DNA of 64,000 bases from IMG/VR virus record IMGVR_UViG_3300025704_000003. One strand, written 5' to 3'. Of the stretch, positions 1-64,000 are shown one piece after another. The position numbers and the translations under genes are program-made. How positions within the stretch are numbered: position 1 is the first letter of the stretch; every line of letters begins with the position of its first letter. This DNA comes from a virus. The notes under the pieces are model-generated. The model was not told the DNA's origin, made no database searches, and was given only the letters and a program-made list of their open reading frames with translations.

Positions 1-51
1 CATAAAAAACATTGATCGTGAAGAGCGTAACCTCCAAGCGGAGGTATTATA

Positions 52-294
52 ATGTACACGACCCGGACATCTGATTCGTATATAGCAACTTTTAGTGATT
101 GTCAAGATCCTCAAATTGCTGATCTTAGATCCTTCGTATCTAAGTGTAACAGAATGCTGAAAGAGGACGGTAAGTACCAACGGTACTATCTCAAACTTCA
201 AGCACGTGGTCATCGCCGCGGCGTTCGCCGGTACAACCAGTCATTACCTCTCAAGTATGCCGACAGAGTCGATGCGTACATTTATGAGAGATAG
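52..294 (+). CDS. hypothetical protein
   Basis: 80 aa ORF with GGAGG upstream. Confidence 0.7.
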   Translation: MYTTRTSDSYIATFSDCQDPQIADLRSFVSKCNRMLKEDGKYQRYYLKLQARGHRRGVRRYNQSLPLKYADRVDAYIYER

Positions 295-384
295 GACTAA
301 GGTTCTCGGGGACGCCCGTCGCGAGCTAGTGAGTGGACTCATGGTTAGTCATGGCACTCACTAGCACCCTTTTCTCCCTCAACT

Positions 385-409
385 AAGCAGCTTCGGCTGC
401 TTTCTTTTT
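385..409 (+). terminator. Rho-independent terminator
   Basis: AAGCAGC-TTCG-GCTGCTT hairpin (UUCG tetraloop) followed by T-rich tail. Confidence 0.85.
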
Positions 410-410
410 A

Positions 411-418
411 TATAAATA
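411..418 (+). promoter_or_regulatory. T4-type late promoter
   Basis: TATAAATA directly after terminator, upstream of GGAG RBS and ATG 443. Confidence 0.8.
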
Positions 419-442
419 GAGATAAGTTTCTATGGAGAAGAT

Positions 443-1813
443 ATGGCTACGTTTGCTAAAATGGCTCGTGCAGAGTGGGATAAACCTGTGCGTGGATCTA
501 ATCAAGAAAGAGTTGAAGTCTTTATTAATGCAATAAAGGCAGGAGATCCCGTAAGCGATATTAACGGAAAAGACGTATTTATTGCTAATACTAAGAAAAA
601 CATAGATGCTATAAAAAATTATGTTGCTGATCCTGATTCAGGTCCAACTGTTGCCTTTGACTTAAAAAATGGAAATACAATACTTTCTAATATGATTGGC
701 AAATCTCCATTATTTGGTGGACAAGGTGCCGGTGGTGGAGCTACAGGAGACACAGCAAGGTTTGAATCATTACATTGTTTGTACATAGCAGCTATTCTAG
801 GCGAGGGTATGAATAATGAGTTTTCACATTTCACATATAATACATTAGAAAAATATAAAGATAAAGTTTCAGTAAGTGAGTCATTCAAATCTTATGTTAC
901 TATTGATGGCGATTGGCATGCATCTGCGTATCAAATAGCCCAAGCTTTAATTAAGAAAAAATATGTAACAAAAAATCATACTCTTCATAGGGGTGATTCT
1001 GTCATGGAAGCAATTTATAAAGCAAAAGATAGAGTAAGAAAATTAGAGGGTAAACCAAGCCTTAATAGCGACAAATGGAATCCAGGTGATATCTGGGCAG
1101 TAAAAAGAGGAATAGATCCTAAAGCTCTATTTGCAAAGGCTAAAACATTAGCTGAGCTAAATATATTAATATTAAAGCATTTTCAAAATAAGACTATAGT
1201 TGGCATTTCGCTTAAAAAGGTTGGAAAAAATAAAAGAGTAAAATTAGGTGATTATAATATTGAAGACGCAATATTAGACACTCATAAGTTTTCTAGATTC
1301 ACGTTAGAAACAGCAGCAGGTAAAAGCATTTGGTCGTCTAAATACGGTTTTTTCATTTATGACAATAGTAAAAAGGCTGAAGTCAGATCTCCTAGTGTAT
1401 TTGGTGCATTAAACTTTGAACTAAAAGGTACAGGTGCTAGAGCAGGTAGAACTGGTTATGGTCAATTAATGTATTCTTCTGCTATACATTTAAAAAAGAT
1501 TTTACCAACAAACAAAGAGCTTATAACACAAGCAAAATTATTAGTTAGTAATAAACCTCCCGAAAAATTAGTAACAGACTTCTTTAATCTTGTCAAAAAA
1601 ATTCATCCTAAAACTGACAGATTACAATTCGAGTCTGAAATGAAACAAAAAAATGCAGGCTTTGTTCATACATTACTTGCTGCAGCTCATATAGGTACAG
1701 CTATTATGAGTGCTAGTCAAACACAAAGAAACGCATTCACATCTGAAGTAGTAAATGTTATGGCTGCGAAAACAAATGATTCGTCAGCATATGTAAAAGC
1801 GGAGCAAGCGTAA
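443..1813 (+). CDS. hypothetical protein, possible PD-(D/E)xK nuclease-like fold
   Basis: 456 aa; DKWNPGDIW...ISLKK resembles restriction-endonuclease-like motif spacing. Confidence 0.55.
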   Translation: MATFAKMARAEWDKPVRGSNQERVEVFINAIKAGDPVSDINGKDVFIANTKKNIDAIKNYVADPDSGPTVAFDLKNGNTILSNMIGKSPLFGGQGAGGGATGDTARFESLHCLYIAAILGEGMNNEFSHFTYNTLEKYKDKVSVSESFKSYVTIDGDWHASAYQIAQALIKKKYVTKNHTLHRGDSVMEAIYKAKDRVRKLEGKPSLNSDKWNPGDIWAVKRGIDPKALFAKAKTLAELNILILKHFQNKTIVGISLKKVGKNKRVKLGDYNIEDAILDTHKFSRFTLETAAGKSIWSSKYGFFIYDNSKKAEVRSPSVFGALNFELKGTGARAGRTGYGQLMYSSAIHLKKILPTNKELITQAKLLVSNKPPEKLVTDFFNLVKKIHPKTDRLQFESEMKQKNAGFVHTLLAAAHIGTAIMSASQTQRNAFTSEVVNVMAAKTNDSSAYVKAEQA

Positions 1814-3060
1814 TGGCAACGAAGATTAATATGGAAAGCTTTAAGTCGTATTTGTCTGAACAGAAGAACACTCACATGACTCATGTTGAGGATAAAGTAA
1901 TTTATGGTGGCGTAAAAGGAACTCGCGAGGCAATTAATGCACTACGCGAACTTCGTAATATGTTGAAAGGTGATCATGCTGGTAATGTATCTGTTAAATG
2001 GGATGGCGCTCCTGCTATTTTTGCAGGCACTGATCCTAATGACGGACGTTTCTTTGTTGCAAAGAAAGGTATTTTTAACAAGAATCCCAAGGTCTATAAG
2101 ACTCCTGCTGATGTTGACGCTGATACAAGTGGTGATCTTGCTGACAAGCTCAAAGTCGCTTTGCGAGAGCTCCCTTCCTTGGGTATCAAGGGTATCGTGC
2201 AAGGTGACTTCTTATATGGACCTGGCGATTTAAAGAAAGAAAAGATTAATGGTGAGTCGTATATTACTTTCCATCCTAATACTATTGTTTATGCTGTCCC
2301 TAGTAATTCTGAAGCTGCGAGAGCCGTACGTTCCGCTCAAATCGGAATTGTCTGGCACACAACATATAAAGGTAACACCTTTGAAGGACTTAGAGCAAGT
2401 TACGGAGTAGATGTATCTAAGTTTAAGAAATCAAAAAAGGTATGGTCACAAGATGCCATGCTACGTGATTTGACTAATATGACTATGAGTAAAAAGGACA
2501 CTAATGATGTTGACGAATATTTATCGCAAGCTGGGAAAATATTTAACAAAATTTCAGGGACAACCCTACGGCAGCTCGAATCGCATAGTGAGTTACCGGG
2601 CCTCATTGAAACATTCGGAAACAAATACGTCAGACGCGGAGATGTTATTACAGATACAAGGCGACACGTATCCATGCTCATTAGGTGGATTAGATTACGA
2701 TATGGAAAAGAAATTGCTAAGCGTAAAACCGAAAAAGGTAAAACAGCTCAACGAGATAAACTAACAACTATTTTAGATTTTTTTTCTGATGAAAACAAAA
2801 AAAGTTTACAACAAATGTTTGAGCTGCAAAAAGTTATTGTATTAGCGAAATTAAAACTTATAAATATATTAAATGGTTTAGCAAAGGTAAAAACCTTTGT
2901 AAAGACGCAGAATGGATACAAAGTAACCGGAGAAGAAGGTTACGTTGCAATTGATAAACTTGGTGGTGATGCTGTTAAGATTGTTGATCGAATGGAATTT
3001 TCGTACAACAACTTTAGCAAGGATATATTAAAGGGATGGGATAAACCGGGAAGAAACTAA
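1813..3060 (+). CDS. conserved hypothetical protein of marine T4-like phages (DUF6267-like)
   Basis: KNTHMTHVED, SVKWDGAPAIF, EGYV, KIVDRMEFS motifs recalled from marine myovirus family; KxDG motif. Confidence 0.65.
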   Translation: MATKINMESFKSYLSEQKNTHMTHVEDKVIYGGVKGTREAINALRELRNMLKGDHAGNVSVKWDGAPAIFAGTDPNDGRFFVAKKGIFNKNPKVYKTPADVDADTSGDLADKLKVALRELPSLGIKGIVQGDFLYGPGDLKKEKINGESYITFHPNTIVYAVPSNSEAARAVRSAQIGIVWHTTYKGNTFEGLRASYGVDVSKFKKSKKVWSQDAMLRDLTNMTMSKKDTNDVDEYLSQAGKIFNKISGTTLRQLESHSELPGLIETFGNKYVRRGDVITDTRRHVSMLIRWIRLRYGKEIAKRKTEKGKTAQRDKLTTILDFFSDENKKSLQQMFELQKVIVLAKLKLINILNGLAKVKTFVKTQNGYKVTGEEGYVAIDKLGGDAVKIVDRMEFSYNNFSKDILKGWDKPGRN

Positions 3061-3494
3061 TGTATAGTTTTAAAGAACTAATGATTACGCCTATTGAAGA
3101 TGGCGAAGACGAGTACCTAAAGTATCGTGCGATGAAACGTCGCAAACACATGTACGAAGAAACAGCAGTAGAAGAAGAATCTACTGACGAGGCGTTATCT
3201 ATGGCGTCTCGCCGTAAGCGTTCTCGTGACATGCGCAAAAATAAAAATAAATTAAAAATTGGCCGTGCTCGAATGAGTAAGCGTATTGCTAATCCTGAGC
3301 GCATTAAGAAACGTGCTCGGAAGCAAGCGATAGATACCATCTATAAGAAATTAACAAAAGGTATTCCTCGTAAAGATTTAACACCGGGCAAAAAGGCTGA
3401 ACTCGAAAAGCGTATTCAGAAAATGAAGCCTAGAGTAAATCGTATTACAAGGAAACTCCTTCCTCAGGTACGTAAGGCGGCACACGGTAAATGA
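3060..3494 (+). CDS. basic hypothetical protein
   Basis: 144 aa, acidic N-terminus then Lys/Arg-rich; translationally coupled. Confidence 0.75.
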   Translation: MYSFKELMITPIEDGEDEYLKYRAMKRRKHMYEETAVEEESTDEALSMASRRKRSRDMRKNKNKLKIGRARMSKRIANPERIKKRARKQAIDTIYKKLTKGIPRKDLTPGKKAELEKRIQKMKPRVNRITRKLLPQVRKAAHGK

Positions 3495-4621
3495 TTAATA
3501 GATTTAGTCAATACTTAGTTGAAGAAGAAAAGGTTGGTTATTTGGTGTTTGGCCGAATGAATCCTCCTACTATTGGACATGGTAAGTTATTAGACAAGCT
3601 CGCAGCGGTTGCTGGTCGAGCACAATATCGTATCTATTTGTCACAATCTAATGATAAAAAAGACAATCCTCTTACTTATTCAGACAAAGTAAAGTTTGCT
3701 CGTAAGATGTTTACTAGGCATGCAAGATCTATTATTATCGATGCTAAGGTAACAACACCCTTTCATGCTTTGTCGGCTATGTATAATGCAGGATTTAAGA
3801 AAGTCATTTTAGTTGCCGGTTCAGATCGTGTACAAGAATATGATTTGCGCTTAAACAAATATAATGGTAAAAAGGGTGGTCATGGGTTCTATAACTTTGA
3901 CGGTGGCGTTAAGGTTGTAAGTGCTGGGCAGAGAGATCCAGATGGTAAAGGTGCCGAAGGTGCATCTGGTACTAAGCAAAGAGGGTATGCTAAAGATAAT
4001 GACTTTACAGGATTTGCCCAAGGTCTAACTAAAGCTATATCAAATCCTGATGCTCGTAAAATGTTTAATGCCGTTCGCAGCGGTATGGGTTTAAAAGAAG
4101 AATACGAATTTAAAAGACATGTTCAATTAGAATCTGTATCAGAAACTAGAGAAGCTTTTGTTAAAGGTGAACTCTTTGAGCTCGGTGAACATGTCATTAT
4201 TAAAAGCACATCCGAAGTTGGTAAAATTACGGTCATTGGATCTAATTATGTAATTGTAGAAACCTCTGATAAGACTACAAGACAATGGCTGGATTCTGTT
4301 GAGAAGATTGTAGAAGAAGCAAAGTATGATTATGGAACTGATGCTTCAGTAAAGTATATGAAAAAGACTACACCTGGACAGAATGAGAGTACACCTCAAG
4401 ATTCTGACATTAAGGATCGTGAAGGATCACAGCCTAAAGCGTATCATAAAGGCCTAAAGAAAGCTACAAAAGTTGCTAGAGACCGGCACTTTAAGAAACA
4501 CGGGAAAAAAGCAGATAATGATGCTAGTGCTTATAAGCCAGCGCCTGGTGATGCAAAAGGAAAAACTAAAACATCTCAATGGACTAAAAAGTTTAAAAAG
4601 ATGTACGGGGACAAAGAGTAA
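3491..4621 (+). CDS. cytidyltransferase-like (HIGH nucleotidyltransferase) protein
   Basis: FGRMNPPTIGHGKL, AGSDRV, VSAGQRDPD motifs typical of cyanophage-type cytidyltransferase. Confidence 0.8.
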   Translation: MINRFSQYLVEEEKVGYLVFGRMNPPTIGHGKLLDKLAAVAGRAQYRIYLSQSNDKKDNPLTYSDKVKFARKMFTRHARSIIIDAKVTTPFHALSAMYNAGFKKVILVAGSDRVQEYDLRLNKYNGKKGGHGFYNFDGGVKVVSAGQRDPDGKGAEGASGTKQRGYAKDNDFTGFAQGLTKAISNPDARKMFNAVRSGMGLKEEYEFKRHVQLESVSETREAFVKGELFELGEHVIIKSTSEVGKITVIGSNYVIVETSDKTTRQWLDSVEKIVEEAKYDYGTDASVKYMKKTTPGQNESTPQDSDIKDREGSQPKAYHKGLKKATKVARDRHFKKHGKKADNDASAYKPAPGDAKGKTKTSQWTKKFKKMYGDKE

Positions 4622-4971
4622 TGGAAAATTTAAAACTTCCAGTAGTATTAGTTGCAGCTATGATAGCTCAGATATCAGCTGGCGTGTGGTGGGTATCTCA
4701 GCAAGCTGCAACAATTTCTGATCTTGAAAGTACAGTAGCTGAAATGAGCTCAAAGATGGCTATTGAAGAGAATATAAATCTTCGTAGAGATGTTGAAGAG
4801 AATGCGGATGATCTCGAAGAGCTGTGGGAGGAAACCGTAATGCTATGGGAGATGGAAGCATCTTTTCAGCAAATACTACGGGATCAAATACAGCTCAAAG
4901 GAAGAATAGCTTTAATTGAAAAAGAACTTAAGTATGTAGACAGAGACCATATGGATATGATGGGCAAATGA
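4621..4971 (+). CDS. membrane-anchored coiled-coil hypothetical protein
   Basis: N-terminal hydrophobic segment, then acidic coiled coil. Confidence 0.7.
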   Translation: MENLKLPVVLVAAMIAQISAGVWWVSQQAATISDLESTVAEMSSKMAIEENINLRRDVEENADDLEELWEETVMLWEMEASFQQILRDQIQLKGRIALIEKELKYVDRDHMDMMGK

Positions 4972-5141
4972 AAATAATTAAATTCAAAACATTTGCTGAA
5001 GATAAAGATACAGATAAAGCTGCAGATCTTGCAAAGATGAAAATCGATCGCGAGAAGAAAACTGACGCGGCGAAGCATGATCGTATGATGGATAGAGCAA
5101 GAATCCTAGATACAAAAAAGAAAAATAAGGCCACAAAATGA
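4968..5141 (+). CDS. small hypothetical protein (57 aa, not in ORF track)
   Basis: MKIIKFKTFAEDKDTDKAADLAKMK...; ATGA overlaps with both neighbours. Confidence 0.75.
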   Translation: MKIIKFKTFAEDKDTDKAADLAKMKIDREKKTDAAKHDRMMDRARILDTKKKNKATK

Positions 5142-5377
5142 TTAACTTTAAACACTATATTAGTGAAGATAAAGCAGGTACTTCGTTTGCAGATAAATCT
5201 AAAAAGTCTGGAATTTCTGTGGCTACGCTTCGTAAAGTATATAATCGCGGTGTTGCCGCATGGAAAACCGGTCATAGACCTGGCACCACGCCATCTCAGT
5301 GGGGACATGCAAGAGTCAATGCCTTTATTGTAAAAAAGAAAAAAGGTGGTCTCAACCACGATAAGGATCTAGCGTAA
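5138..5377 (+). CDS. conserved small hypothetical protein
   Basis: SGISVATLRKVYNRGVAAWKTGHRPG..WGHARVN motif recalled from marine viruses. Confidence 0.75.
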   Translation: MINFKHYISEDKAGTSFADKSKKSGISVATLRKVYNRGVAAWKTGHRPGTTPSQWGHARVNAFIVKKKKGGLNHDKDLA

Positions 5378-6567
5378 TGAAAAATTTTAAAGAGATCAGA
5401 GAAAACGTAAAGACCGCTGACAAAAAACCAGAGATCTATACAAAGCCTGATGGTAAAAAGGGCACACGTATGGTCCCGGTTGATAAAGAAGTTATCAAGC
5501 AAGAGAAAACTCTTGAATGGCTTAAGTCCGCATTGGCTAGAGAAGCTAAGGCTACTAAACCACGCCAAGATGATATGGAAGAGCAGGCCGAAGCTACTAT
5601 GTATTGTAAAGATTGTGGTTGTGAAAAAGGTAATCCAGATCCTAACTGCACATGTCCAAATGATAATGCTCAGCTTAAAGCATCGCAATGTACGACTGAA
5701 CAGTCTAAATGTAAGTCTCGTAAAGAAGATGTTAGCGAGCTAACAATTGCTGACGTTCAAAAGGCTACTGCGATGGCAAAGAAACGTCAAGAAAAAGAAC
5801 GTAAAGCTGGAAAGAAAAGTGTATCAACGGCTGATCTTGCAGCACGTATGCCTAAGAAAGAATCATTTGAGCCTCACATGATGTACGATCCTAAGACTGG
5901 AAAAGCTTATAAGGCCGAAAAGGAAGCCGATCATCTTCGCATGAAGAAGATGGGATATACTCATGACAAACCTACGAACGAAGCCCACGATCCTAAGCAC
6001 GTCAAGCAGGCAGTCGGTATTGCATCTGATCCCAGATACAAGGGCGGAAATATGACAGGCGCAACTAAGACGATTAATAAACTTTCAAAAGGTTTGTCAG
6101 ATCATCCTCAAGTTAAAGCTGTACTAAAACGTCAGAACGAGGGCCTTAAAACATTTGCCGAGATCTCAAAAGGTATGGCCGGCCGTTATATCAAAAAGGC
6201 GCAAGTAAGTACAGCAGATGCTGCAAAGAGTACTGAACGTGGATATGCTGACTCTCGCTCACCCGATCGTGATATTGCTAAAGCAGGAAGTAATCAAGCT
6301 AAAAGGGGTATTAAGACTTTTATTAATCGCAATAAAGGTACGGCTACCGCTGTTGATAAACTGACTGGTAAAGCTAAAGTACCTGCAAAAGAAGAAACGG
6401 TTGATGAGATCTCCAATGCTAAGATGGGTCAATACGTACGTAAAGCTGCTGACGATGCTGCAAGAAAAGGTTCAAAGGGTGATGTAGCCGGAGCTAGACA
6501 GAGAGTAAAAGGCGTGTCTAAAGCTATGGATAAAATGGACAAAAATAGACTGTATGGGAAACAATAA
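5377..6567 (+). CDS. modular Lys/Ala-rich hypothetical protein, putative internal head protein
   Basis: 396 aa; MKNFKEIRE start; Cys cluster; modules bounded by Glu. Confidence 0.7.
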   Translation: MKNFKEIRENVKTADKKPEIYTKPDGKKGTRMVPVDKEVIKQEKTLEWLKSALAREAKATKPRQDDMEEQAEATMYCKDCGCEKGNPDPNCTCPNDNAQLKASQCTTEQSKCKSRKEDVSELTIADVQKATAMAKKRQEKERKAGKKSVSTADLAARMPKKESFEPHMMYDPKTGKAYKAEKEADHLRMKKMGYTHDKPTNEAHDPKHVKQAVGIASDPRYKGGNMTGATKTINKLSKGLSDHPQVKAVLKRQNEGLKTFAEISKGMAGRYIKKAQVSTADAAKSTERGYADSRSPDRDIAKAGSNQAKRGIKTFINRNKGTATAVDKLTGKAKVPAKEETVDEISNAKMGQYVRKAADDAARKGSKGDVAGARQRVKGVSKAMDKMDKNRLYGKQ

Positions 6568-7008
6568 ATGAAAACCTTTTTTCAATTAAGTGAGTCTTTG
6601 CAAGAGGCAAAAGATAAACATAATTTTACTTCTGCGCAACACAAGGCTGCAGCAGATTATCATCATAAAATGATGGGGGCTCACGAAAGTGCAGGCCACG
6701 AACATCGGATGGACGAAGATGAGCCGGTAAACCATCATACTAAAGCATATGATGCGCACTATGATGCACATAGTTTTCATAGAAATGCTGCAGCGCATAA
6801 AGCGGGAGATAAGGACCATGGGCCAGCCAATGTACAACATGCGCATAAGGCTTCCAAAAAAGCTAACAGAATATCTGCTAATCCAAAACGCACAGACGTT
6901 AAAGTATCAGATCATTACAACGGTGGCAAAAAATACGACATGACCAGCTATTTTCCAGCCAGAGGTAAACCAAAATCACATCCATATGGCGAAAAAATAC
7001 CAGGTTAA
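6568..7008 (+). CDS. His-rich hypothetical protein
   Basis: 146 aa, about 18 His; MKTFFQLSE start. Confidence 0.7.
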   Translation: MKTFFQLSESLQEAKDKHNFTSAQHKAAADYHHKMMGAHESAGHEHRMDEDEPVNHHTKAYDAHYDAHSFHRNAAAHKAGDKDHGPANVQHAHKASKKANRISANPKRTDVKVSDHYNGGKKYDMTSYFPARGKPKSHPYGEKIPG

Positions 7009-7023
7009 TATTGGAAAATAAAA

Positions 7024-7350
7024 ATGGCCACCACGAGAGAACATCTTATGCAAATATGGGGATTAGAGCAGCACGCCGATACGCATGCTGCTTATTCAGA
7101 AGATTTAAAAAGTGAATGCGATACTGCTGAAGATGAAGTAACAGAAAAAAAATCAGAGTCTTGGGAAGCAGGATATAAACGCAGAGTTGTGAAGACTACA
7201 AGTGCTGAACATAAGGCTGATGGTTACAATTGGAGAATCAAAGGGAAAGAACGTCCTGAGATTTCTATTAAATTATATAAGAGCAAGCCTGATCAGGCTG
7301 AGTTTAATAGGCAAATGAAACGAGTTGCGGGGCACGAGTTCGGTGGATAG
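7024..7350 (+). CDS. hypothetical protein
   Basis: 108 aa ORF in operon. Confidence 0.7.
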   Translation: MATTREHLMQIWGLEQHADTHAAYSEDLKSECDTAEDEVTEKKSESWEAGYKRRVVKTTSAEHKADGYNWRIKGKERPEISIKLYKSKPDQAEFNRQMKRVAGHEFGG

Positions 7351-7633
7351 GTTTAAAACATTCTTAGAAAAAGATTCTAAAGGTCATTTCCGTCCAACCG
7401 ACAAAGGTGCCGGTATGACTCAAAAAGGAGTCGATGCTGAGAATAGAAGAACTGGTGGTAATTTAAAAACCGCTGTTACTACTAAGCCTAGTAAATTAAA
7501 AAAAGGATCTAAAGCAGCTAATAGACGGAAATCATATTGTGCTCGTAGTGCAGGACAAATGAAAAAGTTTCCAGCTGCCGCTAAAGATCCTGATAGCAGA
7601 CTTCGTCAAGCAAGGCGTAGGTGGAATTGTTAA
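7343..7633 (+). CDS. conserved hypothetical protein (DUF6321-like)
   Basis: GAGMTQKG...RRKSYCARSAGQ...RRRWNC; GTG 7343 preferred over TTG 7325. Confidence 0.7.
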   Translation: MDRFKTFLEKDSKGHFRPTDKGAGMTQKGVDAENRRTGGNLKTAVTTKPSKLKKGSKAANRRKSYCARSAGQMKKFPAAAKDPDSRLRQARRRWNC

Positions 7634-7636
7634 ATT

Positions 7637-7945
7637 ATGAAACCTTCTCTAGAATTAACAACGGAATTAAATATGACTACTAATGCACGCCTAGATAGAA
7701 TTGAGGAGAAGCTTGACGCTCTTACCGAGGCAATGATTGCTTTGGCTCGAGCTGAAGAAAAAATTGCTGGTATTAAACAGGCACAAGATAGCGGGGTGGA
7801 ACGTATGAACCACTTTAGCAAGAAGCTTGATAGTATAGAAGAACAAGTAAGAGATAATGCTCACACTGTTAGTATAATAAATAAATTATTCTGGGTAGCT
7901 GTAGTAGCTATCGCTGGATCAATCGCAGCCCAAATGTGGATGTAA
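7637..7945 (+). CDS. coiled-coil protein with C-terminal transmembrane helix
   Basis: RLDRIEEKLD coiled coil, LFWVAVVAIAGSIAA TM; start may be ATG 7673. Confidence 0.7.
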   Translation: MKPSLELTTELNMTTNARLDRIEEKLDALTEAMIALARAEEKIAGIKQAQDSGVERMNHFSKKLDSIEEQVRDNAHTVSIINKLFWVAVVAIAGSIAAQMWM

Positions 7946-7956
7946 AGGAAACTAAA

Positions 7957-8586
7957 ATGAAAACTCAAAACATTAAAGATATGGGCCTCGCGTTGCAACA
8001 GGTCCAGGAATCAGCAAAAGCTGCTTTAGCAAAGAAACTTGCTAAAGCATCAGCTTCATCTGAAAAGGGTAAAGCAGCAGTAACTCTGCCTAAAGCACCC
8101 TTTGATATTCCAAAGAAGGGTGCTAATGAAGCCCTCAAAGGTGATCAGCATAAGTTAGATCACGATAAAGATGGCGATATCGATGCAGCTGATTTTGCAA
8201 AGTTACGCAAAAAGAAAAAAGGCGAAAAGGCTGAAGTAAAACCGCGGCAAGAACCCGATGGTGAAAAAACTAAAGCAAACGATGCACCAATGGAAAAAAC
8301 CGAATCTACTCGTTGGCCAATCTATGCCCGCATTATGGAAAAGCAATCTCATACTGCAGGCGCTACAGCTCCTGAAGAAATGGATTCTAAGGATTCACCT
8401 TCTGCAAAGAAAATGAAAAAAGATCATAAGCCTGAAGTAAATGATACTGAAGCTAAAGGCCACGTCGATGCAGCAGAAGCTGGCCGTAAAGGCCCTTCAG
8501 CAAAAGCTCGCCCTAATGATAATATGAAGGGCGATAAAAATATCGTTAATCCAGTAAAAGGAGCCGAAACTAATGGCAAAAATTAA
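7957..8586 (+). CDS. hypothetical protein with EF-hand-like loop
   Basis: AAGGA RBS before ATG 7957; DHDKDGDIDAADF motif. Confidence 0.7.
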   Translation: MKTQNIKDMGLALQQVQESAKAALAKKLAKASASSEKGKAAVTLPKAPFDIPKKGANEALKGDQHKLDHDKDGDIDAADFAKLRKKKKGEKAEVKPRQEPDGEKTKANDAPMEKTESTRWPIYARIMEKQSHTAGATAPEEMDSKDSPSAKKMKKDHKPEVNDTEAKGHVDAAEAGRKGPSAKARPNDNMKGDKNIVNPVKGAETNGKN

Positions 8587-8926
8587 TCCACCCAGCTGGG
8601 CAAAGAACGCGGTTCCAACTCCACAGGGTTGGCGAGACCCTCGGACGAACGAGCTGCTTAAGTCACAAAATTTTTCAGATGAACAGATTAACGATTACCT
8701 TGGCGTAACGAAAAAAAAATCTAAGTATAAAAAAGCTCCAGTTGCGGAAGCGGCTCCCGTCCCTAAACCTATTCAACTTAATGAAGCGCCAGCCAACAAC
8801 AAAAGTTTAGATGATATGTCTAAGCTTGAGCTAGAAGCGTTAGGCCGGGAAAATGGCATTGAGCTTGATCGTAGAAAGGGTCAATCAGCTTTAGTAGAAG
8901 AATTAAAGGAAGTTATAAGTGAATAA
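8573..8926 (+). CDS. hypothetical protein
   Basis: AAGGAG RBS; C-terminal SKLELEALGRENGIELDRR helical motif. Confidence 0.75.
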   Translation: MAKINPPSWAKNAVPTPQGWRDPRTNELLKSQNFSDEQINDYLGVTKKKSKYKKAPVAEAAPVPKPIQLNEAPANNKSLDDMSKLELEALGRENGIELDRRKGQSALVEELKEVISE

Positions 8927-8955
8927 ATAGGTTTGAAACTTATTTAGGACATATA

Positions 8956-9321
8956 ATGGAATTTGATGAAGTAACCGAAAGCAATTTGCTTCTTTACGCC
9001 GCTAAGCATTATTATAATCCTCTGGGCGCAAGTTCAGAGGATTTTTATGAAGATTTAAAAAGAAGTAAATATGTAAAGAGATTGGTTAATCGCTATATCA
9101 CTCACAATGAATTATCTGAACGATTAATTTTAAACCATTTAATTATTATATTTAACATGTTTGGTATAGAAGCTGGTTTAAAAATATTAGAACTAAAATT
9201 AGACAATAGGCAATGGCCAGTCGTAAAACCGTTTTTAATATTTTTAAGATATATCGAGAATACAGAATATACAGAATATGGCATGGATAGTTATGTTGTT
9301 GAAGCATTAAGGAAAATATAA
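8956..9321 (+). CDS. conserved hypothetical protein of T4-like phages
   Basis: LYAAKHYYNP...ERLILNHLII motif; AATAAATA late-like box at 8922. Confidence 0.75.
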   Translation: MEFDEVTESNLLLYAAKHYYNPLGASSEDFYEDLKRSKYVKRLVNRYITHNELSERLILNHLIIIFNMFGIEAGLKILELKLDNRQWPVVKPFLIFLRYIENTEYTEYGMDSYVVEALRKI

Positions 9322-9887
9322 TGGGTGTTATCAAAAGAGCAGCCGACCTAGTATACACATTTAGATTCCTCAAACTTCTTGTGACGTCGTTTGAAGATAC
9401 CTCTGCATTTAAAATGGGTTTAATCAATGATAAAGGTAAAAGAATAAAAAAGCCTTCTACTACAGAAGAAAAGAATGCTTATACGCCCTTTCATAGATTA
9501 GTTTTTAATATTAAAAAACTTATTCCAGCAGGTAAACTAGGATCATATGCATCAGCTTTATATTTAATTAAAGAACACGGTCAACTAAGAGATGACTCTT
9601 TAGAAAAAATTGTAAAAGAACTTGGCTTAAGTACATTAGATTTTATGTTAGAAGATAATCAATGGTTTGTCTTAGAGGATAGGCAATTATCTCCTGGTGT
9701 TTATAGAATACGAAATGCTAAAATGATTAACTCTACTTTTGAAGATATAGTTAAATCAAAAGATCAGGTTAGAATTAAAGAAGACGCGTATCCCATTGGT
9801 GATATATTCGGCATTGACATATATGAAGGAATACACCTTAACACAAATCAAAAAATTTACGTATCATCAACGGAGCTAATTAAATGA
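9321..9887 (+). CDS. conserved hypothetical protein of T4-like phages
   Basis: YTFRFLKLLVT...AYTPFHRLVFNIKK. Confidence 0.75.
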   Translation: MGVIKRAADLVYTFRFLKLLVTSFEDTSAFKMGLINDKGKRIKKPSTTEEKNAYTPFHRLVFNIKKLIPAGKLGSYASALYLIKEHGQLRDDSLEKIVKELGLSTLDFMLEDNQWFVLEDRQLSPGVYRIRNAKMINSTFEDIVKSKDQVRIKEDAYPIGDIFGIDIYEGIHLNTNQKIYVSSTELIK

Positions 9888-10192
9888 CAGATTGGGTTTG
9901 CGGCGTTTGTAATAACGAACCATGTACATGCAAAAATATTTCTGAAGCTGGTCTATGGGCAAATATTTGGGCCAAACGTAGAGCTGGTAAAAAGATGCGT
10001 AAGAAGGGTGAAAAGGGTGCACCTACTCCTGATGCAATTAAAAAGGCACAAGAGGATATTGGAACTACAACTGGATCTGTTGTAGGCGCAGGAGATAATC
10101 CATCTGGAACAGTGGTTATAGATAAGCGTAGACGTAAAGACAAATCGCCACGTGTTCTAAAACGGTTTAGAAAATATTTAGATCATGATTAG
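9884..10192 (+). CDS. hypothetical protein
   Basis: CxxC..CxC N-terminus, GLWANIWAKR basic module. Confidence 0.7.
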   Translation: MTDWVCGVCNNEPCTCKNISEAGLWANIWAKRRAGKKMRKKGEKGAPTPDAIKKAQEDIGTTTGSVVGAGDNPSGTVVIDKRRRKDKSPRVLKRFRKYLDHD

Positions 10193-10610
10193 AATATATC
10201 TCTTTTGTTTTTTAGTCGCTACGTTTGGTGGAATTGGTTATACCGCATATTGGTATTATCAAAACTCAGAAGCTGAGAAAGCGCAATTAAGAGAAAATAA
10301 TGTTTTGCTAAGGGGCGCAACCGCAACCTTAGAAAAAACGGTAACTGAATTGCAAGATGAAGCTGGCGAAAATGCTTTAATGATTGTTGAACTTCAGGAA
10401 GCATTGCAAAGGTCAGAAGCTGGACTTGATAGGCTTAGAAAAAGATTTAGTCAAATTGATATAACAAGACAAGCTCTTGAAGATCCAGCGGATCTTGAGC
10501 GGAGGATTAATCGTGGCGTGGACAGACTCATACAAAACATTTTATCTGATACCTCTCCTTCTACTACTAGCGAGCTGCGCGAAAGCGCCGGAGCAGATAG
10601 TAGTAACTGA
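10185..10610 (+). CDS. putative inner-membrane spanin (Rz-like)
   Basis: N-terminal TM, long coiled coil, overlaps downstream lipoprotein gene. Confidence 0.7.
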   Translation: MIRIYLFCFLVATFGGIGYTAYWYYQNSEAEKAQLRENNVLLRGATATLEKTVTELQDEAGENALMIVELQEALQRSEAGLDRLRKRFSQIDITRQALEDPADLERRINRGVDRLIQNILSDTSPSTTSELRESAGADSSN

Positions 10611-10890
10611 GACAGAATTTATTTATCCAAATATTCCAGCACAGGCAGCACCGAAACCGGTTGATATGCCTGATGTTGAATGGTTTGTTGTGAATGAAGA
10701 TAACTTAGAAGAAGCTATTGAACGAATTAAAGAAGCCGGTGGTGTTGCCGCCTTCATGGCTATTACGCCAAAAGGCTATGAGAACCTATCATTAGGCATA
10801 GCTGACTTACGCAGATATATACTTCAACAAAAAGAAATTATCGCGTATTACGAAACACAAATCCAAGAAAAAACAAATAAAAATAAATAA
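10513..10890 (+). CDS. putative outer-membrane lipoprotein spanin (Rz1-like)
   Basis: GGAGG at 10501 before GTG 10513; lipobox LLLLAS-C; Pro-rich linker. Confidence 0.7.
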   Translation: MAWTDSYKTFYLIPLLLLLASCAKAPEQIVVTETEFIYPNIPAQAAPKPVDMPDVEWFVVNEDNLEEAIERIKEAGGVAAFMAITPKGYENLSLGIADLRRYILQQKEIIAYYETQIQEKTNKNK

Positions 10891-10942
10891 ATATTTTTAC
10901 AATATATTGCTATATTTAGTACAGATATAGCATATATTGCTA

Positions 10943-10971
10943 TTTACAAAGACGTGGTTTTGATATATAAT
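10943..10971 (+). promoter_or_regulatory. sigma70-like promoter for RNR
   Basis: TTTACA-N17-TATAAT upstream of AAGGA RBS. Confidence 0.6.
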
Positions 10972-11011
10972 ACCACAATAAGAGAAAATCATTTACATAA
11001 AGGAAATTGCA

Positions 11012-13228
11012 ATGGCAACAGCTTCTGTTGACACACGTAAACTTTTGTCCGAAACAAAGTTTTACGATAGTTACTCACGCTTTAACGACGAAAATGAAAG
11101 GTACGAAACATGGGAGGAAGCTGTAGATCGCGTGATCGAAATGCACGCAGATCAATACAAAGAAAATGATAACGGATTAAAGTCTTATTTAGAAGAAGCT
11201 AGACATGCCTATAAAGAACAAAGAGTATTAGGCGCACAACGTGCTCTCCAGTTTGGTGGAGATCAATTGCTAAAACATCAAATGAGAATGTATAACTGTA
11301 CGTCTTCATATGCAGACCGAGCAGCATTTTTTGGTGAAATTTTTTATATTTTACTATGTGGTGCTGGTGCAGGATTTTCTGTACAAGAACACCATGTCGC
11401 TAGACTTCCAAAGATTACGGCACGAAGCAAGCCTGCAAAGACTCATGTTGTTACAGATGATATCGAAGGATGGGCAACCGCGGTTGATATTCTTATGTCA
11501 TCTTACTTTACTAATGGCGGCAAATATCCAGATTATGCTGGTCGCAGAGTTTATTTTGATTTGTCAAACATCCGGCCAAAAGGATCTAAGATCTCTGGTG
11601 GATTTAAAGCACCTGGTCCCGATGGTCTACGTCGTGCACTTGACAAGATTGAGCATCTATTGCAAGACATTGTAATTGATACAAAGGAATCAATTGCGCT
11701 GCGTCCAATTAATGTCTATGATATTTGTATGCATACCGCTGATGCCGTACTATCAGGCGGTGTTCGCCGTTCAGCAACTATTTGCCTATTCTCACCTAAC
11801 GACGAAGAAATGATGTCAGCTAAAACTGGCAATTGGTTTGTTAATAATCCACAACGTGGTCGATCAAATAACTCTGCCGTTATTGTTCGAGATAAAACTA
11901 CGCCTGAACAGTTTAGTAATATTATGACTAATGTGAAAGAATTTGGTGAACCAGGATTTGTATTTGTAGAGTCAACCGAACATACAACTAATCCTTGTGT
12001 TGAAATCGGGATGTTCCCACAAATTGATGGGCAATCTGGATGGCAGGGATGTAATCTAACAGAGATTAACGGTGGTAAATGCGTAACTAAAGAAGATTTC
12101 TTTCTTGCATGCCGCGCTGGTGCGATCTTAGGCACACTCCAGGCAGGATATACTGACTTTAAATTCTTACCAGACACGACTAAAGACATTTTTGATCGTG
12201 AAGCTTTACTTGGCGTATCAATCACTGGCTGGATGAATAATCCTGATATTCTATTTGATGCAGACATACTTGAAGAAGGAGCAAGCATTGTCAAACAAGT
12301 CAACAGAGAAGTTGCTGAAGTTATTGGAATCAACGCAGCGGCTCGAACAACTTGTGTCAAGCCAAGCGGCAATGCTTCGGTTCTATTGCAAACTGCTAGC
12401 GGTATTCACGCTGAGCATTCTAATATGTACATTCGTAATGTTCAAATGAATAAAGAATCTGAGGTAACTCAGGCTATACAAAAACAAAATCCACATATGG
12501 TTGAAGAATCAGTTTGGTCTTCAGGCGGAACAGACGTAGTCGTGTCATTTCCAATTCTTCCAAAAGAAGGATCTATGCTAAAAGACGATTTGATTGGCGT
12601 AGACCATCTTGAAAAAGTCAAGCTAGCTCAAGAGCATTGGGTTAATGCAGGCACAAACGAAGAACTATGTGCTGACAAAGGCATTCGTCACAACGTATCA
12701 AATACTATTATCGTAAAAGATTGGGATGAAGTAGAAAACTACGTATTTAAAAATCGTCGTAGCTTTGCTGGTATTTCATTCTTATCTGCAATGGGTGACA
12801 AAGACTTTAACCAGGCGCCAAATACCGGAGTTATCGATGCAAATACTATGGTTGATAAATACGGAACAGCTGCCATCTTTGCAAGTGGTTTAGTTGTTGA
12901 TGCGCTTAATGCGTTTGATAATCTTTGGACTGCATGTTCTACTGCCCAAGGTATGGGTGAAGATCTATCAGTCGAGTCTACTCAGACAGCATTGAAGAAA
13001 GATTGGATTCGTCGCTTTAATAACTTTGCTAATAACTATCTTGATGGCAATCTAAAAGAAACTGAGTATTGTTTGAAGGATTCGTATTTACTACATAAGT
13101 GGAATAAAATTAATGCGAACTTCAAAGATATGAATTGGGAACAAGACCTGACCGAAAAGAAGTATACTGACGTTGATACGTTAGGTGCCGCGGCTTGTGC
13201 AGGTGGAGCATGCGAGATTGACTTTTAA
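11012..13228 (+). CDS. nrdJ: class II adenosylcobalamin-dependent ribonucleotide reductase (monomeric RTPR type)
   Basis: YNC, GGVRRSA, TNPCVEI, CNLTEIN, TCVKPSGNAS, C-terminal CAGGAC; no adjacent beta subunit. Confidence 0.85.
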   Translation: MATASVDTRKLLSETKFYDSYSRFNDENERYETWEEAVDRVIEMHADQYKENDNGLKSYLEEARHAYKEQRVLGAQRALQFGGDQLLKHQMRMYNCTSSYADRAAFFGEIFYILLCGAGAGFSVQEHHVARLPKITARSKPAKTHVVTDDIEGWATAVDILMSSYFTNGGKYPDYAGRRVYFDLSNIRPKGSKISGGFKAPGPDGLRRALDKIEHLLQDIVIDTKESIALRPINVYDICMHTADAVLSGGVRRSATICLFSPNDEEMMSAKTGNWFVNNPQRGRSNNSAVIVRDKTTPEQFSNIMTNVKEFGEPGFVFVESTEHTTNPCVEIGMFPQIDGQSGWQGCNLTEINGGKCVTKEDFFLACRAGAILGTLQAGYTDFKFLPDTTKDIFDREALLGVSITGWMNNPDILFDADILEEGASIVKQVNREVAEVIGINAAARTTCVKPSGNASVLLQTASGIHAEHSNMYIRNVQMNKESEVTQAIQKQNPHMVEESVWSSGGTDVVVSFPILPKEGSMLKDDLIGVDHLEKVKLAQEHWVNAGTNEELCADKGIRHNVSNTIIVKDWDEVENYVFKNRRSFAGISFLSAMGDKDFNQAPNTGVIDANTMVDKYGTAAIFASGLVVDALNAFDNLWTACSTAQGMGEDLSVESTQTALKKDWIRRFNNFANNYLDGNLKETEYCLKDSYLLHKWNKINANFKDMNWEQDLTEKKYTDVDTLGAAACAGGACEIDF

Positions 13229-13374
13229 TGGCAAATGAAAAAAGCTTTATAGTTGAATGCAATTACTGTGACGTTGAATCAGAAATATATTCCGAAACGC
13301 ATATGACAGTTGAATATTGTCCATTTTGTGGTGAAGAGAATAATGCGATAGAATTAGATTCAGATGAGTACTGA
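13228..13374 (+). CDS. small zinc-ribbon protein (48 aa, not in ORF track)
   Basis: CNYC...CPFCG; TAATG coupling to nrdJ. Confidence 0.75.
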   Translation: MANEKSFIVECNYCDVESEIYSETHMTVEYCPFCGEENNAIELDSDEY

Positions 13375-13624
13375 GATTAATTCAGTAGCTACTAATATAC
13401 AAAGCGCCATGATGCTTCAAGGTGTTAGTAGGAATATGCAAATGAATACTCCTAACGAACGACAATCATTAAAAGGCGTAAGTAAAAATATGCCTTTTAA
13501 TTATGAATCAAGTAAGCATGCTCAACAAGATTATAAATCTGAAGTTTATTACAATTATAATCGAAAAGGTGAAAGAGTAATGATTCAACAAATTGGAAAT
13601 AAAGTTGACATAAAAATAGTATAG
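13364..13624 (+). CDS. hypothetical protein
   Basis: 86 aa with internal duplication GVSRNM/GVSKNM. Confidence 0.6.
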   Translation: MSTEINSVATNIQSAMMLQGVSRNMQMNTPNERQSLKGVSKNMPFNYESSKHAQQDYKSEVYYNYNRKGERVMIQQIGNKVDIKIV

Positions 13625-13632
13625 ATACCCTT

Positions 13633-14028
13633 ATGTGGGTTTATGAAAATAAAGACTTTGATCAAACCCCTGATGAATTTCAGGGGTTTGTTTATATGGT
13701 GACCGAGTTAGATACCGGTAAAAAATACATTGGCAAGAAGTTTTTCTGGAAGCCGAAAATATTGCCTGTGACTAAGACACGCAAACGTAGAGTCCGCACA
13801 CGAGTCGAATCTGATTGGCGAGACTATTACGGTTCGAGTAAAGAAGTTCAAGCTTTAGTTGAATCAAAAGGCAAAGATAATTACAAAAGAGAAATCTTAA
13901 GACTTTGCAAGTCAAAAGGTGAGTGCTCTTACTACGAAGCAAAACTCCAATTTCAATACGATGTATTACTATCCGATGAATTTTATAACGAATTCATTGG
14001 CTGCAAAATACATTCAAAGCATATATAA
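13633..14028 (+). CDS. GIY-YIG-like nuclease domain protein
   Basis: GFVY...KKYIGKK, YYGSS, YYEAK. Confidence 0.75.
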   Translation: MWVYENKDFDQTPDEFQGFVYMVTELDTGKKYIGKKFFWKPKILPVTKTRKRRVRTRVESDWRDYYGSSKEVQALVESKGKDNYKREILRLCKSKGECSYYEAKLQFQYDVLLSDEFYNEFIGCKIHSKHI

Positions 14029-14042
14029 TATATGAGGATAAT

Positions 14043-14459
14043 ATGGTAAGACCAGTATATGAAGTGGTTCGTCGTACTAAAAATCGACGTAACAAAGAAG
14101 ACAAAGTCAAAGAGTTACAAGAAAACGAATCTTGGGCTTTGAAAGATATTTTACGCGGCTCGTATGATAGTACCGTTACATTTAGCTTTCCTGGAGGCGA
14201 TCCGCCTTTTACTCCCAATCAAGAACACAATGCACCATCAAACCTTCTCAAGGAACACAAGAGATTTGTCTATTTTGTTTCTGGAGGTCCAGGTGATGAA
14301 ATGCCACCATACAAACGTGAAAGAATTCTATTTGAGATCTTAGAAGGCATTCATCCAGATGACGCTAAGCTTGTTGTATCAATGATTAATAAAAAGAAAT
14401 TAGAAGGCATTTCGAGGCCTGTAATCGAGGAAGCGTTTCCTGGATTATTGCGAGACTAG
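14043..14459 (+). CDS. conserved hypothetical protein of T4-like phages
   Basis: KRERILFEILEGIHPDDA...EAFPGLL; GAGGA RBS. Confidence 0.75.
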   Translation: MVRPVYEVVRRTKNRRNKEDKVKELQENESWALKDILRGSYDSTVTFSFPGGDPPFTPNQEHNAPSNLLKEHKRFVYFVSGGPGDEMPPYKRERILFEILEGIHPDDAKLVVSMINKKKLEGISRPVIEEAFPGLLRD

Positions 14460-14505
14460 ATTATGATTATGTGACTTTCTTTTACTTTAAAGGAGACATT
14501 TATAC

Positions 14506-14658
14506 ATGTCAGAAATTCAACTGAACCGTCTTAGAAAAGATTCGCTTGAACTAAAAGAATATGCTCAAAAACTTGAGCGCAAAGGTAAGATCTCACTAAT
14601 GCAAAAAATTCTACTCAAACGAAAATATCTAGACAATCGTATAAAAGAAGCTTCATAG
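14506..14658 (+). CDS. small hypothetical protein (50 aa, not in ORF track)
   Basis: AAGGAG RBS; MSEIQLNRLRKD... Confidence 0.65.
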   Translation: MSEIQLNRLRKDSLELKEYAQKLERKGKISLMQKILLKRKYLDNRIKEAS

Positions 14659-14670
14659 TAAAAATAGGAG

Positions 14671-14699
14671 TGTACTTCCCCCATATAGTGTGGTATAAT
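14671..14699 (+). promoter_or_regulatory. early/middle promoter (TGTAC family)
   Basis: TGTACT-N17-TATAAT. Confidence 0.75.
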
Positions 14700-14732
14700 A
14701 AAGTATCAATACTTAATGGGGGATAGTATACT

Positions 14733-15293
14733 GTGAATATATTCGTCTTAGACAAAAATCCAATAGTTGCTGCTCAACTGCAATGCGATAAGCACGTCGT
14801 AAAAATGATTGTTGAGTCGGCGCAAATGCTTTCAACGGCCCATCGTATGTTAGATGGCCAAGAATATAAAGCTCCGTCTAAATCAGGTAAACGTATGGTT
14901 AAAAAGTGGAAACTTAAAAACCATGATGATGTTATTTATAGTGCTGTACATATGGGTCATCCTTGTACTGTATGGACTATGGAATCAAATGCTAATTACG
15001 AATGGCATTACAAACATTTTATTGCCTTGTGTGACGAATACACTTTTCGATATGGTAAGACTCATGGCACAGATACTAAGCTTAGAGAAATTCTTAAGAA
15101 ACCTCCTTCTCATATACCTTGGACAAATCTATGCACGCCGTTTAAACTTGCAATGCAGCACGAACCTCAGTGTATGCATGAGAATGATCCTGTAAGATCT
15201 TATCAGGAATACTATCAAACTAAACAGGATCGTTTTAAAATGATATGGACTAAGCGTGACATTCCGGAGTGGTTTAATGTTTACGCAGCCTGA
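14733..15293 (+). CDS. pyrimidine dimer DNA glycosylase / endonuclease V-like protein
   Basis: MNIFVLD...CDKHVVKMIVESAQMLSTAH, HPCTVW, EYTFRYGKTH. Confidence 0.75.
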   Translation: MNIFVLDKNPIVAAQLQCDKHVVKMIVESAQMLSTAHRMLDGQEYKAPSKSGKRMVKKWKLKNHDDVIYSAVHMGHPCTVWTMESNANYEWHYKHFIALCDEYTFRYGKTHGTDTKLREILKKPPSHIPWTNLCTPFKLAMQHEPQCMHENDPVRSYQEYYQTKQDRFKMIWTKRDIPEWFNVYAA

Positions 15294-15597
15294 ATATAAA
15301 GTTATTGATGAACTTAAATTTGGTGACCCAGACATACCAGGTACATGGCTAAGACTTGAGGAAAGTGAAAGCGGAAAAAGAGTCATTAGGCACTGGTCAT
15401 CTATGTCTAAACAATGGAATGTCATGTATAGATACAATGTACAAGAAAATTGGGAAATGTGGAAAAGGCATGAAACAGAAACATCTTTACCGGCTAAAGA
15501 ACGCACAAACAAAAGAAGTGTACGTAAAGCAGCTGACGCGTCAAGAACTAGTAGAGTACCTCGAAAAAAATCCAAACGTAAGCCTATATCGGAGTAG
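15277..15597 (+). CDS. hypothetical protein
   Basis: GGAG before ATG 15277; a second small ORF (15470-15601) overlaps its 3' end. Confidence 0.6.
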   Translation: MFTQPEYKVIDELKFGDPDIPGTWLRLEESESGKRVIRHWSSMSKQWNVMYRYNVQENWEMWKRHETETSLPAKERTNKRSVRKAADASRTSRVPRKKSKRKPISE

Positions 15598-15601
15598 TTA
15601 A

Positions 15602-15838
15602 TTGCCAATCTATACAGTTAGAAGAGACAGCGCCGATGCTGAAAGGTCGTGGGAAGTCTCGTGCTCGTGGAAAGAACTCCAGGACATGTTAGAAGAATAT
15701 AAGCTAATTCAAGTTTTGTCTGCTCCTAGAATTGTTGAGTCTACCGGAGGCGTCTTATCTAAAACACCTGACAGTTGGAAAGAACATTTAGGTCGTGTTA
15801 AAAAAGGTGCTGGTGTAGGAAATACTATAAAAACATGA
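15602..15838 (+). CDS. small hypothetical protein (FmdB-like context)
   Basis: TTG start after GGAG; MPIY...APRIV..G...KTPDSWKE; upstream of phoH. Confidence 0.65.
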   Translation: MPIYTVRRDSADAERSWEVSCSWKELQDMLEEYKLIQVLSAPRIVESTGGVLSKTPDSWKEHLGRVKKGAGVGNTIKT

Positions 15839-16530
15839 AAAGAAATAAGCAACCAAATAATTCTATGACAGTACGTTTAGATGATCTATTAGAGTATGAA
15901 CCATTAACTGAAACACAAAAGGTTGCGTTTGATTCTTGGGATGACGATAATAATATGGTATTGGCTGGATCAGCTGGTACCGGTAAAACATTTGTAGGAA
16001 TGTACCTTGGTTTAGAAGCAGTTCTAGATCCTAATACTCTACAAGATAGACTAATTATCATAAGATCTATGGTTCCAACGAGAGATATGGGATACTTGCC
16101 TGGCACTAAGGCAGAAAAAGAAGAAGCATACATTGCTCCATATAAAGCTATTGCCTGCGATTTATTTGGTGATAAGGGATCTTGGAGTAAAGCGATATCT
16201 TCAGGTAAAATTCAATTTGAATCTACTTCCTTTATCAGAGGTGTAACTGTAGATAATGCTGTGATATTAGTAGACGAGATGCAGAATCTAAACTTCCATG
16301 AGCTAGACTCTGTTATAACACGTGTCGGTAGAGATTCGCGTATTATATTTAGTGGTGATCATCTACAAACTGATTTTAAATATGAAGATGATAAAACAGG
16401 AATATATAAATTTCTAACAATCGTAGAACAACTAAAAAACTTTGATATAATTAATTTTGGATGGCAGGATATTGTGCGATCTGATTTTGTAAGAGACTAT
16501 ATTATGACAAAAGAAATGCTCAACCTATAG
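15835..16530 (+). CDS. phoH: PhoH-like ATPase
   Basis: GSAGTGKT, GYLPGT, SFIRG, DEMQN, TRVG, GDHLQTD, DIVRS. Confidence 0.95.
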   Translation: MKRNKQPNNSMTVRLDDLLEYEPLTETQKVAFDSWDDDNNMVLAGSAGTGKTFVGMYLGLEAVLDPNTLQDRLIIIRSMVPTRDMGYLPGTKAEKEEAYIAPYKAIACDLFGDKGSWSKAISSGKIQFESTSFIRGVTVDNAVILVDEMQNLNFHELDSVITRVGRDSRIIFSGDHLQTDFKYEDDKTGIYKFLTIVEQLKNFDIINFGWQDIVRSDFVRDYIMTKEMLNL

Positions 16531-16539
16531 GAGGATTAT

Positions 16540-17007
16540 ATGGCATTTAATCTATCAAACCGATCAAAAGGTAAACTCGAAGGAGTTCATCCTGATATGG
16601 TAGCCGTAGTCGAACGTGCAATTGAATTAACTAAAGTCGATTTCGGTGTTACATACGGTGTACGTACTGTAGAAGAACAAGAGAAGCTGGTTGCTGCCGG
16701 CAGATCTCAAACAATGAAATCAAAACATCTTGTACAAGATACTGGTTATTCACATGCTGTCGATGTTGTAGCATATGATGGATCTGATGTTGTATGGGAA
16801 CTAAATGTCTATGATGATATTTGTGATGCATTTAAAGAAGCAGCGATTGAAGTCGGTGTGGCAATTAAATGGGGAGCAGCATGGTCTGAGGGTGACATTC
16901 GTACGTACGAAGGAACAGCCGAAGATGCTATGAATAACTATATTGATCTACGTCGATCGCAAGGCCGCCGGCCGTTTATTGATGGACCTCATTTTGAATT
17001 AATGTAA
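16540..17007 (+). CDS. endolysin, M15 family L-Ala-D-Glu peptidase
   Basis: GVRTVEEQ, SKHL...HAVD, WG, DGPHFEL as in T5-type endolysin. Confidence 0.85.
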   Translation: MAFNLSNRSKGKLEGVHPDMVAVVERAIELTKVDFGVTYGVRTVEEQEKLVAAGRSQTMKSKHLVQDTGYSHAVDVVAYDGSDVVWELNVYDDICDAFKEAAIEVGVAIKWGAAWSEGDIRTYEGTAEDAMNNYIDLRRSQGRRPFIDGPHFELM

Positions 17008-17015
17008 ATTAACTG

Positions 17016-17044
17016 TGTACAAACCCAGTTATATGTGTTAGAAT
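17016..17044 (+). promoter_or_regulatory. early/middle promoter (TGTAC family)
   Basis: AATTAACTG-TGTACA-N17-TAGAAT. Confidence 0.8.
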
Positions 17045-17050
17045 GTTATT

Positions 17051-17731
17051 ATGAATTATATACATGAAAAAATTGACTTAGGCTATGAAACTCTCACACG
17101 AGAAGATGGCAAGCAGCGCAGATATGTCACTCCTAACGGCGTGGCATATCCTAGCGTTACAACTGTAACCTCTATTCTAAACGAAGACAAGATCGCTGCA
17201 TGGCGAGCTCGTGTTGGTGAAGAAGAAGCTAACAAGATCGGTAGTAAAGCTGCTACTCGTGGTACTGCGGTACACAATCTTGTAGAGAAATATCTACAAA
17301 ACGATCCAGATTATGCTGAAGGTGTGATGCCACACGTCATGCAAAGTCTAACTAACATGAAACCTATTCTTGAAAAGCGGATGAATGTAATCTATGATCA
17401 AGAAGTTCCGCTCTATAGCGATCATCTTAAACTAGCCGGTACGTGTGACTGTGCTTGTAAGTTTGATGGTGTAAATAGCATCGTTGATTTTAAGACTTCT
17501 CGCTTTCCTAAGAAGAAAAAGATGCTTGACCATTACTTTATTCAAGCATGCGCCTATTCAATTATGTGGGAAGAACGTACTGGTATGGCAATGCCTAATC
17601 TAGTGATTCTCATGGATGTTGATAATGGTCGAGCTCTTACATATAAAGAGCATCGTGACAATTGGATTGAACGATTGCACGAAACCATAGATTTATTCTA
17701 TACAAGGCAAAAGCAAATGGTACTGTCTTAA
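17051..17731 (+). CDS. PD-(D/E)xK exonuclease
   Basis: YPSVTTV, RGTAVH, AGTCD, IVDFKTS, YFIQACAY. Confidence 0.85.
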   Translation: MNYIHEKIDLGYETLTREDGKQRRYVTPNGVAYPSVTTVTSILNEDKIAAWRARVGEEEANKIGSKAATRGTAVHNLVEKYLQNDPDYAEGVMPHVMQSLTNMKPILEKRMNVIYDQEVPLYSDHLKLAGTCDCACKFDGVNSIVDFKTSRFPKKKKMLDHYFIQACAYSIMWEERTGMAMPNLVILMDVDNGRALTYKEHRDNWIERLHETIDLFYTRQKQMVLS

Positions 17732-17760
17732 ATTATTTTTCCAAAAACCGCAATTAACTG

Positions 17761-17789
17761 TGTACATCTCCTTAAAAGTATGGTATAAC
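17761..17789 (+). promoter_or_regulatory. early/middle promoter (TGTAC family)
   Basis: AATTAACTG-TGTACA-N17-TATAAC. Confidence 0.75.
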
Positions 17790-17830
17790 TATATCATGAT
17801 AAGGATGATATTTGTTATGAAAGGAAAAAA

Positions 17831-18433
17831 ATGAATAATCTAAATAATCTAAATAAAGTAATCTTAACTGACTGCGATGGCGTTCTCATGAATTGGGAAT
17901 ATGCCATGAACGTCTGGATGCAATCTCAAGGATATAAAATCGTTGAAGATGGTCAAGAACATTATGATATGGGAGATCGATATAATCTCGATCCAGAACT
18001 TAAAAGTCGGTTAGTTCGACAATTCAACGAATCCGCTGCTATGGGTTTCTTACCACCTCTTCGTGATGCTATGTATTATGTAGATCTTCTACACCGTAAA
18101 CATGGTTATACTTTTCATATGATTACATCTCTCTCAAAAGACGAGCATGCTCAAAAGCTTCGTATTCAAAATACTAAAAAGCTTTTTGGCGATACTGCCT
18201 TTACTAAATTTATCTTTGAAGACACCGGTGCTGATAAAGACGATGTGTTAGAACCATATCGTGATACTGGACTTATGTGGATTGAAGATAAACTTGAAAA
18301 TGCTGAGCTCGGTAACGATCTTGGTCTTGAGTCTATTATTGTTGAACATGCACACAATATGCATAATACTACATTCCCAACGTTTGCAAAATGGAAAGAT
18401 ATTTATGAATATATCACTGGCGAGTCTGCTTAA
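17831..18433 (+). CDS. HAD-superfamily phosphatase (5'(3')-deoxyribonucleotidase-like)
   Basis: LTDCDGVL motif I, ITS, K, WIEDK. Confidence 0.8.
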   Translation: MNNLNNLNKVILTDCDGVLMNWEYAMNVWMQSQGYKIVEDGQEHYDMGDRYNLDPELKSRLVRQFNESAAMGFLPPLRDAMYYVDLLHRKHGYTFHMITSLSKDEHAQKLRIQNTKKLFGDTAFTKFIFEDTGADKDDVLEPYRDTGLMWIEDKLENAELGNDLGLESIIVEHAHNMHNTTFPTFAKWKDIYEYITGESA

Positions 18434-18653
18434 CTTGCGTACAGAATACGAAGAAATTATTCGCCGATATAGGATTCCAGATGAGTATAAGAATAGTAGT
18501 ATAGATAGTCTAGTATGGTTCCAAGAGAACGGTAAAGGATCTAATCGTCTGCGAACTAAATATGAACGTGCAAATGAAATTGCAAATATTATTTTGAAAG
18601 AGTCTAGTTATGAAAAGAGTAATCTATCAAGTCTACGTAGGAAAACGCTCTAG
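18405..18653 (+). CDS. hypothetical protein
   Basis: fills gap; ATG 18405 preferred over upstream start. Confidence 0.55.
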   Translation: MNISLASLLNLRTEYEEIIRRYRIPDEYKNSSIDSLVWFQENGKGSNRLRTKYERANEIANIILKESSYEKSNLSSLRRKTL

Positions 18654-19407
18654 GCTTTACGATCACTGTATTGAATCTGTAAAACAATATTGTAAAGAAC
18701 ACAATATTGAACACGTGGTTCAGAAACAACCTATTCTTCGAATTAAGCCGGACGTATTTGCTACTAATCGTAGTAAAGAGTCGTATGAAAAACATGGTGG
18801 TTTCCTTCCAATATTTGAGAAGGAAAACGCCTTTACGTATTTGAAGACCAATGATCAAGTTGCTATTATCGATGCTGATATTTGGATTCGTCCAGGAGCT
18901 CCTAATATTTTTGATAAGGTACCAGAAGAGTATGATTTTGGTGGAGTACTAGAACGTGACATGCCAGTCACCTCGCAGTATTTACGTAAGATTGCTAACT
19001 ACTCTCGTATGCAATATGGTATGACGCCAATTAATCAACTATTTGATTGGAAACATCCTAGCGGAGCTGGAGCAGACTTTTATAATATGGGCATGATGGT
19101 TCTAAATAAAGGTTTTCAAAAATACCTTAAAGGCCAAACACCTCAACAGTTTTTAATGCGGCCTGAGTTCAAAGCCTTTATCGATGGAATGGGTAATTGG
19201 AAATGGTCGACCGATCAAACCCTTCTCAATGTCTTTGTAAAAGAAAGCGGGATGAACGTAAAGAACCTGACATTCCATTGGAATGGTTTATTTACTGGAA
19301 TTGATGCAGGCCGTGTTAAAGAATGTAATTTCGTACACTTCTTTCTAAAAGATAAGCTTCCTAATCGTGGCGAAAACGTAGAGGAGCTTATGACATATGT
19401 TGATTGA
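18610..19407 (+). CDS. GT-A glycosyltransferase (GT8/GT34-like)
   Basis: IIDADIW DxD, FYNMGMM, DQTLLN, FVHF. Confidence 0.75.
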   Translation: MKRVIYQVYVGKRSRLYDHCIESVKQYCKEHNIEHVVQKQPILRIKPDVFATNRSKESYEKHGGFLPIFEKENAFTYLKTNDQVAIIDADIWIRPGAPNIFDKVPEEYDFGGVLERDMPVTSQYLRKIANYSRMQYGMTPINQLFDWKHPSGAGADFYNMGMMVLNKGFQKYLKGQTPQQFLMRPEFKAFIDGMGNWKWSTDQTLLNVFVKESGMNVKNLTFHWNGLFTGIDAGRVKECNFVHFFLKDKLPNRGENVEELMTYVD

Positions 19408-20086
19408 TAAAAAGATTTTTGTGCACATTCCAAAAAATGCTGGAATGACAATTCGCCATAGTCCATTCTTAAAAGATAAGATTATGGTTAATGGAGCACA
19501 AACACACAAAAGCCGAGAATATACTCAAGAGCTTTTAGACACTATGGCCATGACAGGAGATCATCATGGAATTGAGCATGCACGCTGGCGAGACCTTAAT
19601 CCAACATACACAAGCAGATTTGGTGCTTTTGCTGTTGTTAGGAACCCTTGGGATCGTGTCGTTAGTCGTTACTTTTTCGCGAAAAAAGTTATCGAAGTTG
19701 AAAAGAAAAGTCCAGCATCATATGCAGACGTTTCTAGCTTTGATGCCTTTTTAGAGGAACGTCACAATTGGGGTAACCATCCGTTTATGTGGCATCGCGC
19801 CGTGCGTGGATGGTATCCTGCAGTAGATCATGTAACAGATGAACAAGGTAATCTTAAATGCGATATGATCCGCTTTGAAAATTTAAATGAAGATCTTATA
19901 TCATACTTCAATATTCCTACAATGTCTCGCGCAAGAAATGTTACAGCCTTAAATAAAGGTACATACATGGATATGTACACTGATAAGACTAAACAAATCA
20001 TTGCTGACTGGTATGCAAAAGATATCGATATGTGGGGATTCGACTTTGATACAGGAGCAACAAAAAATGTTTGGGCGCTAAGATGA
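19397..20086 (+). CDS. sulfotransferase (family 2-like)
   Basis: FVHIPKNAG 5'-PSB, VRNPWDRVVSRY 3'-PB, RFENL. Confidence 0.85.
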   Translation: MLIDKKIFVHIPKNAGMTIRHSPFLKDKIMVNGAQTHKSREYTQELLDTMAMTGDHHGIEHARWRDLNPTYTSRFGAFAVVRNPWDRVVSRYFFAKKVIEVEKKSPASYADVSSFDAFLEERHNWGNHPFMWHRAVRGWYPAVDHVTDEQGNLKCDMIRFENLNEDLISYFNIPTMSRARNVTALNKGTYMDMYTDKTKQIIADWYAKDIDMWGFDFDTGATKNVWALR

Positions 20087-20652
20087 TTCGTCTAGAAGCC
20101 CCAGTTAAAACGTTTACCGACCTAGAACATTTTTACAATGCACTTGTAGAACGTCAAACAGAGGCTCATGGCGATGAGTACGTTGCTCATCATAATATAA
20201 TTAGAGACAAAGCAAAAGACTGTAAGTCGTATCGTGAGTTAGGTGTTATGCAAGGAGCGACGGCTGCAGCGGCAGCCTTAGCCGGTTATGAATATTTAGA
20301 ACTTATCGATACGCATCCTAAACCATTTATGGAATATGAATCTTTATTTAAAAAATACAATTATAAGTTAATTGTAGACAGTTCAACAAATTTGATTATC
20401 GAAGACCGGCCGTTTGTTGATTTTCTTTTAATAGATTCAAATCACAAGCCAGCTCATTTGCGTAAAGAATTAGAAATACATCCCCAAAAAGTAAACAAAT
20501 ATATATTATTTCACGACACATTTGCTGTCAAAAAATTACAAGATGTTATAGATGAGTTTGTGAAAAAAAATTATACTGATTGGGCATTAGTAGAATATTA
20601 TCAGGAAAATGTTGGATATACATTAATTAAAAGGATTGGCAATGCTAGGTAA
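20083..20652 (+). CDS. class I SAM methyltransferase-like (Methyltransf_24-like)
   Basis: ELGVMQG, LLIDSNH, ILFHDT. Confidence 0.7.
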   Translation: MIRLEAPVKTFTDLEHFYNALVERQTEAHGDEYVAHHNIIRDKAKDCKSYRELGVMQGATAAAAALAGYEYLELIDTHPKPFMEYESLFKKYNYKLIVDSSTNLIIEDRPFVDFLLIDSNHKPAHLRKELEIHPQKVNKYILFHDTFAVKKLQDVIDEFVKKNYTDWALVEYYQENVGYTLIKRIGNAR

Positions 20653-21262
20653 ATTATTTGACGCTTATGGCTGTGACAAAACTAGAAAACACAAGTATGA
20701 CAGAGTTTACGAACCTGTCTTAGAAAAATATAAAGATGAAGAAATTAACATTTTAGAAATAGGAGTATTTAACGGACATAGCACTGAAGCATTTCATGAG
20801 TTTTTGCCAAAAGCAAACTTGTATGGAATTGATATCTTCGTACGTACTCGGGCTGAAGATCTACCTTGCTATCAAAAAGATCGTACTGATTATCTTAAAG
20901 CCAGCAGCATTGAGCCATCAGTAAGTCGACAGCTTATCGAAAAGTTTGGCAATATTAAGTTTGATGTAATTATCGATGATGGTTTGCATACGCCTAAAGC
21001 TAATATGTTGACGTTCCGTTATCTTTCTAAGTTTCTAAAAGAAGATGGTCATTTCTTTATCGAAGATGTATTTCCACTTGAGTCTATGACTATGAAAGAA
21101 TTAGAGCATCCATGGTTACGTCGTCATCCTGATCGCTATAACGCTTTAGATAATAATATGTTTCTAAAAGAAATAGAAGAGTCTGGCATGACTATTACTA
21201 GACACGATAACCGTAAGTTAACCGGTCAACCTGATAGCTATATTATCGAGTTAGTAAAATGA
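20642..21262 (+). CDS. class I SAM-dependent (sugar O-)methyltransferase
   Basis: DK..H.Y, ILEIGV, GIDI, FDVIIDDGLH, FIEDV. Confidence 0.8.
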   Translation: MLGKLFDAYGCDKTRKHKYDRVYEPVLEKYKDEEINILEIGVFNGHSTEAFHEFLPKANLYGIDIFVRTRAEDLPCYQKDRTDYLKASSIEPSVSRQLIEKFGNIKFDVIIDDGLHTPKANMLTFRYLSKFLKEDGHFFIEDVFPLESMTMKELEHPWLRRHPDRYNALDNNMFLKEIEESGMTITRHDNRKLTGQPDSYIIELVK

Positions 21263-21960
21263 AAGCATATGCAATTACATTAGGAGGACACACCGTGTCT
21301 GAAGCTGCGACCGCTGAGTTGATTCGCTCGTCGCACCTCGTCGGAAACGATTTTGTAATTGTACCGTTTAAAGCGGTAAGAGCAGAAAATGCTGATACTT
21401 GCTTTAGCGAAGCAAATCTTAAATGGTCATATCCATGGCATCAGCCTAAAATTGATATGGTTTCTGGATGCACTTTATCTCCGTATCGCACAGCTGATCC
21501 TAGAAAGCGTATAGCTTGTTTTTTAAGTCATTACAAACTATGGGAAGAGTGTGTAAAACTGCAAGAAAATATTTTAGTTTTAGAACACGATGCAGTGTTT
21601 ACAAGTAAGTTAGACTATGATATAATGGACAACAATAACTATGGCGTAATCGGTATTAATGATCCACGTGGTGCAACAAGAAAGGCTATGATATATCATA
21701 ACATGATACAAGAAAGCAAATATCATATTCAGCCAGTTCCTCGAATTGATACGGCTTTAATCCCTCAAGGTTTGGCCGGAAACTCTGCATATATAATTAA
21801 ACCATGGGCAGCAAAAGAAGTTATTGAGACTGTAAAGAGAATCGGAGCATGGCCTAACGATGCCTTGCTTTGTTATCAAAACTTTAAAATGAACTTTCTA
21901 GGTGTCACTAAGAAATATTATACAAAGGTGCAGGGTACTCCCTCGACAACTACTTTATGA
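21259..21960 (+). CDS. glycosyltransferase family 25-like
   Basis: ACFLSHYKLW, LVLEHDA, AYIIKP. Confidence 0.8.
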   Translation: MKAYAITLGGHTVSEAATAELIRSSHLVGNDFVIVPFKAVRAENADTCFSEANLKWSYPWHQPKIDMVSGCTLSPYRTADPRKRIACFLSHYKLWEECVKLQENILVLEHDAVFTSKLDYDIMDNNNYGVIGINDPRGATRKAMIYHNMIQESKYHIQPVPRIDTALIPQGLAGNSAYIIKPWAAKEVIETVKRIGAWPNDALLCYQNFKMNFLGVTKKYYTKVQGTPSTTTL

Positions 21961-22601
21961 AACACTATGTGATTACCATATTTGATAATGAAAAGTCTCA
22001 GTCTGTGGCTGAACGATGCATTAAATCTGGACGATCAATTGGCAAGCTTGAGATCGAAAAGTTTAAAGCTACTACTCCAAACGACGACCTCTATAAAATT
22101 ATTAAATCTGAAAAGATTAATATAGTCGAAATGAATGAGGTTTATTCTAGAACTTCAAATTGCATTGCTGCGTTTATTTCTCATTACAGACTATGGAAAC
22201 ATTCGGTAGAAACTAATCAGGAAATCACAATCTTTGAACATGATGCGGTATGTGTCAATACTATTCCTACTTTAATTAATTATAAAGGTGCCGTATCTTT
22301 AGGAATGCCTTCATACGGAAAGTACCACACGCCAAATAGCTTGGGTGTTAATAGTCTTACTTCTAAGCCTTATTTTCCTGGCGCTCACGCGTATCGGGTA
22401 AAGCCAGCAGCAGCACAATTGTTTATTGATCAGGCTCGTATGGAAGCTAGACCTACTGATGTGTTCTTGAATAGAAATACCTTTCCATTCTTAGAAGAAT
22501 ATTTCCCATGGCCAGTTGAAGCTAAAGACAGTTTTACTACTATTCAAAGTGAACGCGGATGTACAGCAAAACATAATAAGGTAGAAATTATAGATGTTTA
22601 A
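21957..22601 (+). CDS. glycosyltransferase family 25-like
   Basis: AAFISHYRLW, IFEHDA, GAHAYRVKP. Confidence 0.8.
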   Translation: MKHYVITIFDNEKSQSVAERCIKSGRSIGKLEIEKFKATTPNDDLYKIIKSEKINIVEMNEVYSRTSNCIAAFISHYRLWKHSVETNQEITIFEHDAVCVNTIPTLINYKGAVSLGMPSYGKYHTPNSLGVNSLTSKPYFPGAHAYRVKPAAAQLFIDQARMEARPTDVFLNRNTFPFLEEYFPWPVEAKDSFTTIQSERGCTAKHNKVEIIDV

Positions 22602-23250
22602 TACGGATCTTACACGAGCCTTCATGACAGGTAGTGATACCAACACTGAATGGATGCTGCCATGGATGCTTGATAACTATCAAAAACATAATACTATTCC
22701 TATTACGGTAGTAGATTTTGGTATGTCAGACAAGATGCTAAACCATCTTGAGACTAGAGTGCATTCAATTGGAAGACTTGAAACACCACGCAATGTACCG
22801 ACATGGCTTTATAAACCAGGAGCAATGCTTAACTCTCCGTATAGAGAGACGTGCTGGCTAGATACTGATTGCGAAGTGCTAGGAGATATTTCAGGAATAT
22901 TTGATAATCTATTACCTGAAAAATTACATATGGTTGTAGACAAGCCTTGGACAAAGCGTGGTAATTCTGAAATGTATAATTCAGGTGTAGTAGCGTTTAA
23001 AGGTAAACCACAGATTCTAAAAGCTTGGGCTCAACAATGTTATGACAGACCTAGCCGCGGCGATCAAGAAACGCTACATGAAATGTTAGATCCTTTGCAA
23101 AAGGCTGTTAATATTGTAGATCTATCGCATTCATATAATGTTTTACGTCTTGATCATATTGACAAAACCGCTCCAAAGAAAATTTTAATTAATCATTGGA
23201 CTGGCAATAAAGGCAAAGAAAAAATTCGGAGTATGATGAATAATGTCTAA
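22594..23250 (+). CDS. GT-A glycosyltransferase (GT8-like)
   Basis: VDFGMS, WLDTD, YNSGV, GDQE, INHWTG. Confidence 0.75.
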   Translation: MFNTDLTRAFMTGSDTNTEWMLPWMLDNYQKHNTIPITVVDFGMSDKMLNHLETRVHSIGRLETPRNVPTWLYKPGAMLNSPYRETCWLDTDCEVLGDISGIFDNLLPEKLHMVVDKPWTKRGNSEMYNSGVVAFKGKPQILKAWAQQCYDRPSRGDQETLHEMLDPLQKAVNIVDLSHSYNVLRLDHIDKTAPKKILINHWTGNKGKEKIRSMMNNV

Positions 23251-23854
23251 AGTAGCACATATTATTGGAAATGGAGATAGCTTTCGGTTTTATAAGCCGG
23301 CTAAAGGTATCATTATGACGTGTAATCTTCCACCTATGGAAGTTAGCAACGTATATGCTACAGCTATCGTTGATTTTAAAATGTGTCGAGCTATGGATGA
23401 AGGTAGTGTAGACTTGCGTGCATATGATTGGGTTATGGGTGCACGTCCTAAAAAATATATGGAAATGAAACCAAACTTTTATATGAGGTTTGCTCGACAT
23501 ATTAAAGAGTTTTATACAGAGCTACCACCATATGTTGCTAACTATACAGATTTTAATTGTGGTCACATGTGTACGCACTACGTTTCTAACAAACTAAACT
23601 GTGATGAAGTCCATATGTACGGCTTCGATTCTATCTTTGACTTCAATCTTATTAGTACTACAGACTTTGTGCTTAATTCAAATCGTGATGCATTTAATAC
23701 GCATAGATTAGCTCAAAACTGGAGGCCTATTTGGGAAGGTTTGTTTAGACAATTTCCTAATACTCAGTTTGTTGTCTATCATAAGCACGGCGCTGCTAAA
23801 GTAAATCTTCCAAAAAATGTTGAAGTTCGTACTGGTGCTATTAATAAAAAATGA
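23243..23854 (+). CDS. hypothetical protein, GT29/Maf-like fold
   Basis: IIGNGDS, CN, NCGH, MYGFDS. Confidence 0.55.
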   Translation: MSKVAHIIGNGDSFRFYKPAKGIIMTCNLPPMEVSNVYATAIVDFKMCRAMDEGSVDLRAYDWVMGARPKKYMEMKPNFYMRFARHIKEFYTELPPYVANYTDFNCGHMCTHYVSNKLNCDEVHMYGFDSIFDFNLISTTDFVLNSNRDAFNTHRLAQNWRPIWEGLFRQFPNTQFVVYHKHGAAKVNLPKNVEVRTGAINKK

Positions 23855-23863
23855 ATTTAACTG

Positions 23864-23892
23864 TGTACATTTGATTTGTTTTATGTTAGAGT
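23864..23892 (+). promoter_or_regulatory. early/middle promoter (TGTAC family)
   Basis: TTTAACTG-TGTACA-N17-TAGAGT. Confidence 0.7.
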
Positions 23893-23898
23893 GCTTGT

Positions 23899-24315
23899 AT
23901 GATTATTGAATTTACTGGACATGTGAAAAAAGCAATTCGTGAGGAATCCGAATTAGCTATATGGTTTGCTAAAGAGCAGCTCATGCCACGTTATAGAAAA
24001 ATAGATATCACTGTAAAATTTGTGAAAAACCTTAGGGAAAAAGAAGGAATTCACGGTGATGTTTTAGACGAGGATGACAGAGAGTATACGATGCGTATTG
24101 ACAGCAGTCAAGCTCGTAAAGAAATTATCGCCACTATATTACACGAGATGGTTCATGTGTACCAATATGCTACTCGTAAGATGACGCAACCATGTGGCGA
24201 TCGTATAATCTATGAGAAAAAAGCATATCCATGGAATATGGAATATGAACAAAAACCATGGGAAATAGAAGCCCATGCATTAGAGCGCGTTTTATATGAC
24301 AATTTTTATAAATAA
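23899..24315 (+). CDS. zinc metallopeptidase (SprT-like)
   Basis: HEMVH, PWEIEA. Confidence 0.8.
   Translation: MIIEFTGHVKKAIREESELAIWFAKEQLMPRYRKIDITVKFVKNLREKEGIHGDVLDEDDREYTMRIDSSQARKEIIATILHEMVHVYQYATRKMTQPCGDRIIYEKKAYPWNMEYEQKPWEIEAHALERVLYDNFYK
24307..24314 (+). promoter_or_regulatory. T4-type late promoter
   Basis: TATAAATA at gene end. Confidence 0.5.
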
Positions 24316-24345
24316 CCGTATGTTTAACAACAACGGGATTCATAT

Positions 24346-24537
24346 ATGGACGACGAAAGCGAGCGGTTTATGCTGCAGCTAGATGATCCGTGCGACCATA
24401 TTACAGATACTACAGGATGGACAAGATATGAACACACAAAAGAACGATCCGGAACCGGAAAGATACTACGAGTGGATGCTGTGGAAGATGCGGCAAGTGG
24501 AAGCTTTATCGGACTCGGACAAAAAAATTCTAAGTGA
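24346..24537 (+). CDS. small hypothetical protein
   Basis: 63 aa; alternative overlapping ORF 24428-24541 (MNTQKNDPEPERYYEWMLW) also plausible. Confidence 0.4.
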   Translation: MDDESERFMLQLDDPCDHITDTTGWTRYEHTKERSGTGKILRVDAVEDAASGSFIGLGQKNSK

Positions 24538-24610
24538 TTGATCTGTAACAAAACTATTTTCGCAAAAAACTAAATTAACTGTGTACATTCCCTTTTAGAT
24601 ATGTTATAAA
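24531..24610 (+). repeat. promoter cassette repeat, copy 1
   Basis: 57 bp (24531-24587) matches 32051-32107 at 50/57; ends in TGTACA-N17-TATAAA. Confidence 0.85.
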
Positions 24611-24627
24611 GGATATATCAAGAGGAG

Positions 24628-24888
24628 ATGAACATGTCTATACAGAAACTTATCGATCAAACATACTCATATATGCAGACTGCTTCTAAAGATCTACGTG
24701 GTCTTTATGAAGATGATATGTCCGATTTTGAATCAGTACAGCGTTTGATTAATTCAGATGATATTGATGGTGCTGTAGCAAAGATTGATGATATGGATAC
24801 CACGCCACGTGAGCAGATCGTATTGGCTATTGCCGATGAGTACGGTAATGGATACGTAGAAACTGTAATTGGTTATGAGGTAGCATAA
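24628..24888 (+). CDS. hypothetical protein
   Basis: GAGGAG RBS (start probably 24634); acidic. Confidence 0.75.
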   Translation: MNMSIQKLIDQTYSYMQTASKDLRGLYEDDMSDFESVQRLINSDDIDGAVAKIDDMDTTPREQIVLAIADEYGNGYVETVIGYEVA

Positions 24889-25289
24889 TGTCATTTACTT
24901 ATTCAGACGATTGTTTCTCAGATCTCCATAAAGATGTTTATGGTTTTCGTCCTCGTGGTACTGCCATGGATAACTGGGACATGATGGGTCCTACTCGTAA
25001 ACAAGCTTATTGGGATGAGCTTTGTGCAGAGCTAGAAGCTAACACTATCTTTGAGAAGCAGCAAGCAGAAAATGCTGTTGCTAAATTTGAAGCTCGTGTC
25101 AAAGATGTTATCGAGCTAGGCGCTGGCAATCGTACTAACGCTCTTCTCTGGATGACTAGTTCAGAAAAGTTCTTCCATTCTCAAAGCGTAGAGCATTTTG
25201 TTTGGGAGCAAGGCATCTTGTTTACCGACTATGGTAGGCAGCTAGTCAAAGACCTTTGTGAAATTGTAGAATATGAGGAATATGTATAA
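24888..25289 (+). CDS. hypothetical protein
   Basis: SDLHKDVYGFRPR motif recalled from phage early proteins. Confidence 0.75.
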   Translation: MSFTYSDDCFSDLHKDVYGFRPRGTAMDNWDMMGPTRKQAYWDELCAELEANTIFEKQQAENAVAKFEARVKDVIELGAGNRTNALLWMTSSEKFFHSQSVEHFVWEQGILFTDYGRQLVKDLCEIVEYEEYV

Positions 25290-25432
25290 TGTGGTATGTA
25301 GAAGTTATTGAAAGCTGGACTAATCAAGAAGTTCAGATTTGGGAATGCCTAACAAGGCAGCAGTCTCGTGAAATCCATAGACAGTTTTCACAAAGCGGTG
25401 CAGCTATGGTACGATCAGGTATTATGCAATGA
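25289..25432 (+). CDS. small hypothetical protein (47 aa, not in ORF track)
   Basis: GAGG RBS, coupled at both ends. Confidence 0.6.
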   Translation: MWYVEVIESWTNQEVQIWECLTRQQSREIHRQFSQSGAAMVRSGIMQ

Positions 25433-25779
25433 GTATGCATATGATTCGTGGTGTTCAAGTTCACGGCAGTAAGCGCCGTAAGTCAAAAAACAAATCAAAG
25501 TCTCTGTTAAAGGCAGAGGCTGACATGGAAAAGTTCTATGCAAAGATGGGTATAGATAAAGACAAGAAGTCAGATTACCGGTATAAATTACCAGATTACG
25601 ATACTGGACCTCGTATGACTTCTGATAAAATATGTAGCCACGGGCCCGCTATAGATCGCAAAGAATATAACGGAGAGCGGCAGCTCATAGGAATTGCTAC
25701 TATGCATAAATCTAATATGGTTCCAATCTTTGCAGACCGCAAAGAGGATGCCAAAGATATCGCTAGTATGCGCCGGTGA
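25429..25779 (+). CDS. conserved hypothetical protein
   Basis: GIATMHKSNMVPIF...MRR motif. Confidence 0.75.
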   Translation: MSMHMIRGVQVHGSKRRKSKNKSKSLLKAEADMEKFYAKMGIDKDKKSDYRYKLPDYDTGPRMTSDKICSHGPAIDRKEYNGERQLIGIATMHKSNMVPIFADRKEDAKDIASMRR

Positions 25780-25813
25780 GATTGATAAAAATAAACAAGA
25801 AGATAATTGAATT

Positions 25814-25890
25814 CTCTACGTAGCTCAACTGGATAGAGCAGCCGACTTCTAATCGGCAGGTTGAGGGTTCGAGTCCTTCCGTGGAGGCCA
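25814..25890 (+). tRNA. tRNA-Arg(UCU)
   Basis: acceptor CTCTACG/CGTGGAG, D-arm GCTC..GAGC, anticodon arm GCCGA-CT-TCT-AA-TCGGC, TTCGAGT T-loop, encoded CCA. Confidence 0.95.
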
Positions 25891-25894
25891 AAAT

Positions 25895-26083
25895 ATGTGG
25901 ACGTTAGTACTAATAGTAATTATTAACGGTAAAGTCGGAGCAAGTCAAGTTGGAACATACGATAACATGATGGATTGCTTTCGAGATAGAGAATCATTAG
26001 CCATAACGGCTGGTGGAAAAGATGGGTATTATCCCTTGGATATGCAGGGGATATGCGTTAAAAGAAATCAGATAGGAACATAA
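25895..26083 (+). CDS. small secreted/membrane two-Cys protein
   Basis: hydrophobic N-terminus, YDNMMDC...C. Confidence 0.65.
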   Translation: MWTLVLIVIINGKVGASQVGTYDNMMDCFRDRESLAITAGGKDGYYPLDMQGICVKRNQIGT

Positions 26084-26084
26084 G

Positions 26085-26186
26085 ATGATTAATTATATTA
26101 AAAGACTACATTGGAAATGCATCGTCGGTACGGTTGCTCTTCTTGTTATTGGATTCTTGCTAGGACACATTTATGCCTTGGCCTAG
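26085..26186 (+). CDS. 33 aa single-TM peptide (not in ORF track)
   Basis: AGGA RBS; MINYIKRLHWKCIVGTVALLVIGFLLGHIYALA. Confidence 0.5.
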   Translation: MINYIKRLHWKCIVGTVALLVIGFLLGHIYALA

Positions 26187-26265
26187 AAAGAATCGACCAA
26201 GTACTGGCCGCCGCAAAATCGGATCAAGTAAACGTAAAGCTCGTAGACAAAGGAAGAAGAAATGA
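26173..26265 (+). CDS. 30 aa highly basic peptide (not in ORF track)
   Basis: AGGA RBS; MPWPRKNRPSTGRRKIGSSKRKARRQRKKK; ATGA overlap with next gene. Confidence 0.55.
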   Translation: MPWPRKNRPSTGRRKIGSSKRKARRQRKKK

Positions 26266-26765
26266 AATATTTAGCTACCGCCGCAATTATTGCAATGACT
26301 ACAACATCAGCTATGGCAGAAACTGTCAGAGCTACTATTACTCGTGTTGAGCCTAATTATGGATATCGACAGGTTAATGCACCAGTACAACAGTGCCAAA
26401 ATGTTGAAGTGCCAATTTATGGTTCTGTGCAAGGCGGCGGTGCTACAGGTGGTGACGTACTAGGAGGTATGATCCTAGGCGCGCTGCTTGGTAAAGGCGC
26501 TAGCGGTAACAGCGATGGCGCTCAAGTAGGAGCTGTACTGGGTGGTATTATTGCTGCAGACAAAGGGCAAAAGTCTAGACAGGTTGTAACAGGTTATAAA
26601 GTAGAACGTCAATGCCATACAACTATCAACACAGAGACCGAACGTTTTGTCAAAAACAATAAAATTTGGTTTACATGGAATGGTATTGAAGGTACAGCAT
26701 ACACATATAATAACTATCGTACAGGTCAGCGCATTCCAGTACAAGTAACTTTGCAGGCAAACTAA
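26262..26765 (+). CDS. secreted glycine-zipper 2TM protein (YcfJ-like)
   Basis: signal peptide, GGMILGALLG...GAVLGGIIA, two Cys. Confidence 0.75.
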   Translation: MKYLATAAIIAMTTTSAMAETVRATITRVEPNYGYRQVNAPVQQCQNVEVPIYGSVQGGGATGGDVLGGMILGALLGKGASGNSDGAQVGAVLGGIIAADKGQKSRQVVTGYKVERQCHTTINTETERFVKNNKIWFTWNGIEGTAYTYNNYRTGQRIPVQVTLQAN

Positions 26766-27004
26766 TGGCAGATATTTTTGATTTTGGCTTTACTGCCGTA
26801 GACGAAGAAGAATTAGAGGCCGTACAGAAAGTTTCTGTTGCGGCCGAATCTGCTGAAGATAGACTGCATAGTTTATATAATGCAATTATACCTTTGCTCA
26901 ATAATTTAAAACAGAATCCTGAAAAGGATTATATCTTGTGGCCAAACAGGTTGGAAAAAGTAGAGCAGTTTGAAAGTCATTTGCTATCCATTTATAAAGG
27001 ATAG
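26765..27004 (+). CDS. conserved hypothetical protein
   Basis: FDFGFTAVDE...PLLNNLKQNPEKDYILWPNR. Confidence 0.75.
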   Translation: MADIFDFGFTAVDEEELEAVQKVSVAAESAEDRLHSLYNAIIPLLNNLKQNPEKDYILWPNRLEKVEQFESHLLSIYKG

Positions 27005-27007
27005 CAC

Positions 27008-27226
27008 ATGAATACTTTATTTACTGCACTTCTGCTTATATGCAATATGGAAAATGGAGTTCCTGTTTGCAAAGGCGTGGCAAATCCTGGTCTTTACCCT
27101 ACTTTAGAGATATGCTTACAGAGCGTAGCCGAAGGAATTAAAACCTTTGAGTCTAATGGTTTTAAGGTTGCAGCCTATCAGTGCTACGAATGGGGTACAG
27201 GCAAGCATATTAAGGATCTACTCTGA
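27008..27226 (+). CDS. small Cys-containing secreted/membrane protein
   Basis: hydrophobic N-terminus, YPTLEIC...C. Confidence 0.65.
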   Translation: MNTLFTALLLICNMENGVPVCKGVANPGLYPTLEICLQSVAEGIKTFESNGFKVAAYQCYEWGTGKHIKDLL

Positions 27227-27418
27227 ACTCTTCATTGTTTCAGGTATGCAATATGCCCTAATGACCGGAGATCCTGTGTAGGTAAAATTTAGTTCTCTTG
27301 CCATATATGTACAGTCTGATAGTTTAGAGAAATAAACTCTATCGGCTATTTCTTCACCTCTACTTACTATCAGTAGTACAAAATATATCGCACCAAATTC
27401 AACCACCAGTTCACCCAA
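27218..27418 (-). CDS. small two-Cys membrane protein
   Basis: FSKLSDC...AYC; convergent operon end. Confidence 0.6.
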   Translation of the reverse strand: MGELVVEFGAIYFVLLIVSRGEEIADRVYFSKLSDCTYMARELNFTYTGSPVIRAYCIPETMKSSE

Positions 27419-27619
27419 TTATGTTTTACCACCTACGTAACCGGCAACCAATCCAATGATGCCAGTGATGCTCATCTGTAACAACTCTACTATGTTACCG
27501 TCTAATTCACCACCGTGTTCATTTGCTGCAGCAAACTCATCTATTACAATTAACCCGAGCAATGCCATTAAACCGCACGCCATGACAAGGACAATAAGTC
27601 CTTTAATATTACTAATCAT
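27419..27619 (-). CDS. small two-TM protein
   Basis: two hydrophobic segments. Confidence 0.7.
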   Translation of the reverse strand: MISNIKGLIVLVMACGLMALLGLIVIDEFAAANEHGGELDGNIVELLQMSITGIIGLVAGYVGGKT

Positions 27620-27937
27620 TTAAAATTCCTCTACTACAAACTCGCCCCAGGCTTGGCCAAATATCCATATTAAAACTAATATATACGCAGATGCAACTAA
27701 TAGTGCAGGCACAACAAGTAGCTGTATCCAACGCGGTTTATTCTTTACCCAACGAATTATTTTTTTAATTTTATTTTTTAATCCATCTAATACATAAGTG
27801 CCTATTGTCCAACGTATCATTCTCATTACTATTAGAATAGGCGAAGTGATTACATCAAAGAGCACCAGGAAAAGATCTACTGCAGCATCGACGATATTGT
27901 CAAGGCTAAATACTTTCTTGAGTTTATTCTTATCCAT
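27620..27937 (-). CDS. membrane protein
   Basis: hydrophobic segments, tight operon. Confidence 0.65.
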   Translation of the reverse strand: MDKNKLKKVFSLDNIVDAAVDLFLVLFDVITSPILIVMRMIRWTIGTYVLDGLKNKIKKIIRWVKNKPRWIQLLVVPALLVASAYILVLIWIFGQAWGEFVVEEF

Positions 27938-27950
27938 TTTTTACCCGTTC

Positions 27951-28232
27951 TTAAACACCAAAGCTCTCTCCGCATCCACAACTTGCTGTTGCATTAGGAT
28001 TGACCACCTTTAAGAAGGATCCTCCTAACTCTTCAACATAATCAATTGTACATCCGAAGATAAACATTTCAGCCATTGGGTCTAACCATAGGTTTTCTAC
28101 TGTAGCAGCTGCATCAGTCACACCCCATTCATATTGAAAGCCTGCGCATCCCCCGCCTTTTACAGCAAGAGATACGTTTGGCTTACCAACCTTTTTCAAA
28201 TATTCTTTGGCAGGTTCAGTTACTTTTATCAC
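27951..28232 (-). CDS. IscA/HesB-like Fe-S cluster carrier protein
   Basis: GGGCAGFQY, IDY, NPNATASCGCGESF. Confidence 0.9.
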   Translation of the reverse strand: MIKVTEPAKEYLKKVGKPNVSLAVKGGGCAGFQYEWGVTDAAATVENLWLDPMAEMFIFGCTIDYVEELGGSFLKVVNPNATASCGCGESFGV

Positions 28233-28624
28233 CTATTATCTACTACCGTTTTCTTTTGCGTAGCTGTTACACTATTCTTTTTAGATGCAGCTATAGCTTC
28301 CTTGCCATAGAAGGCTGCAACAATTGCTGCGACTGATACAAAGTAAACCGCTGCCATATCACCAAGGATTTCACCAGCTTGTACTAGTCCTAACCATATT
28401 GCAAGTACTACAGAGAAAGGATATAGCAGCATTCCAAATAATGCAAACCATGCCATGTTTCTCTGTGCGTCTTGTTTCTTGTCTTCATTTTCCATATCAG
28501 AACGCATGTCCTGAAGCTCAATCATTCTCTGTTCCATTGCAATCTCTTCATCAGTTATAACGCCATCACCATCACGATCCAAATGATTCCATTGGGAATC
28601 AGTATCTAGTTGTTTACCGGCCAT
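28229..28624 (-). CDS. two-TM membrane protein, holin-like, with EF-hand-like loop
   Basis: GAGG RBS before ATG 28624; DRDGDGVITDEE; QRNMAWFAL...AFYG. Confidence 0.55.
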   Translation of the reverse strand: MAGKQLDTDSQWNHLDRDGDGVITDEEIAMEQRMIELQDMRSDMENEDKKQDAQRNMAWFALFGMLLYPFSVVLAIWLGLVQAGEILGDMAAVYFVSVAAIVAAFYGKEAIAASKKNSVTATQKKTVVDNR

Positions 28625-28626
28625 TT

Positions 28627-28809
28627 TTACCTCTTTAAATTTTTCTTTTGTGGACATTTTGAATCTGGGTAGTACCAAAACTTTTTATCATAGTATCGAT
28701 TGGGTTTAGTTACATTCTCTCTATATGTACATACTTGCACAAACGTGTTTGCGCCGTTAATCCAAAAATGCGTATACGTCACGGCTACTAATATAAACTC
28801 TACCACCAT
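28627..28809 (-). CDS. small hypothetical protein
   Basis: 60 aa in operon, two Cys. Confidence 0.55.
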   Translation of the reverse strand: MVVEFILVAVTYTHFWINGANTFVQVCTYRENVTKPNRYYDKKFWYYPDSKCPQKKNLKR

Positions 28810-29282
28810 CCTTTAGCTAATCCAGTTAACCAAACCATCCCACTAATTATCGCGATCGCCAGTAATCCTAAGAATATACCAGCTACCCATTCAATGATTA
28901 ACTGCTTTCGTTCTTCTTTTTTATATACGGCCTCTCTACGCTCCTTACGCATCTGGGCTTCAATCCGTACAATCTCGTCCCAGGCCGATGGACCATAAAA
29001 TAGCGAAATATGAGACCGTAATTCCTCACGCATTTCCTTTGCCTTCTGTTTGTGTCCCCAGACTTCCAATGCATTTTGTTCAACTTGACTTGCACCAAAT
29101 ATCTTTTTAAACATCGGCGGGTTTTCTGCCTTACCGTGAGCAAAATCTAAGTCAGACATTGCGCCAGCCCACTGCGATAGTGTGCCTGCCATGTCAGATA
29201 TATCTTTCCCCACAGCCATCATTTTCTTAAGGCCATTGTATGCAGCTGTAGCCCCAGCTATAGCCGTTACTGGATCGATCAT
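28800..29282 (-). CDS. hypothetical protein with C-terminal TM
   Basis: GGAGG RBS before MIDPVTAIAGATAA. Confidence 0.75.
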   Translation of the reverse strand: MIDPVTAIAGATAAYNGLKKMMAVGKDISDMAGTLSQWAGAMSDLDFAHGKAENPPMFKKIFGASQVEQNALEVWGHKQKAKEMREELRSHISLFYGPSAWDEIVRIEAQMRKERREAVYKKEERKQLIIEWVAGIFLGLLAIAIISGMVWLTGLAKGWW

Positions 29283-29311
29283 CTCGAGCCGTCCTCCATT
29301 GTTCCTGAAGC

Positions 29312-29323
29312 TATTTATAAATA
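29312..29323. promoter_or_regulatory. overlapping divergent late promoters
   Basis: palindrome TATTTATAAATA gives TATAAATA on both strands between divergent operons. Confidence 0.75.
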
Positions 29324-29348
29324 AAGAGTAATTTAGAGGAGATTTGTT

Positions 29349-30260
29349 ATGCAAAAACCTGTACTAGTAGCCGGAGGATGCTCGTTTACTGATCCAAATA
29401 ACTGGCAATATTTTTCAAAAAGCCATGGAGTTAATGAAATCAAGGCTTGGCCACAAGTTTTAGCTGATATTATTAAAGATAAGCACGGAATAGATTATAA
29501 AGTAATTAATACTGGCCGCGGCGGAGCTAGTTTAAGTAAATCAATTGACCGAATACAAAGAGCTGTATTTTCAGAAGAGCGTAATATAAAGCCACATCCA
29601 GAAAATTTAATAGTACTAGGATTGACAGATTGGTGGCGAGAATACTCTACATACACTGAAATTAATTTTAACCCTGCTGTATATTATATGTACCAACTAA
29701 AAGACAGTATAGAAAAGGGAGAACATCCCTTAGTTTCGCTTCCTCGCCATATATCAAATAATCCTGAAGACCAAGAGCGCGCATTGCGAGACTGTGAACG
29801 AATGGGTATAGAAAATTTTGCGCGTGACTGGTTACCGAATTATTATGTTTGGGGCGAGTATAGAAAAAGAAGAATTCATTATGCGTTTCAACAGATATAT
29901 AATGTTATAACTATGGCAAAAGCTCTTGGATATAAAGTTTTAATTTATCAACTTTTATATCCGCTCCCTCCACACGAACATTATTTAGAAAGATTTGGTC
30001 TTGAAAACCCGCTTAAGCAAAGTATGGATGCATGGCTAATCGATCATATGCATGAAGTCTTTTTGTATGATGTTTTAAAAAAAGAAGAATCTATAATAGG
30101 ATTTCCTTTTGTTAAAGTTTTAGGTGGATATAATTACGAGGCCTCTATCAATTATCAAAATGAAAAATATTGTATTGCTCCGAACGATGGTCATCCAAAC
30201 CAACTTGGACACGAACTTATAGCGAAAGAATTTTATAATGCTTGGAAAAATACAGAGTAA
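29349..30260 (+). CDS. SGNH/GDSL hydrolase-like protein
   Basis: GGCSFT, WP, NTGRGG, DGHPNQLGH. Confidence 0.7.
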   Translation: MQKPVLVAGGCSFTDPNNWQYFSKSHGVNEIKAWPQVLADIIKDKHGIDYKVINTGRGGASLSKSIDRIQRAVFSEERNIKPHPENLIVLGLTDWWREYSTYTEINFNPAVYYMYQLKDSIEKGEHPLVSLPRHISNNPEDQERALRDCERMGIENFARDWLPNYYVWGEYRKRRIHYAFQQIYNVITMAKALGYKVLIYQLLYPLPPHEHYLERFGLENPLKQSMDAWLIDHMHEVFLYDVLKKEESIIGFPFVKVLGGYNYEASINYQNEKYCIAPNDGHPNQLGHELIAKEFYNAWKNTE

Positions 30261-30350
30261 ATTTATTAGATTATATTATAAAATAAAATATAAATTTAGT
30301 AAAAAGAAACCTCATATAAATCGTCTTTATATTTACGAAGAGGATGATTA

Positions 30351-31136
30351 ATGGGACTATTCTCTGACCTTAAAGGTATTACGGTATGGTTAGATATTTC
30401 TACATTCTGTAACGCGGCGTGTCCTCAATGTCACAGGACCGATCCAAACGGATTAGATAAAATGGATTGGTTACCACTAAAGAAGTGGGATCTCGAAGAA
30501 TTTGTAAATGCATTTCCTGCTGGTTCAATGGATAGAATTGGCAAATTTTGGCTATGCGGAACGTGGGGTGATCCGCTTATGAGTAAAGATCTACTAGAAA
30601 TGTGTAAACATATTATAGATCACTCTAATGCAACAATTCATATTAACACTAATGGCGGATTAAGATCTCCAAGCTGGTGGGAAAAACTAGGTAGTTATTG
30701 CGGTGATAGATTACTAATCTATTTTGATATTGATGGCATTAATAATGAAATGCATGCCAAATATCGTCGAGGCGTTGAACTAGACAAAGTATTGGAAAAC
30801 ATGGAAGCGATTTCTAATACTCCAGCCAATGTAAAAGCTTTTATTATTTTGTTTAAGCACAACGAAAATTACACCTACGACATGATGAATCTAGCTAAAA
30901 TGTATGGCGCTAATGAATGTTATGTAATTAAATCAGACAGATTTTTAGTTAACAATAAATTTAGATTTGTAAATGAAGATGGAGAAGAAGAGTTTTTAGA
31001 AGAAATGACTAGAAAAGATTTATCAAGACATATTATGAATAGTGAGTGGGTTGACCGAGCAGAAGAATTTGTTCAGTCCAGACAGACTAAAGATAAAAAT
31101 CAAATGAAAGACTTAGATAATGCCTACATCAGATAA
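30351..31136 (+). CDS. radical SAM protein
   Basis: CNAACPQC, GTWGDP, NTNG, DIDG. Confidence 0.85.
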   Translation: MGLFSDLKGITVWLDISTFCNAACPQCHRTDPNGLDKMDWLPLKKWDLEEFVNAFPAGSMDRIGKFWLCGTWGDPLMSKDLLEMCKHIIDHSNATIHINTNGGLRSPSWWEKLGSYCGDRLLIYFDIDGINNEMHAKYRRGVELDKVLENMEAISNTPANVKAFIILFKHNENYTYDMMNLAKMYGANECYVIKSDRFLVNNKFRFVNEDGEEEFLEEMTRKDLSRHIMNSEWVDRAEEFVQSRQTKDKNQMKDLDNAYIR

Positions 31137-31452
31137 GCCGTGTATCGAATGTATGTGGCAAAAGGATAACACTATATTAATTAATCCTGACGGTCAAGTA
31201 TATCCATGCTGCTACTTAGGAAATATACATTACACGGCACTTGCTACTAATCATAAGAGTGGACTAACTTTCTCTAAGTATGAAGTATTAGCGAAATATC
31301 ATGCTCAAAGAGAAAAGTTTAATATTAATACTAATAATATAGATGACATTTTAGAATCCGAATGGTTTAACGAAACTTTGCCTGAATCATGGGAAAGTTA
31401 TGATACAACTCCTGGACCATGTTTACAGTGGTGCAATAATGCTGAGAAATAA
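31120..31452 (+). CDS. SPASM/twitch Fe-S domain protein
   Basis: C...INPDGQVYPCC...CLQWC. Confidence 0.75.
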   Translation: MPTSDKPCIECMWQKDNTILINPDGQVYPCCYLGNIHYTALATNHKSGLTFSKYEVLAKYHAQREKFNINTNNIDDILESEWFNETLPESWESYDTTPGPCLQWCNNAEK

Positions 31453-32053
31453 AGGCAAGCCATTTATAATATGGGCATCAGCTAGAACAGCAAGTCTCGG
31501 TTTATATTATGATTATAAAGTCAAGAATAATCAGGTCGGGCACGAGACTAAGGGGCATCTACCTCTTGAAAAGGATGATAGCGAGCTAACATATCTTTTT
31601 GATAACAACTACTCTTTTTGTTATCATTTATCAGGATATGATCATATTGGCTCATCAATAGAAAAAGCTATACAACATTTGAGTCAGCAGCAGGACTACC
31701 ATCATATAATTTTATATCGAGAAGATGCAGTTGCCAGATATAAATCTACATTGCTTGCTTTAGCTACAGGTGCTTGGCATGCTCAAGATAGATTTATTAT
31801 AAATGATGCAAAGTGGGATGAGCATAAAGATAGAGATTGGGTTACACTAGAAAAGGAAATACAAAAACATTATTTCCATATAAAAGAGTGGCTTGATAAC
31901 ACAAATCAAGAATATGACGTTGTCGAATTTAATGAAGCTATAAAATACATATCTTCTTATACAGGTAATAATAACCATAAATTCCATAAAGCAATACCAG
32001 AAAATCCGAAACTTGAAAAAGAATTAGAAAAATTAAATTTAACTATTTTATAA
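31439..32053 (+). CDS. sulfotransferase-like (Stf0-like) protein
   Basis: ASARTAS P-loop-like, ILYRED..ARYKS..LA..TGAW. Confidence 0.55.
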   Translation: MLRNKGKPFIIWASARTASLGLYYDYKVKNNQVGHETKGHLPLEKDDSELTYLFDNNYSFCYHLSGYDHIGSSIEKAIQHLSQQQDYHHIILYREDAVARYKSTLLALATGAWHAQDRFIINDAKWDEHKDRDWVTLEKEIQKHYFHIKEWLDNTNQEYDVVEFNEAIKYISSYTGNNNHKFHKAIPENPKLEKELEKLNLTIL

Positions 32054-32130
32054 GTGATTGATTCTCAACAAAACTATTTTTGCAAAAAGCGAAATTAACT
32101 GTGTACAAACGCTTTTGAATAGTGTAGGAT
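32051..32130 (+). repeat. promoter cassette repeat, copy 2
   Basis: matches 24531-24587; ends in TGTACA-N17-TAGGAT. Confidence 0.85.
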
Positions 32131-32155
32131 GGTTACATCAAATGAGGAGATAGTC

Positions 32156-32533
32156 ATGAAATTCGCAGTATACCAAATCCAACTCACAGCAGCTCAGCGC
32201 AAAACAGTTAACGAGTCTGGTGACTTCGACTCAGTACCAGCTTTTGCAGCTAAGACTAAAATGTCTATGGATTTCTCAGGCAATAAAATCGGTGGTCTGG
32301 CTTCTGATGCTTTTGATGCTGGTTACTACACTCACGTTGCTAACATCACAGCCGAAGATTACAACGATTGTTTCGAGGTTGGTAACATCGGTCCTGACGA
32401 AAACATTGAGCGTTTAGGTCTTATGTCTTCACTTTCAGTTGGTGATGTTATTGTCGCTGAAGATGGTACAGTAGCGGTTATCGCTCCAATTGGCTTCGTA
32501 GCTTTCTCTCACAATCCAAAGATAGCAGCATAA
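32156..32533 (+). CDS. hypothetical protein (YodL-like motif)
   Basis: GAGGAG RBS; SSLSVGDVIV. Confidence 0.7.
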   Translation: MKFAVYQIQLTAAQRKTVNESGDFDSVPAFAAKTKMSMDFSGNKIGGLASDAFDAGYYTHVANITAEDYNDCFEVGNIGPDENIERLGLMSSLSVGDVIVAEDGTVAVIAPIGFVAFSHNPKIAA

Positions 32534-32811
32534 TGGAAGGCGTAAATCAGGAAATACGTAATAGGATTCGTCTTTCGGTAGCAGCATACGCTTACGAATA
32601 TAAAGACGATCCTGTTATGTCTGATGCTTCTTTTGATGAATTGTCTAGACAAATTGATATTACGGTTAAGACTGGTAATCGTAAACTAGACAATTTTTTT
32701 AAAAAGCATTTTGAGCCTGACACTGGTATGTGGATCCGCAAGCATCCTGAGCGTAACAAGTTGGATCACATCTATAGAAATTATTATGGAGGGGAAGCAT
32801 ATGGATCTTAA
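32533..32811 (+). CDS. stand-alone NAD-dependent DNA ligase N-terminal (Ia)-like protein
   Basis: AYAYEYKDDPVMSDASFDEL resembles LigA YY..D.P.ISD.EYD.L. Confidence 0.6.
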   Translation: MEGVNQEIRNRIRLSVAAYAYEYKDDPVMSDASFDELSRQIDITVKTGNRKLDNFFKKHFEPDTGMWIRKHPERNKLDHIYRNYYGGEAYGS

Positions 32812-33112
32812 ATTTACAACGTGCGGTGACTATATGAAAGGAAAAGAAGATGAAAAAGAATGGTTTGAATTTGGAGGAGTCACATACGATGTTACCTTCG
32901 GACAATCTGACACGGTTAGGCATGGCGGTCCTTTTGACCGCGGAAGCGCTGATTCGTACTATGGTCGTACTGTTGATCCCCATTATTGGCCTAGTGGCAC
33001 TTATAAAGCACTTCGGGTAGAATCCATAGATATGACTAAAGATGAAATCCAAGAATATTATGCTGGCTACGAGTACAATGAAGTGTCTGGAGATAAGAAG
33101 GATTGGGGATGA
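32801..33112 (+). CDS. conserved hypothetical protein
   Basis: HGGPFDRGSADSYYGR...PHY...EYYAGY. Confidence 0.7.
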   Translation: MDLKFTTCGDYMKGKEDEKEWFEFGGVTYDVTFGQSDTVRHGGPFDRGSADSYYGRTVDPHYWPSGTYKALRVESIDMTKDEIQEYYAGYEYNEVSGDKKDWG

Positions 33113-33229
33113 TTAAGGTCAACGGTAAAATCTTTAATTGTGTATTAGATGCTATTGAGTATCGCGATATCCTTGATGCTCACTATATAAAGGTAGTGTG
33201 GACTTATCTGAGTAAAGAAAGAGCAACAA

Positions 33230-33457
33230 ATGATTACCGTCGAGTTTGATATGGATGAAACGCTTATCACTGTCTTAGACGATACCGGAGAGTTGGAGGA
33301 TGTGTCAGTCTTTATGTTTGAAGACTATATACACATTCGGCAATGGAATGAGAAGATGCAAAAGTTTGATGTAATTACTATGAAACCTGAAATGTATTTG
33401 AAGCTAATGCGAGCATGGAGATTGCCTGAAGGTTCTTACGTGATGAATTATGAGTAG
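33230..33457 (+). CDS. hypothetical protein
   Basis: 75 aa ORF. Confidence 0.7.
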   Translation: MITVEFDMDETLITVLDDTGELEDVSVFMFEDYIHIRQWNEKMQKFDVITMKPEMYLKLMRAWRLPEGSYVMNYE

Positions 33458-33475
33458 GTGTGACAACTTGTCACA

Positions 33476-33504
33476 TGTACATTACTGTGTTTTTAGTGTA
33501 GTAT
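33476..33504 (+). promoter_or_regulatory. early/middle promoter (TGTAC family) with abutting palindrome
   Basis: TGTACA-N17-TAGTAT; TGTGACAA-C-TTGTCACA at 33459-33475. Confidence 0.65.
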
Positions 33505-33515
33505 GATTTTATAAC

Positions 33516-33800
33516 ATGGAGAATAATATGACTGATCAACAAAAAGCAGACCGTCTTGCACTTATCGCTAAAATCGCACATAAACAAAAAGTCGAAAAAG
33601 CAACAAAGGTACGGATGGCTAAAGTAAAGGCCAGCTCTAAAACTCTCACAAAACGTGTACCTAAAAAAGCTCGTTCGTTCATGGACATTCCTAAAGAAGG
33701 AAACAATGTTTACGCGTGGACTGATGCATCAAAATATGCAAAAGAATATTATGGAGAAACCTTGTATGAAACAACCAGATACGACAACGAATGGGATTAA
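33516..33800 (+). CDS. hypothetical protein
   Basis: GGAG RBS suggests start 33528. Confidence 0.7.
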   Translation: MENNMTDQQKADRLALIAKIAHKQKVEKATKVRMAKVKASSKTLTKRVPKKARSFMDIPKEGNNVYAWTDASKYAKEYYGETLYETTRYDNEWD

Positions 33801-33810
33801 TGGAATTGAA

Positions 33811-34119
33811 ATGGAATTGATGCTGAACCCTATTAAGGCTCAGCTTGATGACATGGATAAGAAGATCAATACTCTATGCGAAGTAACGTTAGCTTGGAAT
33901 GAAAGCATTGATAACATTAACAGGCATCTGACCGAAAGCATGGAAGTAATTAAACAGGAAATAGGAATTTCCAGCTGGGTTGATGATAGCAGTGCACTCA
34001 TCGATATCAATAAATTTATTTTGAAAAGTTCTTATGAAAAGGACGAAAAGGATGAGAAGGTAATTAGACTCAAACCTGAATTATTTAATGGAGGCGAAAG
34101 CAATGATGATGGAAATTGA
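33811..34119 (+). CDS. hypothetical protein
   Basis: trimmed start avoids long overlap. Confidence 0.55.
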   Translation: MELMLNPIKAQLDDMDKKINTLCEVTLAWNESIDNINRHLTESMEVIKQEIGISSWVDDSSALIDINKFILKSSYEKDEKDEKVIRLKPELFNGGESNDDGN

Positions 34120-34366
34120 ATTGGAGAAAATTGTGAACCGTAATGAAATGATTGAAGAGTTGCTTAAACGCAACTGCAAAGTCATTTTTCAAAAAGTTGA
34201 TGGAACGGAACGTACTATGATTTGTACGTTACAAGAATCAGCTATTGGAACTGACAAAGCACAGCGTGATGTAAAGTCTCGCAACGAAAATGTAATAGCA
34301 GTTTGGGATGTAGAAAATAAAGGATGGCGGTCATTTAAAACCGATTCAGTAATTTCTTTTTCTTAA
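34088..34366 (+). CDS. WYL-like/SH3 beta-barrel protein
   Basis: FQKVDGTERTMICTL...VWDVENKGWRSF. Confidence 0.75.
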   Translation: MEAKAMMMEIELEKIVNRNEMIEELLKRNCKVIFQKVDGTERTMICTLQESAIGTDKAQRDVKSRNENVIAVWDVENKGWRSFKTDSVISFS

Positions 34367-34389
34367 TAAATAAATAAAAAGGAGATTAC

Positions 34390-34593
34390 ATGTATATTTC
34401 ACTCGAAGTGTTTTTTGCAATTGTTACGTGCGCAGTTTCGTATTTTACATATGTATTAGGTAAACGAGACAATGAAACACATCGACAAGAAATTGTTGAT
34501 GCTACTATAGATTATCTTATTAATGAAAATATGGTCAGATGGGAACGCAGATCCGACGGCGAAATAGAATTATTTGCGCTCGACGAAAAATAA
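34390..34593 (+). CDS. small membrane protein
   Basis: AGGAG RBS, N-terminal TM. Confidence 0.7.
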   Translation: MYISLEVFFAIVTCAVSYFTYVLGKRDNETHRQEIVDATIDYLINENMVRWERRSDGEIELFALDEK

Positions 34594-34596
34594 GTG

Positions 34597-34625
34597 TGTA
34601 CATCCGATTAAAACTGTGTTAGAAT
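34597..34625 (+). promoter_or_regulatory. early/middle promoter (TGTAC family)
   Basis: TGTACA-N17-TAGAAT. Confidence 0.75.
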
Positions 34626-34646
34626 AGTGTTATTGATGAGGAATAT

Positions 34647-35132
34647 ATGATGAACAAACCTGTGAAAATTCGTAAGAAGCGTAAGCCAATGTCAGCCGAA
34701 CAACGTGAAGCAGCTGCTGAACGTCTTAAGCTAGCCCGCGAAAAGCGTATGAAGAATAATCCTCCCACCTATAAAAACATTCATGAAAGTGTTTTAGCTA
34801 TTCCAGACGATCAGCCTATGTCTCTAAAGAGCGTACGGCATTGGATTAAAACACAAAAGGATCTTATGTCATCAGAGCGTAAAGCTATGAAGATGGATCC
34901 TCAAAATAAAACTGGAGCATATAGTCGATATCATAATTGTCAAGCATACATCCGTAATCTAGAACGTTATTTACGTGATGGCACCTATATAGACGGGTTT
35001 TACGGTGAGTACGGTAAGTCTCTTATGAAATGGAAATGTGTAGTTCCTTCGTATGATAAAGAGGGTAATATTAAACGTACTCATGGTGTCTATTATGAAG
35101 ACCTAGGTATGACTTGGAGTGACTATGATTGA
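34647..35132 (+). CDS. conserved hypothetical protein
   Basis: RKPMSAEQREAAAERLKLAREKR; upstream of gp33. Confidence 0.75.
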   Translation: MMNKPVKIRKKRKPMSAEQREAAAERLKLAREKRMKNNPPTYKNIHESVLAIPDDQPMSLKSVRHWIKTQKDLMSSERKAMKMDPQNKTGAYSRYHNCQAYIRNLERYLRDGTYIDGFYGEYGKSLMKWKCVVPSYDKEGNIKRTHGVYYEDLGMTWSDYD

Positions 35133-35355
35133 ATCAAAATTCTTAACTAAATCGAAATTCAGTGTTCTTATTGAGAACGCTGTCATCAAGCAGAAAATGT
35201 CATACATGGACGCTGTTCTCGACGTCTGTGATAAAAATAACATTGATCCTGAGGATGTAAAGAAATTTATATCCACCCCGATTCGAGACAAAATTGAAGC
35301 CGAAGCAATGCGGCTTAACTATCTTCCGAAAGGAAATACACTACTTTTTGAATAG
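35119..35355 (+). CDS. gp33: late transcription coactivator gp33
   Basis: FS..IE, SYMDAV...I.PE, KIEAEAMRLNYL; next to gp32. Confidence 0.85.
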   Translation: MTMIESKFLTKSKFSVLIENAVIKQKMSYMDAVLDVCDKNNIDPEDVKKFISTPIRDKIEAEAMRLNYLPKGNTLLFE

Positions 35356-35364
35356 GAGAGTACT

Positions 35365-35514
35365 ATGACACAAACTCGTGACGAACGTATGGCAAAATCA
35401 GAGGCAGCTCGTGATAAACGTAAGATGCTTAAAAAAACCTTACTGTCGAAAACTGAAAGGTTTTATACGAGAATGAGAAAACTCCGACGAAAGAAGTCGA
35501 AACAAAATTTATAA
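35365..35514 (+). CDS. small basic protein (49 aa, not in ORF track)
   Basis: AGGAG RBS; MTQTRDERMAK... Confidence 0.6.
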   Translation: MTQTRDERMAKSEAARDKRKMLKKTLLSKTERFYTRMRKLRRKKSKQNL

Positions 35515-35549
35515 ATACGGTGTACAACAACGTAAGAATGTTGTATAAT
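35510..35549 (+). promoter_or_regulatory. tandem late and early/middle promoters for gp32
   Basis: TATAAATA 35510-35517; TGTACA-N17-TATAAT 35521-35549. Confidence 0.8.
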
Positions 35550-35586
35550 AATACAGTTAATACTACAGCAATACAAGGAAAAATAA

Positions 35587-36492
35587 ATGTCTTTTGCAAA
35601 TCTAAAGCGTAACAAGGATAATATCTCTAAACTCATTAAAGCTGCTGAAGCAACCGGTGGTGGTGGCGAGAAGAAATCCTATGCAGACGAACGTCTGTGG
35701 AAACCTACAGTAGATCAAGCGGGTAATGGTTACGCCATTCTGCGATTCCTTCCTGCTCGTGAAGGTGCAGAACTGCCTTGGGCACGGTACTGGGACCATG
35801 GTTTTAAAGGACCAACAGGTCAATGGTACATTGAAAAGTCTCTCACATCTATCGGCCAACCAGATCCAGTAGGCGAATTGAATTCTCGTCTATGGAATAC
35901 TGGTATTGAAGAAGATAAAGAAGCTGCTCGTCGACAAAAACGTCGGTTGCATTACGTAACTAATGTCTATGTTGTATCTGATCCATCTAATCCTGAGCGT
36001 GAAGGCCAAGTCTTCTTGTATCAGTTTGGTAAGAAAATCCATGACAAAATTATGGATATGATGCAGCCTGAATTTGCTGATGAAGATGCAGTAAATCCAT
36101 TTGATATGTGGGAAGGTGCAGACTTTAAACTTAAGATTCGTAATGTCGAAGGTTATCGTAACTATGACAAATCTGAGTTTGCTCGTCCAGCTCCACTCTT
36201 GGGTGGCGATGATGCGGCGCTAGAAGCTGTCTATGATAAGATGTATGATCTATCCGAATGGTCAGATCCTTCAAGTTATAAGACATACGATGAACTTAAA
36301 ACTAAACTGAGTTCCATCCTCGGTGAGGTTGCTGGTATGGGTGCGATGACTATGTCGCAAAACACTCAGATGAATGAACCTGAGTCTGCTCCATCACCGC
36401 AACGCATCGAACCGGTGGCGGCAGAGAATATCAAAGTCGAAGACGATGATGACACTCTAAGCTATTTTGCAAAATTAGCTGAAGCCGACTAA
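35587..36492 (+). CDS. gp32: single-stranded DNA-binding protein gp32
   Basis: DERLWKP..D.AGNGYAILRFLPA, FGKKI, NPFD.WEGADFKLKI, NYDKSEF, acidic tail. Confidence 0.95.
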   Translation: MSFANLKRNKDNISKLIKAAEATGGGGEKKSYADERLWKPTVDQAGNGYAILRFLPAREGAELPWARYWDHGFKGPTGQWYIEKSLTSIGQPDPVGELNSRLWNTGIEEDKEAARRQKRRLHYVTNVYVVSDPSNPEREGQVFLYQFGKKIHDKIMDMMQPEFADEDAVNPFDMWEGADFKLKIRNVEGYRNYDKSEFARPAPLLGGDDAALEAVYDKMYDLSEWSDPSSYKTYDELKTKLSSILGEVAGMGAMTMSQNTQMNEPESAPSPQRIEPVAAENIKVEDDDDTLSYFAKLAEAD

Positions 36493-36587
36493 AAATCCTA
36501 AAGAGGAAGTGGCCCTCTACTTTAGGTCGGTAAAAGCACTGGTACCGGATAACCCAGTCGGTTGATGCATACGTGAAATGCATATAG

Positions 36588-36621
36588 AAAGGGAGGCACC
36601 TAGGAAGGCCTCCCTTTTGAT
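36588..36621. terminator. bidirectional terminator
   Basis: AAAGGGAGGC-N10-GCCTCCCTTT between convergent genes. Confidence 0.8.
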
Positions 36622-38580
36622 TTATTGAACAAGCGCAAACCCGTCATTATTATTACCGGTTGCAACTGCAGTAGTAGTGGAGCTATTACTGTTATCAGTG
36701 TTGCTATTATCGATATTATTAATAACTACCTGCTGAAAGTTTTTGCCCAGTTCGCTTGCTATAGCTTGTACAGCCTGAAGAGCCGCTGCCGTTTCAGAAT
36801 CTCTTGTGCTAACGCGTTCTGCTGTAGAAGAATTATTAGCATTAATTCTAGATCGAGCTACGGCCCGTGATGAGTCGTCTCCTAGACCCACAGAAAATGT
36901 TGGCATTACTTCAAACGGAAATCTGTCTTTTATAAAGTCTGGAATAAGGCTTGATGTTGGTTTAGGTATTGTTATTCCAGGGAAGCTGAATTGCAATGAT
37001 TCAGATAATATAATATATAATTCATCACCAAGGTTATTAATAAAATTAAACACTTTATCAAAAGCATTTTTAAATCCATTAGTGATTCGTGTTACCTGGT
37101 AATTAAATTCAGCTGCGACTAGATCTCTCATTAGTCCAAAGTTATCGCCGACAAACCTTACTACGTTTTTGATTCCATTCCATACTGGATCAACCATGTC
37201 AGTAAAACTAAATCCTCTTAAGATTTCTGCAGCGTTTTCCATACCAAACTTTTCAAGCAACCAGGCAGGTATCGTTATAAAGAGCAAGTCAAACGCTTCG
37301 GTAATACCTTTAACTACCCCAAGAAGACCTCCTTCAATACCTGCTATTAACTTCTCTCCGAAGGTAGCGCCTTCTTCTTCGCTAGTAAATCCGTCATAAA
37401 ACCCTGTAACAAAATCTATAACGCTTATCAATATTTGCGTAAAGGGTCTCAATACGGTTTTCAATACAAGCTCTATAGGCTTAAGTAAAGGTTTTAAAAA
37501 TCCATAAGCTTTATCAAGGAAATCAGTAACTTTACCAAATGCACCAGCGAACTTCTCGGCAATACTAACACCGTCTTCTCCTACGCCAAATGATATTTTT
37601 GGAAACTTAGGTAATTCAAGATCAATTTTACTTACATAGTCACCGACGGCACTTAAAAATCCTATCTTAGGAATTTCTGGGACCTTAAGATCTATTTTAC
37701 TTATTTTGTCACCAGCCTGATTTAAAAAACTTATTGCTGGTACTGACAATTTAAATTTAATATTATCAATAAATTTACCAGCGTCATCGATAAAATTGAT
37801 TGCTGGCAACTTAATTTTAAAATCGATAAAGTTAGTTATTGCTTTACCAGCATCATCGACAAAATTAATTACTGGTAGCTTGATCTTATAGTCAATAAAA
37901 TCTGCTATCTTTGTTCCAGCAGCGTCAACAAAATTGATTACTGGTAGCTTGATCTTGTAATCTATAAAGTCACTAATCTTTGTTCCAGCTGCATCAACAA
38001 AATTGATTACTGGTAGCCTAATTTTAAAATCAATAAATTCACCAATGGCCTCACCAGCAGAGGTAATAAATCTAGGAATAGGAATTTGCGGCAATTTTAT
38101 TTTACCCCAGCTCCCATCTTCAAATGTTATTTTAGGTAATTTAGGCAGCTTAAACTCTGTTATAGATTTTAGCGAGGTTCCAAGTGCGGTAAGAGACGCT
38201 TTTGCATTTTTAACTAGTCTAGGAAGATCTAAAGCTTTAAGAGCAGCATCAAAGCCGGTAAGCGATGCTAAAGATGCAATGCCCAATGGGCTAGTTAACA
38301 GTCTTAGTGCACCATATAAAGAAGCAAGATCTCCTAAACCAATAGAGCCAGTAGTTTTTTCAAGAGCCTTACTAATACCAGCTCCGGTAGTACCACCGGT
38401 TTTACTACTGCCTTCTATCTTATCTTCTAGGCTATCTCCACCAAAAAATTTTCTTACAAGTACGCCAGTTAAATCATCGACCGATTTAGTCGTTTCCGTT
38501 TGAGCGTCAATAAGGTCATCGGTCTGCTTCATTTCTGAACGCATAACGTGTATAAGATCGTTTAGTGTTGTATCAGCCAT
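36622..38580 (-). CDS. tape-measure-like (gp29 position) protein with 23-aa repeats
   Basis: 652 aa, amphipathic helical; follows gp26/gp51. Confidence 0.6.
   Translation of the reverse strand: MADTTLNDLIHVMRSEMKQTDDLIDAQTETTKSVDDLTGVLVRKFFGGDSLEDKIEGSSKTGGTTGAGISKALEKTTGSIGLGDLASLYGALRLLTSPLGIASLASLTGFDAALKALDLPRLVKNAKASLTALGTSLKSITEFKLPKLPKITFEDGSWGKIKLPQIPIPRFITSAGEAIGEFIDFKIRLPVINFVDAAGTKISDFIDYKIKLPVINFVDAAGTKIADFIDYKIKLPVINFVDDAGKAITNFIDFKIKLPAINFIDDAGKFIDNIKFKLSVPAISFLNQAGDKISKIDLKVPEIPKIGFLSAVGDYVSKIDLELPKFPKISFGVGEDGVSIAEKFAGAFGKVTDFLDKAYGFLKPLLKPIELVLKTVLRPFTQILISVIDFVTGFYDGFTSEEEGATFGEKLIAGIEGGLLGVVKGITEAFDLLFITIPAWLLEKFGMENAAEILRGFSFTDMVDPVWNGIKNVVRFVGDNFGLMRDLVAAEFNYQVTRITNGFKNAFDKVFNFINNLGDELYIILSESLQFSFPGITIPKPTSSLIPDFIKDRFPFEVMPTFSVGLGDDSSRAVARSRINANNSSTAERVSTRDSETAAALQAVQAIASELGKNFQQVVINNIDNSNTDNSNSSTTTAVATGNNNDGFALVQ
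37770..38060 (-). repeat. 69-bp coding tandem repeats
   Basis: about four copies of (Y/F)KIKLPVINFVDAAGTKIxDFID. Confidence 0.85.
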
Positions 38581-38715
38581 TTATTTGCTCAAACTCTTGT
38601 CTCTTGCTCTCTCATTTTCTTCTTTAATATGTTCAATAAGCAGTGTTAAATAAATTTCCCTCTCCCAGGGTACCATGTTTTCTATTTCAGATAACGAATA
38701 ATGGTGATGTTGCAT
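38581..38715 (-). CDS. gp51: baseplate hub assembly protein gp51-like (not in ORF track)
   Basis: MQHHHYSLSEIENMVPWEREIY; frame is open further upstream to the gp26 stop region. Confidence 0.8.
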   Translation of the reverse strand: MQHHHYSLSEIENMVPWEREIYLTLLIEHIKEENERARDKSLSK

Positions 38716-38768
38716 CAAAGCAAAATTCGTTTTAAAATATCCAACTAATGATTCATGAGAAAGGCATA

Positions 38769-39470
38769 TTACAAAAAATCGTTCATACCCTGGAGCGTCA
38801 TATGATTTTCATGTCCGCATGATTTACACTTATAATCTAGCTCGTGCTTTAGGGTTGGCATTGCCTCAACAAATTCGCGAATCTTTGAAAACTGATCTCC
38901 ACTTAGTGATTCGATAAACTCCATAATCTCTTCTTCAGATTCATCTCTAAAATCAATTCTTTCTTGTGGAGTCTCAACTGCTTCAATGCAACGAGAAACC
39001 ATTTTAAATGTCATTTCTGTTTGCGATTCAAATTGTCCAAGATCTAAAAGATCGTTATATCTAGGCCAACGCAACGATAGCGTAAGCTCATCAGTAATAG
39101 CCACCTTTGACTCTATTTCTGGCACTTCAATTTGAATAGCTTCGATAGGAATAATAGCGTCATTTGATGTTTCGCATTCACTACATTTTAAACCTACCTT
39201 TGTAGTTTCACCTACTGACTTAGCTCGAATACGTGTAAACAAGTATTCTACATCAAACGTTGTAAGTTTGTTTTTGTCAATAGTATCCTGTACGCACGAT
39301 TCAATGGTGTCAACAACGGCATTCATTGCTTGACCTTGATCCTGAGATTCCATCGCAAGCATAAGAACCTTTTCTTCTTTTACAAGGTACGGTCTAAATC
39401 TTACTGCTTGTTTCGTTGAGGGTATTACTACGTCATACTTTGGTACATTATTAATTTTTGGTAAAGCCAT
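38769..39470 (-). CDS. gp26: baseplate hub assembly protein gp26
   Basis: MALPK..P.Y, RPYLVKEEK, FDVEYLF.RIRAKSVGE, two CxxC. Confidence 0.9.
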   Translation of the reverse strand: MALPKINNVPKYDVVIPSTKQAVRFRPYLVKEEKVLMLAMESQDQGQAMNAVVDTIESCVQDTIDKNKLTTFDVEYLFTRIRAKSVGETTKVGLKCSECETSNDAIIPIEAIQIEVPEIESKVAITDELTLSLRWPRYNDLLDLGQFESQTEMTFKMVSRCIEAVETPQERIDFRDESEEEIMEFIESLSGDQFSKIREFVEAMPTLKHELDYKCKSCGHENHMTLQGMNDFL

Positions 39471-40057
39471 TATACAGATCTCCAGTCTTTATATGATAAT
39501 TGCACATTCAATTCAACCATTCCATTTTGTTCGTTATTAAACTGTATAGCGTTCATGGTTGTAGGAAACGCCTTGTCTAATACGCATGTGTACACAGATT
39601 TTGCACTCGTAAATAAATCAATATCTATGTCTACGTTCAGCTGCCCGATATTAAAATTAATATCAATCGGAAGATCAAGAGCAGCGCCTTTTTCTAATTG
39701 TTCTATTCTCACTTCAAAACCATATTCGTCAGGATAATTCAAATCTTTAGTATCAAAGTTTATAATAAGACTTTGCCAATATTCAAAATACTCTTTGACC
39801 GCATAATCATTTGTAACATGAAACGTCAATGTCACATCATCCTGAGCATACATATATGCTTGCTTAACTTGTTTCATACCAACGATACGTTCATTCGTAA
39901 GTATCTGGCGACCTGGAAGCTGCACGTCTTTACACAATAAATTTAATTGACGAGTACTGACGATACCAGGTAAAGCAGGAAGATATACTCTAAATAAATT
40001 AGGGGAAGCAATGCCACGGCTAATTGCACCTTTAAGTTCATCTACAGAAAATGACAT
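39470..40057 (-). CDS. tail tube-like / baseplate tube initiator (gp54/gp19 fold)
   Basis: PNLFRV, LCKDVQLPGR, W...I, AFPTTM; start trimmed to ATG 40057. Confidence 0.7.
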   Translation of the reverse strand: MSFSVDELKGAISRGIASPNLFRVYLPALPGIVSTRQLNLLCKDVQLPGRQILTNERIVGMKQVKQAYMYAQDDVTLTFHVTNDYAVKEYFEYWQSLIINFDTKDLNYPDEYGFEVRIEQLEKGAALDLPIDINFNIGQLNVDIDIDLFTSAKSVYTCVLDKAFPTTMNAIQFNNEQNGMVELNVQLSYKDWRSV

Positions 40058-40641
40058 TAGATAGCAGCCCTTGAATCTTTGTATACAGTAGATTTGCCAG
40101 ACTTTTGAAAATCTGCGGTTGGTAGAAACGTAGCGATCTCCCACTCAGGCGGAGGTACGTATGCAAACCTACTTCTTACATTTGAATTAAGATAGTGTTT
40201 AAAGCATGGCTTAAAATATTTTAACTTCGAAGCTCTTTTAAGTGTATTGTACGTCGCCTGGAATTTTGTAGTCTCATCATATTTTCTATTGTTTGTTATA
40301 TCCATAAGACTATCTAACATTTTTGCACGTAGTGGTACAGGTAGATAATGTAGATTTAATCCATAGAATCCGCCTGGTGCAGGACCAACCACTACTGTCA
40401 ACGGAAAGCTATCGTAATACGGCAGGTCATCCTTTGTTTTAGGATCGTAAAAGAACATATACATGTTGCCTGCAATGCCACGATTCTTTAGCTCAATAGG
40501 ATCTTCCTTCATCAATTGAGAACGATTGACTTTACCCATAGCTTGCGCTTTGCGTCTAAACCAATTCATTGACTCTTTTGTGCGAGGATTGATCCCTGCT
40601 CTAAATGCTTCATATTCTAGTTTTTGAAATATATTTGCCAT
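40057..40641 (-). CDS. gp2: DNA end protector protein gp2
   Basis: YDPKTK..LPYYD.FPL, GLNLHYLP, PCFKHYL. Confidence 0.9.
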   Translation of the reverse strand: MANIFQKLEYEAFRAGINPRTKESMNWFRRKAQAMGKVNRSQLMKEDPIELKNRGIAGNMYMFFYDPKTKDDLPYYDSFPLTVVVGPAPGGFYGLNLHYLPVPLRAKMLDSLMDITNNRKYDETTKFQATYNTLKRASKLKYFKPCFKHYLNSNVRSRFAYVPPPEWEIATFLPTADFQKSGKSTVYKDSRAAI

Positions 40642-40646
40642 ACGAG

Positions 40647-40654
40647 TATTTATA
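40647..40654 (-). promoter_or_regulatory. T4-type late promoter
   Basis: TATAAATA on minus strand, 5 nt before gp2 ATG. Confidence 0.75.
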
Positions 40655-40656
40655 TG

Positions 40657-41139
40657 TTATTTTTTCTTTTTTCTCACAGGACCTAGCGGCTTTAATTTCT
40701 TCAGCGGTTTAGGCATAATACCCATGTTCTGCAATGTATGCTCGGTCCATACTTGAAATTCCCAGTTACGATCCTTTGCAAAACTGTTTGCGGCTTCCCA
40801 TTTGTTCATATTCTTGACATATGTAAATGCTTCTGTGATATAACGCTTTGTTCGTTTAGAGCCGGTAGGTGGTTTAGTCTCTTTATCAGGTTTAATCTCT
40901 ACAAGTATAGTACGATCTTCTAAGACAATTTTAAGATCAGGAAAGTAACGATGATAACGTTTATCGCCATCATAATAATATGGTACAACTATCTCTTCGC
41001 TAGACCAGCCCTTTACTTTAGGATTATCATCACACCATTTAAAGCAATGCCTTTCCCACATTGATCTAAATACAATGTTAGTATGATCTCCATTGTATTT
41101 CTTTGGGTTCTTTGGTTTGTATTTGCCTGAGTATGCCAT
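40657..41139 (-). CDS. gp4: head completion nuclease gp4
   Basis: MAYSGKY.PKNP.KY.GD, RSMWE, WSSEE, RYFPD, EIKP, KWEAA. Confidence 0.92.
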   Translation of the reverse strand: MAYSGKYKPKNPKKYNGDHTNIVFRSMWERHCFKWCDDNPKVKGWSSEEIVVPYYYDGDKRYHRYFPDLKIVLEDRTILVEIKPDKETKPPTGSKRTKRYITEAFTYVKNMNKWEAANSFAKDRNWEFQVWTEHTLQNMGIMPKPLKKLKPLGPVRKKKK

Positions 41140-41148
41140 AAGTTTCCA

Positions 41149-41181
41149 TATAAATAGTCATAAGTTTTTTAAGTATTTATT
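41149..41181. promoter_or_regulatory. divergent late promoters
   Basis: TATAAATA (+) 41149-41156; AATAAATA (-) 41174-41181. Confidence 0.7.
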
Positions 41182-41190
41182 GGAAAAAAT

Positions 41191-42162
41191 ATGCCAAAAT
41201 ATAAATTTCCTCTCGAGAATCAGGATGACTATAAAGGTGTAATCTATTTTACGCAGCTTATAGAAATTCCACCTACGATCAAAACTGATGCCTTTCAACG
41301 GCAGATGGATAATGAAGGCGGCGGTGGCACAGATATACGAGATCTCGGTGATATATTCTTTAGCAGCCTTCAATCGGGGTCTGTCACAACCGGTGAGACC
41401 GTACAATTATATTTACCTGCAGCAATTGCTGTACAAGATGGCGTAGAGTTTGACAATACATTTTCTTTTGGAATTGCTGGTGAAGCGGCACGTCAAAGTC
41501 TAAGCAGAGGCAGCGGATCGGTTCTTGGCGGAGCTTTGTCTTCGGCATTAGGCACAGGTGGTATCGGTTCTATCTTATCGAATTTGAATAGTCCAGATAT
41601 TGCACGTGTAGCTGCAGCCGGAGCCGCTAAAAAATTAGGTTCAACTGCAGGAGGTGTGGTATCAAGTGCGACAGGTACAGTAGTTAATCCTAATATTCGT
41701 GCGGTGTTTAAATCTGTTAGACCTAGAGAGCATTCGTTCTCATTTAAATTCTTACCAAGGTCACAAAGAGAAGCAAGAGAAATAGGTGACATTGTCGACT
41801 GGTTTAGGCAAGAGATATATCCAGAACCTATCAAGGTCGTCGCTGGTGGCCGAAGTCTACCAGTCGGATATAAGTTCCCAAATAAAATGGGTATTCGTAT
41901 GAGATACGGAAATAAAGATATTGGAGCACAACTTCTTCCAGCTTATATACAATCAATGAATACAAACTATAACGCAACTACTATGTCGTTCTATCGTGAC
42001 GGTGAATTTAGTGAAATAGATTTGACACTTAACTTGGTTGAATTTAGAACATTAGATAAAGATGATATTAAACACGGATTTAATGTTTACGGTAAAAACT
42101 TTAAAGACATTTATGAAGAATTTTTTAATAGTTTAACTAACGACGCAGAAGGACCTCCATAA
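41191..42162 (+). CDS. gp48: baseplate tail tube cap gp48
   Basis: YKFP, LYLP, NP....F.....R..SF.F.F.PRS..EA, DL.L...E. Confidence 0.8.
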   Translation: MPKYKFPLENQDDYKGVIYFTQLIEIPPTIKTDAFQRQMDNEGGGGTDIRDLGDIFFSSLQSGSVTTGETVQLYLPAAIAVQDGVEFDNTFSFGIAGEAARQSLSRGSGSVLGGALSSALGTGGIGSILSNLNSPDIARVAAAGAAKKLGSTAGGVVSSATGTVVNPNIRAVFKSVRPREHSFSFKFLPRSQREAREIGDIVDWFRQEIYPEPIKVVAGGRSLPVGYKFPNKMGIRMRYGNKDIGAQLLPAYIQSMNTNYNATTMSFYRDGEFSEIDLTLNLVEFRTLDKDDIKHGFNVYGKNFKDIYEEFFNSLTNDAEGPP

Positions 42163-42899
42163 TGTCTACTTATTTTAAAAACTTTCCGCTGACTGATTAT
42201 AATTTTGGATTAAACATTCCTTCTGTTAGATTTCAGAATCTAAGTGCATATGTAGATGTTATTGATCAGATTAAGGATAATCTATCGTTTTATACATATC
42301 ATAATATTCAAGAAGGCGACAGACCTGACCAGGTATCACAGCAGCTATATGGTTCTACAGATTTTTATTGGACGTTCTTTCTATTGAATAGTACTCTTAG
42401 AGAACAAGGGTGGCCTTTATCTTATGACACACTTTTAAAACTAATTAATAAACAATTTCCTGATACTGTCGTCGAAACACGAAGCAATCTCACCGGTATT
42501 TTTAAGGTTGGTCAAACTGTAACTGGTTCCACATCAGGTGAAACCGGCATTATCGTGCATAGAAACTTAGATCTCGGGCAGTTAACGATTAAAGGAACAA
42601 AGTATTTTAATGGATCTGAGGTTCTTACCTCACAGGTTGGCGAGGAAGTCCAGTCTATTACACTGATTAGTTCTATCTCAGAAAAGAATGCGACACGGTA
42701 TTGGGAAACCGTTGTCAACGATAAGAAAGAGCAGGTCGATATCAATCCATATGACGCAAGACCTAGTGCATATACACCTATTAGTAATTTTGATTACTTT
42801 ATTACAAAGAATGACGAGCTTAAATCAATTAGTGTATTGAAGCCTGATGTTGTTCGTGATGTATTTAATGAATACCAGGATAAATTTTTAGATGCCTGA
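42162..42899 (+). CDS. gp53: baseplate wedge protein gp53
   Basis: YFKNFP, GDRPDQVS..LYG...YW, WPLS. Confidence 0.85.
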   Translation: MSTYFKNFPLTDYNFGLNIPSVRFQNLSAYVDVIDQIKDNLSFYTYHNIQEGDRPDQVSQQLYGSTDFYWTFFLLNSTLREQGWPLSYDTLLKLINKQFPDTVVETRSNLTGIFKVGQTVTGSTSGETGIIVHRNLDLGQLTIKGTKYFNGSEVLTSQVGEEVQSITLISSISEKNATRYWETVVNDKKEQVDINPYDARPSAYTPISNFDYFITKNDELKSISVLKPDVVRDVFNEYQDKFLDA

Positions 42900-44292
42900 T
42901 TATGTACCAAACGATCCGCATGAGTATGAATTAGAATCTATTATACTCTCAACTCAGCGTAATGCTCATGATGTAGATATTACTACATCTATGGTTGAAC
43001 TTGAGATCTTTGAGCATCTCGATAGAGCTTATTTGACAGGATCTTTGACATTTGTCGATGGCGGCCGTGTTATTGAAATCATAGATTTTCAGGGTACAGA
43101 ATACGTTGATATACAACTAAAGCTGCATAATACTTCGCATAGGGTAGTTAAACGGTTTATCGTAAGGCAGGTTAATTCCATTGTTCCTTCAACCGATACT
43201 ACAGACGTTGTTACTCTTGCACTTATTGATTACGATGCATACTACAGCTCGCTTGTGAATGTAAATAAAATGTATGAGGGTAAGCCAAGTAAAATTATCG
43301 GTGATATATTACGAGATAATTATGGATCAAGTAAAAGAGTATCTAGAGCAGGTGAAGCTAATATCCTACAAGAACAAAACTGGGATACAGCAAGCGAAAT
43401 ACCTGAAGTAGCTGCACAAGCTATTACAAAATCTACGTCGTATGAATTACAATCTGCATTTAGATATATCGTGCCAAACTTAACGCCGCTCGAAGCCATT
43501 GAGGTTATTAAGAAAAGAACTACCGGTTTAACTGGTACACCATTCTTTTGCTTTGCATCACTTGCTGATAATAACTTTAGATTCTTTGATCTATACACGC
43601 TCATACAACAACCACCGATTAATGTAGATGGTCCGTATTTTTATTCTGGTCAGTTAACACAATCATTGCCAAGCAGCGGTTCAGACTTAAGTAAATCTAT
43701 ATCTCATATGAAAACACCAAAGAATGCTAATACACTAGAACTAATTGGTAATGGCGATGTAGGTGCTTTGTATGAATTTGTAGACACGACACATGGATTA
43801 GAGTTTAACGTTGCCTATGATTTAGACAAAGTAATGAAAAATCTATTACAAACTAATGCATATCCTGCAGCTGATACAAGAACAACCTTTAATGAAATTC
43901 CTATTAGCGAATATAAGTCAAAGCGTGTACATAAGATCGCTACAGCAAATACGTACTACGATTCAAGGAATATATATGAAGAGAGTTCGGCATCAAAGCA
44001 CGCAGCAAAGAGTATCCAGAAATCAGTACGCAATCTTCTTGGTAAATCTATATTAGAAATAACGGTACCTGGCCTTAACTTCATGCCACAAGGCGGCCAT
44101 AAAACTATTGGAAGAACCTTGTCAGTCGTTTCTATTGCTGACATTACTCAACACAGAGAGATATATGATCGCAAACGTAGCGGCGACTATTTAGTATATG
44201 CTTCTAAACATTCGTTCACGCAAGACAGATATAGCGTTGGGTTAAGTCTTGTAAAGATCGCTAATTACAGAGGAAACACTGCAGTCAGATGA
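42892..44292 (+). CDS. baseplate hub protein (gp27-like)
   Basis: position before gp5; IFEHL...YLTG, C-terminal SGDYLV...H. Confidence 0.65.
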   Translation: MPDYVPNDPHEYELESIILSTQRNAHDVDITTSMVELEIFEHLDRAYLTGSLTFVDGGRVIEIIDFQGTEYVDIQLKLHNTSHRVVKRFIVRQVNSIVPSTDTTDVVTLALIDYDAYYSSLVNVNKMYEGKPSKIIGDILRDNYGSSKRVSRAGEANILQEQNWDTASEIPEVAAQAITKSTSYELQSAFRYIVPNLTPLEAIEVIKKRTTGLTGTPFFCFASLADNNFRFFDLYTLIQQPPINVDGPYFYSGQLTQSLPSSGSDLSKSISHMKTPKNANTLELIGNGDVGALYEFVDTTHGLEFNVAYDLDKVMKNLLQTNAYPAADTRTTFNEIPISEYKSKRVHKIATANTYYDSRNIYEESSASKHAAKSIQKSVRNLLGKSILEITVPGLNFMPQGGHKTIGRTLSVVSIADITQHREIYDRKRSGDYLVYASKHSFTQDRYSVGLSLVKIANYRGNTAVR

Positions 44293-45182
44293 TGGAACAT
44301 TACGGAGATAACGTAAGGTGGTTTATTGGTGTAGCAACTAATAATCTAGATCCTCTGCAACTGGGAAGAGTGCAGGTGAGAATTTTTGGTATTCATTCCA
44401 GAGATCATATTGCTATTCCTAATCATGCATTACCATGGGCGACTGTCTTACAGGGTACACATTCAGGCGGTACATCGGGTATCGGTATGCTGCCACAAAT
44501 TTTACCAGGTGCACAGGTATTTGGTATGTTTTTAGACGGTAAAGAATCACAATTGCCATGCGTCGTTGGCGTAATGCCAAAGATTGAAATACCATCTGAA
44601 CAGCAGTTATCAGGTATGCAGCTAAAGACTTCCACGTATAGCATAGGTTATGGCGTCGGTCAAGTAGATCCTGCTCTTGCAAGAGCAGCTGGCCTTACGA
44701 CTGAACCCAATGTAGTACCAATCGGTGCTGGTACAGTTGGCTCTACAAATGTTGAAAGAGCGTTTAATTACTTTACGAGTCGAGGCTTTAGCGAAAAGCA
44801 AGCTGCAGGTATGGTCGGCAATTTAATTGTAGAATCAGGAACTGAATTACCTCCACACGGGCCCAGGGGAGACGGTGGGAAGGCTGCAGGTATTGCACAA
44901 TGGCATCCTGGCCGTAGAAATATATTTGAACAGGTTTATGGTAAACCATGGCAATCTAGTACGTTTGAAGATCAATTGCAGTTTATCGTATGGGAATTAA
45001 ATAACGCTGATAGTCATTCAGGCAGTTTAAATAAAAAAGCTGGTGATGCTTTAAAACAAGCAAACACGGTACAAACTGCAGCAACCATATTTGATGCGCA
45101 ATACGAAAGAAGTTCTGGCGCTGCAAGATCTCGTAGGATCAACAGCGGATTGGCTGTATATGAGGAATATGCAAATGGTTAG
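44289..45182 (+). CDS. gp5: gp5 N-terminal OB domain fused to phage tail lysozyme domain
   Basis: WFIGV...DPLQLGRVQVRIFGIH, LPWA, VFGMFLDG; QAAGMVGNLIVES, GIAQW, YER. Confidence 0.85.
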   Translation: MMEHYGDNVRWFIGVATNNLDPLQLGRVQVRIFGIHSRDHIAIPNHALPWATVLQGTHSGGTSGIGMLPQILPGAQVFGMFLDGKESQLPCVVGVMPKIEIPSEQQLSGMQLKTSTYSIGYGVGQVDPALARAAGLTTEPNVVPIGAGTVGSTNVERAFNYFTSRGFSEKQAAGMVGNLIVESGTELPPHGPRGDGGKAAGIAQWHPGRRNIFEQVYGKPWQSSTFEDQLQFIVWELNNADSHSGSLNKKAGDALKQANTVQTAATIFDAQYERSSGAARSRRINSGLAVYEEYANG

Positions 45183-46722
45183 TTTTAATAGGGTTAACTC
45201 TGCGCTATCAAGTTATAATCAAAGGTTAAGTACAGCCGATTTTGCCAGTGCTGCTCCTACAGTTTTGGGTGAATATAATGCAAAGTTAACGTCAACTGTA
45301 GGCAAAACAGTAGGGCAAAAAGTTAACGGATTTGAGGCAATAAGCCAATTAGAAGACTATAGCGGTCAGTTAGGTGATAATCTCTTTGGCCTTGCTACAG
45401 TAGCTTTAACATCAGAAGTTGAAGGCTTCCTTGATACTCTAATTGAAAACATTGAAGACGCCTTTACTAACCTTGGTGGCGGCCATGCAGAGTTTACTGA
45501 TGTATTAACAGCCCTTGGAACACTTGCTGTATTAACAGGTACTAATCCAGGTTCTGCATTTTTAAAGAGTTATTATGGTGGTAGTTCGTCGAATGCCATG
45601 GCGGTACTCTTATCAAAAGCAACTGGCAAAAACGTATCGCAACTCTTAAGTACAGTAGAAACCTTACAATCTGCAGGCTCAAAACAATTTGTACAGGCAG
45701 CGTTTGGAAGAGTCTTATCAGAAGTACTAAATCCTATTATTGCTGAGTTCAACAAAAAAGTAGATCTAAATCTTGGTACTGCAATTGATAAAGTACTACA
45801 AGCAATTGTTGACGTTGTTGATAGTCCGGTAGCATTGATTATTAACGATCTTACCGGAGGTAAGTTATTAGGCGCTGAGCTAAACAACGCCATTCGTTTG
45901 TTATCAAATGGGCAGTATGCAGAAGCAATTCTACTTGTATCGCAAAATTCAAATGAACCATATTCGGTTATCGAAGAAAGATTGTTGAACATTGATACAA
46001 AAATATCAACACGAATTACATATACAGGATCAACGACGCTGCCAGTCTTTGATATCGGTTCAAATGCGAATGGATGGGAAGGTGTTGCAACTACGACAAT
46101 CACAAATCGCTCAAACGCATCGAGCCCTATTAATTACAATTTTACAAGACTAGGCGGTGTACAAGAACTTGAAGCGGATATGCGATCAGCTACAAGAGAT
46201 ATTAGTGAAACTGTTATCCATTGGTCTGCAACATATTTGGATCAAGATATTGGTTCTGAAGAAATACATGGATGGCATAGACAACGTGGATTCAGTGGGA
46301 TTGGCTATCATTATGTCATTCGTCGTGATGGAACAATAGAACGTGGCCGGCCGATTAATATTACTGGTGCACATGCTAAAGCCAATGGTCATAATAACTT
46401 AAGTATCGGTGTTTGCCTTGTTGGTGGGTACACTGTTCCATCTGCAGTTGGTCTACGAAATCCACCGGCAGGTTCGGAATCGTTTACAGAAGCTCAAACA
46501 AAGACTATGAATGAATTTTTAAATACGTTTTATAAAGTATTTCCTGGCGGTCAGGTATTCGGACATAATGATACTGATCCAAATAATAAAATCGATCCAG
46601 GATTTGACGTATCTAAATACATTCGTAATACTTTTAATAAGAGTAACGTGACAATCGGAACATCCCAACCCCTTTCACCTGCGCAAATCGCACAAGCTAG
46701 AGCAAATAATGTGGTATCATGA
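45175..46722 (+). CDS. virion protein with C-terminal N-acetylmuramoyl-L-alanine amidase (T7 lysozyme-like)
   Basis: VIHWSAT, IGYHYVIRRDG, GAHAK..N..SIGVCLVGG, GHND. Confidence 0.8.
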   Translation: MVSFNRVNSALSSYNQRLSTADFASAAPTVLGEYNAKLTSTVGKTVGQKVNGFEAISQLEDYSGQLGDNLFGLATVALTSEVEGFLDTLIENIEDAFTNLGGGHAEFTDVLTALGTLAVLTGTNPGSAFLKSYYGGSSSNAMAVLLSKATGKNVSQLLSTVETLQSAGSKQFVQAAFGRVLSEVLNPIIAEFNKKVDLNLGTAIDKVLQAIVDVVDSPVALIINDLTGGKLLGAELNNAIRLLSNGQYAEAILLVSQNSNEPYSVIEERLLNIDTKISTRITYTGSTTLPVFDIGSNANGWEGVATTTITNRSNASSPINYNFTRLGGVQELEADMRSATRDISETVIHWSATYLDQDIGSEEIHGWHRQRGFSGIGYHYVIRRDGTIERGRPINITGAHAKANGHNNLSIGVCLVGGYTVPSAVGLRNPPAGSESFTEAQTKTMNEFLNTFYKVFPGGQVFGHNDTDPNNKIDPGFDVSKYIRNTFNKSNVTIGTSQPLSPAQIAQARANNVVS

Positions 46723-48278
46723 CAACAGAAAACGATGAAATAGAACAGCGCCAGCTTATATATGGTAACTCAGTATATAGCGAAGGCGTTTATCCTGTAG
46801 GATATCAAGACCCAGGTGGATTGTATCCGAAGACTGCATACTATTATCAGTCTTCACTAAACCAGGCTGCACGTGGTTTAATTCGTAATGAATTATCCAC
46901 AAACGGTGGTATACCTACTTTAGGAACTGAAAGAAACTATGATCTTTCTTCTGAAATTCCTGAAGCAGCTGCAGCAGCCCAAGGATATTCAGTATATCCT
47001 AAGAATCAGGTATGGGAAACTCCGGGCGGTCATGTAATCGAATTAGATGATACGCTTACAAATGAACGTATTATGATTCGGCATAAGTCAGGATCTGGTG
47101 TAGAGATTAAGCCTGATGGTACGGTTTATATAAGCAGTATCGATGATGTTCTTATTAGTTGTGCAAATGATAAGCATGTAGTGGTCGAAGGTAATGCTCA
47201 TATGACATACCAGGGTGATCTTAACGTTGATGTAGCCGGAGACTATAACCTATCTGTAGGTGGTAATAAAACACAAATTATTAATGGTGATCTTGTTTCA
47301 GAAATCGATGGTGCAAAAAGAACAAACATTGGTTTAAACGAAGGCACTACTGTAAAAGGACACCAATCAAATACTGTTGCAGAGACAAAGATCGATACGA
47401 TTCTTGGTGGCTATACTGCTGCAGTAAAAGGTAAGTTTGAGATTGCTAATGAAGGTGACATGGGTATCTTTGCGTCTGGATCTCAACGTATTACGTCAGA
47501 GACACGTCAGAACATGACGTCACCTGATACAAACATTCATGCTACGAACCTATCGGTCTTTGGCGATGTTGGTACGTTTGGTGGTGAAAATATTGTACTA
47601 TATTCATATAACCATCATTTAGGGAATACTTTATGGTTAGGCGATGGTGACGGCGGATCTGGTACAATTAACGTAGATACGATTCGTGCTGTGCGTATTG
47701 AAGTTGACGGTGATATTGTAGCAAGTAATAGTATGACTGCACCTACGTTTCATGGTGATCTTGATGGTGTTGCAGAAGAAACGCGACAGTCCAGGCACCA
47801 ACTGTATTCTGATCCGGACACAGACGCAGGATCTGCAGGTAATGTAGGTGCGCCAGGAGCTCCAATTACAAATAATGCAATTAACACCGATGTTCTCGCT
47901 GATGATATTAAGGCGACTGCTATTCCAAATCTTGATGTAGCAAATACATATCAAAAATCAGCCTATGGTATTCAGGATGTATTAGTAGATCCTGAAGGTG
48001 AGTTAAAGAAACTTATTAATAAAACTGATTTGACTGGTGGCGTAACTGATAGAAATCTAACTACAAGCGAAGTTAGATCTAAAATGCGTGACAATGCTAC
48101 GTTAAACAATACCGACTTTACATCGATACAAATTGCTGAAGGCAAACTAAATCCAGAATACAGTTCACCAAATCCTAAGAAGATCGGTCGTACTGCAAGT
48201 TCTAAACCAACTGTCAGCGAGAACAATACTATTGTAGGACCGGTTGGTCCAGTGGATAAAGGAGCGGGTCCACGATGA
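46719..48278 (+). CDS. gp5 C-terminal part (beta-helix spike)
   Basis: YPKNQVWETPGGHVIELDDT...ERI..RHKSG, V.G beta-helix repeats. Confidence 0.8.
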   Translation: MTTENDEIEQRQLIYGNSVYSEGVYPVGYQDPGGLYPKTAYYYQSSLNQAARGLIRNELSTNGGIPTLGTERNYDLSSEIPEAAAAAQGYSVYPKNQVWETPGGHVIELDDTLTNERIMIRHKSGSGVEIKPDGTVYISSIDDVLISCANDKHVVVEGNAHMTYQGDLNVDVAGDYNLSVGGNKTQIINGDLVSEIDGAKRTNIGLNEGTTVKGHQSNTVAETKIDTILGGYTAAVKGKFEIANEGDMGIFASGSQRITSETRQNMTSPDTNIHATNLSVFGDVGTFGGENIVLYSYNHHLGNTLWLGDGDGGSGTINVDTIRAVRIEVDGDIVASNSMTAPTFHGDLDGVAEETRQSRHQLYSDPDTDAGSAGNVGAPGAPITNNAINTDVLADDIKATAIPNLDVANTYQKSAYGIQDVLVDPEGELKKLINKTDLTGGVTDRNLTTSEVRSKMRDNATLNNTDFTSIQIAEGKLNPEYSSPNPKKIGRTASSKPTVSENNTIVGPVGPVDKGAGPR

Positions 48279-48919
48279 GCGACTTTAATTTTTATCACTC
48301 ATACTATACACCAAATCCAGGAATTCGTAAGATTGTACCTGACCCGGTGTTTAATCCTAATAATGCGGTACGGATCTATTCGGGTACTAAACTAGCAAAG
48401 GGTGTAAGCATCGGCAAGTTCCTTGGTGGTGCAGGTGAAAAAACAAATCTAAATCATATTACATCTGATGCTGATAAGCTACAGATTGCACGTCAGTTAT
48501 ATCTTCAGGCCATGGCGATGAATACGGTCAATACAGATACTGGTAAATTTGCTAATAATCGACTCATTGTTGTAGAAGGATTATATAAAAAAGGTCCTAG
48601 CGAAAAGCTTACGTCAGGAAGTTTAAATGATTTGGCAACAAAAGGTCAAGTCGTGGTGTATCAGCTTATTGACGGTAATGGTAACCCGGATCATATTGCT
48701 ATGTTTGATCTTGCTGTGTATTGGAAAGATAGTATCCTATTCGATAAGATTATATTAGATTATGACACGTTTAACCCAGATAAAAGTTTAGAATGTCATG
48801 TAATTTTACAAATGCCGGTAGTAAATTCAAACTACGAAGCAAGATTTAAAAAAGAACTTGAAACAAGATACAATGGAAATCTACAAACTTCAGGTGAACT
48901 AGCAGAATTGCTTGAATAA
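48275..48919 (+). CDS. hypothetical baseplate-associated protein
   Basis: 214 aa between gp5C and gp25. Confidence 0.65.
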   Translation: MSDFNFYHSYYTPNPGIRKIVPDPVFNPNNAVRIYSGTKLAKGVSIGKFLGGAGEKTNLNHITSDADKLQIARQLYLQAMAMNTVNTDTGKFANNRLIVVEGLYKKGPSEKLTSGSLNDLATKGQVVVYQLIDGNGNPDHIAMFDLAVYWKDSILFDKIILDYDTFNPDKSLECHVILQMPVVNSNYEARFKKELETRYNGNLQTSGELAELLE

Positions 48920-48922
48920 AAT

Positions 48923-48930
48923 TATAAATA
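48923..48930 (+). promoter_or_regulatory. T4-type late promoter
   Basis: intergenic TATAAATA. Confidence 0.8.
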
Positions 48931-48954
48931 ATACAAATTATCTGGAATACATTT

Positions 48955-49401
48955 ATGGCAACCACACGTAACTTTGCAGTCGAAGATGGCAACCTAACAT
49001 CAGGTAGTGTCGTCACGTCTCGTAGTAAAAATTATGTAGATATTGATTTGTCATTTGAACCACGTTCTGATGGCGATATATTTAAAAAGACAGATGCTGC
49101 AGCCGTAAAACAGGCAGTTAAGAATATCTTAACCACAGGTTTTAGAGAGCGCCCTTTCTTTCCATCATTTGGTGGAGGTTTGGGTAATGCGTTATTCGAA
49201 CTTATGGATGACGGAACTTCATATGAAATTGAACAGGCAATCATTGCTTCTATTCAAAACTATGAGCCAAGAGCCGTGCTTGATAAAGTAACTGTAAGTG
49301 ATAACATAGATAATAATTCAATAGATGTAACCGTTCGTTTTGGTATTGTAAATGTCGGCGAAATTGTTACGGTCGAAACATCCTTATCAAGGCTGAGATA
49401 A
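48955..49401 (+). CDS. gp25: baseplate wedge protein gp25
   Basis: DIDLSF, AVKQAVKNI..T...ERPF.P.FG, YEPR. Confidence 0.92.
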   Translation: MATTRNFAVEDGNLTSGSVVTSRSKNYVDIDLSFEPRSDGDIFKKTDAAAVKQAVKNILTTGFRERPFFPSFGGGLGNALFELMDDGTSYEIEQAIIASIQNYEPRAVLDKVTVSDNIDNNSIDVTVRFGIVNVGEIVTVETSLSRLR

Positions 49402-49402
49402 T

Positions 49403-51322
49403 ATGGCAACTACTGTACAAAATACTAAATTAGATTTTGATAATATCAAAAACTCACTTAAAACTTATTTTGCTCAGCAACCTGAGTTTGAAGACTATAA
49501 CTTCGAAGCTTCTGGTCTTTCAAATATTTTAGATGTACTTGCATATAATACACATTATAATGCTTTGACTGCTAACTTTGCATTGAATGAAGCATTCTTG
49601 TCAACAGCACAGCTAAGAAGTTCTGTGGTTTCTCATGCTGCAACACTTGGTTATGTTCCTCGTTCACGTACATCCTCTCGTGCCGAAGTAAATCTAAGTT
49701 TGAACCTGTCGGGCGTCGCGGGCCGCCCTGGTTCTGTAGTTATTGGCGCTGGTACAACATTTACGGCTGATGCTGGTGATACGACATATACGTTTCGTAC
49801 CATAGAAGATTATACTGCGACTGATGATGGCGATGGGTTTTATCAATTTTTAAATGCTAATGGTGAATCTACAATTCAAATCTTTGAAGGTAGTGAGAAA
49901 ACAAAAACGTTTTATGTTGGTGAAGTTGGCGAAAGACAACTTTATGTTATTCAAGATGAAGCCATTGATACTACGACGGCTGCAGTTTATGTGTATGATA
50001 CGCCATCAAGTTCTAACTTCGTAACATATACTCCTATTACAAATGCTGTTTCAGTAAATTCGCTATCACGCTATTATCAAATCTCAGAAGCGCCAAATGG
50101 TTTTTACGAACTAAACTTTGGTGATGGTATTTCATTTGGTAAATCTCCGGAGGCTGGTAACAAGATCGAAGTAGTTTATCTTTCTTGTGTAGGTGCTGCA
50201 GCAAATAACGCATCACTCTTTTCTCCAACTAATACGGTATCGGTTGCTGGATCAAATTACGCGTTAAACGTTACGACAATTGCAAATTCTGGCGTCGGCG
50301 GTGCACGTCAATCAATCGAATCTGTTAGACAAAATGCTCCTATTGCGTTTGCTGCACAACAAAGACTTGTTACTGCTGAAGATTATAGAGCCGTTATTCA
50401 ACGTAACTATGCTACAGTAACTGACGCTATTGCATGGGGTGGAGAAGATAACGTTCCAGCAAATTTCGGTAAAGTTTACGTTTCACTTGTATTCGAAGAT
50501 GGTACAACGGTCGCTCAACAAGACGCTGTCAAAAACTCAATTGTACAAGAAGTGACAACCAACTTGTCTATCTTATCAATTGATACAGTGTTTGAAGATC
50601 CAGTACGTACATATCTTGAAGTTATTCTAACATTTAACTTTGATCCTAACTTAACAGGACAAACAATTAAATCTACAGAATCTAATGTGTTTGCAGAATT
50701 GCAGGCGTATGTAGAAGAAACACTCAAACAATTTGGCGGCGTGTTTAGACGTTCAGAGTTATTAGGTCGAATTGATGATTTGTCTGATGCTATCTTGAAC
50801 TCTAGAGCTACAGTAAAGCTTCAGCAAAGGTTTATTCCAGATTTAACACAATCTGCTTCTTATAAGATTTATTTCCCGGTTGAGTTAGCCGCGCCATCTG
50901 ATACAGACTTTATTGTTACATCTTCTACGTTTATTTTTAATAATAAAGTTTGCTCTGTCAAAAATGCGCTTGATAATACTAAACTTCAGATTATTAATTC
51001 TATTGGTGAAGTTGAAGTAGATAACATTGGGTCATATGAAGCATTGACAGGTATTGTTACTTTAACAGCATTTGCTCCGTCTACTATTACTGCAGGAGTT
51101 AACTTCCTAAAACTCAGCGGAGTTCCTGCTAACCAGTCTACAGTTCGTCCATTGAGAAGTTATATCCTTGATCTTGATGAAGGTCCATCGTTTGCGACAA
51201 GCGCTGTCGATAGGCAACAAACAGATATTACAATCGGCGGCGGTACTGGTGTTTCTTCTTCAACATCTGGAACAGCAGGAACATTTGTACGAGCTCCAAG
51301 TCTTGGTGGTAGTGGGTATTAA
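49403..51322 (+). CDS. gp6: baseplate wedge protein gp6
   Basis: LDFDNIK, DYNFEASGLS.ILDVLAYNTHYNA, FGDG..GK, QRLVTAEDY, WGGEDN. Confidence 0.93.
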   Translation: MATTVQNTKLDFDNIKNSLKTYFAQQPEFEDYNFEASGLSNILDVLAYNTHYNALTANFALNEAFLSTAQLRSSVVSHAATLGYVPRSRTSSRAEVNLSLNLSGVAGRPGSVVIGAGTTFTADAGDTTYTFRTIEDYTATDDGDGFYQFLNANGESTIQIFEGSEKTKTFYVGEVGERQLYVIQDEAIDTTTAAVYVYDTPSSSNFVTYTPITNAVSVNSLSRYYQISEAPNGFYELNFGDGISFGKSPEAGNKIEVVYLSCVGAAANNASLFSPTNTVSVAGSNYALNVTTIANSGVGGARQSIESVRQNAPIAFAAQQRLVTAEDYRAVIQRNYATVTDAIAWGGEDNVPANFGKVYVSLVFEDGTTVAQQDAVKNSIVQEVTTNLSILSIDTVFEDPVRTYLEVILTFNFDPNLTGQTIKSTESNVFAELQAYVEETLKQFGGVFRRSELLGRIDDLSDAILNSRATVKLQQRFIPDLTQSASYKIYFPVELAAPSDTDFIVTSSTFIFNNKVCSVKNALDNTKLQIINSIGEVEVDNIGSYEALTGIVTLTAFAPSTITAGVNFLKLSGVPANQSTVRPLRSYILDLDEGPSFATSAVDRQQTDITIGGGTGVSSSTSGTAGTFVRAPSLGGSGY

Positions 51323-51325
51323 TAA

Positions 51326-52369
51326 ATGTCGCATGTAGCTGATTTTAATCGTACACAGCCTAATATTAGGTATTACAGTGTAAAAGAAGTATTGCCTCAG
51401 TATTTTTCTGAAGCATATCCTAACCTTGTTACATTTTTAGAAGGCTACTATGATTATTTAGATTCTGACGAAACAATTGATGGCATTAAAGATTTATCAA
51501 GTGTTTATGATTTAGAAAGTACAGATCTAGAATATATCGATTACATTTTTAAAACAATTGCTGATGGCGCTAACTCTACATATTTTGGTGAACCTCGTGA
51601 AGTACTTCGAAACTTTGCTAATTTTTATAGAGTAAAAGGAACAAAGTATTCAGCTGAAGGATTTTTTAGAGCGTTCTACGGCATTGACGTAGAAATCGAA
51701 TATCCTAAAAATAATCTTTTCATTGTAGGTGAATCACAAATTGGTACAGAATCATTAAGATTTATTCAGAACAGTGCATTGTATCAAATCTTTTCTGTTC
51801 TAATTAAATCTTCTATACCATTAGGAACATGGAAAGATTTATATAAAAAGTTTGTTCATCCGGCTGGATTCTTCTTAGGTGGTGAGGTTGTTCTAGAACT
51901 TCCTTCAACTAACTCAAATATTTTGGTCATGCCAGATAATATTGACGAGCCACCCCCACCACTATTGGTCGAAGGTGTAGCTTCATTTATCGTACCAAAT
52001 GGTTTAGTAGAAGCTATAGGTATTCTTCCAGATGATGGAGATTCTGATTCTGTTATCGAACGTATTAGTCTCGATGCTAAAGTTGGAATATATGAAGATA
52101 TGCCAGTTGATGTGTTTATGGCATCGTATGGTAAAATTGATAAAACGCTTCGTGTTAACTCTCCAACATTCGACGATTCTGCAAAAGACTTTGCTCCTTA
52201 CTACTCAGACGGAGACTCCGGTCCAGCATCCGATCAGCATGGTGTTAGAATGAGTAACGCGGTCGAGACAATGGATAAAGCGATATGGTATTATGATTCT
52301 AATGCTGGAAACCCAAGATATATGACAATCGGATATGTCGAAGACAATTATGTGGAAACAAATCCATAA
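51326..52369 (+). CDS. baseplate wedge protein (gp7-like)
   Basis: FLEGYY, FYRVKGT...FFR..YG, VHPAGF. Confidence 0.7.
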   Translation: MSHVADFNRTQPNIRYYSVKEVLPQYFSEAYPNLVTFLEGYYDYLDSDETIDGIKDLSSVYDLESTDLEYIDYIFKTIADGANSTYFGEPREVLRNFANFYRVKGTKYSAEGFFRAFYGIDVEIEYPKNNLFIVGESQIGTESLRFIQNSALYQIFSVLIKSSIPLGTWKDLYKKFVHPAGFFLGGEVVLELPSTNSNILVMPDNIDEPPPPLLVEGVASFIVPNGLVEAIGILPDDGDSDSVIERISLDAKVGIYEDMPVDVFMASYGKIDKTLRVNSPTFDDSAKDFAPYYSDGDSGPASDQHGVRMSNAVETMDKAIWYYDSNAGNPRYMTIGYVEDNYVETNP

Positions 52370-52379
52370 GAGGTAAAAA

Positions 52380-53828
52380 ATGGCTATTACATTAAGAAAC
52401 ACAAAAGGTACGGCATTAACTCATGTAGAACTTGATGCCAACTTTACCACACTTCAGAATGCCGATTTAGATTCAGCAGATGTTACATCTATTGCTCAAG
52501 CATTAGATAACGCGCAAGTTATTGCAACAACGCTCAATGAGCTAGCTGGTGATTCAGATATAGATTTTGGTACAAATAAAATATTGTACTCGAACAATTA
52601 TGATTCAGCTGGATCTTTACCAAGCGCATCGACCTACCATGGCATGTTTGCTCATGTTCACGGTGAAGGCCGCGGTTATTTTGCTCATGCTGGTAACTGG
52701 GTTGGCCTTGCAAATCAAACCGAAGGCTTAGGTGGTTTGGATGGTGAATACAACAATGGTGGGATTATTGATGTTACTGGTAACGGAAGCGATTTCTTCA
52801 AGCGTGAACTTACAACCAACGGTGTAAGAATAATGGGTGCTGGCACAGTAGGTGGTCAGACAGCAGTCCCAGATCCATGGTTGGAAAAAGTGGCTCGGAT
52901 GTTTGAATTGTTTACAGATCCAGCCGGAGCAGGTATTAATGAATCAAACCAGAGAGCGCTAATTAAAACGCTAAGCGGTGATGTAGGAACCTATCATGCA
53001 AGCCAGCCAACTATACAAAGAGTAGCAAGAGGCGCTGGGTCAGACTATACGCCTAACTTCTTAACTGATTCAGGTATTGCAAGTTGGAACCTAACAAACT
53101 TGTTTGATGATACTGTTCAAAATGATATGGTTTGGTATTTGAATTCAACCGGTAGTGGATATGGTGATGGCGATCAAGATGCTCAAGAAGTTATTGAGCA
53201 CGTATTCCATACACTACATATGCATGGTTTACCTGCAGATGATATATCACTATATTCTTATTTGGATTCTAATTGGGCCACCAGTGATTTATATGCAGCA
53301 ATGGAAGAAGCCTATGATGCAGGCAAGTGGGATCCATCTGGTTATGGCGGCAATGCTTTTAAAACTGACGCTGATGCATTTGAAGTAGCAGCAAAAGAAT
53401 ATTTGTATCTGCTTAACTTCTGTATGTTTGAATATACAAGTCTTTGGGATGGAGGAAGCCTCGCTCCCGAATGGACAGATGATATGCGTACCCAAGCTGG
53501 CATTCAAACAAATAACCCATTAGGCTATGCTTTCCATAATACTTGGATTGCTCCAGTTATTAGTAAGCCATCAATTGCTACTATTCAAAGCATATTTCAA
53601 GATGGTAACACGCCAGCCCAGGACGATCCCAGACTTGCTGGGGATCCAGGATACGTTGTAGATTTTCCACTTCCAGGATTTGAGTTGCCCATAACCTCTC
53701 TAATTGATAGTGACTATGTACAGCTGCGTGTTCCCACCAATCAGTATATTACTCTCGCTGACCTTAAACTTGTTGTCGATTCAAGTCTTGATTTTGCCGA
53801 CTTTAAGACGAGAATTGCTGCTCTATAA
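52380..53828 (+). CDS. virion structural protein with central zincin-like domain
   Basis: fibre-like N-terminus LR..KG.ALT..ELD.NF; YHGMFAHVH; EVIEHVFHTLH. Confidence 0.6.
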   Translation: MAITLRNTKGTALTHVELDANFTTLQNADLDSADVTSIAQALDNAQVIATTLNELAGDSDIDFGTNKILYSNNYDSAGSLPSASTYHGMFAHVHGEGRGYFAHAGNWVGLANQTEGLGGLDGEYNNGGIIDVTGNGSDFFKRELTTNGVRIMGAGTVGGQTAVPDPWLEKVARMFELFTDPAGAGINESNQRALIKTLSGDVGTYHASQPTIQRVARGAGSDYTPNFLTDSGIASWNLTNLFDDTVQNDMVWYLNSTGSGYGDGDQDAQEVIEHVFHTLHMHGLPADDISLYSYLDSNWATSDLYAAMEEAYDAGKWDPSGYGGNAFKTDADAFEVAAKEYLYLLNFCMFEYTSLWDGGSLAPEWTDDMRTQAGIQTNNPLGYAFHNTWIAPVISKPSIATIQSIFQDGNTPAQDDPRLAGDPGYVVDFPLPGFELPITSLIDSDYVQLRVPTNQYITLADLKLVVDSSLDFADFKTRIAAL

Positions 53829-53842
53829 CGCTACATAAAAGA

Positions 53843-53850
53843 TATAAATA
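53843..53850 (+). promoter_or_regulatory. T4-type late promoter
   Basis: intergenic TATAAATA. Confidence 0.8.
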
Positions 53851-53873
53851 ATGGTAATTAAGAGGATAATTGA

Positions 53874-54860
53874 ATGACTCGTCAGAATATATCAAATGGT
53901 ACCTTTGCTAATGACGGTACCGGAGATACGCTTAGACAAGCTAGCCAAAAGATTAATGAAAACTTCATCGAGTTGTACACAAAACTTGGTGGAGATAGTG
54001 ACGTTTTATCAGGAGAAATATCTGTAACCTCTAGCGGTATTTCTTTTGAAGGTGAAACTGATGACACTAACGAAACACTTTTAAAAGCCAGAGATGCTTC
54101 TCAGGATAATAATATCTTTTTGCCAAATACTTCTGGTAATATAGTTATTGACTCTGCTTCGCAAACTCTTTTAAATAAGACGCTAACTAGTCCAGTTTTA
54201 ACAACTCCACAAATCAATGATACTTCTGCAGATCATAAATATGTGTTTGCGGTATCGGAGCTAGCTGCAAATAGAAATATTACTTTGCCTTTATTGGCAG
54301 CAGATGATGAATTTGTTTTTAAAACCCATGCGGCTACTCTTACAAATAAAACTTTAACATCACCTAATATCACAGGACCTAATATCACAGGTTCAATTAA
54401 CGATGCTAACGGCGCTGAACTTATTAGATTAACTTCAACTGCGTCAGCCGTTAATGAAATATCTGTTATTAATGCCGCGACTGGAAGTTCACCTTCTATT
54501 AATACTGCAGGTACAGATACAAATATTAATTTAATCGTCTCTGGTAAGGGTACTGGTTCAGTATCAATATCTAAAGCTGCATACGAATCATCTACAATTA
54601 CGGCCACTGGAGCTGCATCTGAAACATCTTCTTATATCATTTGTAATTCAGGTACTGCGATCGCAGTATCAATAGCGGCTGGTACTATTTCTGGCGAATA
54701 TAAAGTTGTCACAAATAAGGGTGCAGGTACCGCTACTATTACGCCATCTAGTTTTGGTCCAGGTACAAGCGTTGCTTTAGACAATAACGAAGGATGTACA
54801 ATGATTTGGGATGGAACTAATTGGCAGTTAATCGGTAACTATGGCGGAACAGTGAGCTAA
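53874..54860 (+). CDS. gp9: baseplate protein with gp9/gp10 N-terminal domain
   Basis: G..ANDGTGDTLR.A..KINENF.ELY; repeated TL.NKTLTSP. Confidence 0.7.
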   Translation: MTRQNISNGTFANDGTGDTLRQASQKINENFIELYTKLGGDSDVLSGEISVTSSGISFEGETDDTNETLLKARDASQDNNIFLPNTSGNIVIDSASQTLLNKTLTSPVLTTPQINDTSADHKYVFAVSELAANRNITLPLLAADDEFVFKTHAATLTNKTLTSPNITGPNITGSINDANGAELIRLTSTASAVNEISVINAATGSSPSINTAGTDTNINLIVSGKGTGSVSISKAAYESSTITATGAASETSSYIICNSGTAIAVSIAAGTISGEYKVVTNKGAGTATITPSSFGPGTSVALDNNEGCTMIWDGTNWQLIGNYGGTVS

Positions 54861-54870
54861 GGAATCTAAA

Positions 54871-56250
54871 ATGGTTGCAATTATTACAAATAAATTTAAA
54901 AGACAAATTCTAAACGATCTATTTACAGATGTTACGGATTCAGCCGAAACATACTATGTTGCTATCGGCAGATCACAGGATTGGAATGCAACTGATATTG
55001 CTCCAACTCCTTTGAACACTGATAAAGCCGTACGTGATTTTAGAGTGAATATGCAGGCTATGAAGAAGGGCGAAGACGTTTCATATGTTGTTCCTCGCTA
55101 TAACTGGTCAGCTGGTACAATTTATTCTGGATATGATGATAATATTCAGGGATATCCTTCTAATGCATATTACGTTATGACAGATGAACTTGCTGTTTAC
55201 ATTTGTTTACAGCAGGGTAGAGATACACAAGGCAATGCGGTTACGTCTACAGTTAAACCTACTGGCACTCTTACGAGACCCTTTGACACTGCAGATGGTT
55301 ATGTATGGAAATATCTGTACGGTCAAACGGCTTTGAGATCTACTAAGTTTACTTCAGCTAACTATATTCCAATTCAATTTATTGATTCTGCAGACGCCAC
55401 TGATCCAGCTCTAGAACAGGAGCAATATTCTATTCAGAATGCTGCTAATCCGGGTGAAGTAGTTGCGGTCAAATTAAACAATGGTGGAACAGGTTATACT
55501 TCAGCTCCCACTATTTCATTTACTGGTAACGGAACTAAAGCTCCTAAAGCAACTGCAACAGTATTTAACGGAGCAGTAGTTAAAGTTGAAATGCAAGATT
55601 CTGGTTCAGGTAAAGCTTACGGTGCCGGGTATGCATATGCATCAGTATCATTCTCGGGTGGAGGCGGATCAGGAGCTGTTGCTCGAACCGTATTAGCACC
55701 TGCAGGTGGTATTGGCGCTGACCCAAGAGATGATCTAAGATCGACGGCTCTTATGTTCAATACTAAACTGACCGGAGATGAAGACAACGCTTTAATCACA
55801 AGTAACGATTTTAGACAAATCGGAATTATAAAAAACCCATACGAAACCGATTCAGCTGCAGACGGTGCATTATATACAGGTACTGCTGGTAATGTATTAA
55901 ATAAGTTGAAGTTTAGTTCTATCGCAGCAAACTTTAGCGAAGATAAAACAATTCTTGGATCCACTTCTGCTGCAAGGGGTTATATCGATAAATTCGATTC
56001 AAATTATGTTTGGTATCATCAGACTGATTCTACAGGATATTTCACGTTTATTGAAGGTGAAACTATTACCGAAACTGATGGTAATGGTGAAGGTATTTTA
56101 GATTCTGCTTCTATTGACGGCGATGATGATGCATTTACCAAATCTACAGTTAAACCGTTTACCGGAGATTTATTATATGTAGATAATAGAGCGGCTATCG
56201 AAAGAGACCCGAACCAAACCGAAGATATTAAAGTTATTATTCAGCTGTAA
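54871..56250 (+). CDS. gp8: baseplate wedge protein gp8
   Basis: YVAIGRS..W, VPRYNW..G, VYICL, DGYVWKYLY, FRQIGII.NP, EDIKVIIQL. Confidence 0.85.
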   Translation: MVAIITNKFKRQILNDLFTDVTDSAETYYVAIGRSQDWNATDIAPTPLNTDKAVRDFRVNMQAMKKGEDVSYVVPRYNWSAGTIYSGYDDNIQGYPSNAYYVMTDELAVYICLQQGRDTQGNAVTSTVKPTGTLTRPFDTADGYVWKYLYGQTALRSTKFTSANYIPIQFIDSADATDPALEQEQYSIQNAANPGEVVAVKLNNGGTGYTSAPTISFTGNGTKAPKATATVFNGAVVKVEMQDSGSGKAYGAGYAYASVSFSGGGGSGAVARTVLAPAGGIGADPRDDLRSTALMFNTKLTGDEDNALITSNDFRQIGIIKNPYETDSAADGALYTGTAGNVLNKLKFSSIAANFSEDKTILGSTSAARGYIDKFDSNYVWYHQTDSTGYFTFIEGETITETDGNGEGILDSASIDGDDDAFTKSTVKPFTGDLLYVDNRAAIERDPNQTEDIKVIIQL

Positions 56251-56259
56251 GGCAATTAA

Positions 56260-59200
56260 ATGGCAAACAGATTTACAGAGAATCTCTTTAGCAATACGTA
56301 TAAAGATGATTATAAAGACAGTGACAATTACTATAGAGTATTGTTTAACGCTGGTAAAGCTCTTCAAGCAAGAGAGCTTACCCAGATGCAAACTATTATT
56401 CAAAAAGAGATTGAGCGCTTTGGACGTAATATTTTTAAAGAAGGCGCTTCCGTAAATCCAGGCGGACCGACACTAAATACCAGATATGAATTTATTAAAC
56501 TCGATACGACAACAAATACGCTTCCCGTTGATACTACCGCAATCGTGGGAGATGAGTTTACTGGCCAAGATTCAACCTTTAAGTTTATAGTATTAGAAGT
56601 AGTTGCGGCTACCGCTAGCGATCCGGCAACATTATATGTAAGATATACAGATACACTTAACGCAACAACGTTCGATACTTCAAGAACAGTAACTGCAAGT
56701 GAAGATGTTGTAGGAACAAATTCTGGTGTTACTCTTACAGTACAGGCAACTGATACTGTTGTAAATCCTGCTACAGGATTTGGTTCTCGTATTTCGATCG
56801 AAAAGGGTGATTTCTTTGTACAAGGACATTTTGTTTTTGTAGCTAAACAATCTAAAATTATCAGTAAATATACATCTTTGCCTACTGTAACAGTTGGGTT
56901 TAAGATAACTCAAGACATTGTTTCTTCTACAGACGCTGAAGCATTATATGATAATCAGGGAGCTACTCCTAATACCTCAGCTCCTGGAGCTGATCGCTAT
57001 AGAATCAGATTAATTATTGCAACAGATGATGAAGTAGATTCCGATGAAAACTTTGTATATTTCTGTCGTGTTATTAATGGTGTTATTTTTGATATTGTAA
57101 CCGGTAATAATCAATACAAAGCCATCGAAGATCGTATGGCTCAACGTACAAAAGATATTAACGGCGATTTCCTAATTTCACCCTTTATCTTAAACTTTGA
57201 AGATGATTCAAATGCTAACTTTTTGAGAGCAGTAGTCTCTCCTGGATTAGCGTATGTTAATGGTTATCGTGCAGAAAAACAATATCCTACAAGAATTAGA
57301 GTTGCAAAGGCTCAAGAAACATCTAATCTAAATAACCAAGTTGTTGCTGCAAACTATGGTAATTACATAATTTGTGATACTATTGTTGGTACTCCTAACG
57401 TTAACGTTTTCCAAGTTCGTAACTTAAGAAGCGCAACTGGACATGGCGGATCTACGATTGGTACTTGTCGTTCACGATATATCGAAGAAGACGGTGCTAA
57501 TTTTAGAATATACATTTTTGATATCGTAATGAACTCTGGCCAAAAGTTTTCTGATGTACGTTCAATCGGTGGTTCAGCTCTAGATTATGCAGACATCTTA
57601 CTAGATAACGGAAACGCTATTCTAAACGATATTGGTAATAATAACCTACTATTTGAATTACCTTTTACTAGACCTAAAACGCTATCTGATATTTCCTTAG
57701 AAGTACAACGTAAATTTAACGCAACATTCGATGCGTCAGGTCAGGCTACTCTTACAGTTACAGCAACCGGTGAGACGTTTGCAAATACTGGAGATTGGAT
57801 TGTATCAGTAGATTCTGATGGTGAAATTATTACTCCAACAATCACTGGCTCAGGTAGCCAATCTGCAGCTCTTTCAAATGGTCCAACAAACACGAACGTT
57901 GAGGTTATTACAAAAGTTAACAAGTCTTCAGGTTCTGTTCGCACAAAGACTCTCTTGGAAACAACAGTTTCAGGTGTAGTTGAGTCTGATGGTAATGGCC
58001 TTAAATTCCTTGAGCTAGAAAAACCAGATCTATTTAAACTCGATCGTTTAAGAGATTCTGATTCCGACGGCGCCGATAGATTAAATGACTTTATTATTGA
58101 TAACGGTCAACGCGATAACTGGTATGGTCCTGCACGTCTCATATTAAAGGGTAACAAAACAGCTCCAACCGGCGATCTATTTGCACGATTTAGATATTTT
58201 CAGCATGGTGCGTCTGGCGACTTCTTCGCTGTTAACTCATATACCGGTCAGGTAAATTACGGTGATATTCCATCTCACACATTGAATGACGGAAACAAAG
58301 TTGAACTAAGAAACGTTTTAGATTTCCGTCCTCGTAAAACTGATAAAGACTCTGACTTTACCGGCGGTACAGCCCGTATTAACGAATTGCCAACAAATAC
58401 TGATCTTATCACAGCTGACGCTGAATATTATTTGCCTAGGTTTGATAGATTTGTTATAGACCAAGATGCAAACATATTTAACATCAAAGGCAGATCTGAT
58501 CTTCAGCCGCAATATCCAGATATTCCTGAAAATACCTTAAACTTATTTGACGTTAATATGGCTCCGTTTACAATCGACGATTCAGACGTTGGTAGTATTC
58601 CTATCGATAAGAAAAAATTCTCTATGGATGATATTTCTTCTATCGAGAAAAAGGTTGATAACCTATTTGAACTTACAACACTATCGTTACTAGAGACTGG
58701 ATTATCTAACTTTGCAGTCTTTGATTCTACAGGCAATGATAGAACAAAGGCTGGATTCTTAGTTGATAACTTCCAAGATCAGCTTGCTACAGATTTTAAT
58801 AACGTTGAGTATAGAGCATCTATTGATCCTCAGGCACAAATATTAAGACCTTCTTTCAGAGAAGAAAATATTCGGCTTATTTACGATTCTGATTTGTCTA
58901 CAAATACTGTTATCAAAGGTGATAACGTTTACATGAAATTTAGTGAAGTTGATTACTTAAATCAACCTCAAGTTTCTGGGACAATGAACATTAATCCGTT
59001 TAATGTTATCACTAACCAAGGCGTCGTAACTCTTTCACCAGCTTCAGATGATTGGAGAGAGACGCAACGTATTGCTGATAATGTGATTAGTGGCGGTACT
59101 GTTACTCGAATAAGCGGTAGCCAAGCTCAGCTGTTTAATAATTCACAATGGAATTGGGGTGGTACTTCAACTGGTGATACTAGACAACAAAGTCTAGGCT

Positions 59201-61494
59201 CATCGACCAGCAATAGTAGTAGGACCTCAACTGCAACAGGTAATGGCGCAGCAGGTAATTGGAGAGCAACAGCTACGCGTACGACTACAACTGACATTAC
59301 TACTGTAACTACAAGAACTGCCGTTGCACGAGTTGCATCTTTCTCCACTATTCGAAGCGTCGTAGGTGATAGAGTAGTCGATGTTGCAATGATACCGTTT
59401 ATGAGATCTCGACGAGTCAGCTTTAGAGCCGAAGGGTTAAAGCCAAATCACAGAATGTTCCCATTTTTTGATGGAGTAGGCGTCGATAATTGGGTTAGAT
59501 CCGGTAGCTTTACTCGAATTTCTGCAACAGACAATGAAGCAGGCAATAGGTATGATAGAAACACCGGTCATCCTGATGGCGGCGGAACATCTTTGTTTAC
59601 TGATAATGAAGGTAAAGTAGAAGGCGAATTCTTTATTCCGAATACTGATACAGAACGATTCCGTACTGGTGTGAGAGAATTCAAGCTGCTTGATATTTCA
59701 GGTAATAATGAAGAAAACGCAACGTCTATGGCAATTGCAGCGTACGTAGCTCAAGGTGTTTTAGAAACACGACAACGCACTGTCAGATCTACTCGAGTTA
59801 GAAATGTTGCAACAAGTACGGTTAGCAACTCTAGTTCTAGCGTAACAGGATCAAGAACAGGTATATCAGTTACTTCTTGGAATGTCGCTACAGGCGAACG
59901 TCGAGTTAATGGTGTAGTCGTTACTCCGCCTCGTACAATAAGACAAGCTGATCCTCTTGCTCAGACATTCTTTGTAAGCGATCAAGATGGTGTGTTTATT
60001 ACCAGTGTAGATATTTACTTTAACTCAAAAGACGATATTATTCCGGCACAACTTCAGTTGCGTCCAACGGTTAATGGCGTTCCTGCTTCTGACGAAATCA
60101 TGCCAGGTTCAGTGGTATTTAAATCTCCTTCAAATATTAATGTGTCTGATGATGCTACAGCAGTAACAACATTCACATTCGAAGAGCCTGTCTTCCTAAT
60201 GCCATACGAAGAATATTCAGTAGTTCTTCTTTCTGAATGTGATAGCTATAACGTCTATATCGCAGAAACAGAAGAATTTATTCTTAATTCTACTGAAAAA
60301 CGTATTACATCTCAGCCTGCAATGGGATCATTGTTTAAGTCACAAAACGGTTCAACATGGGAACCGGATCAAGCAAAAGATCTTATGTTTAAAATCAAGA
60401 GAGCTAAATTCTCAACTGATAATGCAGAAATTATTATGAGAAATGGTACCGTTCCGTTGCGCCTGCTTAACGTAGATCCTATCTCTGCAGTAAGCGGAGA
60501 TGCTACATTAACAATTAATCATGAAGATCATGGATTTGTTGCTGGAGACGACGTTAAGATTTATGGTTTTGATTCAGCTCTTACTTATGCAGGACTTGAC
60601 GGCACTGATATTTTAGGAACAAGAGAAATCACATCGGTTGATCATGACAACTTTACGGTTGAAGCTAGTGGCAATGCTACATTAACAAAATCAATTGGAG
60701 GGTTTGCAGTTCTAAATAGCCAAAACATTCCATTCGAAGAAGTTTGGCCGTATCTTGAAACTAATCTTCCGCAGTCTACGTCTTTAGCTGTATCAGGTAA
60801 ATTTATGACAGGTAAGTCCATTGCCGGTTCTGAGACTGCATATAGTCAAGATTTAGCTTATTCTCCTTTAGCGCTTCGTAATAGAAATATTTTCAATGCG
60901 CCTAGAGTTATCGCTTCAGATTATATTGAAACTGCAAATCTAGCATCCGGAGAAAAATCAGCAACTATCAAAGTTGATTTAGAAACAGCGTCCGAATATG
61001 TATCACCGGTTGTTGATATGCAACGTGCTGCTCTTTGGTTGACGCACAATAGAATTGATAATCCAGATTCTGATGGATCCTCTTTAACAAATATTAATAC
61101 TCCGTTAAACTTCATTGCAGAAACAGACAAAACTGGTGGCACTATAATATCGAAACATATCACAAGACCTGTAACTTTAGCAGAAGCTTCTGTTGGTCTT
61201 AAAATTATTCTTGGTGCCAACCGTCCATCAGTTGCAAATTTTGAAATGTATTATAAAGCAATTAGTGATGACGCTAGATTTGAAGATGTTGACTGGGTAG
61301 AAGTTAAGCGGGAAGTTAATCTTCCTTCTGATGAAAATCCAGCAATTTTCAGAGATTACCAATTTATTGTTGGTGGTCAAGGTGGATTGGCAGTACCATT
61401 TAACAGATTTATTATTAAACTTGTAATGACATCTACTAATAATGCAAGAGTTCCAACATTTAAGGACCTAAGAGTAATAGCTTTGGCAGTTTAA
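56260..61494 (+). CDS. large virion structural protein (DUF4815/VrlC-like)
   Basis: YYRVLF..G.ALQARELTQMQ, APGADRY, PG.AYVNGY, DFRP, KAGFLVDNF, DPLAQTF. Confidence 0.8.
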   Translation: MANRFTENLFSNTYKDDYKDSDNYYRVLFNAGKALQARELTQMQTIIQKEIERFGRNIFKEGASVNPGGPTLNTRYEFIKLDTTTNTLPVDTTAIVGDEFTGQDSTFKFIVLEVVAATASDPATLYVRYTDTLNATTFDTSRTVTASEDVVGTNSGVTLTVQATDTVVNPATGFGSRISIEKGDFFVQGHFVFVAKQSKIISKYTSLPTVTVGFKITQDIVSSTDAEALYDNQGATPNTSAPGADRYRIRLIIATDDEVDSDENFVYFCRVINGVIFDIVTGNNQYKAIEDRMAQRTKDINGDFLISPFILNFEDDSNANFLRAVVSPGLAYVNGYRAEKQYPTRIRVAKAQETSNLNNQVVAANYGNYIICDTIVGTPNVNVFQVRNLRSATGHGGSTIGTCRSRYIEEDGANFRIYIFDIVMNSGQKFSDVRSIGGSALDYADILLDNGNAILNDIGNNNLLFELPFTRPKTLSDISLEVQRKFNATFDASGQATLTVTATGETFANTGDWIVSVDSDGEIITPTITGSGSQSAALSNGPTNTNVEVITKVNKSSGSVRTKTLLETTVSGVVESDGNGLKFLELEKPDLFKLDRLRDSDSDGADRLNDFIIDNGQRDNWYGPARLILKGNKTAPTGDLFARFRYFQHGASGDFFAVNSYTGQVNYGDIPSHTLNDGNKVELRNVLDFRPRKTDKDSDFTGGTARINELPTNTDLITADAEYYLPRFDRFVIDQDANIFNIKGRSDLQPQYPDIPENTLNLFDVNMAPFTIDDSDVGSIPIDKKKFSMDDISSIEKKVDNLFELTTLSLLETGLSNFAVFDSTGNDRTKAGFLVDNFQDQLATDFNNVEYRASIDPQAQILRPSFREENIRLIYDSDLSTNTVIKGDNVYMKFSEVDYLNQPQVSGTMNINPFNVITNQGVVTLSPASDDWRETQRIADNVISGGTVTRISGSQAQLFNNSQWNWGGTSTGDTRQQSLGSSTSNSSRTSTATGNGAAGNWRATATRTTTTDITTVTTRTAVARVASFSTIRSVVGDRVVDVAMIPFMRSRRVSFRAEGLKPNHRMFPFFDGVGVDNWVRSGSFTRISATDNEAGNRYDRNTGHPDGGGTSLFTDNEGKVEGEFFIPNTDTERFRTGVREFKLLDISGNNEENATSMAIAAYVAQGVLETRQRTVRSTRVRNVATSTVSNSSSSVTGSRTGISVTSWNVATGERRVNGVVVTPPRTIRQADPLAQTFFVSDQDGVFITSVDIYFNSKDDIIPAQLQLRPTVNGVPASDEIMPGSVVFKSPSNINVSDDATAVTTFTFEEPVFLMPYEEYSVVLLSECDSYNVYIAETEEFILNSTEKRITSQPAMGSLFKSQNGSTWEPDQAKDLMFKIKRAKFSTDNAEIIMRNGTVPLRLLNVDPISAVSGDATLTINHEDHGFVAGDDVKIYGFDSALTYAGLDGTDILGTREITSVDHDNFTVEASGNATLTKSIGGFAVLNSQNIPFEEVWPYLETNLPQSTSLAVSGKFMTGKSIAGSETAYSQDLAYSPLALRNRNIFNAPRVIASDYIETANLASGEKSATIKVDLETASEYVSPVVDMQRAALWLTHNRIDNPDSDGSSLTNINTPLNFIAETDKTGGTIISKHITRPVTLAEASVGLKIILGANRPSVANFEMYYKAISDDARFEDVDWVEVKREVNLPSDENPAIFRDYQFIVGGQGGLAVPFNRFIIKLVMTSTNNARVPTFKDLRVIALAV

Positions 61495-61495
61495 A

Positions 61496-61729
61496 ATGAA
61501 AGATAAATATCAGAAAGTACAGGGTACAGAATCGTTTTTTCGAGACCCTAATAATGGTGCAATAGTGAATGTAAATGCTGAAGAAATTAAAAGAGCTAGA
61601 CACCTCAAGGCTGAAAGAAAAAAGAAAGCCTTAGAGTTTGAATTAGTAAAAGACGATGTTGATAATATAAAAAAAGATATGGCCGATATTAAGGGGCTGT
61701 TGCAAAGATTGGTAGAAAACAATGGCTAG
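61496..61729 (+). CDS. small conserved coiled-coil protein
   Basis: KV.G...RDP..GAIVN motif. Confidence 0.75.
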   Translation: MKDKYQKVQGTESFFRDPNNGAIVNVNAEEIKRARHLKAERKKKALEFELVKDDVDNIKKDMADIKGLLQRLVENNG

Positions 61730-62108
61730 AATTTATGTCGATCTAAATGACTTAGTTAGCGCATGGAGAGAAAAGTTTAACGACTTAAGTTATAAAGTCG
61801 GAGACTTGGATCTTCTTACAACTACTGGAGATTCCGACCTTGTAGAATCTATTAATGAATTAGATTCTGATTTAGGCTTGTTACAAACTCAGGTTGATGC
61901 AATTGCAACTTTGGATTCAGCGCAAACCATTTCTTTAATTGGCGGCACGTTTCCAGTTAATACTTCAGATATCGCAAACGGTGCAGTTGTAGCAGCTAAA
62001 ATTGGTGATGATGAAGTTGGGAGTGAACATCTTAGAAACCTGCAAACATTAATAATCTATGACTCATCAGGAGTGGCTTTAAAGACACTTTATTCAGCTG
62101 GAACTTAA
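61722..62108 (+). CDS. putative virion structural protein
   Basis: WR.K.N, VGDL..L.T...DLV..INE. Confidence 0.65.
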   Translation: MARIYVDLNDLVSAWREKFNDLSYKVGDLDLLTTTGDSDLVESINELDSDLGLLQTQVDAIATLDSAQTISLIGGTFPVNTSDIANGAVVAAKIGDDEVGSEHLRNLQTLIIYDSSGVALKTLYSAGT

Positions 62109-62110
62109 TT

Positions 62111-63145
62111 ATGGCAGTTGTAAAGCCTTTAAAGAGAGTCGGCAGCGATTTAAGAGTTATGTCCGCTGCCGAAGTTACAAACATTATTGATGAAATAATT
62201 CGCATATATGGCAATGATCCTGGTGTTTCGCTTGAAGTAACAGACGATTCTCCTGATGGATCACTTTTTGAATTTAAACTAGGCACTCTTATTGATAGAA
62301 GATTGCGTGCTAGTACAGCGATTTCGCGGTCAAGTGGTGCATATTCAAACCCATCTGGACTTACTTCAGTTCCAACGTATAATGCTGTAAATTATATTAG
62401 AGTGTTAACCGAGTTGAACTGGCGCTCATCTTTTCCCTATAAAGATCGCTCTGGTAGTACGTATGCAAATCACTCGTATCCGCTATTTTACGATGAAGAT
62501 AATAATTACATTAAAGCTATGTCATGGATTGACATAAGAGATACGTTTATACAACCAGCTATTGAAAGATTGGTTTCTTCTACAACAGTACCTGCTGATA
62601 ATGCAGGTACTTACTTTGTGTCTACGTCTTTATCAGAATCAGACGCTACACTTATGTCGTCAACTCCTATTGCTATAGATACTACTGAAGACATAAATGC
62701 ATTTAGTGTAGGAGATTTACCTGAAGCTCTCGATCAAGTAAATGTAGTTTCTCAAACTGAATTCTATTTGCACAGAGTTAATGCGGTATCTCATGTAGAT
62801 TTTAATTTGCCTGTTGTATCATGGTCTATCGACGATCACATAAAAACAATAGATAGAGATGTTTTTAGAGATATGTTAAAAGATCTTATAAAATATTGGT
62901 CAGTAGATCCCGCTAATGTATGGGATAAAGCAATACGCTATCAATTTGGAACGTCATCTTATCTTAGCGGTTTTGATTTTAATACAAGAGGTACTGGTAT
63001 AACTGATACATATGTTTTGAACTATATTGAAAGACAAGATCAAAACGCGCCAGATCCAAATGCTAGTATATACTATGCACAAAATGTTCCTACCGGAACA
63101 CCATCTATAGAGTCTACCAATTTTTTAGGAATAGGTAATACTTAA
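62111..63145 (+). CDS. hypothetical (putative structural) protein
   Basis: 344 aa in late operon. Confidence 0.7.
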   Translation: MAVVKPLKRVGSDLRVMSAAEVTNIIDEIIRIYGNDPGVSLEVTDDSPDGSLFEFKLGTLIDRRLRASTAISRSSGAYSNPSGLTSVPTYNAVNYIRVLTELNWRSSFPYKDRSGSTYANHSYPLFYDEDNNYIKAMSWIDIRDTFIQPAIERLVSSTTVPADNAGTYFVSTSLSESDATLMSSTPIAIDTTEDINAFSVGDLPEALDQVNVVSQTEFYLHRVNAVSHVDFNLPVVSWSIDDHIKTIDRDVFRDMLKDLIKYWSVDPANVWDKAIRYQFGTSSYLSGFDFNTRGTGITDTYVLNYIERQDQNAPDPNASIYYAQNVPTGTPSIESTNFLGIGNT

Positions 63146-63158
63146 TGAAAGGTTTATT

Positions 63159-64000
63159 ATGGCAAGATTTTCTAACAAGATCCAAGATGTTAAATTTGTA
63201 GATCAAAAAGAAAAAACTATTGAGATTCTATATGGAATAGATGATCAAACGCATTCTTATATTCTAGAATTAAATTATAATAACCAAGATTTCTTAGATC
63301 TCTTGGATGAGTTTACTATTGAAAATATTCAAGATAGAACAAAAAATTATTATAGCTCTCTAGAAAATCGTAAAAATAGAACCCTTCATGATGCAGCAAA
63401 GTCCATGTTCGATGAATGGGTAATAAATGCTCAAATTGAATTAGACAAGCAAGACGAAGAACGTTATAAGCTTTTCGAAAAATACAAAGAAAAAGAACTT
63501 AAAATTTTACAAGCTGAACTCGATGAACAAGTGTCATATAGAGTTTCTGAAGGATTTAAAGGCGTTGACAAATACAAAGAAGAACAACTAAGTATTCTTC
63601 AAGCAGAAGTTGATGAACAAATAGAAAAGCGTTATAAAGAAGCTGATGCCTATAAGCAAGAACAACTAAACACTCTCCAATCTGAAGTTGATTTACAGAT
63701 TGAAGAACGTTATAAAGAAGCTGATGCCTATAAGCAAGAACAACTAGATGCACTGCAATCTGAAGTTGATTTGCAGATTGAAGAACGTTATAAAGAAGTA
63801 GAGTTGTACAAAAAAGAACAATTAGAAGTTCTACAACAAGAGCTTGATGAACAAGTAGAACGTAGAGTTTCTGAAGGGTTTAAAGATGTTGATGAATATC
63901 GCGACTCTCAACTGAAAATTCTACAATCAGAATTAGATGTTCAAGTTGAGGAAAGATATAAGCAGGCGGATGCTTATAGATCAGAACAACTAGGTATATT
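63159..64000 (+). CDS. partial coiled-coil protein with 26/30-aa tandem repeats (runs off window)
   Basis: MARFSNKIQD...; repeated ERYKEADAYKQEQLxxLQSEVDLQIE. Confidence 0.8.
   Translation, partial: MARFSNKIQDVKFVDQKEKTIEILYGIDDQTHSYILELNYNNQDFLDLLDEFTIENIQDRTKNYYSSLENRKNRTLHDAAKSMFDEWVINAQIELDKQDEERYKLFEKYKEKELKILQAELDEQVSYRVSEGFKGVDKYKEEQLSILQAEVDEQIEKRYKEADAYKQEQLNTLQSEVDLQIEERYKEADAYKQEQLDALQSEVDLQIEERYKEVELYKKEQLEVLQQELDEQVERRVSEGFKDVDEYRDSQLKILQSELDVQVEERYKQADAYRSEQLGI

Follow-up and report, generated by a model that had tools for sequence, protein, structure and literature searches.

The gp26 gene of the T4-like phage studied here is very probably a tail assembly chaperone (TAC) gene that makes a short and a long protein, judging by its own sequence and by those of its relatives. 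The stretch of viral DNA that we analyzed, here called the window, comprises 64,000 nucleotides (IMG/VR record IMGVR_UViG_3300025704_000003). On its minus strand, gp26 is followed in the -1 frame by an extension that is listed as 'gp51' in cyanophage annotations, and the comparison of related loci confirms that the change of frame between the two is real. We hold it to be moderately probable, on the features of the site and its surroundings, that the single gp26 gene yields both chaperone forms through a -1 ribosomal slip on U UUU UUG.

The gp26 open reading frame (39470-38769, minus strand), which is the predicted short chaperone form (TAC-N), encodes 233 aa. Over residues 10-233 it matches the Pfam family T4_baseplate (PF12322) almost from end to end (E=1.3e-62, profile positions 2-218 of 219), and it matches phrog_150 'baseplate hub' with E=5e-63. 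T4 gp26, T4 gp51 and the gp26 of the window all belong to this family. On the minus strand, the 3' end of gp26 reads AAC GAT TTT TTG TAA, and the slippery heptamer in it, T TTT TTG (38778-38772), stands in X XXY YYZ phase immediately 5' of the 0-frame stop TAA (38771-38769). In the -1 frame, a TGA at 38811-38809 closes the upstream side, and from the heptamer onwards the frame is open to a TAA at 38583-38581; its translation from the heptamer begins FFVICLSHESLVGYFKTNFALMQHH... The extension, which would be the C-terminal part of the long form, thus has 65 codons from the first TTT plus the TAA (38581-38778, minus strand). Upstream of TTG 38718 and ATG 38715 the -1 frame contains no ATG, GTG or TTG, and no Shine-Dalgarno-like sequence lies ahead of ATG 38715. 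On the minus strand, neither promoter-like nor terminator-like sites were found in the interval from gp26 to the -1 ORF. A sequence-only reading of the window had given this anatomy correctly, with all its coordinates for the gp26 ORF, the heptamer, the stop, the -1 frame and the next start: the heptamer directly before the stop, the -1 frame open to 38581 and the lack of an ATG before 38715 and of a Shine-Dalgarno-like sequence there can all be read from the sequence.

For comparison, we used a gp26 profile to retrieve 80 loci from IMG/VR, and added 11 phage records and two more viral contigs. The count of 92 loci given below is that of the loci in which the extension follows gp26; some comparisons refer to subsets of 85 loci or of 83 distinct -1 peptides. 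An in-phase NNT TTT TTN occurs at the same position at the end of gp26 in 92/92 related loci, across which the identity of gp26 to that of the window is just 31-74%. The homologues thus retain both the T-run and the -1 phase, as the fusion proposed in the sequence-only reading would have it. The hosts represented are Prochlorococcus, Synechococcus, Pelagibacter, Methylophilales, Vibrio, Sinorhizobium, Rhizobium and Ochrobactrum, and the loci include Kyanoviridae phages and finished isolate genomes from many laboratories. In the subset of 85 loci, the codon 5' of the run is GAT, AGT, AAT, TCT or GCT, with T in the wobble position every time, compared to a background of 32-77% T-ending codons for these codon families in the same genes; similarly, the first Phe codon is TTT in every locus, compared to 75% in the background. 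Between the heptamer and the 0-frame stop there is no codon in 45 loci and one codon in 35 (80/85, 94%). In all loci whose contig covers it, the -1 frame stays open over 57-68 codons, and in about 27 loci it is closed directly 5' of the heptamer. Heptamers ending in G, as in the window, are rare (2/85, plus one of seven further loci) and re-pair less well.

A slippery heptamer by itself is not significant, with the homologues having about 0.9 in-phase XXXYYYZ heptamers per gp26 ORF; it is the conservation of its position that exceeds chance. The conservation of phase could be partly inherited rather than selected. In-phase T6 runs number about eight in the long ORFs of the window, a count too noisy to assess codon-phase avoidance. 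The sole T-run longer than six in these ORFs is a T8 run in slippery phase on the plus strand (2778-2785), which is located inside a long ORF, 91 codons 5' of its stop.

The extension matches phrog_634 ('baseplate hub assembly catalyst', gp51) over residues 2-61 with E=2e-28, the match starting at residue 2, 20 residues N-terminal of the first Met, and it also matches the C-terminal end of the gp26-family profile phrog_150 (positions 231-281). In a comparison with hhalign, the extension profile aligns to residues 204-244 of T4 gp51 (E=5.5e-5). T4 gp51 (249 aa) in turn is covered by PF12322 over residues 1-201 (E=4e-52), and its remaining stretch of about 48 residues matches phrog_634 and the -1 profile; in terms of PHROG profiles, it matches phrog_150 over residues 3-248 and phrog_634 over residues 147-246. 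By these matches, T4 gp51 has the architecture predicted for the frameshift product, and we infer that it is the counterpart of the predicted long form. The extension of T4 gp51 is in frame with its gp26-like domain, whereas in the window the join exists only after the frame change. The predicted long form of the window has 296 aa (38581-39470, minus strand), would consist of gp26 residues 1-231/232 and the -1 peptide, and is colinear with T4 gp51. In a poor model of the fusion proxy P0004, a read-through protein (pLDDT 67, mixed-row alignment), the extension is helical, and the model was used solely for this feature.

The heptamer of the window resembles U UUU UUA of HIV-1 gag-pol in being U-rich and suited to tandem slippage. 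In HIV-1 gag-pol, Leu-containing and Phe-containing junction products are both seen, from which two possible junction peptides are predicted for gp26. Since in a tandem slip the A-site UUG is decoded as Leu before the simultaneous slippage, the junction may read ...NDFLVICL... instead of, or alongside, ...NDFFVICL... The corresponding candidates predicted for mass spectrometry are ...GMNDFLVICLSHESLVGYFK and ...GMNDFFVICLSHESLVGYFK. HIV-1 gag-pol differs in having a downstream stem-loop as stimulator, and no such conserved structure was found at the gp26 site.

The main alternative to a ribosomal slip is transcriptional slippage, in which RNA polymerase would add one U on the T6-T8 run and a fraction of the mRNA would join gp26 and the extension. 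Since the insertion of one U gives the same protein as the ribosomal slip, sequence alone does not separate the two. The signal is a pure homopolymer of 6-8 T, as slippage of the polymerase would have it, yet the run comprises just six T in 37/91 loci, including the window, and is never longer than 8 (≥9 in none). The productive slippage sites known from bacteria mostly have lengths of 8-9 and above, or require an upstream hairpin. The run always begins with the wobble base needed for a perfect X XXY YYZ heptamer, even in the 38 loci with a T8 run, which would survive the loss of that T. Further T6 runs are found inside the ORFs of the window. The lack of a conserved downstream RNA stimulator, described below, agrees with transcriptional slippage, and a low yield would not speak against it, as a few percent of the long form may suffice (the ratio of G to GT in lambda is about 30:1, PMC5009743). 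The title of Vladimirov et al. 2022 can also be counted in its favor, but PMC10885494, where it cites that paper, takes it to concern two separate genes and not slippage. A short T-run fits better with a ribosomal heptamer than with slippage of RNA polymerase, and we favor the ribosomal slip because the run is short, its start is fixed at the wobble position of the heptamer, and the stop lies 0-1 codons downstream; in at least one virus, a stop close to the shift site is known to be of importance (PMC5009743). We therefore consider transcriptional slippage rather unlikely, though it is the strongest of the alternatives.

With respect to stimulators of a ribosomal slip, we found no conserved RNA structure 5-9 nt downstream of the heptamer, either by per-locus folding z-scores, by a fixed-register pair matrix or in the form of a candidate hairpin, and no downstream helix that is backed by covariation. 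A weak and variable hairpin about 19 nt downstream is paired to 64%, compared to 27-44% in slid controls, with a mean z of -1.4. Upstream of the heptamer, at a distance of 10-14 nt, there is a purine tract with the family consensus RRARGG, which in the window reads CAGGG (38788-38792, minus strand). At its positions -11 and -10, 80/83 loci carry GG, and it is a possible Shine-Dalgarno-like stimulator. Selection on the tract at the RNA level is not demonstrable, because the GG belongs to the codons of a conserved Glu/Lys-Gly that is also kept in T4 gp26. This, the missing downstream structure and the G at the end of the window's heptamer count against a ribosomal slip. Phage P-SSM2 (L001, 1486-1525) and its close relatives have an 11-bp hairpin about 5 nt after the heptamer, with a folding z of -2.9, and an ATG five codons from the heptamer in the -1 frame; in this subgroup there may be a genuine stimulator, a start of its own, or both.

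A second alternative dispenses with recoding altogether and assumes a separate gp51 of about 45 aa, translated from TTG 38718, ATG 38715 or a non-canonical codon nearer the heptamer, and acting together with an unjoined gp26. Most database records annotate gp51 in this way, as a small gene of its own; Met is common at position 21 or 22 of the -1 peptide; and in some cyanophages, such as P-SSM2, the ATG five codons after the heptamer would offer a start. The conservation of the -1 peptides, however, begins at the heptamer and not at the first Met (MQHH in the window), as also expected from the fusion proposed in the sequence-only reading. Among the 83 distinct peptides, H8 (98%), L11 (96%), N18 (98%) and F19 (100%) are conserved, and the residues upstream of the Met, in particular residues 6-19, are as conserved as those downstream. 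The first Met itself is conserved in just 75% of the peptides, with Ile, Leu, Val or Ala in its place in the others. Nor is any start codon conserved: it is missing at the Met position (20-22) in at least 13 loci, and two, L035 and L083, have no ATG, GTG or TTG before codon 28-34. A profile of the -1 peptides matched 2214 representative clusters in a large protein library, and the ORFs called for the extension start at many different positions of the profile. In ORFs that have a start further upstream, the 14 additional residues show no conservation, as they represent an out-of-frame reading of the C-terminus of gp26. In several records, the blastn similarity to other phages starts exactly at the heptamer. 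A separate gp51 would also leave the invariant T-run, the wobble T and the placement of the stop unexplained, would lack both a Shine-Dalgarno-like sequence before ATG 38715 and a minus-strand promoter in the interval, and is at odds with T4 gp51, where a gp26-like domain functions with the extension as its C-terminus. This makes an independently translated gp51 very improbable.

That the gene is in truth a single in-frame gp26-gp51 gene, broken by a sequencing error of the assembly in the homopolymer, hardly deserves belief: homopolymer runs are error-prone and a few metagenome proteins (P0004, P0005, P0052, P0087) do read through in one frame, but the same frame arrangement recurs in all 92 loci, finished isolate genomes among them, while the read-through proteins are singletons, of which P0004 and P0005 are garbled just before the junction and P0087 has relatives (L092, L093) with a normal heptamer and stop.

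Singletons of this kind were all that emerged when longer homologues of the -1 peptide were looked for. In two of these read-through proteins, P0052 (226 aa) and P0087 (270 aa), both from the representative library, the gp26 domain leads straight into the extension, with the junction of P0087 being Trp-Phe and not Phe-Phe. They could be natural in-frame genes for the long form, as in T4, or the result of homopolymer errors. PF28602 is listed on P0004 and P0005.

Returning to gp26 as a source of two chaperone forms, the structure of its N-terminal part points in the same direction. The AlphaFold (AF2) model of gp26 has a pLDDT of 93.8 and a pTM of 0.87, and the three top matches of its residues 1-96 in VIA-align, a search independent of Foldseek, were to small chains, namely 3fgx (Z 8.1), the HK97 TAC 2ob9 (Z 7.2) and YqbN, 3klu (Z 7.1), with the next match at 4.4. 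In Foldseek, the two best matches were both to 2ob9 (prob 0.94 and 0.90), at E-values that are non-significant (E=0.26-0.32). A search of the PDB by sequence with a gp26 profile gave no match. From these model comparisons we conclude with moderate confidence that the N-terminal domain of gp26 has the tail-assembly-chaperone fold. The remainder, with its two Cys pairs, is an additional domain. The pairs (C-x2-C, residues 96-99 and 214-217) have weak matches to zinc-ribbon families of Pfam, and Cys pairs occur at similar places in T4 gp26 and T4 gp51 as well. They would form a zinc-binding domain added to the chaperone fold, which lambda-type chaperones do not have.

The gene order around gp26 is also that of a tail chaperone locus. 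Immediately upstream of gp26 there is a tail-tube-family gene (39470-40144, minus strand; phrog_45 tail tube, E=5.5e-31), which is preceded by gp2-like and gp4-like genes. Downstream, a tape-measure-like gene of 652 aa (36622-38580, minus strand) begins at the base that follows the stop codon closing the -1 ORF. It matches phrog_1272 'tail length tape measure' weakly (E=3e-4) and showed no significant similarity to T4 gp29 in a pairwise comparison, so that we take it for the tape measure mainly from its position and size. The order is thus tail-tube-family gene, gp26, -1 ORF, tape-measure-like gene.

The lambda gpG/gpGT pair and the conserved -1 frameshift of tail chaperones are reportedly the subject of Levin 1993 and of Xu, Hendrix and Duda 2004. 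As in lambda, the gene of the window is located between the tube gene and the tape-measure gene, and the fold of its N-terminal domain resembles the HK97 TAC 2ob9. It differs from lambda in the slippery sequence (U UUU UUN compared to G GGA AAG), in the size of gp26, which is about twice that of gpG due to the added C-terminal domain with its zinc-ribbon-like Cys pairs, and in having no detectable sequence similarity to lambda G. That gp26 and gp51 form a G/GT-type pair, as the sequence-only reading had put forward, is supported by the conserved slip site, the architecture of T4 gp51, the number of PF12322 copies (see below), the gene order and the fold of the N-terminal domain. A -1 frameshift is conserved in phage genes for tail assembly chaperones, with gpG/gpGT of lambda as one case (reviewed in PMC5009743). 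A frameshift at GTTTTT, inferred from conservation only, has further been described for the TAC genes of Pakpunavirus and Andersonviridae (PMC12846349). These resemble the window in being myovirus TAC genes in which the 3' end of TAC-N carries a conserved T-run and the downstream ORF is misannotated as a separate hypothetical gene, and differ from it in belonging to a different protein family and to different phage families.

In the scheme that we infer for the window, including the ribosomal nature of the shift, its efficiency and the binding partners of the products, most ribosomes would end at the TAA (38771-38769) and release the short form of 233 aa. A minority would slip back by one base on U UUU UUG (38778-38772) and read the -1 frame to 38581, yielding the long form of about 296 aa. 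Its added tail of about 63 aa, predicted to be helical, would be what databases list as the gp51 of cyanophages. By analogy with lambda G/GT (PMC5009743), the gp26 part shared by the two forms would form a coat on the tape-measure protein, whose gene lies just downstream, the extension would connect the tape-measure complex to tube or hub proteins, and both the short and the long form would be absent from the virion.

Phage T4 encodes the pair in two genes. Genes 26 (gp26, 208 aa) and 51 of T4 are divergently transcribed and are not fused, in contrast to the single gene with a frame change in the window; further, in T4 the tape-measure gene 29 is separated from gene 51 by genes 27 and 28, whereas the -1 ORF of the window adjoins the tape-measure-like gene. 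PMC3004832 counts T4 gp26 and T4 gp51 among the hub assembly chaperones and describes gp51 as essential, without a known function and missing from the final particle. We counted the copies of PF12322 in complete genomes of T4 and of related phages and found two in T4 and one each in P-SSM2, ACG-2014e, Mosig and Melnitz, these being the four related genomes examined. The end of T4 gp26, GAG TTC TTT GAG TTA CTA TAA, keeps the Phe-Phe but is not slippery, and T4 gp51 crosses the equivalent junction as GAC GTG TTT AAG, without a T-run. The proteins therefore do not require the T-run, which is retained only where one gene yields two products. In a tree, the single-gene gp26 sequences form one clade (support 95/85), with the N-terminal domains of T4-group gp26 and gp51 adjacent to each other. 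This agrees with a gene duplication in the lineage of T4, although the joining of the two may be due to long-branch attraction.

Tentatively, and with more doubt than confidence, we propose that the shift is truly ribosomal and occurs on U UUU UUN without RNA structure, with the slip being promoted by slow termination at a stop 0-1 codons downstream; that this arrangement is ancestral in the T4 superfamily; and that T4 and its close relatives later duplicated the gene into 26 and 51.

The first literature searches for a frameshift at gp26/gp51 or at the baseplate hub returned nothing relevant, and the sequence-only reading had regarded the pair as undescribed for T4-like phages. This is wrong, as is evident from Vladimirov et al. 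2022, a paper cited in PMC10885494 and PMC12846349. [quoted passage not shown] From these extracts, its system appears to be the same as that of the window, whose phage is uncultured, marine and not annotated in this way, and gp26/gp51 as G/GT-type chaperones of T4-like phages appear to have been published already. If the paper attributes the long form of single-gene phages to a non-ribosomal cause, and if the ancestral ribosomal reading proposed above is true, the latter would revise it.

The frame change also offers an explanation for a puzzle noted in 2010, when the gp51 of cyanophages and of marine vibriophages was found to be without the first ~200 residues of T4 gp51, with no explanation given (Sullivan et al. 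2010, PMC3037559): the missing residues would be supplied by gp26. With it, the T4 superfamily also falls in line with long-tailed phages in general, which make tail chaperones in a short and a long form. In practice, these findings are of use for the repair of annotation, the biology itself not being new. The extension is matched by 598 phage records. In those that we examined, it is either listed as a separate small 'baseplate hub assembly catalyst' gene or left unannotated, and none of them has a joined CDS; the long protein is therefore missing from their annotation. Examples of an unannotated -1 ORF are Synechococcus phage ACG-2014e (L002, NC_026928), at 1503-1693, and Ochrobactrum phage ORM_20 (L090), at 1501-1692.

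Within the tape-measure-like gene of the window, we observed a 69-nt tandem repeat in 3.9 copies (37776-38041), which encodes 23-aa units that are about 79% alike. Internal duplications of this kind are of the sort that alters tail length in tape-measure proteins.
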